A DNA stretch of 60,779 nt, filler included, from Porpidia crustulata (taxonomy: Eukaryota), in the NCBI GenBank assembly GCA_964255105.1. It is 3 parts of 3 records of this genome, joined end to end, with 100 filler letters (N's around TTAATTAATTAA, not from the genome) between each part and the next. Parts side by side here need not be neighbours in the genome. Positions count along the whole stretch, not along the records: positions 1 to 20,205 come from CAXUWE010000124.1; 2 more parts are not named here. One strand, given 5' to 3'. Position numbers and translations under genes: made by a program. The first letter of the stretch is position 1. Every line of letters begins with the position of its first letter. This document shows, in pieces, positions 1 to 60,779 of the stretch. The notes beneath the pieces were generated by a model, which was given only the letters and a program-made list of their open reading frames with translations, ran no database searches and was not told the DNA's origin.

Positions 1-532
1 AAAAGGGAGGGAGCAAGAGGCTTTCGTCGACATTGAAAAGCGTTCGTGCAACTATTTCTGGAACGGGTCGGTTAGGTAAGGGATAGCAAGGGATGAGATG
101 GGCGTGCAGCACATCCGATTAGCTTAATGAGAGACTTTGATTTTGCTATATCTAAAGAAACAGTGATGCAGTCGTTATAACAAACAAGAACGCACGGCGG
201 TCCACTCAAAGCCACGCGTCATCCCGACTCGCACGCGAGAAGGGAGAACCTGCAGAACCGGCCTTGTCATCGCAAACGTCGCAAACCATGGTCCTATGTC
301 GTGAAAAGAGAAGAAATGTATCGGTGCTCTACGACAAACATCGCGAAAGAAAGACCGCACGTGTGTATAGACAACAGGGGAGGGGGATTAAGAAATGACA
401 GTTATAAAACACATCATGCTATCGACAGCTCAGCATCGCCCGCTTCCCGGAAGGTTGGCTGCTGTCGATCTGAATCATCTACCCAACCCCAAACATACGC
501 ATGCACACCGCAATGAAACCTGTACGACACCC

Positions 533-1351
533 TTAATCGCGATGACCGGCGTCTCTCGCAGCCTGTTTCCAGTACATGACTTGACTCTCAAGATCTGCAA
601 CCTGAGCCTCCAGTTCCTCGTGCCTCAAAAGACGCTTTTGTCGAGATTTTCGAGCAGCCAAGGTATTCCGGGCACGCTTGAGTTTAACGGTGTCATTGGG
701 ATCGTCGACAATGATGGCAGGCAAGGGTTTGTCTCGCCGTCTGGAGCTCACACCCGCAGCAGACGCATGACGTCCTTGAGTGGAGCTACGGGCAGATGAC
801 ATGCCAGGAGAGGAAGTGTTGCGAGACATCTGCGTTGGAAAGAAAGTTTCCGAAGTAGATTGCTCGGTCGATGGGGCGATTTTGGCGTCGTTGAAACCAT
901 TGAAATTGTCATTATCATCAAAGAGTGGAAACATGTCGCCGGATTCCGGAACATTGTTGTCGGCAGCAAAGATTGGTGAAGTATCAGTGCTCAAGTCATA
1001 ATGTGGAGACTCCCAGTTGTTCGATTCCGGCGTGGTCAGATTTGTAAACGCAGTCGATACCGGCTCCGAGTGAAGTTGAACGTCCTGTGGAGAGACGCAA
1101 GGCGAGATGGTGCTATCGAAAGAGACCGGCATCGAGAGATCGATTGCGTCTCCGCCGTTGGAAGAAAAACCAAAGTTTGAGAAGAATTCGTCAGAAGCCG
1201 CCATACCCTGATCAACAGAGAAGTCGGCTAATTCGTTGAAAGAATGGTTCTCCTCCATCATGCCTGACGGTGGATTCATTAGCATGGTCGAAATTTGCAA
1301 ACAAGGCCGTTGAAAAAAGCTACCTTCAACTTCCGATGAACGACGGGACAT
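533..1351 (-). CDS. cpc-1: Cross-pathway control bZIP transcription factor (Gcn4/CPC-1/CpcA orthologue), main AUG-initiated ORF, ~252 aa; exons 1351-1324 and 1263-533
   Basis: C-terminal basic region and zipper DTVKLKRARNTLAARKSRQKR...LEAQVADLESQVMYWK; Gcn4-family activation motifs VSPQDV, STAFTNLTTP, TDTSPIF, MFPLF. First in-frame AUG at 1351-1349. Intron 1323-1264 reads GTAGCT...GCTAAT...CAG. Confidence 0.95.
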   Translation of the reverse strand: MSRRSSEVEGSFFQRPCLQISTMLMNPPSGMMEENHSFNELADFSVDQGMAASDEFFSNFGFSSNGGDAIDLSMPVSFDSTISPCVSPQDVQLHSEPVSTAFTNLTTPESNNWESPHYDLSTDTSPIFAADNNVPESGDMFPLFDDNDNFNGFNDAKIAPSTEQSTSETFFPTQMSRNTSSPGMSSARSSTQGRHASAAGVSSRRRDKPLPAIIVDDPNDTVKLKRARNTLAARKSRQKRLLRHEELEAQVADLESQVMYWKQAARDAGHRD

Positions 1352-2020
1352 ATCCCCAGTGCTCTTGCTGGAGAAAAGAGGTACAGGAGGTCGAGTACGA
1401 GGAGACTGCTGCCCCAGGGCCGTTGACGACGACGGAGCCGAGGAAGCGTAAAAACGATGGGATTGACCAGTAGGACTAGACTGTTGCGGAGATGTAGACA
1501 GAGTACCAGATCCGTTACCTTGGATAATATGGCTCACTCGCGGATTCTGGATAGGAGACACAGAAGAAGTTTGTTGCCGAGTAAAGTGATTAGCTTGCGA
1601 TTGTTGACGACCGTTGTAGGCCGGTCCAAGGCGGTAATTAGGGGCTGTACGAGATGTCCCCGGCGCAGGCGTGGTCTGTCTGCGGGAGTCGGGGATGCCG
1701 GTCGTTGTGGTCGGAAAGAGAACGAAGTCGGTCTCCTGGTTTGTTCCAAATTGGTGTGTTGATGGCGTGGGAAGCCTTGGTTGCTGGGGTTGGGTAGGCC
1801 ATGTCTGGTGATGATCCGTGACGAACGACTGTGAGTCGTGAGGCGGAATGGTTGCTGTGAAGTGGGAACTTGGGCTGTTGCGTGAAGCAAAGCTTGGATT
1901 CAGAATATCCTGTGGAGGAGATTCTGCGGTGAAGGGTTGAGTGGGGTTGGTAACGTGCTGTTTGCTGGAACTTATCTTGTCGGTGTGGACGAGACGGTAG
2001 CTTGGAGTGAATACGTAGAT
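1352..2020 (-). other. Stop-free in-frame N-terminal extension of CPC-1 (223 codons), probably translated from non-AUG codons
   Basis: Codon-by-codon reading shows no in-frame stop or AUG between the uORF1 TGA and the main AUG. It encodes QETDFVLFP, NPRVSHIIQGNG, FYASSAPSSSTAL and RPPVPLFS. In-frame near-cognate codons: ATC 2020, ATT 1906, CTG 1903, ATT 1849, ACG 1819. Confidence 0.8.
1638..1802 (-). promoter_or_regulatory. cpc-1 uORF2 (54 aa, MAYPTPATKASHAINTPIWNKPGDRLRSLSDHNDRHPRLPQTDHACAGDISYSP*)
   Basis: The only other AUG between uORF1 and the main AUG. It is out of frame with the main ORF and stops at TAA 1640-1638. Position and size match the inhibitory uORF2 of cpc-1/cpcA. Confidence 0.85.
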
Positions 2021-2035
2021 TCAGAAGGCAGCCAT
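2021..2035 (-). promoter_or_regulatory. cpc-1 uORF1 (ATG GCT GCC TTC TGA, MAAF*)
   Basis: Short AUG-initiated ORF in good context (GTT ATG G), downstream of a pyrimidine tract. It is in the same frame as the main ORF. Matches the short reinitiation-permissive uORF1 of GCN4/cpc-1 leaders. Confidence 0.88.
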
Positions 2036-2090
2036 AACAATGCTATGGATGTCTTCAGGTGTCGTTTGGGTTTGTTTCAGTAGTGTGTAG

Positions 2091-2135
2091 AGTAGAAGAA
2101 AGATGAAGGTGAAGAAGAGAAGAGGAGAGAAGAGT
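2091..2135 (-). promoter_or_regulatory. Pyrimidine-rich CT box, likely cpc-1 core promoter / transcription start region
   Basis: GA-rich run on + (CT-rich on the coding strand) just upstream of uORF1, typical of filamentous-fungal core promoters. Confidence 0.55.
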
Positions 2136-2212
2136 AAGGCAGCGGTGGGCACCAGGCATCTTAAGTGCGACGGGAGGGACAAGTTATCGCCCGAAGCGGC
2201 CTAATTCGAATA

Positions 2213-2219
2213 TGACTCA
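2213..2219. promoter_or_regulatory. Gcn4/CpcA recognition element TGACTCA (proximal), cpc-1 promoter
   Basis: Exact TGACTCA within ATGACTCAC, ~180 nt upstream of uORF1. Confidence 0.7.
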
Positions 2220-2706
2220 CAGTTCGCACCCTCGACGACTATTCCTGATTGGATGAAATCGGGAAACACGGGGTGCTAGTTCCGCGTATGGGACTTGGTA
2301 CGAACTGCCCTATCATGGTAGTGCTACGGAGGGAGTACATATTTGGCTCGAAAAGCATCAAGAGACACCCCATGAAACACGTATCTTCTCCCATTCCTGC
2401 ACCGCAATTCACTGCGACTTTCGCACATATACAACCACCTACGAACTCCATCTCAAGGTAACCAGTACAGCTGAAGTCCTCCAGGCAACAAGGCGCAGTA
2501 GAAGCCCTTTGCGACCCGTTCAGCTCGCAAGTCGTGGAACTCCCTCCCTAGCTTCCTAGCGTCATCTGGATATCCCACATGATTCGTCGCTGAAGCGAAG
2601 AATTCGCTCGTTCCGCCGGACTAGTCCCAGGATAAGCGTAGTGCGGGGTTCAATCTCGCACATACTGCACGTTGCTGCGTCCATCCAATTGCGCCTTGAA
2701 CAAATG

Positions 2707-2713
2707 TGACTCA
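2707..2713. promoter_or_regulatory. Gcn4/CpcA recognition element TGACTCA (distal), cpc-1 promoter
   Basis: Second exact TGACTCA (GTGACTCAC) in the same intergenic region. Confidence 0.55.
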
Positions 2714-3323
2714 CGCCCTTCATGACCCTGCAGGACGTCCCATCATAGCTATATAGCTTAGCAATCAATTCGCTCACCGCAATTTCAGCGTCTTTGCGAG
2801 CCCCCAATCCCGCCAGTCTGTCGAGTCGTTTTCGAAACCAACTCGCTTAGGCAAGCCCCAAGTTCCCCAGTCTTTCATTGTGTGGGAGGCACACAGCGTG
2901 ATAGGTAGCCGGCGTGCCGGTATCACCGTTCCCTCACCACGGCGTTTCTGCCCTGTGAGCCTTATAAGCCCTAGTACACCTGCTTCTGCATGAGTGCGTC
3001 ATCAACATGTCAATCACTCTCGCGCGCAGCAGGTTGACATCTGAAATCCATTGTATTATGATTATTACCAGAACGGTTTTTGCCCTAATGGCCGAGCGCA
3101 CTTGCTCCGATAAGAGGGGTGACGCGGGGTATCGGAACAAAATCATGGGGGTATTGAGCGACTGCCAAAAGCAAACAGTGGTATCAATCTAGCGAAAGCA
3201 TGCAGAAAACCCAGAAACGAGAGTGAACATGTTCAGTCGAGGTGCAAGAACGACAAAAGGTAAAAGGGATCATCGAAGCAGGGTGACCATGGGGCCAACG
3301 TGCGTTTTACTTGTGTCGACAGT

Positions 3324-5733
3324 TTATGCTGACGCTTCCACAGTCGGTGTCTGTCGCGGATGGCCCGAGCTGATGGCCTCAGCACCAACATCTCCGATTG
3401 ACTTGTCCGCGGCAGGCATGTGGGACTCCGCGGCAGTCTCACCGTTGGTTGGGGCCATCTCGGTCGTAGTGGGAGCATCCTTGCTGATGGGCGTAGCGGT
3501 GTCCGCCGCCTCCTTGGGAAGGGCAGGCACGGGCTCAGCGGCGGGCTTCCCACTCTGAGCACGGCTCGGCTTACGGAAAAGGCCGCCGAGCTTCGAAGAT
3601 GCCGACTTCTTGCCCTCGCCGTCTGTTACTTCGCCATCAGAGATGGCTCCAGATTTCTTTTCCTTTTTGCTACCAAGGGTATTGAAGAATGATTGACGAC
3701 GACCCTTGGTGGCATCCGGGGTAGTGGCGGTGGCAGCTGGAGAGGTTACGGGGGAGGTGACTGCGGCAGCGCTGGTCTCTGCGGGCGCGGCAACTGGAGC
3801 GGCAGGCTCAATGGACGTAGCGGGGATGGTTGACGCTCCACTTTCTGCTTTCTCCTCGGCCTTGATATCTTTCTTCTCCTGGTTCAGATTAGTGAATGGC
3901 ATTGGTAGATTCTCAATTCCCTACTTACCTCCTGCTGCACTTCTTTTTGCTTCATGAAGCTGAAAATGCCACCCTTGGACGCTGAAGGAGAGACATTCTG
4001 TTTCGTCGGAGGCGCCGGGCTTGCCGCTGTGTCAAGCTTACCCATAGCAGCTGCTGGAGCAGTCTCCGTGGGTTGAGGAGCAGCTGCGACTGGATTCTCA
4101 AGCTGGGGCGCATCGGCAGGAATTGCCGTGGACTCCGCATCCTTGGCCGGTACGACTGGCGCTGCTTCCTCCTTGGTAGGGCTCATAGCGTCCTTTTTAC
4201 CGAAGAAACTGCCAAAAATAGAGTTTCTCTTGGATGGCCTTGGGGCAGTCTCCCGAGCAGCGGAGGCCGCAGCTACCGGCGTCTCACCGGGCGCGGGTGC
4301 GACGGTGGGCTCCGCTGCAGCCAGTGGAGCAGTCTCTGCAGCACCAGCAGTCTTGACACCTTCGATAGGCATGACTGGCTCAGCAACAACACGGCTTGCT
4401 ACTGTGTGTCAGTAGCAGTTGGGGAATGGAGGGTTGAGAGGGCTGCCTACCGATACCAGCGGCGTCAAGCTTTCCACTTGTGGGAGTGCCCTCGTGCTTA
4501 AGTTCCTTCTTCTCTTCTTTCTCTGCTTCCTTCACAGCCTTCTTCTCGGCCTTCTCTTCGCTCTTGACCTCTGCCTTCACAGCCTTCTCCTCCGCCTTTT
4601 CTTCCTTTTTCTCTTCCTTCTTGACATCATTTTCTTCCTTCTTCCCCAAAAGAGTTCCAAAAAGGCTGTTGCGCTTGCGAGATTGTGAGCGACTCTTCTT
4701 CTCTGTTGCGGTTGAGGGCGCAGGCTTAGTCTCCTCGGTGGCCACGCCATTTGTCGCCACAGCACCACCGGCGACAGGTTCCTCAGCGAGCTTACCCTCA
4801 GTACTCTTTTCCGGCCTCGACAAAGACCTCGATGCAACAGGGGCTGCAACTAATGCACTAGTTCCACCTATAGGCAATGTAAGCATACCGTTATGAGCCC
4901 ACTGAGATGTAACCCACCAAACTTGTCAAGCGAACTCTTGTAGCCGGCGCTACTTACAACACCCTCACGGGATCCCTTTGCTTCAGTTGCTTGTGTCTCG
5001 ATTGCTGCTATCCATGAATCACGATCTGCGCGGTTGTGGGCTTGAAAAGTGTGCTTGTGACCATGGAGCTTGAACGAGAAGTCGTTGGAATCCAATTTGC
5101 TCACATCAGAGATGTCGGCCTAATAGTGGCATCATCGTTAGTTTGAATCAAGAGGTGGCAGATGGATAGTGGGAAGGACATACCAGATTGATAATACCGG
5201 CTGGATGAAGCTTATCTTCCGCACGCTTGGCGAAAAAGAGCAGACCCTGTCCCGTCTGTGTGGCATGGGCAGCATTGGGATGTGCCAGGTCGGACTTCTC
5301 GTTCGACACGTATCCGAGAAGATGCTTATGCTCTACAGGCTCATCGCTGAACCAAAAAAACTTCTTAGAGAAGATAAGGCTCCTGATTGAATGGTGTCCT
5401 GGTTAGAATTGAGTAATCGTTTTGGGGACGAATTCCTTACTTGACGAGACCTGGGGCTTTGTACCCCAGGATACCCTCAGTCATGGGTTGAGCATCGACT
5501 GCTCCGGTAGTCGTTGCACCAGTTCCCGCTGCCATCGGGGCTTCGCTAATTGCGGCAGTAGTTGGAGTGGTGGTACCGTTAGCGATCTCTGATCGACTCT
5601 CAGGGTTCAACGCACTTGTCTCGGTTGGTCGTACAGGATCTGTCGAGGCCTCAGGGACAGTGGTGGTGATGGGCTCAGTGGCAGCTGGATCAGCCACTGC
5701 AGCCTCCCTAACTGCTGGGTGGAGTTCAGACAT
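3324..5733 (-). CDS. Meu6-like PH-domain protein with long Ala/Pro/Glu/Lys-rich disordered tail, ~711 aa; exons 5733-5441, 5382-5184, 5119-4918, 4867-4451, 4398-3929, 3878-3324
   Basis: Spliced product reads EGILGYKAPGLVKSLIFSKKFFWFSDEP...GLLFFAK...PAGIINLADISDV...FSFKLHGHKHTFQA...RDSWIAAI, a fungal PH_6-type domain. Five GT-AG introns join in frame (2136 nt total). Confidence 0.88.
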
Positions 5734-7235
5734 GATTCGAAAAGTTAGGAAGGTGCTGCTGAGATTCGTATGTCAAAAAAAGCTACTTCGGCGGTTAAGT
5801 GAAACCCGCGTTTGTTTTTCTAGTAAACAAAGTTCAAGCCTATGCACCTGATGAGCCACACGAGTAAGCACTGATAGCTTAGATAGCTTTCTCAGCAATT
5901 GAAGAATGAAAACGGTTCAAGATTCCTGCAAAGCTTGAAGACGAAAGTGTTGTTGTTATTGAAGAAAGAGGTTAGGTTTCAGGAAATTTTCTGAGATGAA
6001 GGGAGAGACACGCTAGTGCTTGAAGCAATATCGGGAATAGCCGTATCCGCCTCCTCGCCCTCCTTACTCGTCGCTTGGCGTGACTCGGAAATTTGGTAGT
6101 CAAGGAGTCGTGAAAACTTAGTCTGTGCGTTTCTCGTGAACAAGGAGCATCTACAAATTTATATTAATATATGTGTCAATCTACATGAACGTCCAATTGG
6201 CGAAGCCGTGAGGTTATAAATACGATACGGTTGAGCGGGGAAGATTCCCAAGTCCTCGCAGCCCATGGTATCAACTACTCTCTATCGCGCCGTTGTCGGC
6301 CTATCGCAACCACTACCCTATCACCTTACTAAACAGTCCCGAGACGTCGCATGACCTTAACGCCGCATGGCCTACGACCGTCTTACTATCGATCGCAGCG
6401 TTATCATGTGCGTCCGGCTCCCACAGCTTGGAAGAAGCCCACCACGTACCTCAGAGCATATTTATCACGCCAGTGACCAAAGGTTGATAGCGATTCAGCA
6501 CCTAAAGTTTAGGGTGAACGTCAAAATCGCAGGTAAAGCGAGATCGACGATGCAAAGGCCGCTTGATCACGTCCCTCCAAGACTTCGTACTCGCATGATT
6601 TCCTTGACGATATATGCGTTGTTCAGGGCAGAGATCACACCATCGCCCACGATGCACCCATCCGTTGTTTTGGACTATGGCTGACCAACCGCCGTGTCGG
6701 AATGATCAAACGATCCAGTCGATGTTGTCTATCTACATTCTGCCTTGTTCCCTGACCGGGCCAAGTGCGTTTGAGCCCTGCGCTTGGCATACGAATTGAG
6801 TGGTTCTTGAGAAGGAATTCGGCGCCGAATTGAAATGCAAGACGCTTCGCTCCAAGTCTTTGATAGGAGTGTATCACGTAATCAGGCTCTCTTGGCCTCA
6901 CGCTGTCCGGTGGGTTTGGCAATATCTACCAAGGAATCTGTAAATGCTCACTCGATCATTGGAAGAGGGCAACACGTGCATCGATCAAGGCTTAGGTTCG
7001 GCGTGGGGTAAGGTATCCCATGTTTACACATCGCTCTTACCCATCCTCGGTCAAGCTCACTTTGAAGTTCAACAAATGAAAGACCGGTAAGTCGTTCTGG
7101 ATCACTGCATGATCAGCATTAGTGTAAGAGAAAGGAGACTTTTCTGGAAATATCCAAAAACCGCCATCACTAATTGGATCACTCGAGATCTATCGCAAGA
7201 CTTTCTGACCTCGTGTGGTATATACAATATGATTA

Positions 7236-10200
7236 TCATCCACTCGTGAGCAACATGTATTTGGTGATGGCGTCCATCCTCTCACTCGTCAGCTTGAGAC
7301 TTATCTTGAGCAATTCTTGCGCAACATCCGGCTGATTTTTCTGTATATCTTGCCATCTGTCTTCGTCAAGCATCCAAACAATGCAATCTCGGTCTGCCGA
7401 CGTTGTAGACGTCCTCTGGGTACCCGAAAAAAAAGGAAGCTCGCCACATGTTGTGCCAGCAACGATCAACTCCGTAAGCTTACCTTGCGGCAGCACATAT
7501 TCTGCTTTCAGAATGCCACTTTCGAGTAGGTAGAAGCCATCCGGAGGTTCGCCGCGCTCGTACAGAATTGTTCCAGCGTCGTAAGCTTTACGGATGAAGA
7601 ATGGTATAGTACGACACCAGAATTCCTCTTGTTTATCAGATACTGCAGAAAAAGTTTGCAGTATCAGCTGCAGCGGTTGCTTATAATCTTGCCATCTTGT
7701 TAAAGGCTCCGACTCGTGTTCGTTGAGTGTCGTTGTAGCTACTCGGTGTAGATGATGCTTTCGCGGAGAGCTGAATATTGTCTCTGAAGAGAGGCCAGGA
7801 GTCGTGTCTTTGGGGATGTCTACATGGTAATTAGGAGCCGTGCCGTTTATTCTGATGCCCTACTTACTTATAATGGGGGTGGATTCTGATTCTGACAGCG
7901 CATCCCTCTGCTCATACAACGTCTTTAAGAGCTCATTTTCGCAATCTTCCAGTGCGGAGTTGAGAGTTTCGAAGTAAATTACTCCGTCGGCAGTATCGAA
8001 AAGCCCTGCGTTTCGAAGGCCTTTGCCAATATCTCCATCCATTGTGATGCCGCAGATGATAAGATGAACATTATCTTCACCAAGTAATCTTCTTATACGT
8101 GTGAACGCTTCTGTCGCCGAATAATCGACACCATCCACGTTGTACAGGTCTAAAACAAGAAAGCGAATCGGGCGATTCTGGGACTTGTCCAGCAGCAGAG
8201 CCCTGATTTGCTTTTCGACGCCCACAATGGTACCGAAAAAAAGGTAGCCGGCCAACTTCATGACGTGTATTTGCTGCCCTGCCTCTTGCAGAAAGCGGTG
8301 ATGAATGGGGTGTCTTCGCACTGTCGAACTTGCAACACCGCCAGGTAAAGATCCCCGAATGGCCGAAATCTGGGAGGTTTGTAGGACAAAGCTAACGCAG
8401 GCCAGAAGAATGCCCACAAGAATACCTATTACAAAATCCCAAGCTCCCATTGTAACGACAATGATGACGATCTGTTGACTATCTAAGCATAATCTTGGAG
8501 TTTTATGGGAAAGGAATCGTACCGTGAAGTATTCTAAGCGGTGGACTTTACGCCAGGGATCTATCAGGCCTTCCTTCATCAAAGAGAAGCCAAGATAAAA
8601 TATTAGTGCACCCACAACCATGATTGGAATAAAGCCGATTATCACGGGACCAATGACGAGTATTCCAAAAGTAGCCATAGCGAGCATAACTCCCGCGATA
8701 CGGCTATTTCCGCCACTTCCTACAAAGAGAACGGTGTTCGTGTAGACCAGGTAGTTCTGCAGCGAGATCAGCCTGCTGGAATATATGGGTGTTACTTGGA
8801 GAGTTACCTGTATACTCCCACAGAAGCCTGAAAGAGCATTGGACCATCCATGAGCTCGAAGCTCACGGTCAATGTCCACGTTGTCTTCGCCTAGAGACAA
8901 ACCCAGAGCAGGGACATTAATGGGCACATGAAGTACCCCAAAGAATGTCAAAGCTAGCATTGCAGGTATAGTAGCACCAAGCGCCTCCCAATCTACGGCC
9001 CGAAAATCTGCAACCCATGAGCGATATGTCAATCCGAGGTATTGCGCCAAGGCTTACCATAGAGGGAGTAGAAGTGGTAAAACGGGACGCCAGCTTCAGG
9101 CGCATCGAACACCCAACCCTTCGCACGAAGCTCAGGTAACACGAGGTCTGGAATAGCGGCGACAAAAAAATAAAAAATTGCGATGATGGACAAAAAATAA
9201 GTAGCGTCAGTCAGGGAATGCTTCACCCATCGTTTAACAAATAAAAGAACAATGGCGAGAACCAGGGGTATCATCCAAAGGAAAATCGTTTCAATCTCAA
9301 AAAGTTTCCGCAAAGTCGTCATGTTGTACTCCAGATTACCGTCGAGCCTTGCGGAAACCTCGAGCCCAGTGGCCACAAGGAACCAACCTACGCCACCAAT
9401 GCAACCCATCAATATGTGCGAAGGGAAAAAACCGATTAAAGATCCAAGCTTGCATTTGCCCATAAGATAAAAGACAGCACCGGTAAGGACAGAGCTTAGC
9501 GAGTATGAGAGTATAGTGGTCGCAAGGACCGCGCGTGGATTCTCTTCGCCGACTCGGGCAAGAATGGTGAAAGCCATTTTGTGAAAGAATGGGACGACTT
9601 CGATCTGCGACCGATTAGCTACGAGTGCGAAATCGGAATGCACGTTGTACCATTTCCGAGCCTATGCCTCCTTTGAAAACACTGCCACCACAGGAGTATA
9701 CCAGTTGCGACACGATGCAGCTCACATAGAACATCGAAATTCCATCGGGTCCAAGACTTGCGAAGATGGGCTGGCCTAGAGGAAACAAAATCATCCCTAC
9801 GACATTTGAGCATTCCAGAATATCAGAGACATCTCGCGTTACTCTTACCATAAGATAATGCATCGAGAATATTGAGGAGCAAACCCAATATCATTGGTGG
9901 CACATAGCTGGCCGGCTGACGCAACCCTCGTTCTACGATGACTTGTCGATCCCAAGTCTTCGGGTTGGTCACTCTCCTAATGAGATATCCAGTGCGCTCT
10001 GTCGATCGATGCAGTCTCCTCCGAATATGGCTTATGCGGCCTTTGTCGGCCGCTTCTTGGCTTTCAATGTCTTGAACCGAACCACATCCCTTGGATCTGG
10101 CCGAGCTCTGGGCAACTTTCCGAAGTAGTAACGATGTTTGTTCGTCAGGCTGCGAGATTATGCCCTCGCGGACAGTCACCGGTTGTACACCCGTTTTGCC

Positions 10201-10878
10201 AAGTATATCATCTTCCCAAGTCTCGGTACTACCTTGATCAGTCGGGGGCAAATGCCTCACCGTCTCTGTACGAGCAGATGTTCCATGGGAGAGGCGCGAG
10301 GATTGTGTCGAGTCTGGCGATGTCGGCTCGGATACCTCCTTAATGACGCCCGGCCGGGGTGAGTCGATCGATTCCTGGCGACTCAGTTCATTCTGTTCCA
10401 CTTGTCCCAGAAAGTAATTGTCGCTCAGAGACGCTCTATCGTTGGCGGCCGAGCTTATGTGATGGCGAGCTGGTGAATGACCGCTCCGAATAGACGCTAC
10501 ATCCGAGAGCGCCCAAGAGGCAAGTTCGGCCGTTTCTTCACGTACGTTTTCCGAAGCATCTAGTGTATACTCTACAGGAGCTGGGATACTGAATTAGGAA
10601 GGCCTACGAGTCCTAGCCAAGAATCACTTACTATGTTGGTCATGAAACGAGCGGTGGAAGTATGATCTGGCCGGTGTCTTCTGGTTCATGGAAGAGGAAA
10701 ACGACAGTCTTGCCACAGAAGAATCTGCTCGAGGACGCCGAGTACCATGTGCGGAGCCCTCGATATCTTGGGCTCCGTCATGTTCATTGAGATCTCTGGT
10801 CGGTGAAGCTCTTCCTTGGTGGAGCACATGTGACAGACGCGAGCTACTTCTATTCCTGGTTGCACGAGGGGCCGACAT
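7236..10878 (-). CDS. SulP/SLC26-family transporter with STAS and cyclic-nucleotide-binding-like domains (yeast Vsb1/YGR125W-like), ~1097 aa; exons 10878-10632, 10580-9849, 9796-9651, 9604-9058, 9007-8808, 8756-8523, 8471-7868, 7819-7236
   Basis: Motifs [65 protein letters not shown]...DGVDYSA, and C-terminal GFYLLESG...[11 protein letters not shown]. Seven canonical introns; 3294 nt total, divisible by 3. Confidence 0.92.
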
Positions 10879-12514
10879 CTTGCTTTGAACGTTCCTTTCT
10901 AAACAATACTGTAAGGAAAGTTCAGGACAAATGAGAGACTCGTTCACGGATTGTCCAGGAGCGTGCTCGAAAGGCGAAAAGGTTGGGATACTGGGGAGCA
11001 AGACGTGTGTTAAGAAATGAATTGTGTGTGCGAAGTGAAGCTGACAAGACACAGGATGTACAGGATGAAAGAAGCAAAAGATATGTACAGTGAAGTTTGG
11101 AAGGAACGATTGGGATATAAATGAATACTCCCGAGCAGAATCACGACAGAATGGAAGATGCGGAGCTTGGGCGGCTTGGTCGTAACGAAACTGGTGGGGC
11201 AAAAAGTACGCCAAGCCAAGCGTTGCGACTAATGGCCTCCTTAGCGCATGATCCTAGTGGACGAACCACTTTAAAGCTTGTTTAAAGTTGGCTAAGCGGG
11301 CCGGCACTTTCTTGAAGTCGGACTAGTTGCCAAAATTTATCATTGCAGACTGAAAGCACACAAGAATCCATATCAGGTACACTCGGAAAGTAACAGTGGT
11401 TAGTGACTGTTGTTGTGGTCTTTCCGATCTTCATCCATACACTCACTGTGCTATCGACAGATATACTTCTCATAGCTGTTCATTTCCAAGGCGTGCAAAT
11501 GGACCGGCAATTGCGCCATTCTCTCAAAAGCTTACCCCGCAAAAGCCGTTGTGGCACCGGAAAAAAAGCAAGCGTAGGAAGCACTACTGCAGCACATCTC
11601 TGCATCAAAACCATGCAGAAGTCGCCATCCATATGGATTACCATAATTCAGGCCTTAACACGACATCGGATATTTCTCCGAGCGCTAGTCTATTTTTGCT
11701 TGGAGAAAACTACTATTGGGTAGTCTACACTATCGTGTTGAATAAGGTTGATCTGTATGCATCGGTATCATAATGAAGACAGTCAGACTCGCTGTCGCTT
11801 CGGGTGCCGCAGTCGAGCGTTTTATGACATTGGGGTTTAGGCCGTCCGATCTATCAGGGCAGTGCGAAGACGCTTGAGTCTGAGATCAGATGTATTTGTG
11901 AGATATGAAGTCATCTACCTTCGCTATCACTTGTCCAAAGGTCTCATACCAACACGTGGACACGTGGAATCTGAAAGCTTGTAGTGACTCAGTCCAAGAG
12001 CAGTGAATCTCAACGTCTGTACCTTTTGAGTAGCACATGGACATATGTGCGAATGCTAGTCCGTCAATTAAATATAGCCTCGACGTTTTTCAACTCGACT
12101 CATCGTACCTCAGACGCCAGGCAGGCAAAGGATGGTTTGACCCGAAAAGGAGTCAAAGTACCAGCCTGCCCTTCACAAAAGCCTTAATCACTCATGCCCA
12201 CACAACTGAGCCGGGAAACTCACCATCGAGGTTCTCGCAATGGTCTCCGCACTCCGTGCTTTCATGAATCGGCCCTGCGTTTCGAGAGCTGAATTGCTGA
12301 CCGATCGGTATTCTAACTCCAGAGACCGCTCTGCTAATCCACGCATTGTCGGGCCTTGATGATTAGATGAACAAGTAAAACCAGGATAGGAGAGAACCAT
12401 TGAACGAGAGGGGACAAGATAAATTGGCGGCATCTTTGGCCACTGAGCTGTTAGGAGGAAAACCTATCCTTGGATCCGCTTCCATTGATGTTTGTCTGGT
12501 GTGGTACCAATGTC

Positions 12515-13280
12515 TCAACTCAGTTTTTGTAAGTACCCCTGAGTGATCAATCGTTCGACATCACCTTGCCTCACAAAGAATTGACTGTTCTTCGTCAACG
12601 TAATCGCTCTATGGATGCAACGTCAGTGTTAATGCTCGTGCAAACGACTTATGGCCGACTTCACCCGTATTCAGTCTGGATCTCGCCAGCATCCTTTAAT
12701 ACCCGTACATCGATGAAAAGGTCTCTCGGAGGCTCAAGACTCCCCGTCAAATCAATGTCTGTCCACTGACCCTTATATGCGGCAAGCATGTCACTGTACT
12801 GTCTCACATACTCCTCCTCTTCTGGACTCAGAGAGCTCTGGTTCCCCGCTTCTGAGCCCATACCAGCTCTTTCTCCTCCGCCAGACCCTCCCACTTGCTG
12901 TTGTGACTCGATATCTGAAACATCATTCCCATTCCAGCACATCTCCTCTAGTTTATCTGAGCGTACCCTATGATAGGCGAGCAAACATCGTTTATTACGG
13001 CGCATGCATAGGTGGTTGACAAGGACAGAGCAAGCCGTAGCTGGTTCAGCAGAAGGATTAAAAGACCCTTCGAAAGGAGCGAGGATGCTCGAGACGTCTT
13101 TATCCAGGTCACGAACCTCACGAGTCATGGATCGGACGATTTCGGTTTGATACGGTGGCAGGTACGCCAGAGCTTGTGTCCTTTTGGCATGTTGTACCTA
13201 CGCCCAATTCTCCTTAGGAAACAATGCATCATCAGAAAACAAGGAGCGCATACCAATTTGTGACCCAGATCTCCGTACAT
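12515..13280 (-). CDS. PSF1: GINS complex subunit Psf1, ~217 aa; exons 13280-13254, 13197-12665, 12608-12515
   Basis: MYGDLGHKLVQHAKR...MRRNKRCLLAYHRVR...DIDLTGSLEPPRDLFIDVRVLKDAGEIQTEYGAITLTKNSQFFVRQGDVERLITQGYL. Confidence 0.96.
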
Positions 13281-13978
13281 GTATATGTAGCGAGAGCCGC
13301 CGTTTGCGAGTTCACAAAGTCACTCAGGGTAATATGCTCCAATGATTGATCCACGGAATGAAGATTGCGTGGAAACGTAAGGTGTTGGAGTAAGATACCT
13401 TGATGTGATATTGAAAATTACACACTAGAGTAGTGTAGCCTGATTTGCAGCCGCAGAGGGACTGCGAGGTAGCTGCTTCCAAACTTCCCGAAGCACTGCT
13501 TCTGTCGGACTGTTGCAGGCATAGAAGGTAGAAGGCTTCCATGATAGAGCCCATTGTCCATTCAGACACGACATTTCCTGCAGTTATCCACAATCGGTAA
13601 AGTCTATTGTGATACTTGTTTGTGACCTTTACAATAACATTGTATCGTAACACTTCTATCATCGCCTGTTCTATCTATGCAGATTAAAAGATACCACAGG
13701 CTCTTTTCAAGTTTAAGCAGTAGGTATGTATTGACGTGCTTCCTGAAATACATGAGTGCTCCATCCGGGTATTTGCCATCAGAATCTGGCCGCAAAAACG
13801 ATGGAATGTCAATGCGAAGAACCAGATGGGAGCTCCAACAATACAATAGTATAAAGACGCAATAAAATGAAAATTAATTGGAGCATCAATTATCGAAGAA
13901 GAACGCCGCGAATGTTATATCCGTCTACCACACCACGATCGGAATGCTCCGTCCACCATCTCACAGATATCTTTCATT

Positions 13979-15843
13979 TTATCTGTTATTGTGCTTATCC
14001 ATAAAGTCATCAAAATCATCCAACACTCCCTCACCGAGACCAGGGTTACCTCCGGATTGCCATTGGTCGCTTTCCATACCGTGTGGAAACCCATCTGCAT
14101 GGTGGTTCATCTGCGGAACGACGCCAAACAGTCTTGCTTGATCTTGATCATCCAGTCCACTATGCTCTCCTGCAAAACCATTTGGGTGGCTGGAGTATTC
14201 GTTATCATAAGCTAGGAGCAAAGGATCGACTTGAGTGTCGTTCATTGCCGCAGAGCTCTGGTCGAAGATCTGCTGGCCAAGCAACTCATAATGATGAGTG
14301 CCAGGAAGGCCGACCAGAGGTTGTGCGCTGCCATACTGCGTATTTGGAGTTTCCGTCTTCCGGATCACAACGTCTTCAACGTTAGATCCCATTGAGCTTG
14401 GGAAGGTGTTGGTCTGGTAGTACTGATTATAGAGAGCATTGACGTCAATCTGCTTTGGGAGCGCCTTGCCTGGATTGGTATATTGGTAAGAAGACCTGTT
14501 CTGCCCCATGCTAGAATCGAAGCCTCTCATACCAAGGTCTTCAAGCGATGTGTTGCTTGATGGATAGCCGGCTTCGTGGCTAGAAGCTTTACTCCTCTTC
14601 GATCTCGCTCTTTTACCGTTTTTCGGCCGCCATTCAACGTCGGGATCATCGAGACCACTTGGCTCTTCCTCGTCGATGTCCTCCGAGCCACCTTTCCGTT
14701 TCCTCCCCGAAGTCTGAGCCTTGCTAGGCGAGAACTTGTATCCTGGGTGTGCCTTTGCGTGATTGTCTCGCTCAATCCTTGCGTATTCGCTGTATTTGTC
14801 CCTTATCTCGGGTGGTTCTAAGGGCCAGCTCTCTCCCGACACGGATGAAACGACCTGATGATTGTTTGCCACACACCAATGTTTTGTCCTGTCTGCATAC
14901 GCCGATCGATACAACATGAACGAATTCATCGGACGGGCAACGTAGCCTTGGCGTTTCTCGACCTCTGCTCTTCTGACTTCCGCTGATCTATTCACCCATT
15001 TGTGCATATCCCTCACTTCGACCTCGTCCATATCTTTGGTCAATTCACTCAATGGAGCATTGATTTTTGGCGTTTTGGCTTTCTCGCCTTTCGGTTTTGT
15101 TACTCTTTTGGGTCTTGAGGGGTTGGTGGTGCGCGACCTCTCTTGGCTATTTCCCCTAATGATTTGCTTTGATCCATTTGATGCAACAAGTCTTCCGTTT
15201 CCTCCCAGTCTTGTAACTCCACTACTGTGGTCTGAAGTCATGGGCGTTGGAATATCGTATGTGTAATAGCCTTCTTCTGGGTAATGCTGCATCGTGTGTG
15301 TCAGCACAATCAGTCAAGTGGATGCGAACATATATAATCCAATAGGAAACAATGGTGATTGTCATAGGACATAGACAAAGCCAAAGGGGGCTATTGATGA
15401 ATAAAACAGGAGGGAAAAGCTTTGAAGAACACAAAGGAACACAAAGAATGCTAGATGATAAAAGAAGGAGGCAAGGATTTGGCACGATTCGCTCTTTGAC
15501 TTACAGATTGTTGTGGAGGAGGATGACCGAGATAATCGCCACCTGGACCCGAATAGTATACAGGATTGCCATAGCCAAGGACTATGTCTTGCTGGTCACT
15601 GAACCCGGCTTTATAATGGCCTCTACCGTACGTGTCAGCCCCCAGATGACCTGGTTCGGGAGAAGTGAAAGTGGTGTTAAAGTTGGACTGGAAGTAAGTT
15701 CCACGCTCCACTGCGTATGGATCTGGGCGGTATTGTGTGGCAGCATTATGTTCCATCAGACTGTTGAAATCTTGCGGTATTTCCCTACTTTCCGACAAAG
15801 GAGGCGACGGAGAACCATGTTTGACCATAGCTGACGAAGACAT
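13979..15843 (-). CDS. MATA_HMG-box transcription factor, probably Ste11/FMF-1/PaHMG5-like, ~548 aa; exons 15843-15505 and 15286-13979
   Basis: HMG box RPMNSFMLYRSAY...NNHQVVSSVSGESWPLEP...ERDNHAKAHPGYKFSP, preceded by a PLSELT...WVNRSAEVR block. A 218-nt intron (GTAAGT...GCTGAC...CAG) joins the two ORFs in phase 0. Subfamily assignment is from memory and less certain than the domain. Confidence 0.85.
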
Positions 15844-18811
15844 TTTTAATCCGCCAGAGTAGCGAAGAATTAAAAGATGTCAAATGCTGGGGGACGACCC
15901 TTCGATTGTGGATTTATCCGAAGCTGATGATTCAACTGAGAGGTATTTCTGCGTTTTCCGAAGGTGCGCCTGACGAAGCCGAATCTCAAATCCCAGTTGG
16001 AGAGTCTTATACACGACCATCCAGAGCGGCAGACCTGTTGGCGTTGTACAGTGATGGCTTGATGACCCAGTCTTTTGCTTCCTTTACAAATCTGCTGTCG
16101 TTGGTGAGAAGGCTGATTGAGAATATAGATGGGCTTCAACCGGAGCAGAGGTTTTCTTATCGTGGCGCCAAATTTCAAGGCTAGGAGCCTGGAACCTGTA
16201 TAGCAAGCAAGAGCTGTTTGATCTCTGGTACAATCTGGTTCTGCAATTCTTGGTGGTCTTCTGGAAGACCTGCAAAGAATTGGATGATCTTTCTATGCTG
16301 TCAACAATCCATCGGGAATCGTGTGAGATATCTACAGCCTAGAAGGATGGATTTAGTTTGTCTTTTCTTGGCTGCATGTGCAGACCATCCGACAAAAGAT
16401 GGAACGAACCTCTTGCGGCTACCTGCTTGCAGTCCGCATTTGATCCAGCTTCAACAGTTTCCGGAAAGCGGACTGAGGCAAGCGGCGCCAGGTACCTAAA
16501 GTGTTTCCAATCGCTTACGCTTGTGGAAGCAATGTAGGTCTCAATGCGACCCCAATCGTGATTGCTATTCTTTGTTGATGTTTACGGACGAAGAGCTGGG
16601 GGACACGTGATAAGAAGAAAAGAGGTTGCAAATGCAAAAGTCATCTCTGTCAATATTAGATACGGCGGGGGGCAGAGCATGGTAAAAGGTGAAGGTTGCT
16701 GAAGACTTTCTGCTTTACTTATGAATGCATCACCTTCAGAGGCACACTACCTGCAATATCAGTCAAGAGCTTCTAGTCCATATCCCAGGGCCCTGGAGCT
16801 TCGCTTGGACCACTTTGACTTCATTGGCTCGTTCAGCTTGGGATTCAGCATGAGGATGCGCAGCTCGTTACACGCAGCGGTGAAAGATCCCATGATGGTT
16901 CTAGTGTGCTCTCACGATGAACACGGAAACGGGGGCATGCTCAACTAGTGTGACGCTAACAGTTCAAACTGTCTTACTCAGAGCTCATGTATCAACACAG
17001 CCAACTATAAATTCGGACGGGTACGGCTTTCCAGCTCTGCCCGCCCGTTCGCAGATCACCAAATTACCTACCTACGATCAGCCCAGTGACATTTGGGCTG
17101 GCCACTGCACGCAGCATGGTACCTTAAGCCAAAATGGAGACTCAGGACTGAGTTTAGCGATCACCTCCACATTCCTCGCTTCCAAATCCAGGGCTCAGAA
17201 GCGCCAACAAGATTCAGGAAGCAAGCCGATACGCTCCTCTAGCCGCCCTGCAGCAGTAGACAGGACCAGTGGAGATGTTATCCTTGCAAACGCCCTGGCG
17301 GACGAAAATACATTAAGCGGATAGATACAGTATCGATCCGGTCATTTGGGAAAGGCCCCACGCTGTTTGAACGACACTTGACGATCGGTTATCCCCAGAG
17401 CGTAATCTATTTGACAGACCCGAGTTTCATACTATTCTTTGAGGACTTTGGACGCAAGTGATGGAGTGTGTACCTCGGCTCATCAGGTCTGCTAATATAG
17501 CTGTGTAGAAGAACTTCATGACTTGCCACGACAGATATGAGCCATTTCTGTTCAAAGTCAAAACTTGACAGCTGCTCGGGGTCCGGCGAGGCCGATGGTC
17601 TTTCTAGATGTGGTTGAACGGTACCGACAAGGAATGTTGATGTTATGAGACCGGTGCTAGCCAAATGCGTTCATACTGTATAAGCGCCACCGTTGGTTCC
17701 GCCTTGAAATCACTCATGCTCGTAGCACATATCGAAGATACTAATACTTAAGGTAACCAGAGTATGGCATTGCTCTCAATATTTTGCTCACTATCTAAGC
17801 TTGGGTTTGTCCACCCGCCAATCAAAGCAGCGAATGGAATGATTCCGCGTGAGAACCATGGGAGCGTCCTGTGTATATTGCTCAGGCCTGTAGTACAATA
17901 GCTTGACACGAGTATTACTATGGCATGTCTTGTGGATTATTCATGCTGACCAACACGGAGAAAGCAGATGGACGACCTGACGCCACAATGCTTTCTGAAG
18001 TCTGTCGATAACCCGCACAGCCTGAAAAGGGACAGGTTGCGAATTGAGCACCGCTTTGCTGGATTCTCTGCATAATAGAATGTATCCCCCATGTGCCTTC
18101 AATTCGGATTTTAACCATTGGGGATCTGGAAAGATTTCATATCTGTTTCTTCGGATCCGGTCATAGTGGGAATTCTCTGGGGTATAACTCTTCATTGCGT
18201 CCTTCATATCCCTGGAGTACTCTTGATATGTTAGAAATTCATCTTAATCAATATGATTCTGATTGAATAGACAACTGATTACTTATGCCATAGCCCGAGC
18301 TTTCTGTCAATTAAGGTGGCGAAGTGTTGGAAGAGATCTACTGAGTTGTAATTGGCATGTGAAATATAGCCGAAAGGGATCAGTCAGACCCTTGCAAGGC
18401 TGCGGAACATTATGCGGCCCGAGACCGCGCCATGACGCCGATTTCTGACAGGGGTCAGAGGGCACTGAGCGGAAGGTGAGGTGAGTGGGCGAGCTTTTCT
18501 CAGCAGCTCAGTTTACTGTTCATTTACTACATGTAGTCCTTCTCGAAACACGCATCTCACCTCTCTCACCAACAGTGCCCATGAAGCTTGTAGTCAGACT
18601 CTATATAATTAACAGAACACTCGCTCTTCACAGCATTCGCGCCAGCCCGTGCGAGGTGCCCGACCTTACCACCAATACTTCCATGATCCACAGCGCCTTT
18701 AAGCGCTGATAAAGCCCGATCTGGTAATTGCTAGGAAGTTTGGAACGACATTGAAGCTCTGCTCCCATTGTCGCGAGCTGTTGCGCCACTTGACCTACGT
18801 TGCGATTCGCC

Positions 18812-20205
18812 ATGGCAGCCCAAGCTGCCCTCATCGCTGAGACCGTAGCTGGAATGAAAAGGACCATCTCAGGTCACCAATACTGTGAGAGATCTTTGCG
18901 GAATCTGTCATTGAGGGGCGTGAGCTAATAAACCCTCTTTGCAGCATCTGACTCTGATGATGTGTACCTGCAGCCAACAAATCGCGGTAATAAGCTCAAG
19001 CGCAAAGCGCGATTGCTAGGTGATGGCCCCAGGAACTACAAGAAGGTAAAAACCTGTTGCATGGGCGGTGGACTACGAAATTATTCCTGACCGATTGCGC
19101 AGAAGGTCGAGCACGCCGGCTACTATCGCTCAATAATCAAGAGAAACCCAAGGCGCTACGATGAAGATGGTGAAGAGCTTGACGATGAAGACGAAGATTC
19201 GCAAGCAGATGCAGACGCAGCTCTGCGAAACCCGTATTCGGATATTAAGCTAGAAGGTAGAAATCCAGAAGCTTTGCCTGATCGATGCCCGATCGACTAA
19301 CCAAAATGTCGTTCAGAACTTCTCGCACCCCTAACCTCCGCCGCTAATTTACCCAATCATCCATCGCTGTCAATTCCATACACAACGACTATCCTAAGTG
19401 ACATGGCACAGCAAGCATGTGAGATGGTACATCGGGAGAGGAAGACGCTTTGGACTGTAAAGCAACTATTGACGAAGCTGCGTGGGGACGAAACATGGAT
19501 CGCTTGTGGAGACTTCGATGACCCGGAGGTTGACGAGGTTGTTTTCGGGACCGCATTTCTTTACAATGGAAACGGCGCCACTGGACCGCGTGGAGGTAGC
19601 GCGCAGGGCTCCGAGCCAATAGCGGGCAATGGCAAGGCATCGGCGCGACCTCGAAATGGTGCTGCAAGTGAGGAGATTGGGAACGTTCCACCTGAGATCA
19701 ATAATATTTCTGGTGCCATAACCCAGGAAGAATTTGATAGAGTTCCCGAGATCGAAGCAAACCAAACGAATATGGACGATACTACAATGTATGATGGGAT
19801 CAACGTAGATGAAGAAGAGGTTCACGATCATACCACCGCTGCGGAAGGCAATGAGGGTAATCCACCTACGCTGGAAACTGGCGGCAATTCCAGCGAAAGT
19901 GCCACAAAAGTCAAAGCTCCCACCGAAGATCGAGAGCGACCCAACGTTGTCGATGAAGTCCAAGGAGCCGGTGAACCAAACCAGATCACAGTATTGGAGA
20001 CTGATCAGCAACATCAGACCTCGGACCTTGCAACAGCTAATATCTTAGCTTTACCGGTAGAATCAAGTACGGATCCCACCGTTGCTGTGGGCGCCGAAAA
20101 CGACCACCCCATGACCGATCTTCCACCACAAGAGCTCAACAACATCTCCGACCCCACATCGACCACAACCACAACCATGCCACGCCCCACTACCGATCCA
20201 AGACC
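18812..20205 (+). CDS. RXT2: Rxt2-like subunit of the Rpd3L histone deacetylase complex, 3'-truncated by the contig end; exons 18812-18884, 18945-19045, 19103-19256, 19317-20205+
   Basis: MAAQAALIAETVAGMKR, TNRGNKLKRKAR, NPYSDIKLEELLAPLTSAANLPNHPSLS, KQLLTKLRGDETW match the RXT2 N-terminal domain; three canonical introns. Confidence 0.85.
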
Positions 20206-20305
20206 NNNNNNNNNNNNNNNNNNNNNNNNNNNNNNNNNNNNNNNNNNNNTTAATTAATTAANNNNNNNNNNNNNNNNNNNNNNNNNNNNNNNNNNNNNNN
20301 NNNNN
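20206..20305. other. Artificial contig linker (N44-TTAATTAATTAA-N44)
   Basis: 100-nt spacer with stop codons in all six frames; identical to the linker at 40505-40604. Confidence 0.98.
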
Positions 20306-20776
20306 GAGGGGGTTAGCGGATAGGAAGAACGAAACAATGGGGATGCGAGGAGGGAAAGTTGCGATTTTTGGATCGGACAGGGAACAAAGTGCAAGACATC
20401 CGCCACGATCTCGCCGACGTTGAAAGTCGATGTTTCGCTCAAACGTTCCCAAGTGTTAGCAGACGTGGCAACGACATGACGATTTACCACAGTATCATAA
20501 CAATCGCTCAAACACACAAGCTCTGCCGCTGCCTTACGTCCCAGCGACGAAAAGTTCGAGTTGGAAAAGTGGAAAAGCATTGGCTCGATCAAGGCCGGAC
20601 GGCTCCACGGGAAAACCCGATTTCTATCCTGCCGTCCAGCTCCCATGGTCGCAACAACGGACTACCCCCCATCCCTTCACCCACAGACGCCTGATCGCTC
20701 AAACGTATACAGCCCCAATTGGAAAATCCAGCAAAATGTTCCCTGGCTTGCCGAGCAAAGCTTCTTCGACTCGGCC

Positions 20777-22440
20777 TCATGCCGTCCTCTTCAAAATGAA
20801 GACCCCGACTTCGATCCCCTCCCGCCGCGCGTTGTGATTCGCGTAAGCCCGGGACCCGACCCCGTCCAGTATCTCCCTCACCAACGTGCCCGCGGTGATG
20901 TCTCGCTGAGGAAGCCGGATTGCGCGTTGGAAGTACCGATTCATCGTCTCCCGGATACGCGTGGCTTCTTGGTGGACCCACCAGCTCGCCCATACCGCTC
21001 GATCGATCTCCACCTTTTCGCACCGTGCAGCTTCCATGGAGTACTTCGGGACGGAGCGACCGAGACTGCTGCCGCGGCTGAGCTTGCGTAGAAGGATCTT
21101 GATCTTGTCCGAAGTTTGGCTGTAAGACAGCATGTGATCTACCACTGCCATTTTACCAACGTCTGCACCCAGATCTGCTGAGAGGCCGTGAACTCCGACC
21201 ATTGTACGGAGTAGGGGATCAAGTAGAGGGCCTAGGTATTTGGATGTGAATGTATTGGCGCCACTGAGCGTAGGGTATATGAAAATCAGCCTTCCACCAG
21301 CTGAGCTGAGCTCGTACAAACGGTCGACTAGAACAGAAGGACCATCATTCGAAAATAGGTCGAGGTATTCCGAGGTGGTGGTGGGTGGAATGAATCGCTC
21401 GAGGATCGATACTCCGACGCTTGATGGTGCAACGACGGGACGGGGTGAGGAGGGGTAAGAAGTATTGCTAGCGTTCTGGTGATCCACCGCAATGACTGCT
21501 TTTGAATATACCCCCAGCGAGAAGTAATCGCCACCGTCTGTTTGACTTGGGGTGCCTACAGGGCTTGTTGGTAGGTGCGCCATGTCAAATTTTCGAGGAA
21601 CGGCATGCGTGACTTCTATGTAGCGGTCGTGGTTTGGCTCAACATTAGTCTGTAGTGCAGTGATGATGGGAGTGAAAGCTGTAGGCACGTTGTTCACGTC
21701 TTCTGACAAGGGACATGGCTGCGTATGGCAAAGCACATTCAGTACGTTGCTAGTTCCCTTGGCAGACGCAACAGCGGACACTACTCAGGTCAGTGATATC
21801 TCATGTACTTAGCAGGGACATCCAGCATACCGATTGCTTCCGCAATTGTTTCGATCCAGCTTGGAGGCTCCGGTGCTTCATCGCTGCCAGATGCAGAACC
21901 TTGATCATCTTTCGTCTCCTTTTGCTCCGCAACCTGAGGCACTGCAGGAGCAGGCGCGACATTACTATGCCCTTCACTTATAGAATCACTCAAACTTGGT
22001 GCTTCTGGCATTGTGGCTTGTGAGTGCTCGCCAGTGGCTTCAGTGGAAATTCGGTGAAGAGGCGGATCAGACCATACTGGATACGATGGATGCGATGGAG
22101 TCCAGTGTATCAAGCTAGCTTCGTCTGGTGGTGTGAGAAGGGCGTCTGGATACATTGGTGTAATCCCTAATGACTTGAAGGATGGAAGTCGTAAGTGTTG
22201 ACGCATTTTCACGCTGGAGGGTACGGACAGCGAGCGATGCGTCGCCTTAGCTTGTCCAGCTTGACGACCCAGCGAGAGGTCCTGTCGTGTAGACGTCTTT
22301 GGCCGCAGATGCGGATCTAGTAATGGCTCAGCATCATAGGGTTTGTTCTTCACCTGAAGGAAAGATTCCTCATCAGTCGACGGTGAGGGCCATCCTCGCG
22401 TTTTCGGGGCCGTGCTCTTGACCGTAGATTCAACGTTCAT
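20777..22440 (-). CDS. Uncharacterised fungal protein, ~537 aa (alternative in-frame AUG at 22557); exons 22440-21831 and 21780-20777
   Basis: Two long ORFs joined in frame by a 50-nt GTATGC...TAG intron. Disordered N-half (RLPSFKSLGI, LLTPPDE) and globular-looking C-half (YIEVTHAVP, ILERFIPP, SVLVDRLYELS, GIEVGVFILKR). Start codon uncertain. Confidence 0.8.
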
Positions 22441-24728
22441 GATGGCGACGTTCCGATCAGGTGAGAGTAAAATTGACCGAAGCGTTGCCTGTGCTGTTAT
22501 TGCACCGTCTTCATGCTGATATGGTCGAAATCCGGAGATACCTCCTGTACTCCCCATGCACTCGAAACTCGCAAGCGAAAAAGAACCGGATGGTTTCAGC
22601 AGTAATACGAAAGGTAGAGAAGCGATTCGTGGTACTTTTTGCTTGAACAGGTCGGGGTTCAAGTGCACGACAGAGTGATCAGCAAAACAAGGAAGAAAGA
22701 GCGTCCGCCGGCAGAGGAAAACAGTCAACAGAGTCGGATGCCTTGTTGAAACGCAGAGAGCACTCACACGTGTCAAATATGGTACGGTCACCTTCTAGGC
22801 TGGCCGTTCTATTTGGTCCCCTGTGTTTGTTTTCACTCATTTTCACCTTATTTGCAGCGCACAGTCTAGACCAGTCCACGAGGGCAGGCAGACAGGCAGG
22901 GATCATGCGGGACCCGCCCACTACTACATACAACTTGCAGGGCTTAATCATACTCGACTCTCGACTGTCCAATTGCTGCACCTCAACCCCCAGACCAATT
23001 TTGCTTGCCGCAGAGAAACGGTGCTTGTTCCACTAGATATTATGTATTGCAGGCCTGATCTTGACTTTGCAAATACTGCCGTTGTTCAACGAAATCGAGC
23101 TTTTCCTATTGGATCCTCACTTACACACGGCGTCCTTTGTCTGAACGGCAGTAGCACCACTACACCTTGAGACGCGTATCCGAAATGAGCAAACGACGCG
23201 CCGGGAATACATCTAGAAAGATCCAGAACAAGATAGCCAGTGGTCCTGCTGTAAGCCTGTAACCGTTTGACAACGGTAACTAGCAGGGGTTCGGCCGTTC
23301 CAGATATACTCTATGGAGCCTGTGCTTCACCATAACGTGCTACTCTACCTGAAGATTTGTCTGAATGCCGTGGCTTCCCCCTCGATCGATAACAACATCT
23401 ATCTGACTAGGTCGGAACATTTTCTGCATCACGTTCATAGCTGGATTTGGTGTAAGGAACGGATCATGGCGGATCAAGGGGCCGAGAGGAGCCGGATAGG
23501 AAGCGATATAGCTGCAGGACCTTGGGAAATGCTATGCCCTTCATCTAAATCACGCCGCCTGGGATTTTGCGTCGTAAGGAACACCGTCAGCCAACGAATG
23601 CGCCCGTCGGGAGTTGTGGCAGATATTCAGATTCTCACAGTGTCTTTTTGCGCAGGTCCACAGCAGCCGAAGCAATTAATGCAGTGACTCCTATTGGTGA
23701 CACGATCTTGCTCAGGTTGGCAAGTGGTCAAATGCTCAAAATTGTCCTCTAAAAAGTATCCATGCGATGACATGTTGCTCCAACCCTTCCGCTCTTGTCC
23801 ATGTTCAACAGCGTTCTCGTTTCACCAATTTACTGACCTTTAACATTTTCCGTTCCGCAACTCTTGAAGAGAGCGAACCACTCAAGCTTGAAAACCCTCA
23901 AGCAACTAACTTACAGATATCTTTCTCTCGATCGATACTACTCTGGATTCTCACCTTGCCACCTTTCATATCTAATATATAAAATTGCCTTCCCAACACT
24001 CATCTTCCAAATGGCCACTTCAACAACGTAATCCTTGCTATCAACTGAACACAAAAGGGGGGATACACTACTTCAACCTCAACGTTGAAAGCATCTGAAA
24101 GACAGCGCTACAAGATATCACGAAGAGCAGGTTTTTATGTATCTGATAGAGCTCCCTTGCCTGCACGATCAGACCAAAAATGCTATGTGAATTCAAGGGT
24201 GATGGAGGTGGTTTAGGGGTGATTGTGGATGTCTAGATTAATCTAAGCAGCAAAATTCACGCAGTATCCTTCCATTTTCCTACGTCCTTACCCACGCGTG
24301 AAACTTTGGCGCTTCTGAAGTTCGTAGGTTGTGAGATCGTTGCAGGTTCAAGTAATCGACGAGGTGGGATTCCCGAGTATTCTTAGTATTTATCGAGGTA
24401 ATCATGCGTTCAACGCCCAGTCAGATACATTAGGATTAAAATTAAATGGATGTACGGCCGATGGCCGTTAGCATCAATCGATTGCAAAGGTAATTCTTTG
24501 CTACGCAAAAGGGTTCGCGTCAGAAAATTTGTGAATCTTACAAATGTTGAGTATCATCCATATTGGTTGTTATCAATGCTCCGCAAGCCCTGCTTGGTAG
24601 AACCCTGCCCGTGTAGCAAAACATAGTGCTACAAAACATGAGGCAGACACCGCACACGCAATGAGGATCTGGTAAATCAAAGCAACAGAATCTAGCTACC
24701 CTAGTGTACACTTCTTCTGGTCTCCCCC

Positions 24729-26245
24729 TCAACTCGACGTGTCGCTGATCTTCATGAGCGAACTGACGTATTTTGAATCGTAGCCCGCGGTGGGCGCAAT
24801 GCCTCCGAGGAGAAGGAAAATCACCAGTAGCAACCCTCCAAATACAATCACCTTCCTCCACGCTGGGTGTTTCGCCCCGTATTCGGCCCAAGCACGTTGG
24901 CCGTCTGCGAACTGTGCTTTAAGTGTTTCAGCCCCCAGCTTGTAGTACAAGAGACCACCAATAGCGATGCTATAGCCAAAGTATTGCAGAGCGGAGACTG
25001 GGTTACCCCAGATGGTGATGGAGGCCATGACCAGGAGGACATCTTTGAGGACGCCACAGAGGGTCATGACCAGCGAAGACGTACGGCCGATCTATCGAGG
25101 GGTCAGCTCTTGTTCATGTAGAAATACTGTCGGGACAGAGGGCTGGAGCTCACGAGAAATACAACAGAAACGTTCAACGCAAAAGCTATCATGGCACTGG
25201 CTAGCATTGTGAAAAGCCCGACCTGGTAGACTTCCTCCAGCGTCATCCTTGGGAGCTCAATTACAACAAAAACGCAAAAGTTCATAATAGCGCAGACGGG
25301 AGCAAAGTAGTACAAAGAGACTAGAGGATCCATCTTGTACTCGGCAGAGCTCAGAAGTCGTTCTACCATTACCAAGCGAAGCGCTTCAAAGGTTACTCCC
25401 CCAAGTTGGAAGAGAAAACCGATGAGACGAAATTTGATTTCGCCGAAGGTGGCGATGACAACACCGATAACAATGAACGAGACATTGAAGAAGACCCTCA
25501 TGTTAGGCTTGTTGACGCCGAGAAGCCATCCTGCGAGGAGGACTGCGACAGGAGTGGTGGCCTGAATTTGGAATAAGTCAGTGTTTACTGCATTACTAGG
25601 TGAGGGCTTACATACCTTAAGCATTTGGATGAAGGCCACGCTGAGGTATAGGTATGTTAGGTTGCCAAACATCAAGGACAGACTGAAGCAAGCACCGATA
25701 GGAACAATGGCTCGCAAGTAGATTTTCCCAGTCATCTTGACTGTCTTTCGGCCATCTAGAAACGTTGTGGTACGTGCGAGGATCTGGGTCATAAGAGTGG
25801 CAAATGCAAGATGCCATGTTGTGAGTACAATAGCTATTGTGGTCAGACTCTAGAAATGGCGTGGTGATAGAAAACGTACGATAGGCTAAGCATCATATAC
25901 GATTAGCGTCTTTACTCATGAGCCTATACAGGTAGATGTAGACTTACGGAACCCAGGTTTGTCTCCGGCCGGGTCCAAAATCCATTTATTGAAGAGGATA
26001 ACGCTTGCGCTGAGAGAGATCCAGGTGCTGATCGAGAGTATTAGTATCGTGTAGATAAGTTGACGGCCATGGAGGGCTTGAACGAATACTCACATAATGT
26101 AAATTGAGGGATGGAGTTTAGCTTTTGGGGGGTCGCTCTTTTCCACAGCCGGATTAACAATGGGAAGGATAGGAGCCGTAGGAGACTCGGGGGCATTTCT
26201 GCTGATCTCCGCTGAAATGCGCTCTTTCTCAGGCTCGACGGCCAT
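24729..26245 (-). CDS. Triose-phosphate/nucleotide-sugar transporter family (TPT, SLC35-like) membrane protein, ~408 aa; exons 26245-26094, 26027-25948, 25885-25880, 25833-25616, 25561-25154, 25091-24729
   Basis: Motifs WISLSASVILFNKWIL, FPYPIVLTTWHL, GNLTYLYLSVAFIQMLKATTPV, KMDPLVSLYYFAPVC, LIGRTSSLVMTLCGVLKD. 1227 nt total in frame. Confidence 0.92.
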
Positions 26246-26803
26246 AGCGAATCTTGATCGTTGAGAGTCGAAAAACGAGTGGATATCGAACGGCCGCGAC
26301 CCCAGGTAGCTTCCGGCACGAAACAGATTGATGGTGTATCGAGTTATCGACTGTAATGAGAGTTTTTTAGAAGTCTCAACGAGTGATAAGTGTAGCAGTG
26401 AACCAGATTGTGGACAGCTGTACTGTACTTTTTCTGTCTTGTTGTTATGTTTGGGATAAGAGTACGCCGCAAATCCGTCTCCCGGGCGTTTGCCCTCTTC
26501 CCAAAGAAGTTAGATTGGGTAGATTACGTCGAATCCTTCCACAACAATTCATGATGCCTAAAGTCTTTGCAGTGCCTAACCCCGACACCCTTTTCAAAGT
26601 GGTGAAGAGCTGTGTCTGCTGATAAATATTTCAGGTAAGATGGTAAGGTAGTAAGATCACTAGCTACCTCCGATATTGTCAGATATGAGATCTGCAGTCT
26701 ACTTTCTGACCCTTGAGTGAAGAGGCCGCGCCGTTGATGTGTTTCGCCCGGATTTTGGCCGGATTTAGGGGCATCGATTCGAAGTTGTCGTTACATCCGG
26801 GCA

Positions 26804-26809
26804 TATAAA
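26804..26809 (+). promoter_or_regulatory. TATA box of the aldo-keto reductase gene
   Basis: TATAAA ~140 nt upstream of the AUG at 26949. Confidence 0.5.
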
Positions 26810-26948
26810 TATCTTCCCACTTGTTATACTTCAGTCTTCTAATCAACCCTCGAATGTGCCCAGCTTTACGATAACTACTTGCAATATCTTAGTCTTCTGA
26901 ATATTTACAAAAGGTACTTCAACTTCAGCCTCAATCCTTAGGCTTGCA

Positions 26949-27979
26949 ATGGCTACCATCACAGGCAAGAAAGTTGGCGCAACAGGCTTTGGGTTGATGA
27001 GTATGCACCTCACCTCCATCATCACCTAATATGACCCGCTGATAACCGGTATGTAGACTTGACGTGGCGTACAACACCAATTCCAGATGAAAAGGCTTTT
27101 GCAGCCATGAAGGCCGCTCTCAACAGCGGCTGCAACTTTTGGAACGGCGGTGAATTGTACGGCCCTCCCCAAGCCAATTCTCTCCAGCTGCTAAATCGTT
27201 ACTTCACCAAATATCCCGAGGATGCCAATAAGGTCGTCCTCAGTATTAAAGGCGGTTTCATTCCCGGTCAGTTGGTCCCTGACGGCAGTGAAAAGGGTAT
27301 CCGCAGAAGCATCGACGAGTGCCTGAGGGTTCTCGATGGAAAAAAGTTCCTCGATGTCTTCGAAGCTGCACGGATCGATCCCAAGGTTCCACTCTCGGAG
27401 ACACTAGACACAATAGGTCAATACGTTAAGGAGGGTAAAGTTGGCGGCATCAGCTTGAGCGAGGTCACAGCGAATCAGATCCGCGAAGCAGTAAAGATTC
27501 ACCCTATCGTGGCTTGCGAAGTCGAGCTCAGCCTGCATACGCCCGATATCCTTACCGATGGCGTGGCATCTGCTTGTGGAGAGCTAAGAATTCCGATAGT
27601 CGCCTACTCCCCTCTTGGTAGGGGTCTCCTTACCACTCAAATTAATTCTGCAAAGGATCTCGAACCAGACGACATCAGACATCATATGCCTCGTTTCGCG
27701 CCCGACGCAGTACCTCAGAACGCAGCAATGGCGCAGGAACTGCAGAAGCTGGGAAAGGCAAAAGGGTGTACAGCTGCACAGGTTGCACTTGCGTGGGTCA
27801 GGTCATGGAGCGAGAAATCTGGATATGGCGTGATTATCCCGATACCTGGGTCTACGACAGAGGCACGAGCCGTGGAAAATGCAACAGAGGTGCAACTGGG
27901 TGAGCTGGATTTGGAAGAGCTGGATGGAATGATGAAGAAGTATGAGGTTGTAGGCGGTCGAGTTCCAGTCCGCCAATAG
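26949..27979 (+). CDS. Aldo-keto reductase, pyridoxal reductase (Plr1)-like, ~324 aa; exons 26949-27000 and 27057-27979
   Basis: GATGFGLMNLTWR, CNFWNGGELYG, KVVLSIKGG, EGKVGGISLSEV, IVAYSPLGRG, AQVALAWV, IIPIPGST. Confidence 0.92.
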
Positions 27980-29377
27980 TCGGTTTAGACGCCCCTTCGT
28001 TAGCAGATTTCTAATAGCAGATTGTACTTTGACCTCTCCCAGGTCTATCACGAGCATCTCAAGGGTTCAAAATGCCCATATTCGCATTAGCTGATCGCTT
28101 TCTTGCACAGGCCCTTGCCCTTTTGCAATAGAGCAATTGTCTTTTGCGCTAGAAGATCGACATCCGGTAGGAACCGCATGCTGGTCTAGTTATACTCCAA
28201 CTTCAAGCAACATGAGCACTAGAGACATAATCATCGGGACGATAAACGGATCAGAGCCCACAACTGTCGAAATATTGCTTTCTCGGATTATCCAATTGTT
28301 TGCTCACTATTTTCTGTGCATTTTCGCTGCCCGATCCATGTGTTTTGTAATAGTCTGAAAAATGTCCTAGTAGCCATTCCAGGTAACATGGTCGGTCATT
28401 GGTGGAGTGTTTCTCTGTGGCTGGAAATTATTGGAATAGATGGTGGACACTAGGATTGCCGATTATGGCGGACCCTTATTGTGACTGCCAGGGAGGAAGA
28501 CAAGGTCTCATGATTCTGGAATGAATTTCGTGCCGGTTGGTGATAGGGGGTTGTAGTCTGCAAGATCGTTCTCAATTACTGTGAAGACTTTGCATACTTC
28601 TTCAGTGACATGCTGCAGGCGTCGCAGAGAACTGTACAGAGCGTCTACCAGCACTCGAAGCTTTGAGCATACAATCATCGAAAGACTCAAATAGTAGCAT
28701 AGTCAGCCACATTGAAAGCCGCATACCAACTGCGCAAAATCCTATCGTACTGTAACAGATATCTGCAAACTGAAAGCTCAAACAAAGAAATACATTACTT
28801 AGAGAAGCGTGCTATTATTGTCCGTTGTTACATTGCACGCAAAGACTATTGACAAGAAACCACAGCGGGCTGTTCTATTTGGTACAGCTTCTATTCTTGA
28901 GAATTGACAGACATCGTAAATCAGTAGGCACCTTATCCCAGATAGATCTGAAGAAGTTGTAGAGCACTCGGATTGCCCTCATGATGTGTAGATTCCTATC
29001 AAAAGATTGGGAAAGAACACGGCTTGTCGTAAATCTCGCCACTTATTCCCTTCGAAGTGCGTACAACACACACAAGAGCAATGCTTGATTCCACAGTACC
29101 TTTGCTTAAGGCCGACTCTCGTGGACTTGTACTCTTTTCTGGATGTGAGAAAACACGTCATGTTACGCCTTACCGAATGGGGGTTCCCGAGCCTCAAGGA
29201 TGTATCTCCGACCCCTGCACAACGATTGGCCTAACCACCTAATCGAGCAAAACACGAGAGCGTGCCAACTCTGCGGTCCTGTCGAGCATCCCAAGGTCTT
29301 TCTCTCTCGAACCCTCCAGAGACGCCCGAATCGAAGATGAAGCAGATTTGGTGAACAGTTTGAATTCGTTGAAAGCC

Positions 29378-32300
29378 ATGGAAGCAGACACTGATGGAAA
29401 GGATGAGGGATCACTACCCCCATCGCCACCCACTCGACTATTTGAGCGTCTGGCGCAAATCTCAGGGTACTCATGGGATCAGTCGATCGAGCCATTTCAC
29501 TCAGTGTGTATCTTGTGAGAGGGAATTCACATGGGTTGTCGCTAGCTGATAGTCGCGTCCAGAGCTATGACAACTGGCATGTCTTCGGCATTCAACATTC
29601 CTCTCGTGAGAATTCGACGGCTTCATCATTGCATACTGGGGTCGCCCGAACAAATTCTACGCAAAGCTCGCCAAAGATAGCTCCCTCCGCTTCTCGACCG
29701 TCTTACCGGCATCAAGACACCTGTAGCGATGTTACAAAAGATTACTCAGTGGCACGCTCTGACTCTGGAATGGGCTTTACGTCTGTCATTGCTCGTATTT
29801 CGACCCATACTTTACGTCTCGAGCGTGAATATCACCTCTGCAGGTCTTTCGTGCAAACCTCGGATCCGGATTGCAACCATACCGTGCGACTCGTAGATCT
29901 GGTTAGGCTTCCAAGCCATCAAGGAGACAGCGAACCTTTGATAGTCTCAATCTTTGAGTCACCAGGCCGGAATTACCTGAGAGATCTTGTCGACTTTGGC
30001 CCTCATTCGCTTCCTCCAGATGCTCACCCGTTGAAAAGCTACGACATCGGTGAAGCAGGTAAATCGCATTCAGGGAAGCCGATCTCTCTGTTGACATTTC
30101 TTGACTTCGCCATCGGTGCGAGCGAGTGCTTGGAATTATTGCACCACGGACTGAGGGTGGTACACGGGGAGCTACGGCATGATGCTTTCCATTTCGACCA
30201 AGTCACAGGAATTGTAAAAATCATAAACTTTGGTTCGGGGCCAAGGTCGTTCCAAAACGGTTTGACCAGCACTGGTTGGCTCACCCTATCTCGAGAATTT
30301 GGTATCAAGAAGAAATTACAATTCGTTGCTCCAGAGCAAACTGGCCGCATGCCGGCAGAGCCAGATAGCCGAACAGATATCTACAGTCTTGGTGTGATAT
30401 TTTGGACTCTATTAACGCAAGAGGCAGCGTTTGATGGAGAGAATCCAATCGATATTATTCAGGCTGTACTGGGCCAAAGATTCCCTCCTGTTTCATCGAA
30501 ACGCATGGATATCCCAGAGGTAGTATCCAGTATAATACAAAAGATGACGCAGAAGCAGATCGACGAAAGGTATCACTCAACGAGCGGCTTGAAGCATGAT
30601 CTCGTTGAACTGCAGAGGATACTCGGGGAGGGTGACGGCGAGGCCCTTACAAAGTTCAAAATTGGCCTGAAGGATGTCTCATCATTCTTTGTGCTTCCAA
30701 CGAACATCTTTGGCAGGGATGAAGAGCGCGATAGAATTATTCAGGTCATCGAGAGAGTCGCCAGGAGACAGCAAAGGGCATTGAAGACAAGTGTTTCCAG
30801 CCTACACAGTAGTTCAACATCTTTGTTTGATCGCCATGACCTTGTTGAGAATGGGACAAAGTCTAGTGAAACTAGCTCACAAGCTGCCAAAGACCCCAAA
30901 AGAAGCCCGGTGCTGAAGCCGGCGCATTCATCGAACCTATCAAGCGGCCATGCGCTCTCAATGCAATGCGATCCTCAAGAAATGTCAGTTTCGACCAAAC
31001 TCGTAAAGCCAATAATCGAGATGAACGACAGCAAAGATTCTATAGAGACCGTGGCGACCTCACAAAGCCACGACGGAGACATTGAAACAAGCCAGTTGGA
31101 CGGGCAGCAAAACAGCTCTATAAGTGTACCACGACGGCAACGGAGCCACCGCGCAGGGCGTAGGAATCGGTGCGAAGTCATCGCCATTTATGGCTCTGCA
31201 GGTTTAGGCAAATCCAGTCTGGTTCAAAACGCTCAAGGCGACATAAGGAGATTGGGTTATTTCGCCTCTGCCAAATTCGATCCTGCCAGAAAGGCACCAT
31301 TCGAGCCTTTACTTCGCGCGTTAGGCTCTTTATTCCGTCAGATATTTTCTGAAAGCGACGTTAATAGCGCTTACCACAATATGGTTCGCGCCAATATCTA
31401 TGGCTACTGGCCGTCGCTCTGCTCTATGCTTGATTTGCCGGAGAACCTTATAGCTGTAGAAGCGCAATACATGACCAAACAAACACCTAATTTATCTCAG
31501 CATGGCTTCAATAAATCCCTTAAGGCGGATATGACAGATTCCGGCAGTGTACACAGTGGACTAAGTAATGGTCTTGGTCCCGGAACTCATCTGACGTCCG
31601 ACTTCCTTCGTGTAGGGGCCAATACACGGTCTCTGAAATTCATGAATATTTTTCTCGATGTATTACGGATTCTGTCAAGTAATAAGATGATCTGCCTTTG
31701 TCTTGATGATCTCCAATTTGCGGATGAGGAGAGCCTCGACCTAATTTTGAATATCATTACAAGAAAGCTCGGAATTGTACTCATAGTAAGCCGGTGCTCG
31801 CCTTACTATCTTGCCTCCATGCTAACCATTCAATAGATCACCTGCAGAGAAAAGATCCTATTACCTAACCACCTTCAGGCAGTTGTCGACAATAGGACTA
31901 CAAACGTTACGAACATACAGTTAACATCATTGAGTGAACAGGACGTTGTAAATTATGTCGGTGTTACCCTATATAGACCGCGCGAGTATATACTCCCTTT
32001 AGCGATTGTATGCCTGGAAAAGACGAATGGGTAAGGAGATAAGAATCTATCATTTTGAGGTCACTGACCGGCTGATGACTTGATCACTGACAATTGCAGA
32101 AATCCCTTTTATTTGCGCCAAATGCTAGCTGTGTGCCATCGCAAGGGCTGCCTATGGTACTCCTGGAAAAGCTCCGTTTGGGAGTACGATTTGGACAGGA
32201 TACTCTCCGAGTTCGAGTCCGCTTCTTACGGACCGCAGCTCGACAGTCAATTCATCACAAGGCGACTTCAAGACTTACCCCCTGCAGCACGATCAATCAT

Positions 32301-35300
32301 CGCGTGGGCATCGCTGCTTGGAAATACTTTCTCTTTCACGTTGATTCAGAGACTACTAAGTGGCGAATTTGAAGACCCCGCAGATGATCGTAAGCCCAGC
32401 AAGCCAGATTGCTCTCCAATTGCAGAATTGTTCACTCCTCAGCCCATGCAGAATGTTGTCGAAGGTCTCCAAGCAGCTCTTCAGGCATACATTCTCATGC
32501 CCGGTAACGACGACGATCAATTCAGGTGTGTTTTGTGAAGCTCATCGTTAGCCTGCCCGCAATCTTCTAACTCATCTAGCTTCTCTCATGATCGGTACAT
32601 CCAAGCGTCAGTGTCTCTAAGGGAATGTCATAACGTTGAAAAGATGCATTTTGTCATAGTTCAGACTATGATGAAGTATTCCAGCCTTGATGACCGCTCT
32701 TTATACGCCAGGGCTCGGCACGTCTGTCAAGCTGCCGAACTTATCAAAAGTCGGATCCGACACCGTCATCGCTTCCGAGAACTGCTCTTTCAAGCAGCGC
32801 AAAAGGCTATTGAGTCGGGGGCTCGGCCTACGGCATTGGAATACTACGAGACTGGGCTTCATCTTATGCAAGATGATCCGTGGGAAGAAGGGGCGGATGT
32901 CTATTACGAAGAGACATTGAACCTTTACACTAGAGCCGCAGAGATGTACTGGTATCAAAGTCAGTATTCGAAGGCGCACAAATTACTTGCATCAATCTTT
33001 GCAGGTGCCCATACATCATCGGATAAAGCCCCTGCGTGGATCATCTTATCTAGACTTTATGCTCACCAGGGCAATACTTCTGCGGCATTCCACGCGTACG
33101 TAACACTCGTTCCTTGCTACCATCCAGCTAACATCCTTTAGCCTCAAGACAAGTTTGAGGGAGCTAGGTCTAGACTTTGAAGCAAAGCCTTCTTGGGAAT
33201 CCTGCGACAAGCAGTACAGAGACTTGCGCGCACAGTTTCAAGATTCGGATTTAAATGACGTAGTGCAGAAACTACCAAATGAGGAGGCCAACATCGTGTC
33301 AATGGGGGTGGTCATGATAGAGGCGCTCAGTGCGGCCTTCTGGAGCAACGGGTTATTGGTATAATACACTTTGCGGGATTGAACGTTCGGTATCAGCTAA
33401 TGTACTTTTAGTTCTTTCAAATGGCTCTGAAAACGGTGGGTATGCATCTGACAAGCTCAGGGACCTTCTACCAAAGCGGTGTTGGATTTGCATATTTTGC
33501 TATGGTCGCAGCGAGTCGATTTGGAGACATGGCATTCAGTTCGAAGTTATACAAAGCGTCGGAGCAGCTTTTGAGGCGCTACGATGACCCTTATACTTTA
33601 GGCCGAGGTCTAACGCTCTTGTCGTTGTTCCTCGGACATCTTTTCGCGCCAATACGGGATAATATTGAATGGCAGGAGGAGGCTCTGGAGTGTTGCCTTG
33701 TCGCTGGAGACAAGCATACCTTCCTTTTCTCGGTTGCTGGCATCGCACTTTCCCGACTTTACCTAGGTGGTGATATGTCAGAGCTGGAGACGTACTGTTC
33801 TATTGGGCCGGAGGATTTTGGTGATTGGGCCAACGATCTCCGTGGTGGTGTCCTTTTAACTGCCGTGCGGTAAGTTAATGCACTTCACCTTGGGAAATGT
33901 GCCTATCAACAAATCATTGGGATTGTATTGAGTACGCCAGAGCTTCGATATTGGAGTTATATCAACCTCAAAACTGATATTGACCACCCCACGCTGACTT
34001 CTCTATGACACTATAGTCAAGTCGCACGGGCTCTACAGGGCAAGACTTGCGTTACAGGCGCAGACGCTGTGATGTCAGACGAAGGTCACAACACTGCAGC
34101 GTATATGCAGTACATCGATTTGAATGCCTCCAATATCGAAAGGTCGGACTCCGCTCGAGACGACTAGCCTGTAGATTGACTTGTGCTAATGAATCCAGGC
34201 CTCGAGACTTCTATGACAGTCTGCACATAATGCCATTATATCTCTTCGGACACCATGAAAAAGCCATCGAAATCGGTACCCGTGTCATCCGGACCATGAA
34301 AGAATTATGGAGCTTTCGTAATAGTCGTCTTGCACTCTTCTACCTGTCTCTATCGATTCTTGCCAAAATCAAGGGAGACCCCTGCGACCCTTTGCGTGAT
34401 GATCTCTTCGAAAATGTCAAGGGATATAAAGAAAAGATAGTAGTATGGCAAGCTGAATGTGGCGTGAATTACTTAATGTGGTCCCTGCTTATTAGCGCAG
34501 AAATTTTTGAGCTGACTGGAGATTACCACAATGCTATACAGTCGTACGAAGCCGCGATCGACCATACGCAATTACACAATTTCATGCTTGAGCAGGCGCT
34601 GGCTTTCGAATTACAAGGAGAATTCTTCATACGCCGAGGCGCCAAACGAGCTGGACGTGGATCTTTAATGGACGCCGTGGCAACTTATTCAACCTTTGGT
34701 GCATTTGGGAAAGTTGACCAGCTAACGGCCAAACATGAAAGAGTATTGAGTAGTGTGTCGACCGTGCGCACTGCTGACATTGGAGTACAAACCGCAGATA
34801 CTATCGGCGATATTGAGAACACTCAATTTCGAATTGAAGAGAACGAGCGCCAAGAGACTAGAAATTTGGGCAAAGAAACTGCGGGAGATCGTACCGAAGC
34901 TTGGATTAGTCCCGATATTGACGCTGCCCCTGGCCTCAAAAGTAAAGACCCGAATGATGTGTCTAGTTTGGGACTCGACATACTCGACCTGCAGAGTATA
35001 CTGGAATTCAATCAAGCGATCTCTTCGGAATTGCAAATTGACCGACTTTTGGCTAAAATGACCCAGATTATCCTAGAGTCCGCCGGTGCCCAAGCTGATT
35101 TTGCTGGTGTTGTCATCGAAGGAGAAGGCGGTTGGGGAATGGCTGCAAGTGGAACGTCAGACGGTATTAATGCCGAAGCTATTCCTCTCTCAGACATCCA
35201 AAGCGAAACTCAGAAACAAGTCCTCCTGTATACGATGCGTTTAAAGGAAGCTGTCTTTGTTCACAGTGTGCGGAACGACGATCGATTTTGTAACACGCCA

Positions 35301-37151
35301 TCTATCAAATCTGTGATATCCCTACCGATACTCCAAGGACCTAATCTGTTAGGAGTGCTATATCTCGAAGGTCAACCAAATTCTTTTACCGACCGTAATC
35401 TCGGCGTACTTCGACTGTTCTGTAACCAAGTCGGTATCTCCATTGCGAACGCTTTATTATTTCGTCGTGTGAGGCAAGTCTCGGCGTCCAACACCAGCAT
35501 GATTGAGTCGCAGAAACGCGCTCTAACGAAAGCACGAGATGCGGAGATCAAGGCCAAGCTCGCGGAATCTGAAGCGATGAGGAACGTCAGACTCAAAGAG
35601 GAGGCTGCGAAAGCGAAATCGATGTTTCTGGCAAATGTCTCGCATGAGCTACGGACGCCTTTGAATGGTGTCATTGGCATGTCGGAACTACTCAAAGCGA
35701 CATCACTAGATAAGGAACAGGAAGGGTACGCAGATTCAATTCGAGTCTGTGCAGACACGCTTTTAACTGTGATTAATGATATATTGGATTTCTCTAAATT
35801 GGAGGCCGGCAAAATGAAGCTCTTCAGCGTCCCTCTCAATCTGAAAGACACCATCTTAGAAGTTGTTCGAGCTCTCTCCTACACTAATTTGGAACGGGGA
35901 CTGCAGACCATCGAGGATTTAGACTTGGATCCTCATCTGCTAGTAATGGGAGACCCCGTCAGGCTTCATCAGATTTTCATGAACTTACTCAGCAACAGCT
36001 ACAAGTTCACAGCCAAGGGTTCCGTAAAAGTAAAATCGAGGACCGAGTACGAAGATGATGAAGTGATACGGGTCACGTGCTCTGTTGCTGATACTGGTAT
36101 TGGCATCACCCAAGAGCAGGTGTCTAGACTCTTCAAACCATTCGCTCAGGCAGACAGCAGTACTCAGAGATCCTACGGCGGTAGTGGACTTGGTCTTTCG
36201 ATCTGCAAAGCACTTATCAATGTTCTCAACGGTAAAATATGGCTTGAAAGTCAACTCGGGGTTGGTACCTCCGTATCGTTCACTCTTACATTTCCAAAGG
36301 CGTCAAATACTGCGACGATGGACAGCGTTAAGGTCTCGGCAAAGGACCCAGATCCAATGGCTACATGGTCGTCTGACACAAATGGCTTAGCCCCTCGGTC
36401 ATCAACAGCCCCTTTTGCGGATCTCTCGCAGATCTCTCACCAGCAACTCCGAATTTGCATAGCTGAAGACAATCCAATCAACCAAAAAATTGCTGTCTCT
36501 TTCGTCACAAAGCTTGGGTTCAAGTCCGCGGCATACAGCGATGGTCTTCAAGCGGTTGAGGCCCTCCGACGAAAGTCGTCAGAAGGAGAACCTTTCCATC
36601 TGGTCCTCATGGATGTTCAAATGCCTATCCTCGACGGCTACGATGCGACACGCCTGATACGTAGAGATGAAGATCCTGCAGTTCGGAACGTCTTGATCAT
36701 CGCTATGACAGCCTCGGCTATCCGCGGCGATCGCGAGAAATGCCTACAGGCTGGAATGAATAACTACCTCGCGAAACCCGTACGAGCTGCGGTCCTGAAA
36801 TCCATGTTGGAGGACTACCTCAGCCAACCTCCCAAATCGATCCCACGTTTACAAGAGACAGCGCATGATTTAGCCAAAGATGTTATTGACGAGGTGCAGC
36901 GAAGTAGGCCAAATACTTCAGAGGGTGGAAGGCCGACATTTTCACAGAGAATGAGTGGCAGAAACAACATTCCTTTCGAGGGTCCAGACCCTCAAGAGCG
37001 CTATTTGCCTGACCAGCCGGGTCCAGCGCTATCCTCGCAATCTTCAAGCGACATTGATAACACGAAGATACCTACCAGACCAGCGCCGCCAGAGATTCAA
37101 GCGAATGATAGCGAGGAAACCGTAACACAAGTCGATTTTGAGGGCATGTAG
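29378..37151 (+). CDS. Group X hybrid histidine kinase (Chk1/Mak2-3/Phk-type; Ser/Thr-kinase-like, P-loop, GAF, HisKA, HATPase and receiver domains), ~2412 aa; exons 29378-29503, 29563-31785, 31837-32030, 32100-32525, 32580-33095, 33142-33358, 33412-33869, 34017-34142, 34199-37151
   Basis: APEQTGRM...DSRTDIYSLG (kinase-like), GSAGLGKS and LCLDDLQFAD (Walker A/B), LLGVLYLEG (GAF), FLANVSHELRTPLNG (H-box), NLLSNSYKFT, DTGIG, GGSGLGL, receiver AEDNPIN...LMDVQMPILDG...LAKP. Eight introns give a 7239-nt in-frame CDS. Confidence 0.95.
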
Positions 37152-39226
37152 AAGAAGAACTTTGAACCATTGCCATCCCTTGAAAAGACGATATTCTAAG
37201 AAGTCTAAGGGGTGCAGGAGCGCGCAGGAAGCACAAATTTCTCAGCTATTCCATGCTACAGAGGTTATTTCTTTCTTTCTTTGCATCGATATGAAGTTCT
37301 TGCTGCGAACAATTTGCGTCCGTGTTCTCGCATTTCGGGAGGTTATTTGGATACGGAATTGAAGTGCATCCGAGGGCGTCGGGAGGCATTGCAAAGGAGT
37401 TGTTGTTATTGGTTAGAGGGATCCTGGACTGCCCATGTTTTATAAGATTTCTCGAGCGACGACATGTCCCAGCCTATCGTCGCTCGTCTTTGTACAATAT
37501 TTTGGCATGGTTCAGGCGATCAACGTCGAGCATCAAGGATGGGATTCTGGTGGGGAGACACATAGGTAACGCATATATGGAGCAATGGACAGACTGCAAA
37601 GTATTGGATCATACTCGTAGCTTGTAGAATACCTATATGAGAGTGCTATAAGGATGCGCAAATAACGGTATTTTAGACGCTTGCTTTTTCATAATAAACT
37701 CTGTATCTGACGGTCACAGCGACTGGCAAGACAATTGCCCAACACATTCCCATATGGATTCCCACCACCAAGATCTTCATCTGGACGTATCACGGAGCTC
37801 AGGTCTATCACGGTTCTTTACCTTTTATCGGATCAAAGGTCGTCTACATTAGAGATATATACACATCGGTGATATCAAGGTACACTGACGCTGGGCTTTA
37901 CAGCTTTCACTACCCGCTACCCGATCTACAGTATGGCTACCCGCCACCTCTACGCCAGAGATTGGATGCGTAGGAAACCCTCGGCTCACAGGAGTGGAAG
38001 CAACGAGAGCCTAGTGAGGGGCTCTTCCACAAGAAGGCCTTATTGGAAATAGAAGAGGAGTTCATCGAGCATCCTTTTACATTTTGATCTATCTCATTCG
38101 GGTGAATAGGAACATATGAAAACATGGAAAACAATCTACGAGAACAGTAAGGCCGGCGGGACTACAGACTGTGGATTGGAACATGAATAACAGATAATGC
38201 CATTAGACAAAAATACCAATACTGTCTAGGGCAAGACACCAAGATGAAGGGAATGAGAAAGTGAATCCGTGTCCCCTGAAGGCGCATGTAGTCTCTGTAT
38301 TGAGGTCACGATTGCCGTCAAGAAGCATTTAGCATGAGAATCAGAGGCAGCTTTTGCCTAGCCCAGCCAAAACCGCTATGCGACCAATTCAGAAAGCGCG
38401 CCGCGTGGCTGACGCTGATCTCTCGCCAATGATGACCGTGGCTGATGATCGGCAGCGCAGGGATGCTATATAGGCGGCTTTTGCTTTTGTGGCTTACCGC
38501 CTTTCTTCCACTTGCGGAAGAGAGATGGAGCAGGACAGGGGGACGTTCAAGGGAAGTTGACGCGATCCTCGGTCTGGGGATTTGAGGGCAAAGACGGGAG
38601 CCAGGCTGAGCGACGCTACCGTGCCGGCCAAACCGATTGGCTCATCCATTGGCGATCGAAGGCGAATGGGGACAGACTGGCAGAGGTCCTTCTGGAATAC
38701 CTGGGCAATCGGCATGAATTGGCAAGTGGTAGAGAGCATTCGTTCAACATGAAACATTTCGATGCTTCGCAGGCTGCAGGCTGCAGATCGGAGCATGCAG
38801 CTGCAAACCGTCAACGGGGAGCTTTATGAAAGGATCCAGCATGATGTAAAATCCAATTCGATAAGGCGATGTAAGTACTCTAAGCTGCGTCAGTGAGCTC
38901 AGAGCACCCGCTTACCTTGTAATAGGTTGTACGGCTAAGTGACGAACGGTTACATCCGCACCGACCTATGCTCGTACCGGGTCTTGGTATGAGTATCAGA
39001 TACATTGGAGGTACATTTGTGAGAGAGGAATTTGTTGTGCGCTTCAAAGGTCCGGCAAGCCGAATTGGAGTACCGAGTACAGGATGCCCTGCTGCATAAA
39101 AGCGGCCATCGCGGCCACGGGGGATGCATGAACTGTGCCGGTTAGATCTAACGGTTATCCTGGTTGAGCCGTGACGTTAATCTCATCTGTAACACGACTA
39201 TCTGACTACTTCACAAACCGGATATC

Positions 39227-39259
39227 AATAATAATAATTATTATTATTATTATTATTAT
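39227..39259. repeat. Inverted trinucleotide microsatellite (AAT)4(TAT)7
   Basis: Read directly: aataataataat followed by (tat)7. Confidence 0.85.
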
Positions 39260-40404
39260 CGTTATTTCTAGTATTCAATCATCTACGATGAACACATCCA
39301 CCGAATCAGAAACTCCAAGCATCACCACCCGAAGCACCAAATCACCCTGATGCACGGAGGCATTACATCGAAGCTACTAATAGTAAACATCAACAATCGA
39401 CTATCTACCTAGTCCGGGAGCCCAGCTGCAATAAACATCTGCAGGTGTGCTTTACTTGTGGACTGCTGTAACCTACCGGCCACATTCAAACTTACCGATT
39501 GCGGCAATTGCACCATGCAATGATGCAAAGCTATCAACATGCACAAGGAAATATTGTATAATGCTTCCGTGCTGTTTGTGATGCTGCAAAATTGTGCATA
39601 AGTAATTGCGACTCGACAGCATTTTAGTCGGTCATGGAATGTATCTAAATCAACACTCAAAGCGGGATGCACGCAATGGCTTTGACGACCTACCAATAAT
39701 CCTGGTCGCTTTGAGTTGCCGTCCGTTGTTGATAATAGATCATCAGATGGCACCTTGATGGCTTTTGGGGCTTAGATAGTAAGTTTCGCGCCTGCGGCCT
39801 GCAGAAGCCTCAGGTTGTCGATCATGGCTGAACGCTAAGACTTTCTCATCGATTGTCTGAACCGCCTCGGCCGCCGACCTTCCTCTCTAGTCGATCGACG
39901 TTTGCCATAAACGCCTTAGCATGCTGGGTATGCCGTCCCCTAGAGGAGGGTCCCCCCCAATCGAGGCTTCCTCGTCATTGAGCTATTATGTAGGTACATA
40001 GTACACAGTTGGAAATAACTTCGTCAATTAGTTACTCTTGTGTCAAGATGAAATGCTGGACGACAAGTTTATGAATGGTACCTTGGTACTCCCATTCAGC
40101 TGTAAGGTACCTTTCACTAAGCTTGGTGGAATGTTGGAACGCACCCGTCTACCAATCAAACGGCATTGGAGAGTGTCTGGAAATAGCTTAGGGCTAGACA
40201 TGTTGACAGCAAAGCTGTCATGTAACTACGCTTGTCGCATAAGTCCATAAAACAAGTCAACGGCATCGTGGAGGCGGCTTAGACTACGGGATAGCCCAAA
40301 GAGAATGATAGATTGGTGGGAATTGCTTCTCCAGCTCAGAGCTAAAGCAACTGACTATCTACTACGTAGCTATCCATCATGACCTGAATCATAAGTTCAT
40401 CAGG

Positions 40405-40480
40405 TACACCACCACCAATGGAATTAGGTACTACTACCACCACCATCATCACTACTACTACTCCTACTATGCTATGTACC
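40405..40480. repeat. Degenerate CAC/TAC/CAT low-complexity tract near the contig end
   Basis: caccaccacc...tactactaccaccaccatcatcactactactactcctactat. Confidence 0.6.
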
Positions 40481-40504
40481 ACTTACTCACGCCCCGGCTA
40501 CAAC

Positions 40505-40604
40505 NNNNNNNNNNNNNNNNNNNNNNNNNNNNNNNNNNNNNNNNNNNNTTAATTAATTAANNNNNNNNNNNNNNNNNNNNNNNNNNNNNNNNNNNNNNNN
40601 NNNN
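40505..40604. other. Artificial contig linker (N44-TTAATTAATTAA-N44)
   Basis: Same 100-nt spacer as at 20206-20305. Confidence 0.98.
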
Positions 40605-40801
40605 AAAGTGGGGTGTGCACGGGACCGGAACGTGCACGGGCCCGGGAATACTCCTACCAGGTACTTGTATGATATTACGCTAGTGGTATTTACAACCCGC
40701 GGATCTTTGCACTGCTTGCTCTACAAACGGGTCAATTGCCTACCTAGAAATTACTACCTCAATCTATATAATTCAATTATCGCTCTAGTAGATACTACAT
40801 C

Positions 40802-41977
40802 ATGCCACTCGTAGATTACGCCGATTCAGATGACTCAGAGGTGGAGGACAAGCCAGTCGCAGAACGAGCTTCGGGCAAACCTGTGTTCCAGAAAGTCGTT
40901 GACCGCACAAATCCTCACAAGATACGAGTCAGTCTGCCAGAGTTTTCGAAGGATGCCCCGACAGCCGGCGAAGGAGAAGAAAGACGGCCAGCAAAAAGAC
41001 CCAAAATGAGTATCGGAGAATCCAGTGGCTTTAATTCCTTCCTGCCAGCCCCAAAACGAGCTCCGGCGGCAAATGGAGATTCAGCGAATGGTTTACGAAG
41101 AGGGGGACTTAGTAGCGGTTTCAGTCTCAAGACAGGAGCCACACCAGGCTTCAGCCGCGAAGTAGATCCCATTATCGATGGGTTTTCTGGGGATATTGAG
41201 GAAGTGGCAAAGGAGGGCTTTGAAAATGGAAGTGTTACAGAAGGGGCTGTGGACGCCGAACTTGCAGCGGTACGTGGCGAGAAAGCACCGGAGATATTAG
41301 ATAATGAATCAACGAAACAAAAAAATGCAGTCATGTTTAAGCCTCTCTCGGTTGCAAGGAAAGCTCGCGGGAAGAAAACGATTTCACCGGCTTTTGTAGG
41401 GCCACACGCAACCCGCGAGACTCCCTTTTTGGATCCCTCGAAGGCCATTTCCAAAGCGTCTTTATTTTCTACAGTAGATTCACAAGAAAGTCAGCTCTCT
41501 ATTGGTACCCAGAAAGGAGAGTATACGCCCATGATCTATCAAGCTTATGATGCGACAACTAAACAATTGCTTCCTGAACGCGGCATTGATCTATACCATG
41601 AGGATACGGTTATTAGAGAAGATTCCCTTCCGCAGGCCAGTGCAAGCCCATCGGACTTCCCACAATTCCTGAGTACCATAGCAGCCGACCTCAAACTCTC
41701 AGCATCTGCAAAACGACAGCTCTTCGGCCGGCAAGGGAATAACGCTTCTGCGATTAGTATAGTCAACTTCAACACGGACCAGGAATATGCAGCCAATGAA
41801 GTCCTACGACAAAATGGGGAGCAAGTTCAGCATAATCCAGTGAGGGCCCTTGCAGCTGGTAAACATAGTCTCAAACAATTGGTCAACGCTGCAAGTAACC
41901 AGAAGGATGCACTTGAGGAGCAATTTGCAAGCGGTCGGAGGAACAAGAAAGAAGCTGGGAGCAAGTATGGCTGGTAA
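40802..41977 (+). CDS. PRCC-family protein (mitotic checkpoint regulator, MAD2B-interacting domain), 391 aa, intronless
   Basis: N-terminal MPLVDYADSDDSE, internal FNSFLPAPK and MFKPLSVARK, C-terminal GKHSLKQLV...LEEQFASGRRNKKEAGSKYGW. Confidence 0.9.
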   Translation: MPLVDYADSDDSEVEDKPVAERASGKPVFQKVVDRTNPHKIRVSLPEFSKDAPTAGEGEERRPAKRPKMSIGESSGFNSFLPAPKRAPAANGDSANGLRRGGLSSGFSLKTGATPGFSREVDPIIDGFSGDIEEVAKEGFENGSVTEGAVDAELAAVRGEKAPEILDNESTKQKNAVMFKPLSVARKARGKKTISPAFVGPHATRETPFLDPSKAISKASLFSTVDSQESQLSIGTQKGEYTPMIYQAYDATTKQLLPERGIDLYHEDTVIREDSLPQASASPSDFPQFLSTIAADLKLSASAKRQLFGRQGNNASAISIVNFNTDQEYAANEVLRQNGEQVQHNPVRALAAGKHSLKQLVNAASNQKDALEEQFASGRRNKKEAGSKYGW

Positions 41978-41997
41978 ATCTACATAATGGCCTAGAG

Positions 41998-42729
41998 CTA
42001 TAGACCGTGCGAATTCAAAAAAGCTATGGCGGCTGCATCCTTGATCAACTCCTCATTTGGAGGGCGTCCGCGTCCCTTGACTCTGTGAACCTGGTCCTGT
42101 GCTTCCTGTATCGACTTAAATCTGTATGTTACCATAATGGGACTTGGCCTTTGGCGGCGCCGCCTAGAGGACCCCTGATGGGTTGGAGTAGCCGGTGCCG
42201 CGATTGGCAATGCCGGCGTCGATCGCAAGGGAGCTCTTGGAACCGTTCTCTGGACGATTCGTGGCATGGCAGAAATGGGCGGAGGGACCCCTGCCATAGC
42301 TCCGGTTCCAGCTTGAGGGATTCCAGCGGGTAAAGGCTGGCAATTTCCGATCTGGAGCTGAGACGCAGGCGGAATCGGGTCATCGCAATGGTATATTCCT
42401 CCAATCCGCCCATCGAATTCGGCCGCCGGAGCATTGGCGACCTCACTAGGTGCCGAGGGAACCATCCTCCAATTCTGACCCGCGTTCACCAGCTGATTGC
42501 CATCGACGTAGCCGATTGACATATCATACGCCCCGAAACCTGGCGCAGCCGCCATGCTTGATCCCATGGCGTCCCATTCCATCTCCAGGTCCCTCAGGTT
42601 GGAACGCGTCTCTGGCATATAGTCTCCCAGCAAACAGATCATATTCCCTTGCTCGTCGAAACATCCCGTCATGCTGCCAAACGTGGGGTCGGGGTCTTCG
42701 TGCCCGTTGACATTGAACAGCATTGCCAT
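41998..42729 (-). CDS. Hypothetical orphan protein, ~243 aa from the first AUG, with acidic/Met-rich N-half and basic C-terminus containing KGRGRPP
   Basis: Stop-free frame of >750 nt with protein-like composition. No family recognised; upstream exons are possible (GTGAGT donors at 42912 and 43073). Confidence 0.55.
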   Translation of the reverse strand: MAMLFNVNGHEDPDPTFGSMTGCFDEQGNMICLLGDYMPETRSNLRDLEMEWDAMGSSMAAAPGFGAYDMSIGYVDGNQLVNAGQNWRMVPSAPSEVANAPAAEFDGRIGGIYHCDDPIPPASQLQIGNCQPLPAGIPQAGTGAMAGVPPPISAMPRIVQRTVPRAPLRSTPALPIAAPATPTHQGSSRRRRQRPSPIMVTYRFKSIQEAQDQVHRVKGRGRPPNEELIKDAAAIAFLNSHGL

Positions 42730-43643
42730 ATCGTCAATAGGAATGCTCGACAATACTTTTACTGATGCTTGAGAGATATGAAAGCTGTTTTTCTAAATGT
42801 GGTATTGGAATGATAGATGGTTTAGATCAATGTATATGGTTTATCGACTGATACAATTGCAAGAATCTCCAGGACGTGCCTTCTCTCAAATACTCTTCCC
42901 TGACTGACTCACCCACCCCGTTGGCCACTTCTCCACCAAAATGGGAGGTCAAGAATGGTCCGATTAGGCATGGTTGACTCCAAACCACTCCGGACTTCTT
43001 CATGGTTGAAGTCGGTGCTTCGATATTGCCCAATTAGGCATAGTATGTGGTATTCTGCCCCCAGCCGACTCACCACCTTTTTTTCTGCGGCATGTGCTGG
43101 ACGCTTCAGGGATGATTCTCGGATGTGATGGCTGGGAGATCCTGTCCCTCGCTCGCCCACGGCCATTAGCGTGAGGAAGACTATCGGAATGGGGCTTGAG
43201 ATGGCTGTTGAGCTCAAGGAGGTGTGGGGCAGGGAAGGCTTGTGTATGGGGAGGCTTTCTGATATCATACATCATTGCTAGACAGGTGGATTTTGGGTTA
43301 TGATGATGTTTTGTTGTTTAGTGAGGGGAGCGTTACTTGTGGTAACAGATGGTCGATCACGCAGTATGTTGTGGAATGTCAAGCACTGAGTTGGACGTTC
43401 AATGGTTACAGAGGCTCTGGGGAAGACTTTGGATCAAGGGAAATTCTGAATCTATTATTCTCTTATGAATTGAGGCAGCAGTAGTAGAGAGCGCGATGAA
43501 TGTTCGTAAAGGTGTACAATCTCATCTATTATAAAGAATTTACGATCTAAACAGACAATGTAATACGAAAGTCTCCAACATAAAACACTTTTACCACTCA
43601 CTCTCCCATCTCTTCCATCCATCACAACAACCTAGTCAACAAA

Positions 43644-46600
43644 TTATCCCGTCTCCACCACTTCCGCAAACCATTGCCTCAGCGCCGTCGCCAACACTCC
43701 CGGCAACTCCTTCACATCCCCGACCACCAAATAATAGCCAAACGGGAACCCATCCAAATACCGCCGGATACGCAGCTTTGAGCCCCCTTCCCCGTCATCC
43801 TCAAACACCGCCTCGCTCATGTCCATGATACTCTCCCCGCGCAGCGTGTCCACGATCACAAATACAATCATGATCCGCTCCTCCTGCGCCTGCCTCACCA
43901 GCCGGCGGATGCCGTCGTGGTCCTCGCATACGCCATCGCTGATGATGAGTTCAAGCTGCCAGAGGTCCGCGGAGGCGTTGCGTGACGCGGCGCGGGCGGC
44001 GCGGAAGAGCGAAATGGATTCGGCGACGAGCTTGCGGACGTCGGTCGTGGTTTGCTGGAAGGTGAAGCGCTCGAAGATCCGGGCGCCGGCGTCAGCGGAG
44101 AAAGGGTCGTCGAAGTCGTGCGCGACGGTGACGGATTCGCCAAAGCTGAGGACGCAAATCTCACCAACTTCGAGCATGCTGAGGCTTTTGCTAACGAGGG
44201 CGAGGGTTTCGAAGGCGAGCTGGCCGCTGCCGCTTTCGCCCATGGATTTGCTGTCGTCGACGGAGAGCATGATTTGATAATTGCGTTTCGAGGGGACGGA
44301 GCGGCGCATCCAGATTTTGTCTCGCTTGTACAGCGAGGCGATGTAAGGGATTATGCGTTTGATGTTTAGGCGTTTGCCGGTGCGGAAGTCGCCTCGCAGT
44401 TTGGTTGCGAGAGTGGGAGCGAGGATGAGGCGAAGTTGTTCGGTTAGGTGTAGAGAGAGGGAGCCGGTGAGATTATCGTAGTGGGACCAGAGGTGGCGGG
44501 CCTCTTCTGGACCGCGGGTCGAAGTGTTGAGGATTGCATGGAGGTGGGTGGTTGAGAGATTGGTGTCTAAGTCGTCAATGTCTTCTTCGTCCTCAGTATT
44601 TGCTCCATTGGCATGATGTGTTGGTCGCTCCTGCTCGTTATTTGGGCCAACTAGCGCACGCGGTCTGGACTGCTCTTGATCGTTCCTTGAGGACACTGGG
44701 TGGTCTTCTATGCCTTGCATTTGATCATCTTGATCTTCAGCTTCCGGAGCATCTACTTCATCAGGCAAGAATTCATGACCTTGATCTTGCATCTCGGCAT
44801 TCAAAGCTATCTGATCTAATGCATGAGCCTGATCCTCGGTGGCCGCACCCAGAGCTTGTGTGTCGACCTTAGCGGCTTCTTCATGAAGGTGCTCAAATTC
44901 TTCAGCGTTCTCATTAGTTTCTGCTGTATTAGGCTTTTGGCTTTCATTACTGTCTGACACATTGCGGATCTGACGTCGTTGCCGGTGCCATTTCTCGAGG
45001 GCGTCTCCCAATTTCTTGAAGGCTTCACTTCCGCCATTTTCATTGGCGTCCTCGTTAATCCTTTTTATGTCTTCGCCGGCTTCCTGGGCTTGCCCTAATT
45101 GTCCTTCTTCTACGGATGATTGAGGATTGTCATGAGCAGATGGGCTTCCTTGAACTCCTTGGTTACCCTCGGTTGTAGCGTTTTGTATGGTGTCGTGCTC
45201 ATCCCGCTGCTCTGTGTCTTCTCTCAGGCCTCCGATATCGCCCATAGAAGGATCTCCTTGATCAATATTCGCGTCGTCATTCCTGTCACGGAGAAGCTCT
45301 GGATCATTTTGCTTTTCGTCATCTTCTGGCTCAGTATCTACGGGCGTCCCAGCATCTTGCGTCCTATCTATTTCCATATCTTCTTCTATTGAATCTGTCT
45401 GAGTTACCCCAAGCTCAGATTGTCTCGCTTCCGCCGCTGGAGATTCAGAACCATTGCTGTCTTCGTCTGTTACGTCGCATCTTTCGTCTCCACTTTGGTT
45501 TTGGTCAACGTCTGACAAGTCATCCAAATGGCCATCGTCAGGACTCGACATAGTCACAGAATCATTGTCATGATCCAAATCCATTTCCTCTGGCAAGTCT
45601 AGGTTATGTGATTCCTCCAAATGCGGATTGACTTTCTGCAACTCTTCTCGAGCCACTTCTTCACCTTCCTCGGCCCCTTCTTGGCTCAAGTTATCGTCGT
45701 CAACAGTTTCTTCATGATCCATACCCTTGTTTTGTCCATCTTGAGTAGCCGTATGCTCGTCCGGCTGTTTCTCGCCGAATTCTTTAGAGCCTTTCTTCTC
45801 TTTCCCCGTATCTCCAGCAGCTCCATCCCAAAGCTTCTCATCTACGGCCGACGGATCTAGGTCATCCACGTCCCCGGTCTCTTCGTCGATGCCATTATCT
45901 TCTCCGTCACTTTCGGATGCGCTTACATCTTTTTTGTCTAGAGCGTTGTCGAATTCACCGTTGAACTCATCATGGCTCATATCGACGGCGTCTTCTTGAT
46001 CCTCTACGTTCTCTTCGTCTTTCCTTTTCTGTTCTTCTTGTGCAAGTTCAGAAAGATCTTCGTCATCCTGGATATCTTTGCTTATATCTTCAGCGCCTTC
46101 GCCTTCTCCAAGCCCAGTTCCTTCTTCGAATTTCTCTGATTTCCCTGACTGCGAGGCCAAATCTTCTACCGGCATGCAGAAACCCTCGGAGGCAATTTTC
46201 GAAAAGGACTGCGCCAAGACAGAAGCTAGCCTACAGGTATTCAATTGCAGCCTTGAGTAGCGATCTAGATTCTCCTTCTGAACATCACGATATCTTTGTA
46301 TTATTGGAAGTGCCATGGCGAAAATAGCAGCTGCAACATCCAGAATCCCATCGTCTTCGGTTCGGGTGCGATGTATCTTGCACACTGCATCTTCAAGTAT
46401 GTCCCTGACGTCCCGTACGTGCAACATCTTCAAACGACATGCTAAACTATCACTAGTGCGAGTAAGCCAGTCCAGCTCTTGATGAGAATGTGGCAACGAA
46501 AAATGTGTCCTTTCAATGCCCTGTATGGCTACCAGGATTGAATCCACTACCTTCGAAACATCATTATCGAGCTCTTCTATGGAGATGAAATGCTCTCCAT

Positions 46601-49600
46601 TGGTGTGTTTGTCTGATGGTGGCCGGCCTGTTTCAGTCCACAATTTTATCTGTTTCAGAACGAAACTTATGCCTGGAGCTTCTTCTGTCCATTGGTGTAA
46701 GTCATGACAGAATTGAGTCAGCAGAGTGGAGGCTTGTTCATGAACTTTCAATTGGAGTGAAGAAGATATAGAAATGGGTAACACTGGTAACGTTTTGTAC
46801 GATTTTACCATATTCGCCAGCACAATCGTCCAGCTTCGGAGGCCTTCCACGACAACTGTGGAATCTGTACCACCAAGTTTGCTATGTTTCTCAACGATGA
46901 CACATCCTACTTTGATAATTGCAGGAAGACATTGTACTGCGTGCTTGACGCGCGTAGCAGAGCTTTGGTCGCTATTGCGAGCGTAGCCGAGCTTGTACAA
47001 AGTAGGGGCCCATAGATTTTGTATCTTCTCAATCGAGTTATCAAGAGCCTCCAGCTCTTGATGTGATTTAATCAACGTACTCCTCTGCTCCATGACAAGA
47101 CACAGGATGCTCTGCAGGTATGCAATGCTTCGAGTAACCTCCGTGGGGCTAAGATCTTCCGAATGATTCCGAGATAGCTGTTTTGCCTGAGGTATAATAT
47201 CTATTGATCTGTGAAAATGGTACTCCGCTATAGACAACTCGCTTGCCACCAAAGTCTTATCAAATGCTGGACTTATTGTAAGTATCATGGATAATGATTC
47301 CTGCTTCGCTAGCACGTCTGCACCTATATTTGACCGAAAGCCCATTCGTCTAATGGTTTTCAAGGTGTCTGCAAAGAGTTTCCTCTTACGAGACTTGAGG
47401 TATTTCACTGCTTTGCTGTTGTCCTTATTCACAGTTGGTGGCGTTTCTTTCTGCAACATTCTCATATTATCGATCAAGTCGTTTGTATAGGCATCAAGTA
47501 GGGAAGCGCTGTCAATGGCAGTTGGGGGCATGCGGGTCGTGGAATCCATTATATCTGCTGTTGAATCGGGGTCCACGAACCGCATTGGTTTTGTATGCCA
47601 TGATCTAATGTGTTTTCGACAAAGCTCAAGGGCTTGGGGATCCGCTCTCGTCGAAGGCTTTCGATTAGTTTCATGTGCTGCTGAATTTACCGCTTGCTGT
47701 ATCTCGGGAACGCCTCCAGTAATGACATCCTGAGTAGGGTGAGACAGTAAAGCCCGGTACTTGCGGATAATCTTGAATAGCTTATGATGTGATCGCTTAG
47801 CACTGTCTCGCAGGGCGATAATATTCGTATCCTTCCAGCGGGCAAGCTGTAGGACCTCCTTTAATTTTGTTTCAATCTCCTGTCGTTTCTTGCGTAGCAA
47901 ATCTCGAATATTCGTTTCGAAATGCTTGTAGTAGCTCAGAAAATTGATAAGCGTTGTGTGGACAATGTTCAAGGTCGGATAGCTTTTCACCAATAATTCC
48001 GAGTGACACGAAAAACATTCAAGCAAGAGAAGCCGTGCAGAATACTGTCCTTGGGAGGTGGTGGCAAGGAAATCACCTAGTGTGGTAAAAAGCTGTTCTG
48101 CGTATCCTTGTAGCTTTGTCCCAGAACTTAACATAGAAAGCGGCACGGCAATGATAACTTCGTAAGCAATAAACCACCATGAATCAGCATCATCATTGCA
48201 CTTCTTGTCTTCCATATCCAAAAGCCTAGACCAAGTTGATAGCTCGAGACGGCGCCAGTCCACAAGCAAAGCTGTGAACTGATCATATAAAACCACAGCA
48301 GAATGCTCTTTACTTGCCACAACTTGCCACTCATTTACATAATTGTGCAATTGCTCGGCCTTCGTCATGATCTTGGCAATTGGCTCAGTATGTCGTAGCT
48401 CGAGTAGTTCTGAGGACGTTTTCAGGACATCTTGAATGGTCGCGTGTTCTGGCCAAGTATCATTGAGGTCAGAGAACCTGATTTGAATCATATGTACAAG
48501 ACTGATTAGATTCCGTGACTCGGCTATATTAGCATCAGTATAGAAGTTGTAGAGAATACTATGATCATGCGAGGCTTGCAACTGTTCCGCAGTCTTTTCC
48601 AAATTGAGTATAAGCCCAGACATCATGTTCGCCGCCGGTACAGGACACGTAGGCATGGCAAGATTGTCCTGCCATAATTGAGCAACTTTTTCGGAAGCAG
48701 CTTGCAGCATGTCAAATAAATAATGCGACACATCTCGATTAGGTTGGAAGACGTTCCGGTGTTCATGAGCAAGGTGCTGAGCTAAAAGTCTCGGATTGTC
48801 CTCCAGCTTTACAGCACTTGTTTTCCTCAAATTGCTAGTCTCAAAATTCGGGAATAATTCAAGAAACTCTTTCTCCTCGTCTTCTTCGCTATCTTCTTTG
48901 TTGCCGCGATAGCGATATATTGATGACCTGATCATGTCTTTTCGCTGCTCTTCTCCCAGCTGTGTTTTCCAACTGTCGTACGAAGCGTGAAAGGCACCTA
49001 ACATATTTTGAACACTAACTTCTCCCATTTCCAAGCCAAGACTTCGGATTACTGCGAAGCTCGGTAAGGTATCCTGTTGCGGGTTCACACTCTCGTTCAT
49101 CTTATCAAAATATTCTGGATGCATACCAAAAAAAGGTGTCGATCGGCAGATGCGCTGTATAGCGTTATCACAGCTACCTGTCTTCGCAGCTAAGATTGAT
49201 GCAATGGCCAGGCCGACGTCCAAACCCAGTAGCATACCCACCAGTGGCTTTGTGATATCGTCATAAGCACGGTAATCATTGGATAGTCTCAACGTAGCTT
49301 GAGCAATGTTTGACCGCAGGAGTTCCACCTCTCGGATCGCTTGCAGGTCACCAGTACATGCGAGTTGTAAAGTCGTGGTATCAGGAATTTTAGAAATGAT
49401 TGATCTATACAAGCTGTTGAATTCGCCTTGTAGAAGTCCAAGTGCGGATACCTGAGGGCGTACTATCGCAATTACTTCAGGTTCGTTTCCCAGAGCAATC
49501 AAGCCTTGCTCTACAAGCTGTGTTCGGAGACTTGTCTCGTGGCCAGTAAAGATCATCTCAAATTCTCGAAGAGCCTTGAGCTTATCATGCATGTCTTTTT

Positions 49601-52600
49601 TGTGTTTCTTATGATGATCTCGCGCAAGCATTGATCTCCAGGCCGGATCAAACGGCCGGTCCGGCACATAAAGCACCAGACAGCCAGCAAAAACCAGTAT
49701 CCAAGCCGACGCTAAATCCCTCCTCGATTCATCAGAATCTGCGGAGACCTTCGACATAATTTTCATTGCCGGGTTCAAGAAATCTTCGAGAATTCTATTC
49801 AAGTAGTGTGATTTTGGCGCGCCAAAACGTAATCTTAAAGGCGATGTTTTCGAACCGAGAGAATCATCACAGGATCCGCAAACGACTTGAGCAAGATATT
49901 GGCGGCACTCGGAAAGCGATTCCGGTTCTAGGTCAGCCTTGTGAGCGTCGAGAACCTGGAGAATAGTCAATACTCGAGAGCCATACTTTCTCGTTCGCGG
50001 GCTACAAACCTCAATAAGTAGTCTGCTCAATAAGCTAGCTAGAATTTGAGAGTGGTTTAGGGTCACGGAAGCTGACAGAGAGGCTGTGCTTTTTGTGAGA
50101 ACTTTCACCTCTTCACATAGAGAATTCAAAGACTTCAGAGGCACTTCGATCATGTACTTTCTAGTTGAAGTAAGTCACGATCCTGAACGTAGAAGAGAAG
50201 CTATAGGTTTGTGTAGAACTTACAACTTATGCAAGCTTGACACTGGTAGAGTATTTCGTAATGCTGCCAAAGCTGTTGTCGGTTTATCAATGCCAGTATA
50301 TTCTACTATGCAGCGGAGCAAGGTGGCACCCTTTCGCGATTGCCCCAGTTGCATCAAATCTTTGCAAGGTCTGCCGGCGTATAGATAAAGCATAGTGTGA
50401 CGCTCTATGGGAGATTCTGTAGCGGAAGAACTATGATACTGGCGTAAACCTTCGAACTGGTCATAAAAATAGGTATTTTTATGAATTGGATAGCTACTTG
50501 ACGACTTCTGAAGTTCAAGCATAGTATGCTGTATATCCTATAACGATGAGCTGGATCTTGAGATTTGTGGATGCTATGATTTACCTTCAGCTGTTCGTTA
50601 AATCGCATTTCTCTAGGCTCTATCGTATCATATATATCTGCTAGGGACTGGCCCAGAATCCGAATCTCTTGGTATGAAGCGCCCGAGGTCCATCTCAAAG
50701 CATCAAAGCGATCGGCTAATTCTTCGACTCGAAGACAGGCTGCGAGTTGCTGCAAGTTCTCGGCCACTGTGGGTCTGAATACGTTCCAAAGGGCCTCCAT
50801 ACTCAGACCTGAAGACAATTGCCATGCTGCATCAAAATCGTGGAGTGCTTTCTGAAATTCCTTGGCCAATTCGGCTACAGAGTGGTTAGTGCTTTCTATA
50901 TTCTTAGCTCGGGCGACAGTCAGGTTGCCAGAAGTAAGGTATGCCTGGAATGAACCCTCATCGAAGCTGGTGGATTGTACAATATCAAATATATCTGAGA
51001 GGTAAAGCAATACTTCTCTTAGGAAAGACAGAAGTTTCTGGCGTCGCAATTAGTTTGCATCAATTGGCGAAGATTAGAATCAACATACGTTATCAAGAAC
51101 ACTTGTCTCAGACACTTCTTCATTGATTTTGATTCTCATAAGGTTCCCCATATGTTGCAAAAAGTGTCCCACGGCTTGCGTAGATTCGTTCTTGAACGTT
51201 CTCGACAAGCCCTTAGCGAGGGATCTCTCGAGTCGAGTCATCTGCCCTGGCCGTCTTTCATTTGAGCTCTCCTCTACATACTTCAACTGATGTTGGAATT
51301 TGAAGAGGTCTACCAAAAATTCAAACGCACTCCCAAGTGACCTCAAATTCGTCAGCACACTCGCATGAGTAGTCAAAGGGAGCAATACAACGTTATTGTG
51401 GGGGTGTATTGGCTAGTTGTTGGATAAAGCTATTAGTACTTGATCTGTAATACCATCTGAGAAAAATATACTAACCTGGGAAGCTCCAAAATCCGTTGTC
51501 AATGCCATTTGCTTGCCAAGCTTTCCATAACTTGCGGTTATGTTTCGCACCACGTTTCCACCAGACTGAATGATCTCGTGATACATTCTCAGATTCAACG
51601 AAAACAGACTTTGCGCTGGCAGAGGTATTTGAATCAAGCCCTGGGTAACCTGTATGTGCCACCGACCATACATCTCGTAATCTAGCCAAGATAAATGGTC
51701 TAATGCGATAGGGAAAAGCTTGTGGGAATTTAAGCTATCAAGGATAGCACTATTGACAGTTTCGACAACCTCAAAGCGCGACAGGCTGGCTTCGCAATTT
51801 GATGCCATCACGTCAAGATTGACGGAAGCAGTAGAGGGATGGACAAAGAGCTCGATACATCTATTTCGCATGGCTTGAGAGAGCTCACCATGGCGTGGGT
51901 CCATCGTCAAAAAAAGTCGAAACTTTGGGTGAGGTTGAAGAGTACGGGCTGAGCCGTCAGGCCGTCGATTCTCGTTAATGCTTAGAAAGCCATTAGGCTC
52001 GAGTAAAGAATTCAACCTATCAAGAACTGAGGGACTGCACAGGTTGGCATTATCAAGAATGAGCCATCTGCCTTCTTTGAGAGCTTTGACTAGAATGCCA
52101 TCAACCCACTCAAAGCGAGCTTGACTGTCTTGGATGAGAAGCTCGCAGACAACTTCGCAGTCATCTACAAATTTTACATTCTCCGGAGACGGTTGCTCAT
52201 CCGCCAATGCCCTGAATAATGGAAGTATTGCGGTAAGATCCGGCGTCGTTATATGCAAACATTGCTCTAAGGCAACAAGAGCTTCGCTCGGAATGATTAC
52301 CGATAACAAACAATGTATCATAGTGTGGTGGACATGAATTCGCGCTTTCTTTATCAAGCTCTCAGCTCTACGTTGGAAATTGACCTGTGCATATCCGCCA
52401 ACCAGATCTGCTGTGTCAATATCAGCATTCATAGAAAGCGTGGTGATACTAGCCCCTATAGAAGTGGCTAATTGAAGTACGATTTTAGTCTTTCCGGAAC
52501 CAGATGGTCCAACAAGTAGGCAAGGCCAACTTTGTCGGATACAAATCATGACGGATTCAGCTATAGGCAGATTGACCGATGTTAAGTTAAAGCGTTGCCT

Positions 52601-55600
52601 CGAAAGTGGCTGATATATGACATCTCTTTCCAATAGACCAAGGCCGATCTGCAGTGAGTCGGGGGTCGCATTGTGATAGTAGCGGTGAGGCGGATCAGGA
52701 ATAGGTAGATGCTGCTGCAATAAGGTTGCCACAACAGCTGTATCCTCAGGAGTTCGAAGTCGTTGCAAGATCAAGATATTTTGGTAATCAGCAACCCTCC
52801 CAGCTAAAGATTGTCGATTGCCGGGGGATATCAGGTGAAGCCATCTAACAACATCACGTAGATTAAATTCCCAAGGGCCACCATGGGATCCAATTCTATT
52901 ATCGCGCAGTAACAAATCCCTCAGAGATGTGACACATTTTGTCAAGTTTTGAATTATCTCGATCGAAGAGTCGGGATAGCATCTTCTACAGATTATCAGC
53001 AGATCTTCAGGTGTAAATCTATCAGCAAAGACAACGGTAAATCGGTTGACAAATGAGGCTGGAAGCCCTTTTCGTCCTCCACCTTGTTGATGTGGGTTTT
53101 GAGCTGCAAATAATACGAAGTTCGGATGCCTCGAGAATGTTTGATCTAATTCAGAAACATAAACCTGACCTCGATGATCAAGGCAAGCGTTTAGACCCTC
53201 TAAGACTGACTGCGATGCTAGGTTCATTTCATCCAACAAAACCCATTCCCCATTCTGCATAGCCCGAAGGAAAGACGCATCCCGCCACTCGAAGCGTCCT
53301 ACTTCTTCTCCCTCGACTGGAACGTCAGACCCAAAAAGGTCCATCAAATCCGTCTGCTCTGAAAGATTTATACGTGTGAGCGGCATGCCAATAGCCTGTG
53401 CCAGGGCCGTAACAAGAGTAGTTTTTCCTACACCCGGACTACCTTCCAGTAGTATCGGCTTCTGAACTTGTAAAGCTCGAATTATTTTCATTACGTTTGC
53501 CTTCGTCGTAGGAGCTTCCAAGCTGTACTTCTCGTCGGGATTAATTTGTAGGTCTTTGCCAACACTGAACGGACCTATACAGATAGAGCCTTTACTGATT
53601 ATGAGAGGGTATCTCTGACAATACAGCGTTTTCATGTCATGATTAAAGAGTTCGCTAAGTTTACTTAGACATGCATCACGCTCTATGGATACCATGGCCT
53701 CTGGAATCGACATTTTTGCAACTGGATTAGCTCCAATACCGTCAACATATATCATTGCGGCTCCATGAAGGAGAGCAAAGTGTGGATCGGAGCCTTTCTG
53801 AATATTGACAAATCGTACCCACGCGAGTAGATCTCTAATGGGAGAGAGAGGCAGAGAAGGACTATATCTTGTACCATACCATGCTGCAAATGAAACCATT
53901 GGCGTGGAGAAGCGCATATACGAGACCAAAAGCTTAGCCTGGACGATCTCTAGCATCTCTTCATTATCTGATGTGTGCGAAACCCAGATTTCCGTAAAGC
54001 GATTACGGAGCGCTGGAGATAATTCTTTCTTGCCGTAATCTCCCCCCGGATTCATCGTTGCCACAAACTGAAAGCCGTCAGATGCAGTGACGAGAGTATC
54101 ATCAGCACCTTTTTCAGCCAGCAAAAGCTTGCGGTCGGACTCTAGCACACTATTCAAGCGTTCTAGCACTGAGTCATCTGCCAGGGATATCTCGTCGAGC
54201 AAGAAATGTTGTCCACTCCGCATTGCATGGACAAGACTACCATCTGACCATTCGAACAAAGTTTTCAACCTCTTCCGAAGCTGTTCAATACGAGTGCGTG
54301 TTTCAGGTCTGACCTTGTCTGACTGCTCGTTATTGAAAACATCGTAAGCTGCTAGTAGATCCTCGAGGTCTGCGCCGGGACCGCAATCCCTTCCCTTGAA
54401 GTTCCTCAGAAAACAGTTGATCTTTTCAGCTAATTGCGCTTCAGTGAGAGCCCTGTTTCGTATGGGGCGCTGAGAACCTATAAGGTCACCAGTTTCCGTA
54501 TTTTGATGAGCGTTGACAATGTGGATTCTGGTCTGCATGAGCTCTGCTACGACTTGGCATATAGTTGTTTTTCCACATCCTGTGTCGCCAACCAGTAGAA
54601 CAGGCTCGTTGTTTTTATAGGCCTTAGAAACGAGAAGAAAGAGGCGTCGCATAGACTTGGTCCAGACCACCTCGTGTGTGGATGATCCAATCGGGCCTTG
54701 CAGATCTCCTAAGCTAGCTAAGTTGTATACTTGGTCTTCATCTATCTTGACTTTCATAACGTCCTCGATAATCACCTTGACCGCCACGCGTTCATCTCGA
54801 TTCCGCACACGCTCAGCAAGCAGAAGGTATCCGTTAACGGCCAAATCTTCGCGATTATCCGCGTCTCGCAAAGCCCAGCGGAAAAGATCTCGAAGAGTGG
54901 CAAAGCTATTTTTCTGCTCAAAGAGCCGGCCCTTCTGGCGAAGCATGGACAGTCTTTTGTACACAGCAACAATCTTCGTGCAGAACGAAGGCGCTATTTG
55001 GCTCCTCTCTCGCAAAATGGTCTCCAACTCATCCTCTGGAATGTCGTCGAAATGCAATTCGAGAAATCGATTCCGGAATGCGCGTGATAGGATCTTCCGT
55101 CCACCATACATCCCCGGTGGATTTTGTGTCGCGAACAACATGAAATTAGCATGAGGCCGTACCACTTGTTGCGTCTCGGGTATTAAGAGCTCGCGATTGT
55201 CATCAAGTAAGCGATTGAGAGCTTCAAGTACATCCGTAGGAGCCAGGTTCAATTCATCCAAAACGATCCAGTAGCCTTCCCGCAACGCGCGCACCAGGAT
55301 ACCTTCTTGGTAATGGAGTTGGCCATCAGCATCCGAGGTATAGGTACCAAGATACTCCTGAAGATCCGTATGTTCGTGATTGTTAATCCTCACAAACTTA
55401 TTACCAGATATTTTGGCTAAATATTCTACCATACTAGTTTTGCCGGATGATGTTGGGCCTTGAAGCAGAACAGGGAACCTGCGAGTGGAAGTAGCTCGCA
55501 CCAGATTTAAAAGATTACGCTCAACGAAAGGTGTGATGATATAGTGAGGCTGCGTCTGGATGGGTGCAGATCCTTGGGCTATCCAATAGTGTCGGAACTG

Positions 55601-58600
55601 AATGTAGGTTCTACCGTCATCAGGAAATCGTGGTATTCGACGAAGAAGAGCTTGAGAGCTCTTGCGGGAGCCTAGTATGTACTTATCAATTAGTGGCTGG
55701 AGCACTAGCTCGGAGTCTTTGTTCAACAGCGTCAAGAAACTCATGGAGAAGCCTTCGAACATTGCTCGACGAAGGCCATAGCTAGGCGCGATATCTATCA
55801 CGTAAACTAGAGTCCTAGTGAGGGTTCGTAAACTGAAATGCGGCTTTTGATTCCCAGAGTCCGCGAGCCGGTTCTCCGTGGAGAGATTCTGGATTTCAAA
55901 GTAAAGCTGGGCAGTGTCAGACGCAGCTCGTACATCGTGATGGTTATGATTGCCCAAATAGGCACTGACTATGGACGTCAAATTCTCAAGGTCTTTGTCA
56001 GGAGAGTCGAGGAAGATCTCCGTGAACCTAGTGCGAAGACTCAGCGGCAAATCACGTTTACCAACATCAGTCGCAGGATTCATAGCGCCAAATATACGGA
56101 AGTCCTTGTGAGCGAAGACTCGCTGGGTATCTCCAGAATCCGTAAGCATTATTGACGGACTTTCATCATTTCCGTTCATCAAAAGATCTGCTAGACTCTC
56201 AAGCGTATCCGGTGATGCAAGGTTTATTTCATCCAGCAGGACCCAGTCCCCATTTCTTGCCGCCTTGATGATGTTACCCTCGACAAAGGAGAACGCAAAG
56301 CCTCTAGAGCCGTTCGAAACATGCATATGGAAAGTCTGCACATGGGAGGCGAAGTTTTCCCATCTCGCTCTCAACTTTTGGAGCTTTGGGGACTCGAATT
56401 TTCGTTTCTTTGTACGCGGCTGTTGCATGCTCTGGTCAATAGAGGGACTCGTCGAACCAAGTGTATTTCCGACCATTGCCAATGCCTCTTGCCAAAGTTT
56501 CAGAGCGTGGACCCATCGGCCCTTACCTACCGCCTTCCGGACGGCCTCTATATATTGCCGGTTCCTTTTTGAGGAGAATGTGACTTCGAAGAGGTCATCG
56601 AATTCTTCCTTTAAAGGGATGGCAAAGGCACGAACGTTCACTGGTTTATAGCCGCCTAGTAAATCTCCAGCTTCAGTTTGTTGGGAAAGATTGAGTACCG
56701 TCAAAGAGTGACCTAAAGAGTGGGCGAGCTGCTGAATTATGGTTGTTTTACCGGTACCGGTCTCGCCCACCAGAAGACAGGGTTCGGCCATCTTGACTGT
56801 GACAGCAACAGATTCTAGAGTGCGAAGGACTTGACCTGTCATAGCGAAAGGTCGGCTTGAGGATGCGTTGTCCGGTGGCCTTATACGTTGAGGGCTTCTT
56901 GTTTTCGCGATATTAGTGCGCCCAACATGTAAGCTAGAATCTTTTTGGAAATACTCCGGCCTCCTTACTGTTAAGCAGTACTGAGCGCGCTCTTTAGGCA
57001 TTTGCAACTCTTGTGCTATCAGTGCCACCGACTCAGACCTTGCAGATCCACTGGGAAACATACCCGTGAAGCAGTCCACTGCTTCAAGGAAGATGCTATC
57101 ATTAGTTGACTCAGAGATAGGCTCAGTACTCGTTCTGATGCCTGAGCTCAAGAAAAGACCTTCTAACCTCCTACACCATCTGAAAAGATCTCGAGGCCCT
57201 GGTGGCCGATTAATCTTGAGTGTCAGCTTTGGAGTTAGGACACCACCGCTGTTCAGACTTAGGAGGCCAATATACACTTTCAAAATGTTTGCAACATGTG
57301 CGTGAAGAATTGGAAACTTGTTTTGTACTATATATCCTAGCTCTTCATTGGATGGCAATTTCAGAGATACCTTTTCCCAATGCCGAAACCCAATCATGCT
57401 GACTGCTGGATTAATCTCGCGATTTTTAACATTTAAAATCGAGCGAACAGTACCGATGATCTTGAATCCTGGAGCAGCGCGGATTGTTTCGCCCCAATCA
57501 GGTATCAAAAGTTCTCCTCGTTCAAGTAGCGGCAACAAGGTACTGATAATATCGGTGGGTGCGTGATCGAAGTCTTCGATGAGCACCCATCGTCCCTCCT
57601 TGACAGCAGTAGTCAAGACTCCGGGCTGCCAGCTGAAAGATCCAGGAGTTTTGGCACTAGTGTACATACCAATAAGCATTTTCGCATCGGTCTGCTGGTT
57701 CAGGTGCAGAGTCACCATTGACGAGAATTTGCCCAGTTGTCTTGCCAGATCCCTAATTAGAGAAGTCTTACCGGTACCGGAAAAGCCTGTTACTAATAGT
57801 GGCTTGGCTCCAACAATGAGCTGTGCCAGCAAGCGCGCATTCTGGCTCACGGTCTTGGTCATGATAAGGGCAGAAGCTCTCTGAAACTTTCCCATTGATC
57901 TAGGAATCAATACTCCGCAGATACAAGCAGTATTCGACGACAAGTCTTGCAATTCTATGACTCTCTGAGTTGCAAGAGTGGGTTCCCTCGTCCCAAAAGA
58001 ACTTCTGAGAATTGCTGCGCCTTTTTCTAGATCGTTGATCCTTTTCCGTTCCCAAAGGCTTAAGAAAGCGTAATCGATCATTTTACCCTCCCATGGACCG
58101 TTGATCTCATCCTTACCCGAGTAAGTTCCTACCATGCCCATCAAAGCTGCGTCAGAAGCATGGAGATATAAACACAACACCCGAACAGCCAAATACCGAA
58201 TTGGTCTATTCGAATGGTTAAGCAAGAGCTGTAATTGTGCTGGCAAAATGAAAGATCCAAATACATCATTATCAAACATCAGAAGGCGAAAGACTGCCAG
58301 AAGATGGTCATGTAGAGATTGTTCCGGGAGATTCAATAATCCAGTTGGACTACGCGAAATAAGGTGTCTTAAGCTTCCAACTTTTTCCCTGCATAGAAGC
58401 TCTTGAGCGTACACTATCAAATGAGAAGCAAATGGTAGGACGCGGGCAAGAGCTGCCAGAATAGCGAATGGATCTCGAGCAAAGTGCTCATAGCCTAGCC
58501 ATCTACTACATATTTCCACGATAATCGATTCGTGGGTGGCAAAGATGGTGGCTGTATAGCTAGGATCCAATGCTAATCTTGAAAGCATATCAAGATACTG

Positions 58601-58702
58601 TGTGTTATTACATTGTTGCAGGGCGTGAACTATGTCGTCTGGCAATTTGCACAGATTTGGCACATTTGATGAAAGCTGAGCTGCCTCCCGTGACACGTCC
58701 AT
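43644..58702 (-). CDS. MDN1: Midasin (Rea1/MDN1), dynein-related AAA ATPase for 60S biogenesis, ~4944 aa; exons 58702-51476, 51412-51089, 51037-50585, 50537-50224, 50160-43644
   Basis: Six Walker A motifs (GFSGTGKT, GETGTGKT, GPTSSGKT, GDTGCGKT, GSPGVGKT, GPSGSGKT), a long linker, a D/E-rich region and a C-terminal MIDAS domain (VDDSKSM, IISDG). Four introns give 14835 nt in frame. Confidence 0.98.
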
Positions 58703-58940
58703 GATGGAGAGTAAGGAAATTCTGTCGTCGTGGACGATGGTTACAACGACAGATTTTTAATGGAAATTTCATGTCCAAAATATTATATTCAAGCGAGTTT
58801 GGCGCGTTACGATTGCCAGGAGAGGCGCTCCGCGCTAAACCAGAATGCGCGTCTTCACAGAATAATATTATTTGGTGCATGGCCTTGGTGGATACTTATT
58901 GTAATACCAAAGGACTCGTACCTCCTCGTTCAACGCTCTC

Positions 58941-60779
58941 ATGTCTCTCTCCATACCCAACGCACCTAACAGCGGACTTTTCAAACAAGGTTACCAAAAG
59001 TAGGCAATTTCTATTCATACTTTCCTAAGCAAAGACTGATCTCTTCGCTAGTTACGAATCCGAAGATGGCGCCGTCCTACGCAACATTGAAGCCTGTAGA
59101 GCGATTGCTCAGACTGTTCAGACATCTCTTGGTCCTTACGGACGGAACAAAATTGTCATAAATCACCTACAGAAAATGATTCTAACCTCAGACGCCGCAA
59201 CGATCTTACGAGAATTAGATGTTGTACATCCGGCTGCAAAGTTGATAGTAATGGCGAGCCAGCAGCAAGAGGCTGAGATGGGGGATGCGACGAATATGGT
59301 GATTGTATTGGCAGGGGAGATCCTGAAGAAAGCAGAGGAGCTTTTAAGAATGGGGTTGAAGGTCAGCGATGTTATACAAGGCTACGAGAGTGCGCAAAAA
59401 GAGGCATTACGATGTTTAGATAGTACGTCAGGGACTTGCAACGTTATGGGGGTCTTGTGTGTGGAGAGTATATGCTGACCGGAATCCAGAACTTGTCGTA
59501 GACGAAGTCAAAGACATAAGATCTCACGTTGAACTGTCCAAGGCTATTCGTACAGTGGTCGCTTCGAAGCAATCCGGCAGCGAAGACTTCCTCGCCAGAA
59601 TGGTCGCTGAAGCCGTCCTCGCGGTACTACCGAAAAGTCCCCAGAACTTCAACGTTGATAACATTCGCGTTGTGAAAATTATGGGTGGCTCCCTTGAACA
59701 ATCCAAAGTGGTCAGAGGCATGGTCTTCGGCCGGGAACCAGACGGCTCAAAAAAAAGCGCCAAAAATGCCAAAGTCGGCGTCTTCTCCTGTCCCATCGAC
59801 ACCTCTCAAACCGAAACCAAGGGCACAGTCCTCCTGCATAACGCAAAAGAAATGCTTGATTTCACCACCGGTGAAGAATCCCAGCTCGAGCGCGCCATCA
59901 AGGAACTCCACGACTCAGGCCTCCGCGTTGTCGTCGCAGGCTCGACCGTCGGCGAATTAGCAATGCACTACCTAAATCGCTTTTCAATCCTCGTCATCAA
60001 AGTCCTATCGAAGTTCGAGCTCCGCCGCCTCTGCCGCGTCGTCGGCGCCACTCCCCTTGCCCGCCTCGGTGCCCCGATGCCCGACGAAATGGGCCATGTC
60101 GACATTGTAGAAACCCTCGAGATCGGCGGCGACCGCGTAACCGTCTTCAGGCAGGAAAACGACGCCACCCGCACCGCGACGCTCGTCATCCGCGGCGCCA
60201 CCCAAAACCACCTCGACGACATCGAGCGCGCAATCGACGACGGCGTCAACGTCGTCAAGGCCATCACCCGAGACGCGAAACCCGTTCCCGGCGCCGGCGC
60301 CACGGAAATGCAACTCAACGAACGCATCTCCGCCATCGGCGCCAAAAACCCCGCCCTCTCCCAATACGCCATCAAAAAATACGCCGAAGCCTTCGAAGTG
60401 ATCCCCCGCACCCTCGCCGAATCCGCCGGTCTCGACGCCACCGAGGTCCTCGCCCGTCTCTACGCCTCCCACCATAAATCCCTCAAGAAACAAACTTCTT
60501 CCTCCTCCTCCAGCACCTCCTCCGGCACCTCTTCCGGCACCTCCGACTCCTCGAGCTCAGAAGAAGACGACGACGACGACGACAACGACTGGACTCTCGG
60601 CGTCGACATTGAAAACGACGACGGCACCGGCACCCTGGATGCCAAGGAAGAAGGCATCCTCGACCTGCTCGTCAGCAAGCAGTGGGCGATCCGGCTCGCG
60701 ACCGAGGCCGCGCGCACGGTGCTCAGTGTGGATCAGATTATCGTGGCCAGGCAGGCCGGGGGGCCGAAGCCGCCGGGGC
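58941..60779 (+). CDS. CCT8: T-complex protein 1 subunit theta (CCT8), 3'-truncated at the window end; exons 58941-58999, 59052-59422, 59490-60779+
   Basis: MSLSIPNAPNSGLFKQGYQNYESEDGAVLRNI, TSLGPYGRNKIVINHL, QQEAEMGDATN, SKFELRRLCRVVGA, VPGAGATE, LATEAARTVLSVDQII. Confidence 0.97.

Follow-up and report, generated by a model that had tools for sequence, protein, structure and literature searches.

How could ribosomes enter a reading frame that stays open through the leader of a cpc-1/GCN4 gene, across an overlapping upstream ORF, when that frame holds no AUG? We address this question in Porpidia crustulata (assembly GCA_964255105.1), using a 60,779-nt stretch of joined records, here called the window, whose positions 1 to 20,205 come from CAXUWE010000124.1. 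We consider it highly probable, from comparison of leader sequences, that this leader has the dual design of Pezizomycotina, in which uORFs would control the standard CPC1 protein and the near-cognate codons NCC5 to NCC8 would give extended isoforms immune to uORF2.

Layout of the cpc-1 leader

The gene lies on the minus strand, as do all features described below, and its uORF1, uORF2 and main frame were read by three-frame translation. The main ORF (533..1351, stop at 535-533) has 272 codons unspliced and 252 codons after subtraction of the putative intron treated in the last section. It ends in a C-terminal bZIP domain (Pfam bZIP_2, E=2e-8), its relatives include named CPC1 proteins, and it is the only full-length cpc-1 copy found in this genome. 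uORF1 (2021..2035) consists of ATG 2035, a total of four codons, and a TGA at 2023-2021, and it is in the main frame. uORF2 (1638..1802) starts at ATG 1802 and has 54 codons and a stop at 1640, in the -1 frame. Between these landmarks, the main frame contains neither a stop nor an AUG from the uORF1 TGA to ATG 1351 (1352..2020, 223 codons), and the conserved coding part of this extension spans 1975-1352 (208 codons). An earlier note on this DNA had described the open frame; translation confirmed it, and every coordinate in the note proved correct. The note's dual-coding run through uORF2 is likewise present, with the block QETDFVLFP starting at 1738 and the other peptide blocks in place. Pfam searches of the extension and of uORF2 matched no family.

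A pyrimidine-rich tract (2090..2135), located about 740-785 nt upstream of the main AUG, is likely the transcription start region; the mapped Neurospora transcript starts 703 nt upstream of its main AUG (PMC5487733). Farther upstream, a GCRE (TGAGTCA) lies at 2213..2219, and a second perfect copy lies at 2713-2707. The GCRE at 2213..2219 is probably a site of CPC1 autoregulation, a function taken from the introduction of PMC5487733. Across the 40 leaders compared below, TGA[CG]TCA occurs within 400 nt upstream of the uORF1 AUG (uAUG1) in 27, and 8 of the 13 leaders that miss it have less than 180 nt of upstream DNA. A CCAAT element near 2250 is, together with the two GCRE copies, compatible with transcriptional autoregulation. 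The upstream neighbour is a multi-exon gene rich in Ala, Pro, Glu and Lys (3324-5733), which ends about 1.2 kb before the cpc-1 leader.

This arrangement has a close precedent. In 100 Pezizomycotina, two uORFs accompany a stop-free extension of at least 160 codons, with three deeply conserved near-cognate codons, NCC6 (CUG), NCC7 (AUU) and NCC8 (ACG) (PMC5487733). The leader resembles that of Neurospora crassa and other Pezizomycotina in its two uORFs, a uORF2 in the -1 frame, an AUG-free extension, NCC6, NCC7 and NCC8, and an upstream GCRE. The uORFs of 5 and 55 codons fall within the published sizes (3-6 and 35-70 codons, stops included), and the locus combines a bZIP orthologue, at least 160 open codons, an open frame more than 100 nt upstream of the uORF2 AUG (uAUG2), and NCC6-8, as the published extensions do. 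The earlier note's identification of a non-AUG N-terminal extension of CPC1 stands, and the codons that it named correspond to the published NCC6-8. Because such extensions are already published and near-universal in Pezizomycotina, one more example adds little. We recognised no Lecanoromycete in the Fig S1 list of PMC5487733.

Other systems are more distant. The leader resembles that of Saccharomyces cerevisiae GCN4 in having a bZIP orthologue preceded by a short permissive uORF and then an inhibitory one, whereas GCN4 is described with four short uORFs and no in-frame extension (PMC5487733). In Agaricomycete cpc-1, a positionally conserved near-cognate codon of variable identity and good context also opens an N-terminal extension, but it lies upstream of uORF1, bypasses all uORFs and adds about 120 aa (PMC5487733). 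Compared with Neurospora, uORF1 is in the main frame instead of frame 2, uAUG1 and NCC8 have a G at -3, and NCC5 is AUA instead of AUU.

Relatives and the leader set

Searched as protein, the 495-codon frame matched 721 of 8,000 scored candidates. The nearest named relatives in this search are lichen-forming fungi (Letharia columbiana, 47%), and the extension aligns with 26 relatives (27 sequences) in invariant or near-invariant blocks. A metagenome scan matched at least 596 stretches, 195 of which were confirmed, and the best 80 of the 195 were used. Sixty-three of the best 80 loci have the proline-rich anchor motif and 52 have both upstream AUGs on the contig; these 52 reduce to 39 distinct leaders, or 40 including the window. 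The 40 leaders are related to each other, include no identified Eurotiomycete DNA, and were placed on a quick version of a tree. Re-examination of the 28 dropped loci found 15 without the leader or its motifs and 3 that stop short, while the remaining 10 gave five further leaders and one apparent repeat of the L064 group.

No in-frame stop occurs between NCC5 and the main AUG in any of the 40 leaders, as the earlier note had expected of relatives. Exceptions were nevertheless met: the frame of L042 is interrupted by a stop 149 nt upstream of uAUG2, which leaves it no usable NCC5, and L013 changes frame within the extension, perhaps through an assembly error. L014 carries two in-frame ATGs inside the extension.

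Coding constraint on the extension

We compared nonsynonymous and synonymous divergence over 1975-1352 (Nei-Gojobori) and obtained dN/dS of 0.29 against L002 (95% bootstrap interval 0.20-0.44) and 0.27 against L006 (0.17-0.40), below one as the earlier note had predicted. Values against five more distant lineages are 0.44-0.53, and the published extension has 0.35, with 0.285 further downstream (PMC5487733). The signal varies along the frame. After uORF2, dN/dS falls to 0.17 (L002) and 0.16 (L006), and from NCC5 to uAUG2 it is 0.39 (0.16-1.07) and 0.51 (0.20-1.39), both intervals including 1; against L020 and L051, the part upstream of uAUG2 gives 1.05 and 0.89. Judged from these alignments, the extension frame is conserved and under purifying selection overall.

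An open frame could also arise as a by-product of C-rich composition, or of constraint on the RNA, without coding for a functional protein. The extension is 36% C, and its synonymous divergence is low (dS 0.40 versus 1.98 in exon 2), so that constraint at the nucleotide level does exist; synonymous-site constraint upstream of uAUG2 was found in the published set as well (PMC5487733). However, when the 669-nt extension was shuffled with dinucleotides preserved, only 163 of 20,000 shuffles (0.8%) were stop-free, and 52 of the 20,000 were also ATG-free. The two other real frames contain 3 and 4 stops across the same interval, and the nearest main-frame stop lies 221 nt before uAUG2. Stops are missing from frame 0 only: after uORF2, the 40 leaders have none in 3845 main-frame codons versus 69 and 58 in the other frames. 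Together with a dN/dS well under 1, these counts make a purely compositional or RNA-level origin extremely improbable.

Contigs from sequencing runs, used here in place of reads, add two comparisons. The DNA-run contigs show zero differences or indels against the leader stretch, and they possibly derive from the source sample, hence are not independent. One RNA-run contig, from a relative of about 97% identity, spans 1458-1971 without gaps; possibly of DNA origin, it stops shortly before reaching 1973. Ten of its 13 assignable differences (15 in all) are synonymous in the main frame. The RNA run contained only 0.13 of the words.

NCC6, NCC7 and NCC8

Three codons in the window correspond to the deeply conserved starts. 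CTG at 1901..1903 is the NCC6 homologue and would add 184 aa; an in-frame ATT1906 precedes it, and CTG or TTG occupies the site in 33 of 40 leaders. ATT at 1847..1849 is the NCC7 homologue (166 aa longer), kept in 37 of 40 leaders, and ACG at 1817..1819 is the NCC8 homologue (156 aa longer), kept in all 40. The earlier note had named ATT1906, CTG1903, ATT1849 and ACG1819 as near-cognates, and all are indeed in frame, upstream of the uORF2 AUG and preceded by a purine at -3.

The 10-nt context of ATT1849 is identical to that of the Glomerella graminicola row in Fig S2 of PMC5487733, and that of ACG1819 to the Claviceps paspali row. The latter context has G, instead of the usual A, at -3 (window 1822), which is shared with L002, L006 and L015, whereas two short RNA-run contigs of other relatives have A. 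The text of PMC5487733 calls A invariant at this position of NCC8, yet its own Fig S2 has G in Claviceps paspali. Contexts were scored with a matrix derived from the sequences around the AUGs in all 40 leaders; the scores are -2.9 for uAUG1, -3.0 for NCC6, 2.5 for NCC7, -1.7 for NCC8, 1.8 for uAUG2 and 0.8 for the main AUG.

ATA1975 and the NCC5 position

The earlier note's start list, right in its CTG1903, ATT1849 and ACG1819, omitted the codon with the best context. An in-frame ATA at 1973..1975, in the context GACAAG and 45 nt after the uORF1 stop, scores 4.4, above every AUG and every other candidate in the leader. It would yield a protein 208 aa longer than the standard one. The note put the isoforms at about 155-220 aa longer; the four codons would give gains of 156, 166, 184 and 208, and a gain of 223 would require initiation at ATC2020, whose context scored lowest of all. 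In Neurospora, AUA ranks midway among near-cognate start codons.

The position is shared by all 40 leaders, each of which has an in-frame ATT or ATA 120-200 nt before uAUG2 (28 ATT, 12 ATA). In 35 leaders it lies at -158 to -194, and in five shorter leaders at -128 to -131. At the best-scoring codon of the site, position -3 holds A in every one of the 40 leaders and position -4 holds C in 39 of them, but the amino acid encoded just before the codon differs from leader to leader (K in 16, T in 13, N in 9, I and S in one each). Nearly fixed bases at -3 and -4 combined with a variable residue are what selection on the initiation context, and not on the peptide, would leave. Picking the best-scoring codon biases the -3 count, and controls were run for this reason. 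Without choosing, A stands at -3 in 56 of 65 in-frame ATH codons of that interval, compared with 7 of 36 out-of-frame ones and 79 of 156 internal Ile codons. When the near-cognate of best context was taken blind to frame, it was in frame in 37 of 40 leaders, against 59% of candidates in frame (p=3e-6, kinship ignored). Four of the five rescued leaders also carry NCC5, L042 being the one without it, which brings the count to 44 of 45 distinct leaders.

The distribution of stops changes at the same codon. In the 45 nt before NCC5, there are 14 in-frame stops in 600 codons, partly the uORF1 stops themselves, which is the background rate; the other frames have 19 and 13. After NCC5, in-frame stops number 0 in 800 codons (17 and 14 in the other frames) and 0 in 1360 (47 and 33).

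Predicted proteins extend the comparison. Among those reaching far enough, 74 of 88 have Ile preceded by K, T, N, R or I at 50-57 residues before the NCC8 threonine, and shifted windows of the same proteins give 1-23 matches. Most of the other 14 look like gene models with invented first exons. The Neurospora primers designed to mutate NCC5 place it after GTCAAC, in the frame V-N-I-K-Q-F-Y-V (PMC5487733 Table S1). P0151 contains this peptide, and P0152 and P0154 (Copromyces) contain a version with K in place of N. The spacing from NCC5 to NCC8 is 51 codons in Sordariaceae-type proteins and 52 in the window. ATA1975 is thus an in-frame AUH between uORF1 and NCC6 with the spacing and context of an NCC5 homologue, the Neurospora side being taken from the primers. 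Counted by eye, the D-T-I of Aspergillus turcosus P0251 falls 51 residues before NCC8, and similar motifs occur in Pleosporales proteins. Fig S2C of PMC5487733, read in the same way, shows for Arthrobotrys an in-frame ATA that follows AACAAA and sits 167 nt upstream of uAUG2; the ATA of Tuber, at -170, has C instead of A at -3.

The published account called NCC1-5 sporadic and confined to close Neurospora relatives, and it noted that in Cordyceps bassiana a stop interrupts the frame 101 nt upstream of uAUG2 (PMC5487733). By the comparisons above, NCC5 appears far more widely conserved than published and would join NCC6-8 as a fourth deeply conserved start, one that sets the limit of the extension; ATA1975 is likely the 5'-most start of the extension in this gene. 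A literature search for NCC5 in cpc-1, covering few subscription papers, returned only PMC5487733. Should NCC5 prove deeply conserved and mark the beginning of the stop-free frame, the N-terminus of the longest CPC1 isoform would be defined and common to these fungi, open to mutation and to N-terminal proteomics, and cpc-1 gene models in many fungi would contain invented first exons.

Such models embody another explanation, that an intron or an alternative transcript start supplies the extension with a normal AUG. Many annotated relatives, for example P0011, do start with an AUG spliced onto the extension. Upstream of the NCC5 residue, however, the N-termini of these models bear no relation to one another, and the RNA-run contig passes through 1458-1971 without a gap or any visible joint. 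Moreover, the sequence from ATG2035 to the TGA offers no GT, which means that splicing could not remove the uORF1 stop. We give this explanation hardly any credence. The earlier note had also held that gene callers miss the extension, which is true of the catalogue protein P0001 (272 aa), starting at 1351, and untrue of many annotated relatives of 440-550 aa, which include it.

RNA structure around NCC5 was also considered. A hairpin at 1995-1968 pairs the NCC5 codon and its context, with the stem kept and the loop differing among the window, L002 and L006. We rejected this hairpin as a general feature, since only 13 of 40 leaders reach p<=0.05 and their stems differ. Folding of the 40 leaders revealed no enhancer structure downstream of NCC5 (mean z -0.1), and folding of 2040-1780 gave z -2.4.

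Routes into the extension frame

The position of uORF1 determines how ribosomes may reach these starts. Here uORF1 shares the main frame, and its stop cuts the extension off from any start farther 5'. Ribosomes must therefore reach every usable start, each located 3' of that stop, by leakage past uAUG1 or by reinitiation. The earlier note suggested a third route, readthrough of the uORF1 TGA, which would give an AUG-started isoform 228 aa longer. uORF1 is in frame in the window and in all 6 lineages of its clade, and the lengths of the two indels that follow uORF1 relative to L002 and L006, 4 nt and 2 nt, add up to a multiple of three. Against this, the part between those indels is read in a shifted frame, which alters the peptide that separates uORF1 from NCC5. 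The uORF1 stops also differ among the six clade members, one of which, L008, carries another in-frame stop beyond uORF1. Over the 40 leaders, uORF1 is in frame 0, 1 and 2 in 18, 9 and 13 cases (chi-square p=0.22). Its frame changes 17 times on the quick tree versus 18.0 times after shuffling, and the sister rows L020 and L051 differ. In-frame uORF1 stops show 9 different tetranucleotides and are mostly TAA or TAG. Neither a conserved leaky stop nor a frame kept on both sides of it, the marks of programmed readthrough, is found. Readthrough is thus very unlikely, and we read the in-frame position of uORF1 as incidental.

A further route would be a shift from the uORF2 frame, which would make extended products dependent on the uORF2 AUG. 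In all 40 leaders uORF2 occupies the -1 frame, and selection is clearest downstream of it (dN/dS 0.16-0.17). Entry by way of uORF2 leaves unexplained a stop-free frame and four conserved near-cognates upstream of uAUG2, and we judge it distinctly unlikely as the source of extended isoforms.

Direct entry at NCC5 to NCC8 remains the preferred reading, and it would operate alongside the control of the standard protein. Translation from AUG 1351 would follow the reinitiation control shown in Neurospora: ribosomes would translate uORF1 and then initiate again, in fed cells at the inhibitory uORF2 and, under eIF2alpha phosphorylation, at the main AUG. A minor fraction of the scanning ribosomes would begin at ATA1975, CTG1903, ATT1849 or ACG1819, pass uORF2 in the main frame, and produce isoforms that are 208, 184, 166 or 156 aa longer. 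In Neurospora, NCC5-8 support initiation in vitro and the footprints seen in vivo are in frame, although in an in vivo reporter these codons yielded less than 1% of main-AUG activity (PMC5487733).

Distance distinguishes the starts. Reinitiation requires a distance over which the ribosome regains initiator tRNA (PMC5972666). In 35 of the 40 leaders, 33-66 nt separate the uORF1 stop from NCC5, and the 45 nt available here is short for acquiring initiator tRNA, so leakage past the weak uORF1 AUG would be the likelier feed. NCC7 and NCC8 would have a reinitiation distance equal to that of the uORF2 AUG. The uORF1 AUG has G at -3 and T at -2 and -1, and its score of -2.9 compares with a mean of 2.5 for uAUG1. 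G at -3 of uAUG1 occurs in 7 of the 8 nearest lineages versus 1 of 32 others, and it would increase leakage in this clade.

Does starvation control the extended isoforms? The earlier note proposed that start-codon stringency (eIF1/eIF5) sets their level, independently of eIF2alpha phosphorylation. All four near-cognate starts precede uORF2, the weak uAUG1 context of the clade would let primary scanning ribosomes reach NCC5, and near-cognate use is set by eIF1 levels (PMC5972666). The Neurospora data point the other way: under 3AT, footprints on the extension increase together with those on the main ORF, the ratio of extension to main-ORF footprints stays at 0.19-0.21 while the main ORF rises relative to uORF2, and the authors read this as induction of the extension by starvation (PMC5487733). 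In addition, near-cognate initiation was found to be mostly eIF2-dependent (PMC8287933), GCN2-type and GCN1-type domains are present in this genome, and the two controls are not mutually exclusive. Stringency independent of eIF2alpha phosphorylation is accordingly a rather unlikely account of the isoforms' regulation. We attach a higher probability, close to but short of an even chance, to a combined proposal: that NCC5 is the ancestral 5'-most start of extended CPC1 in Pezizomycotina, overlooked in 2017, and sets the true N-terminus of the long isoform, and that in this clade the weak uORF1 AUG sends primary scanning ribosomes to it, so that the long isoform forms a larger part of CPC1, and one depending less on starvation, than in Neurospora. 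The role of the extended isoforms was left open in 2017 (PMC5487733), and our literature search, which covered few subscription papers, found no later paper on them.

A probable in-frame intron and a second bZIP locus

A 60-nt stretch shortly after the main AUG (1264..1323), absent from the earlier note, is probably an intron. It is stop-free and in frame, and its donor, branch and acceptor are conserved in L002 and L006 while its middle diverges. The annotated proteins P0011 and P0089 have a gap at its place, 28 of 40 leaders have an intron call of 51-66 nt, and L042 changes frame there. No spliced joint across 1264..1323 was seen in the DNA-run or RNA-run contigs. The frame from the main AUG to the bZIP is open unspliced in 40 of 40 leaders, a count biased by the choice of the best 80 tblastn matches of 195, and some of the leaders lacking an intron call are spliced transcripts. 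Intron retention would add 17-22 aa. A literature search on a stop-free, in-frame intron after the cpc-1 main AUG found nothing.

A second locus of this genome, contig C2268 (identical with L084:1009-2334, minus strand), has a 441-codon frame with a CPC1-like bZIP stretch and a long C-terminal part. We rejected this match as a cpc-1 paralogue with a cpc-1-type leader. Pfam matched no family to the C-terminal part, which we take to resemble a retrotransposon gag. The bZIP stretch is 43% identical over residues 389-492, with a Pfam bZIP match (E=4e-5) below the cut-off, and the frame is possibly a captured bZIP.
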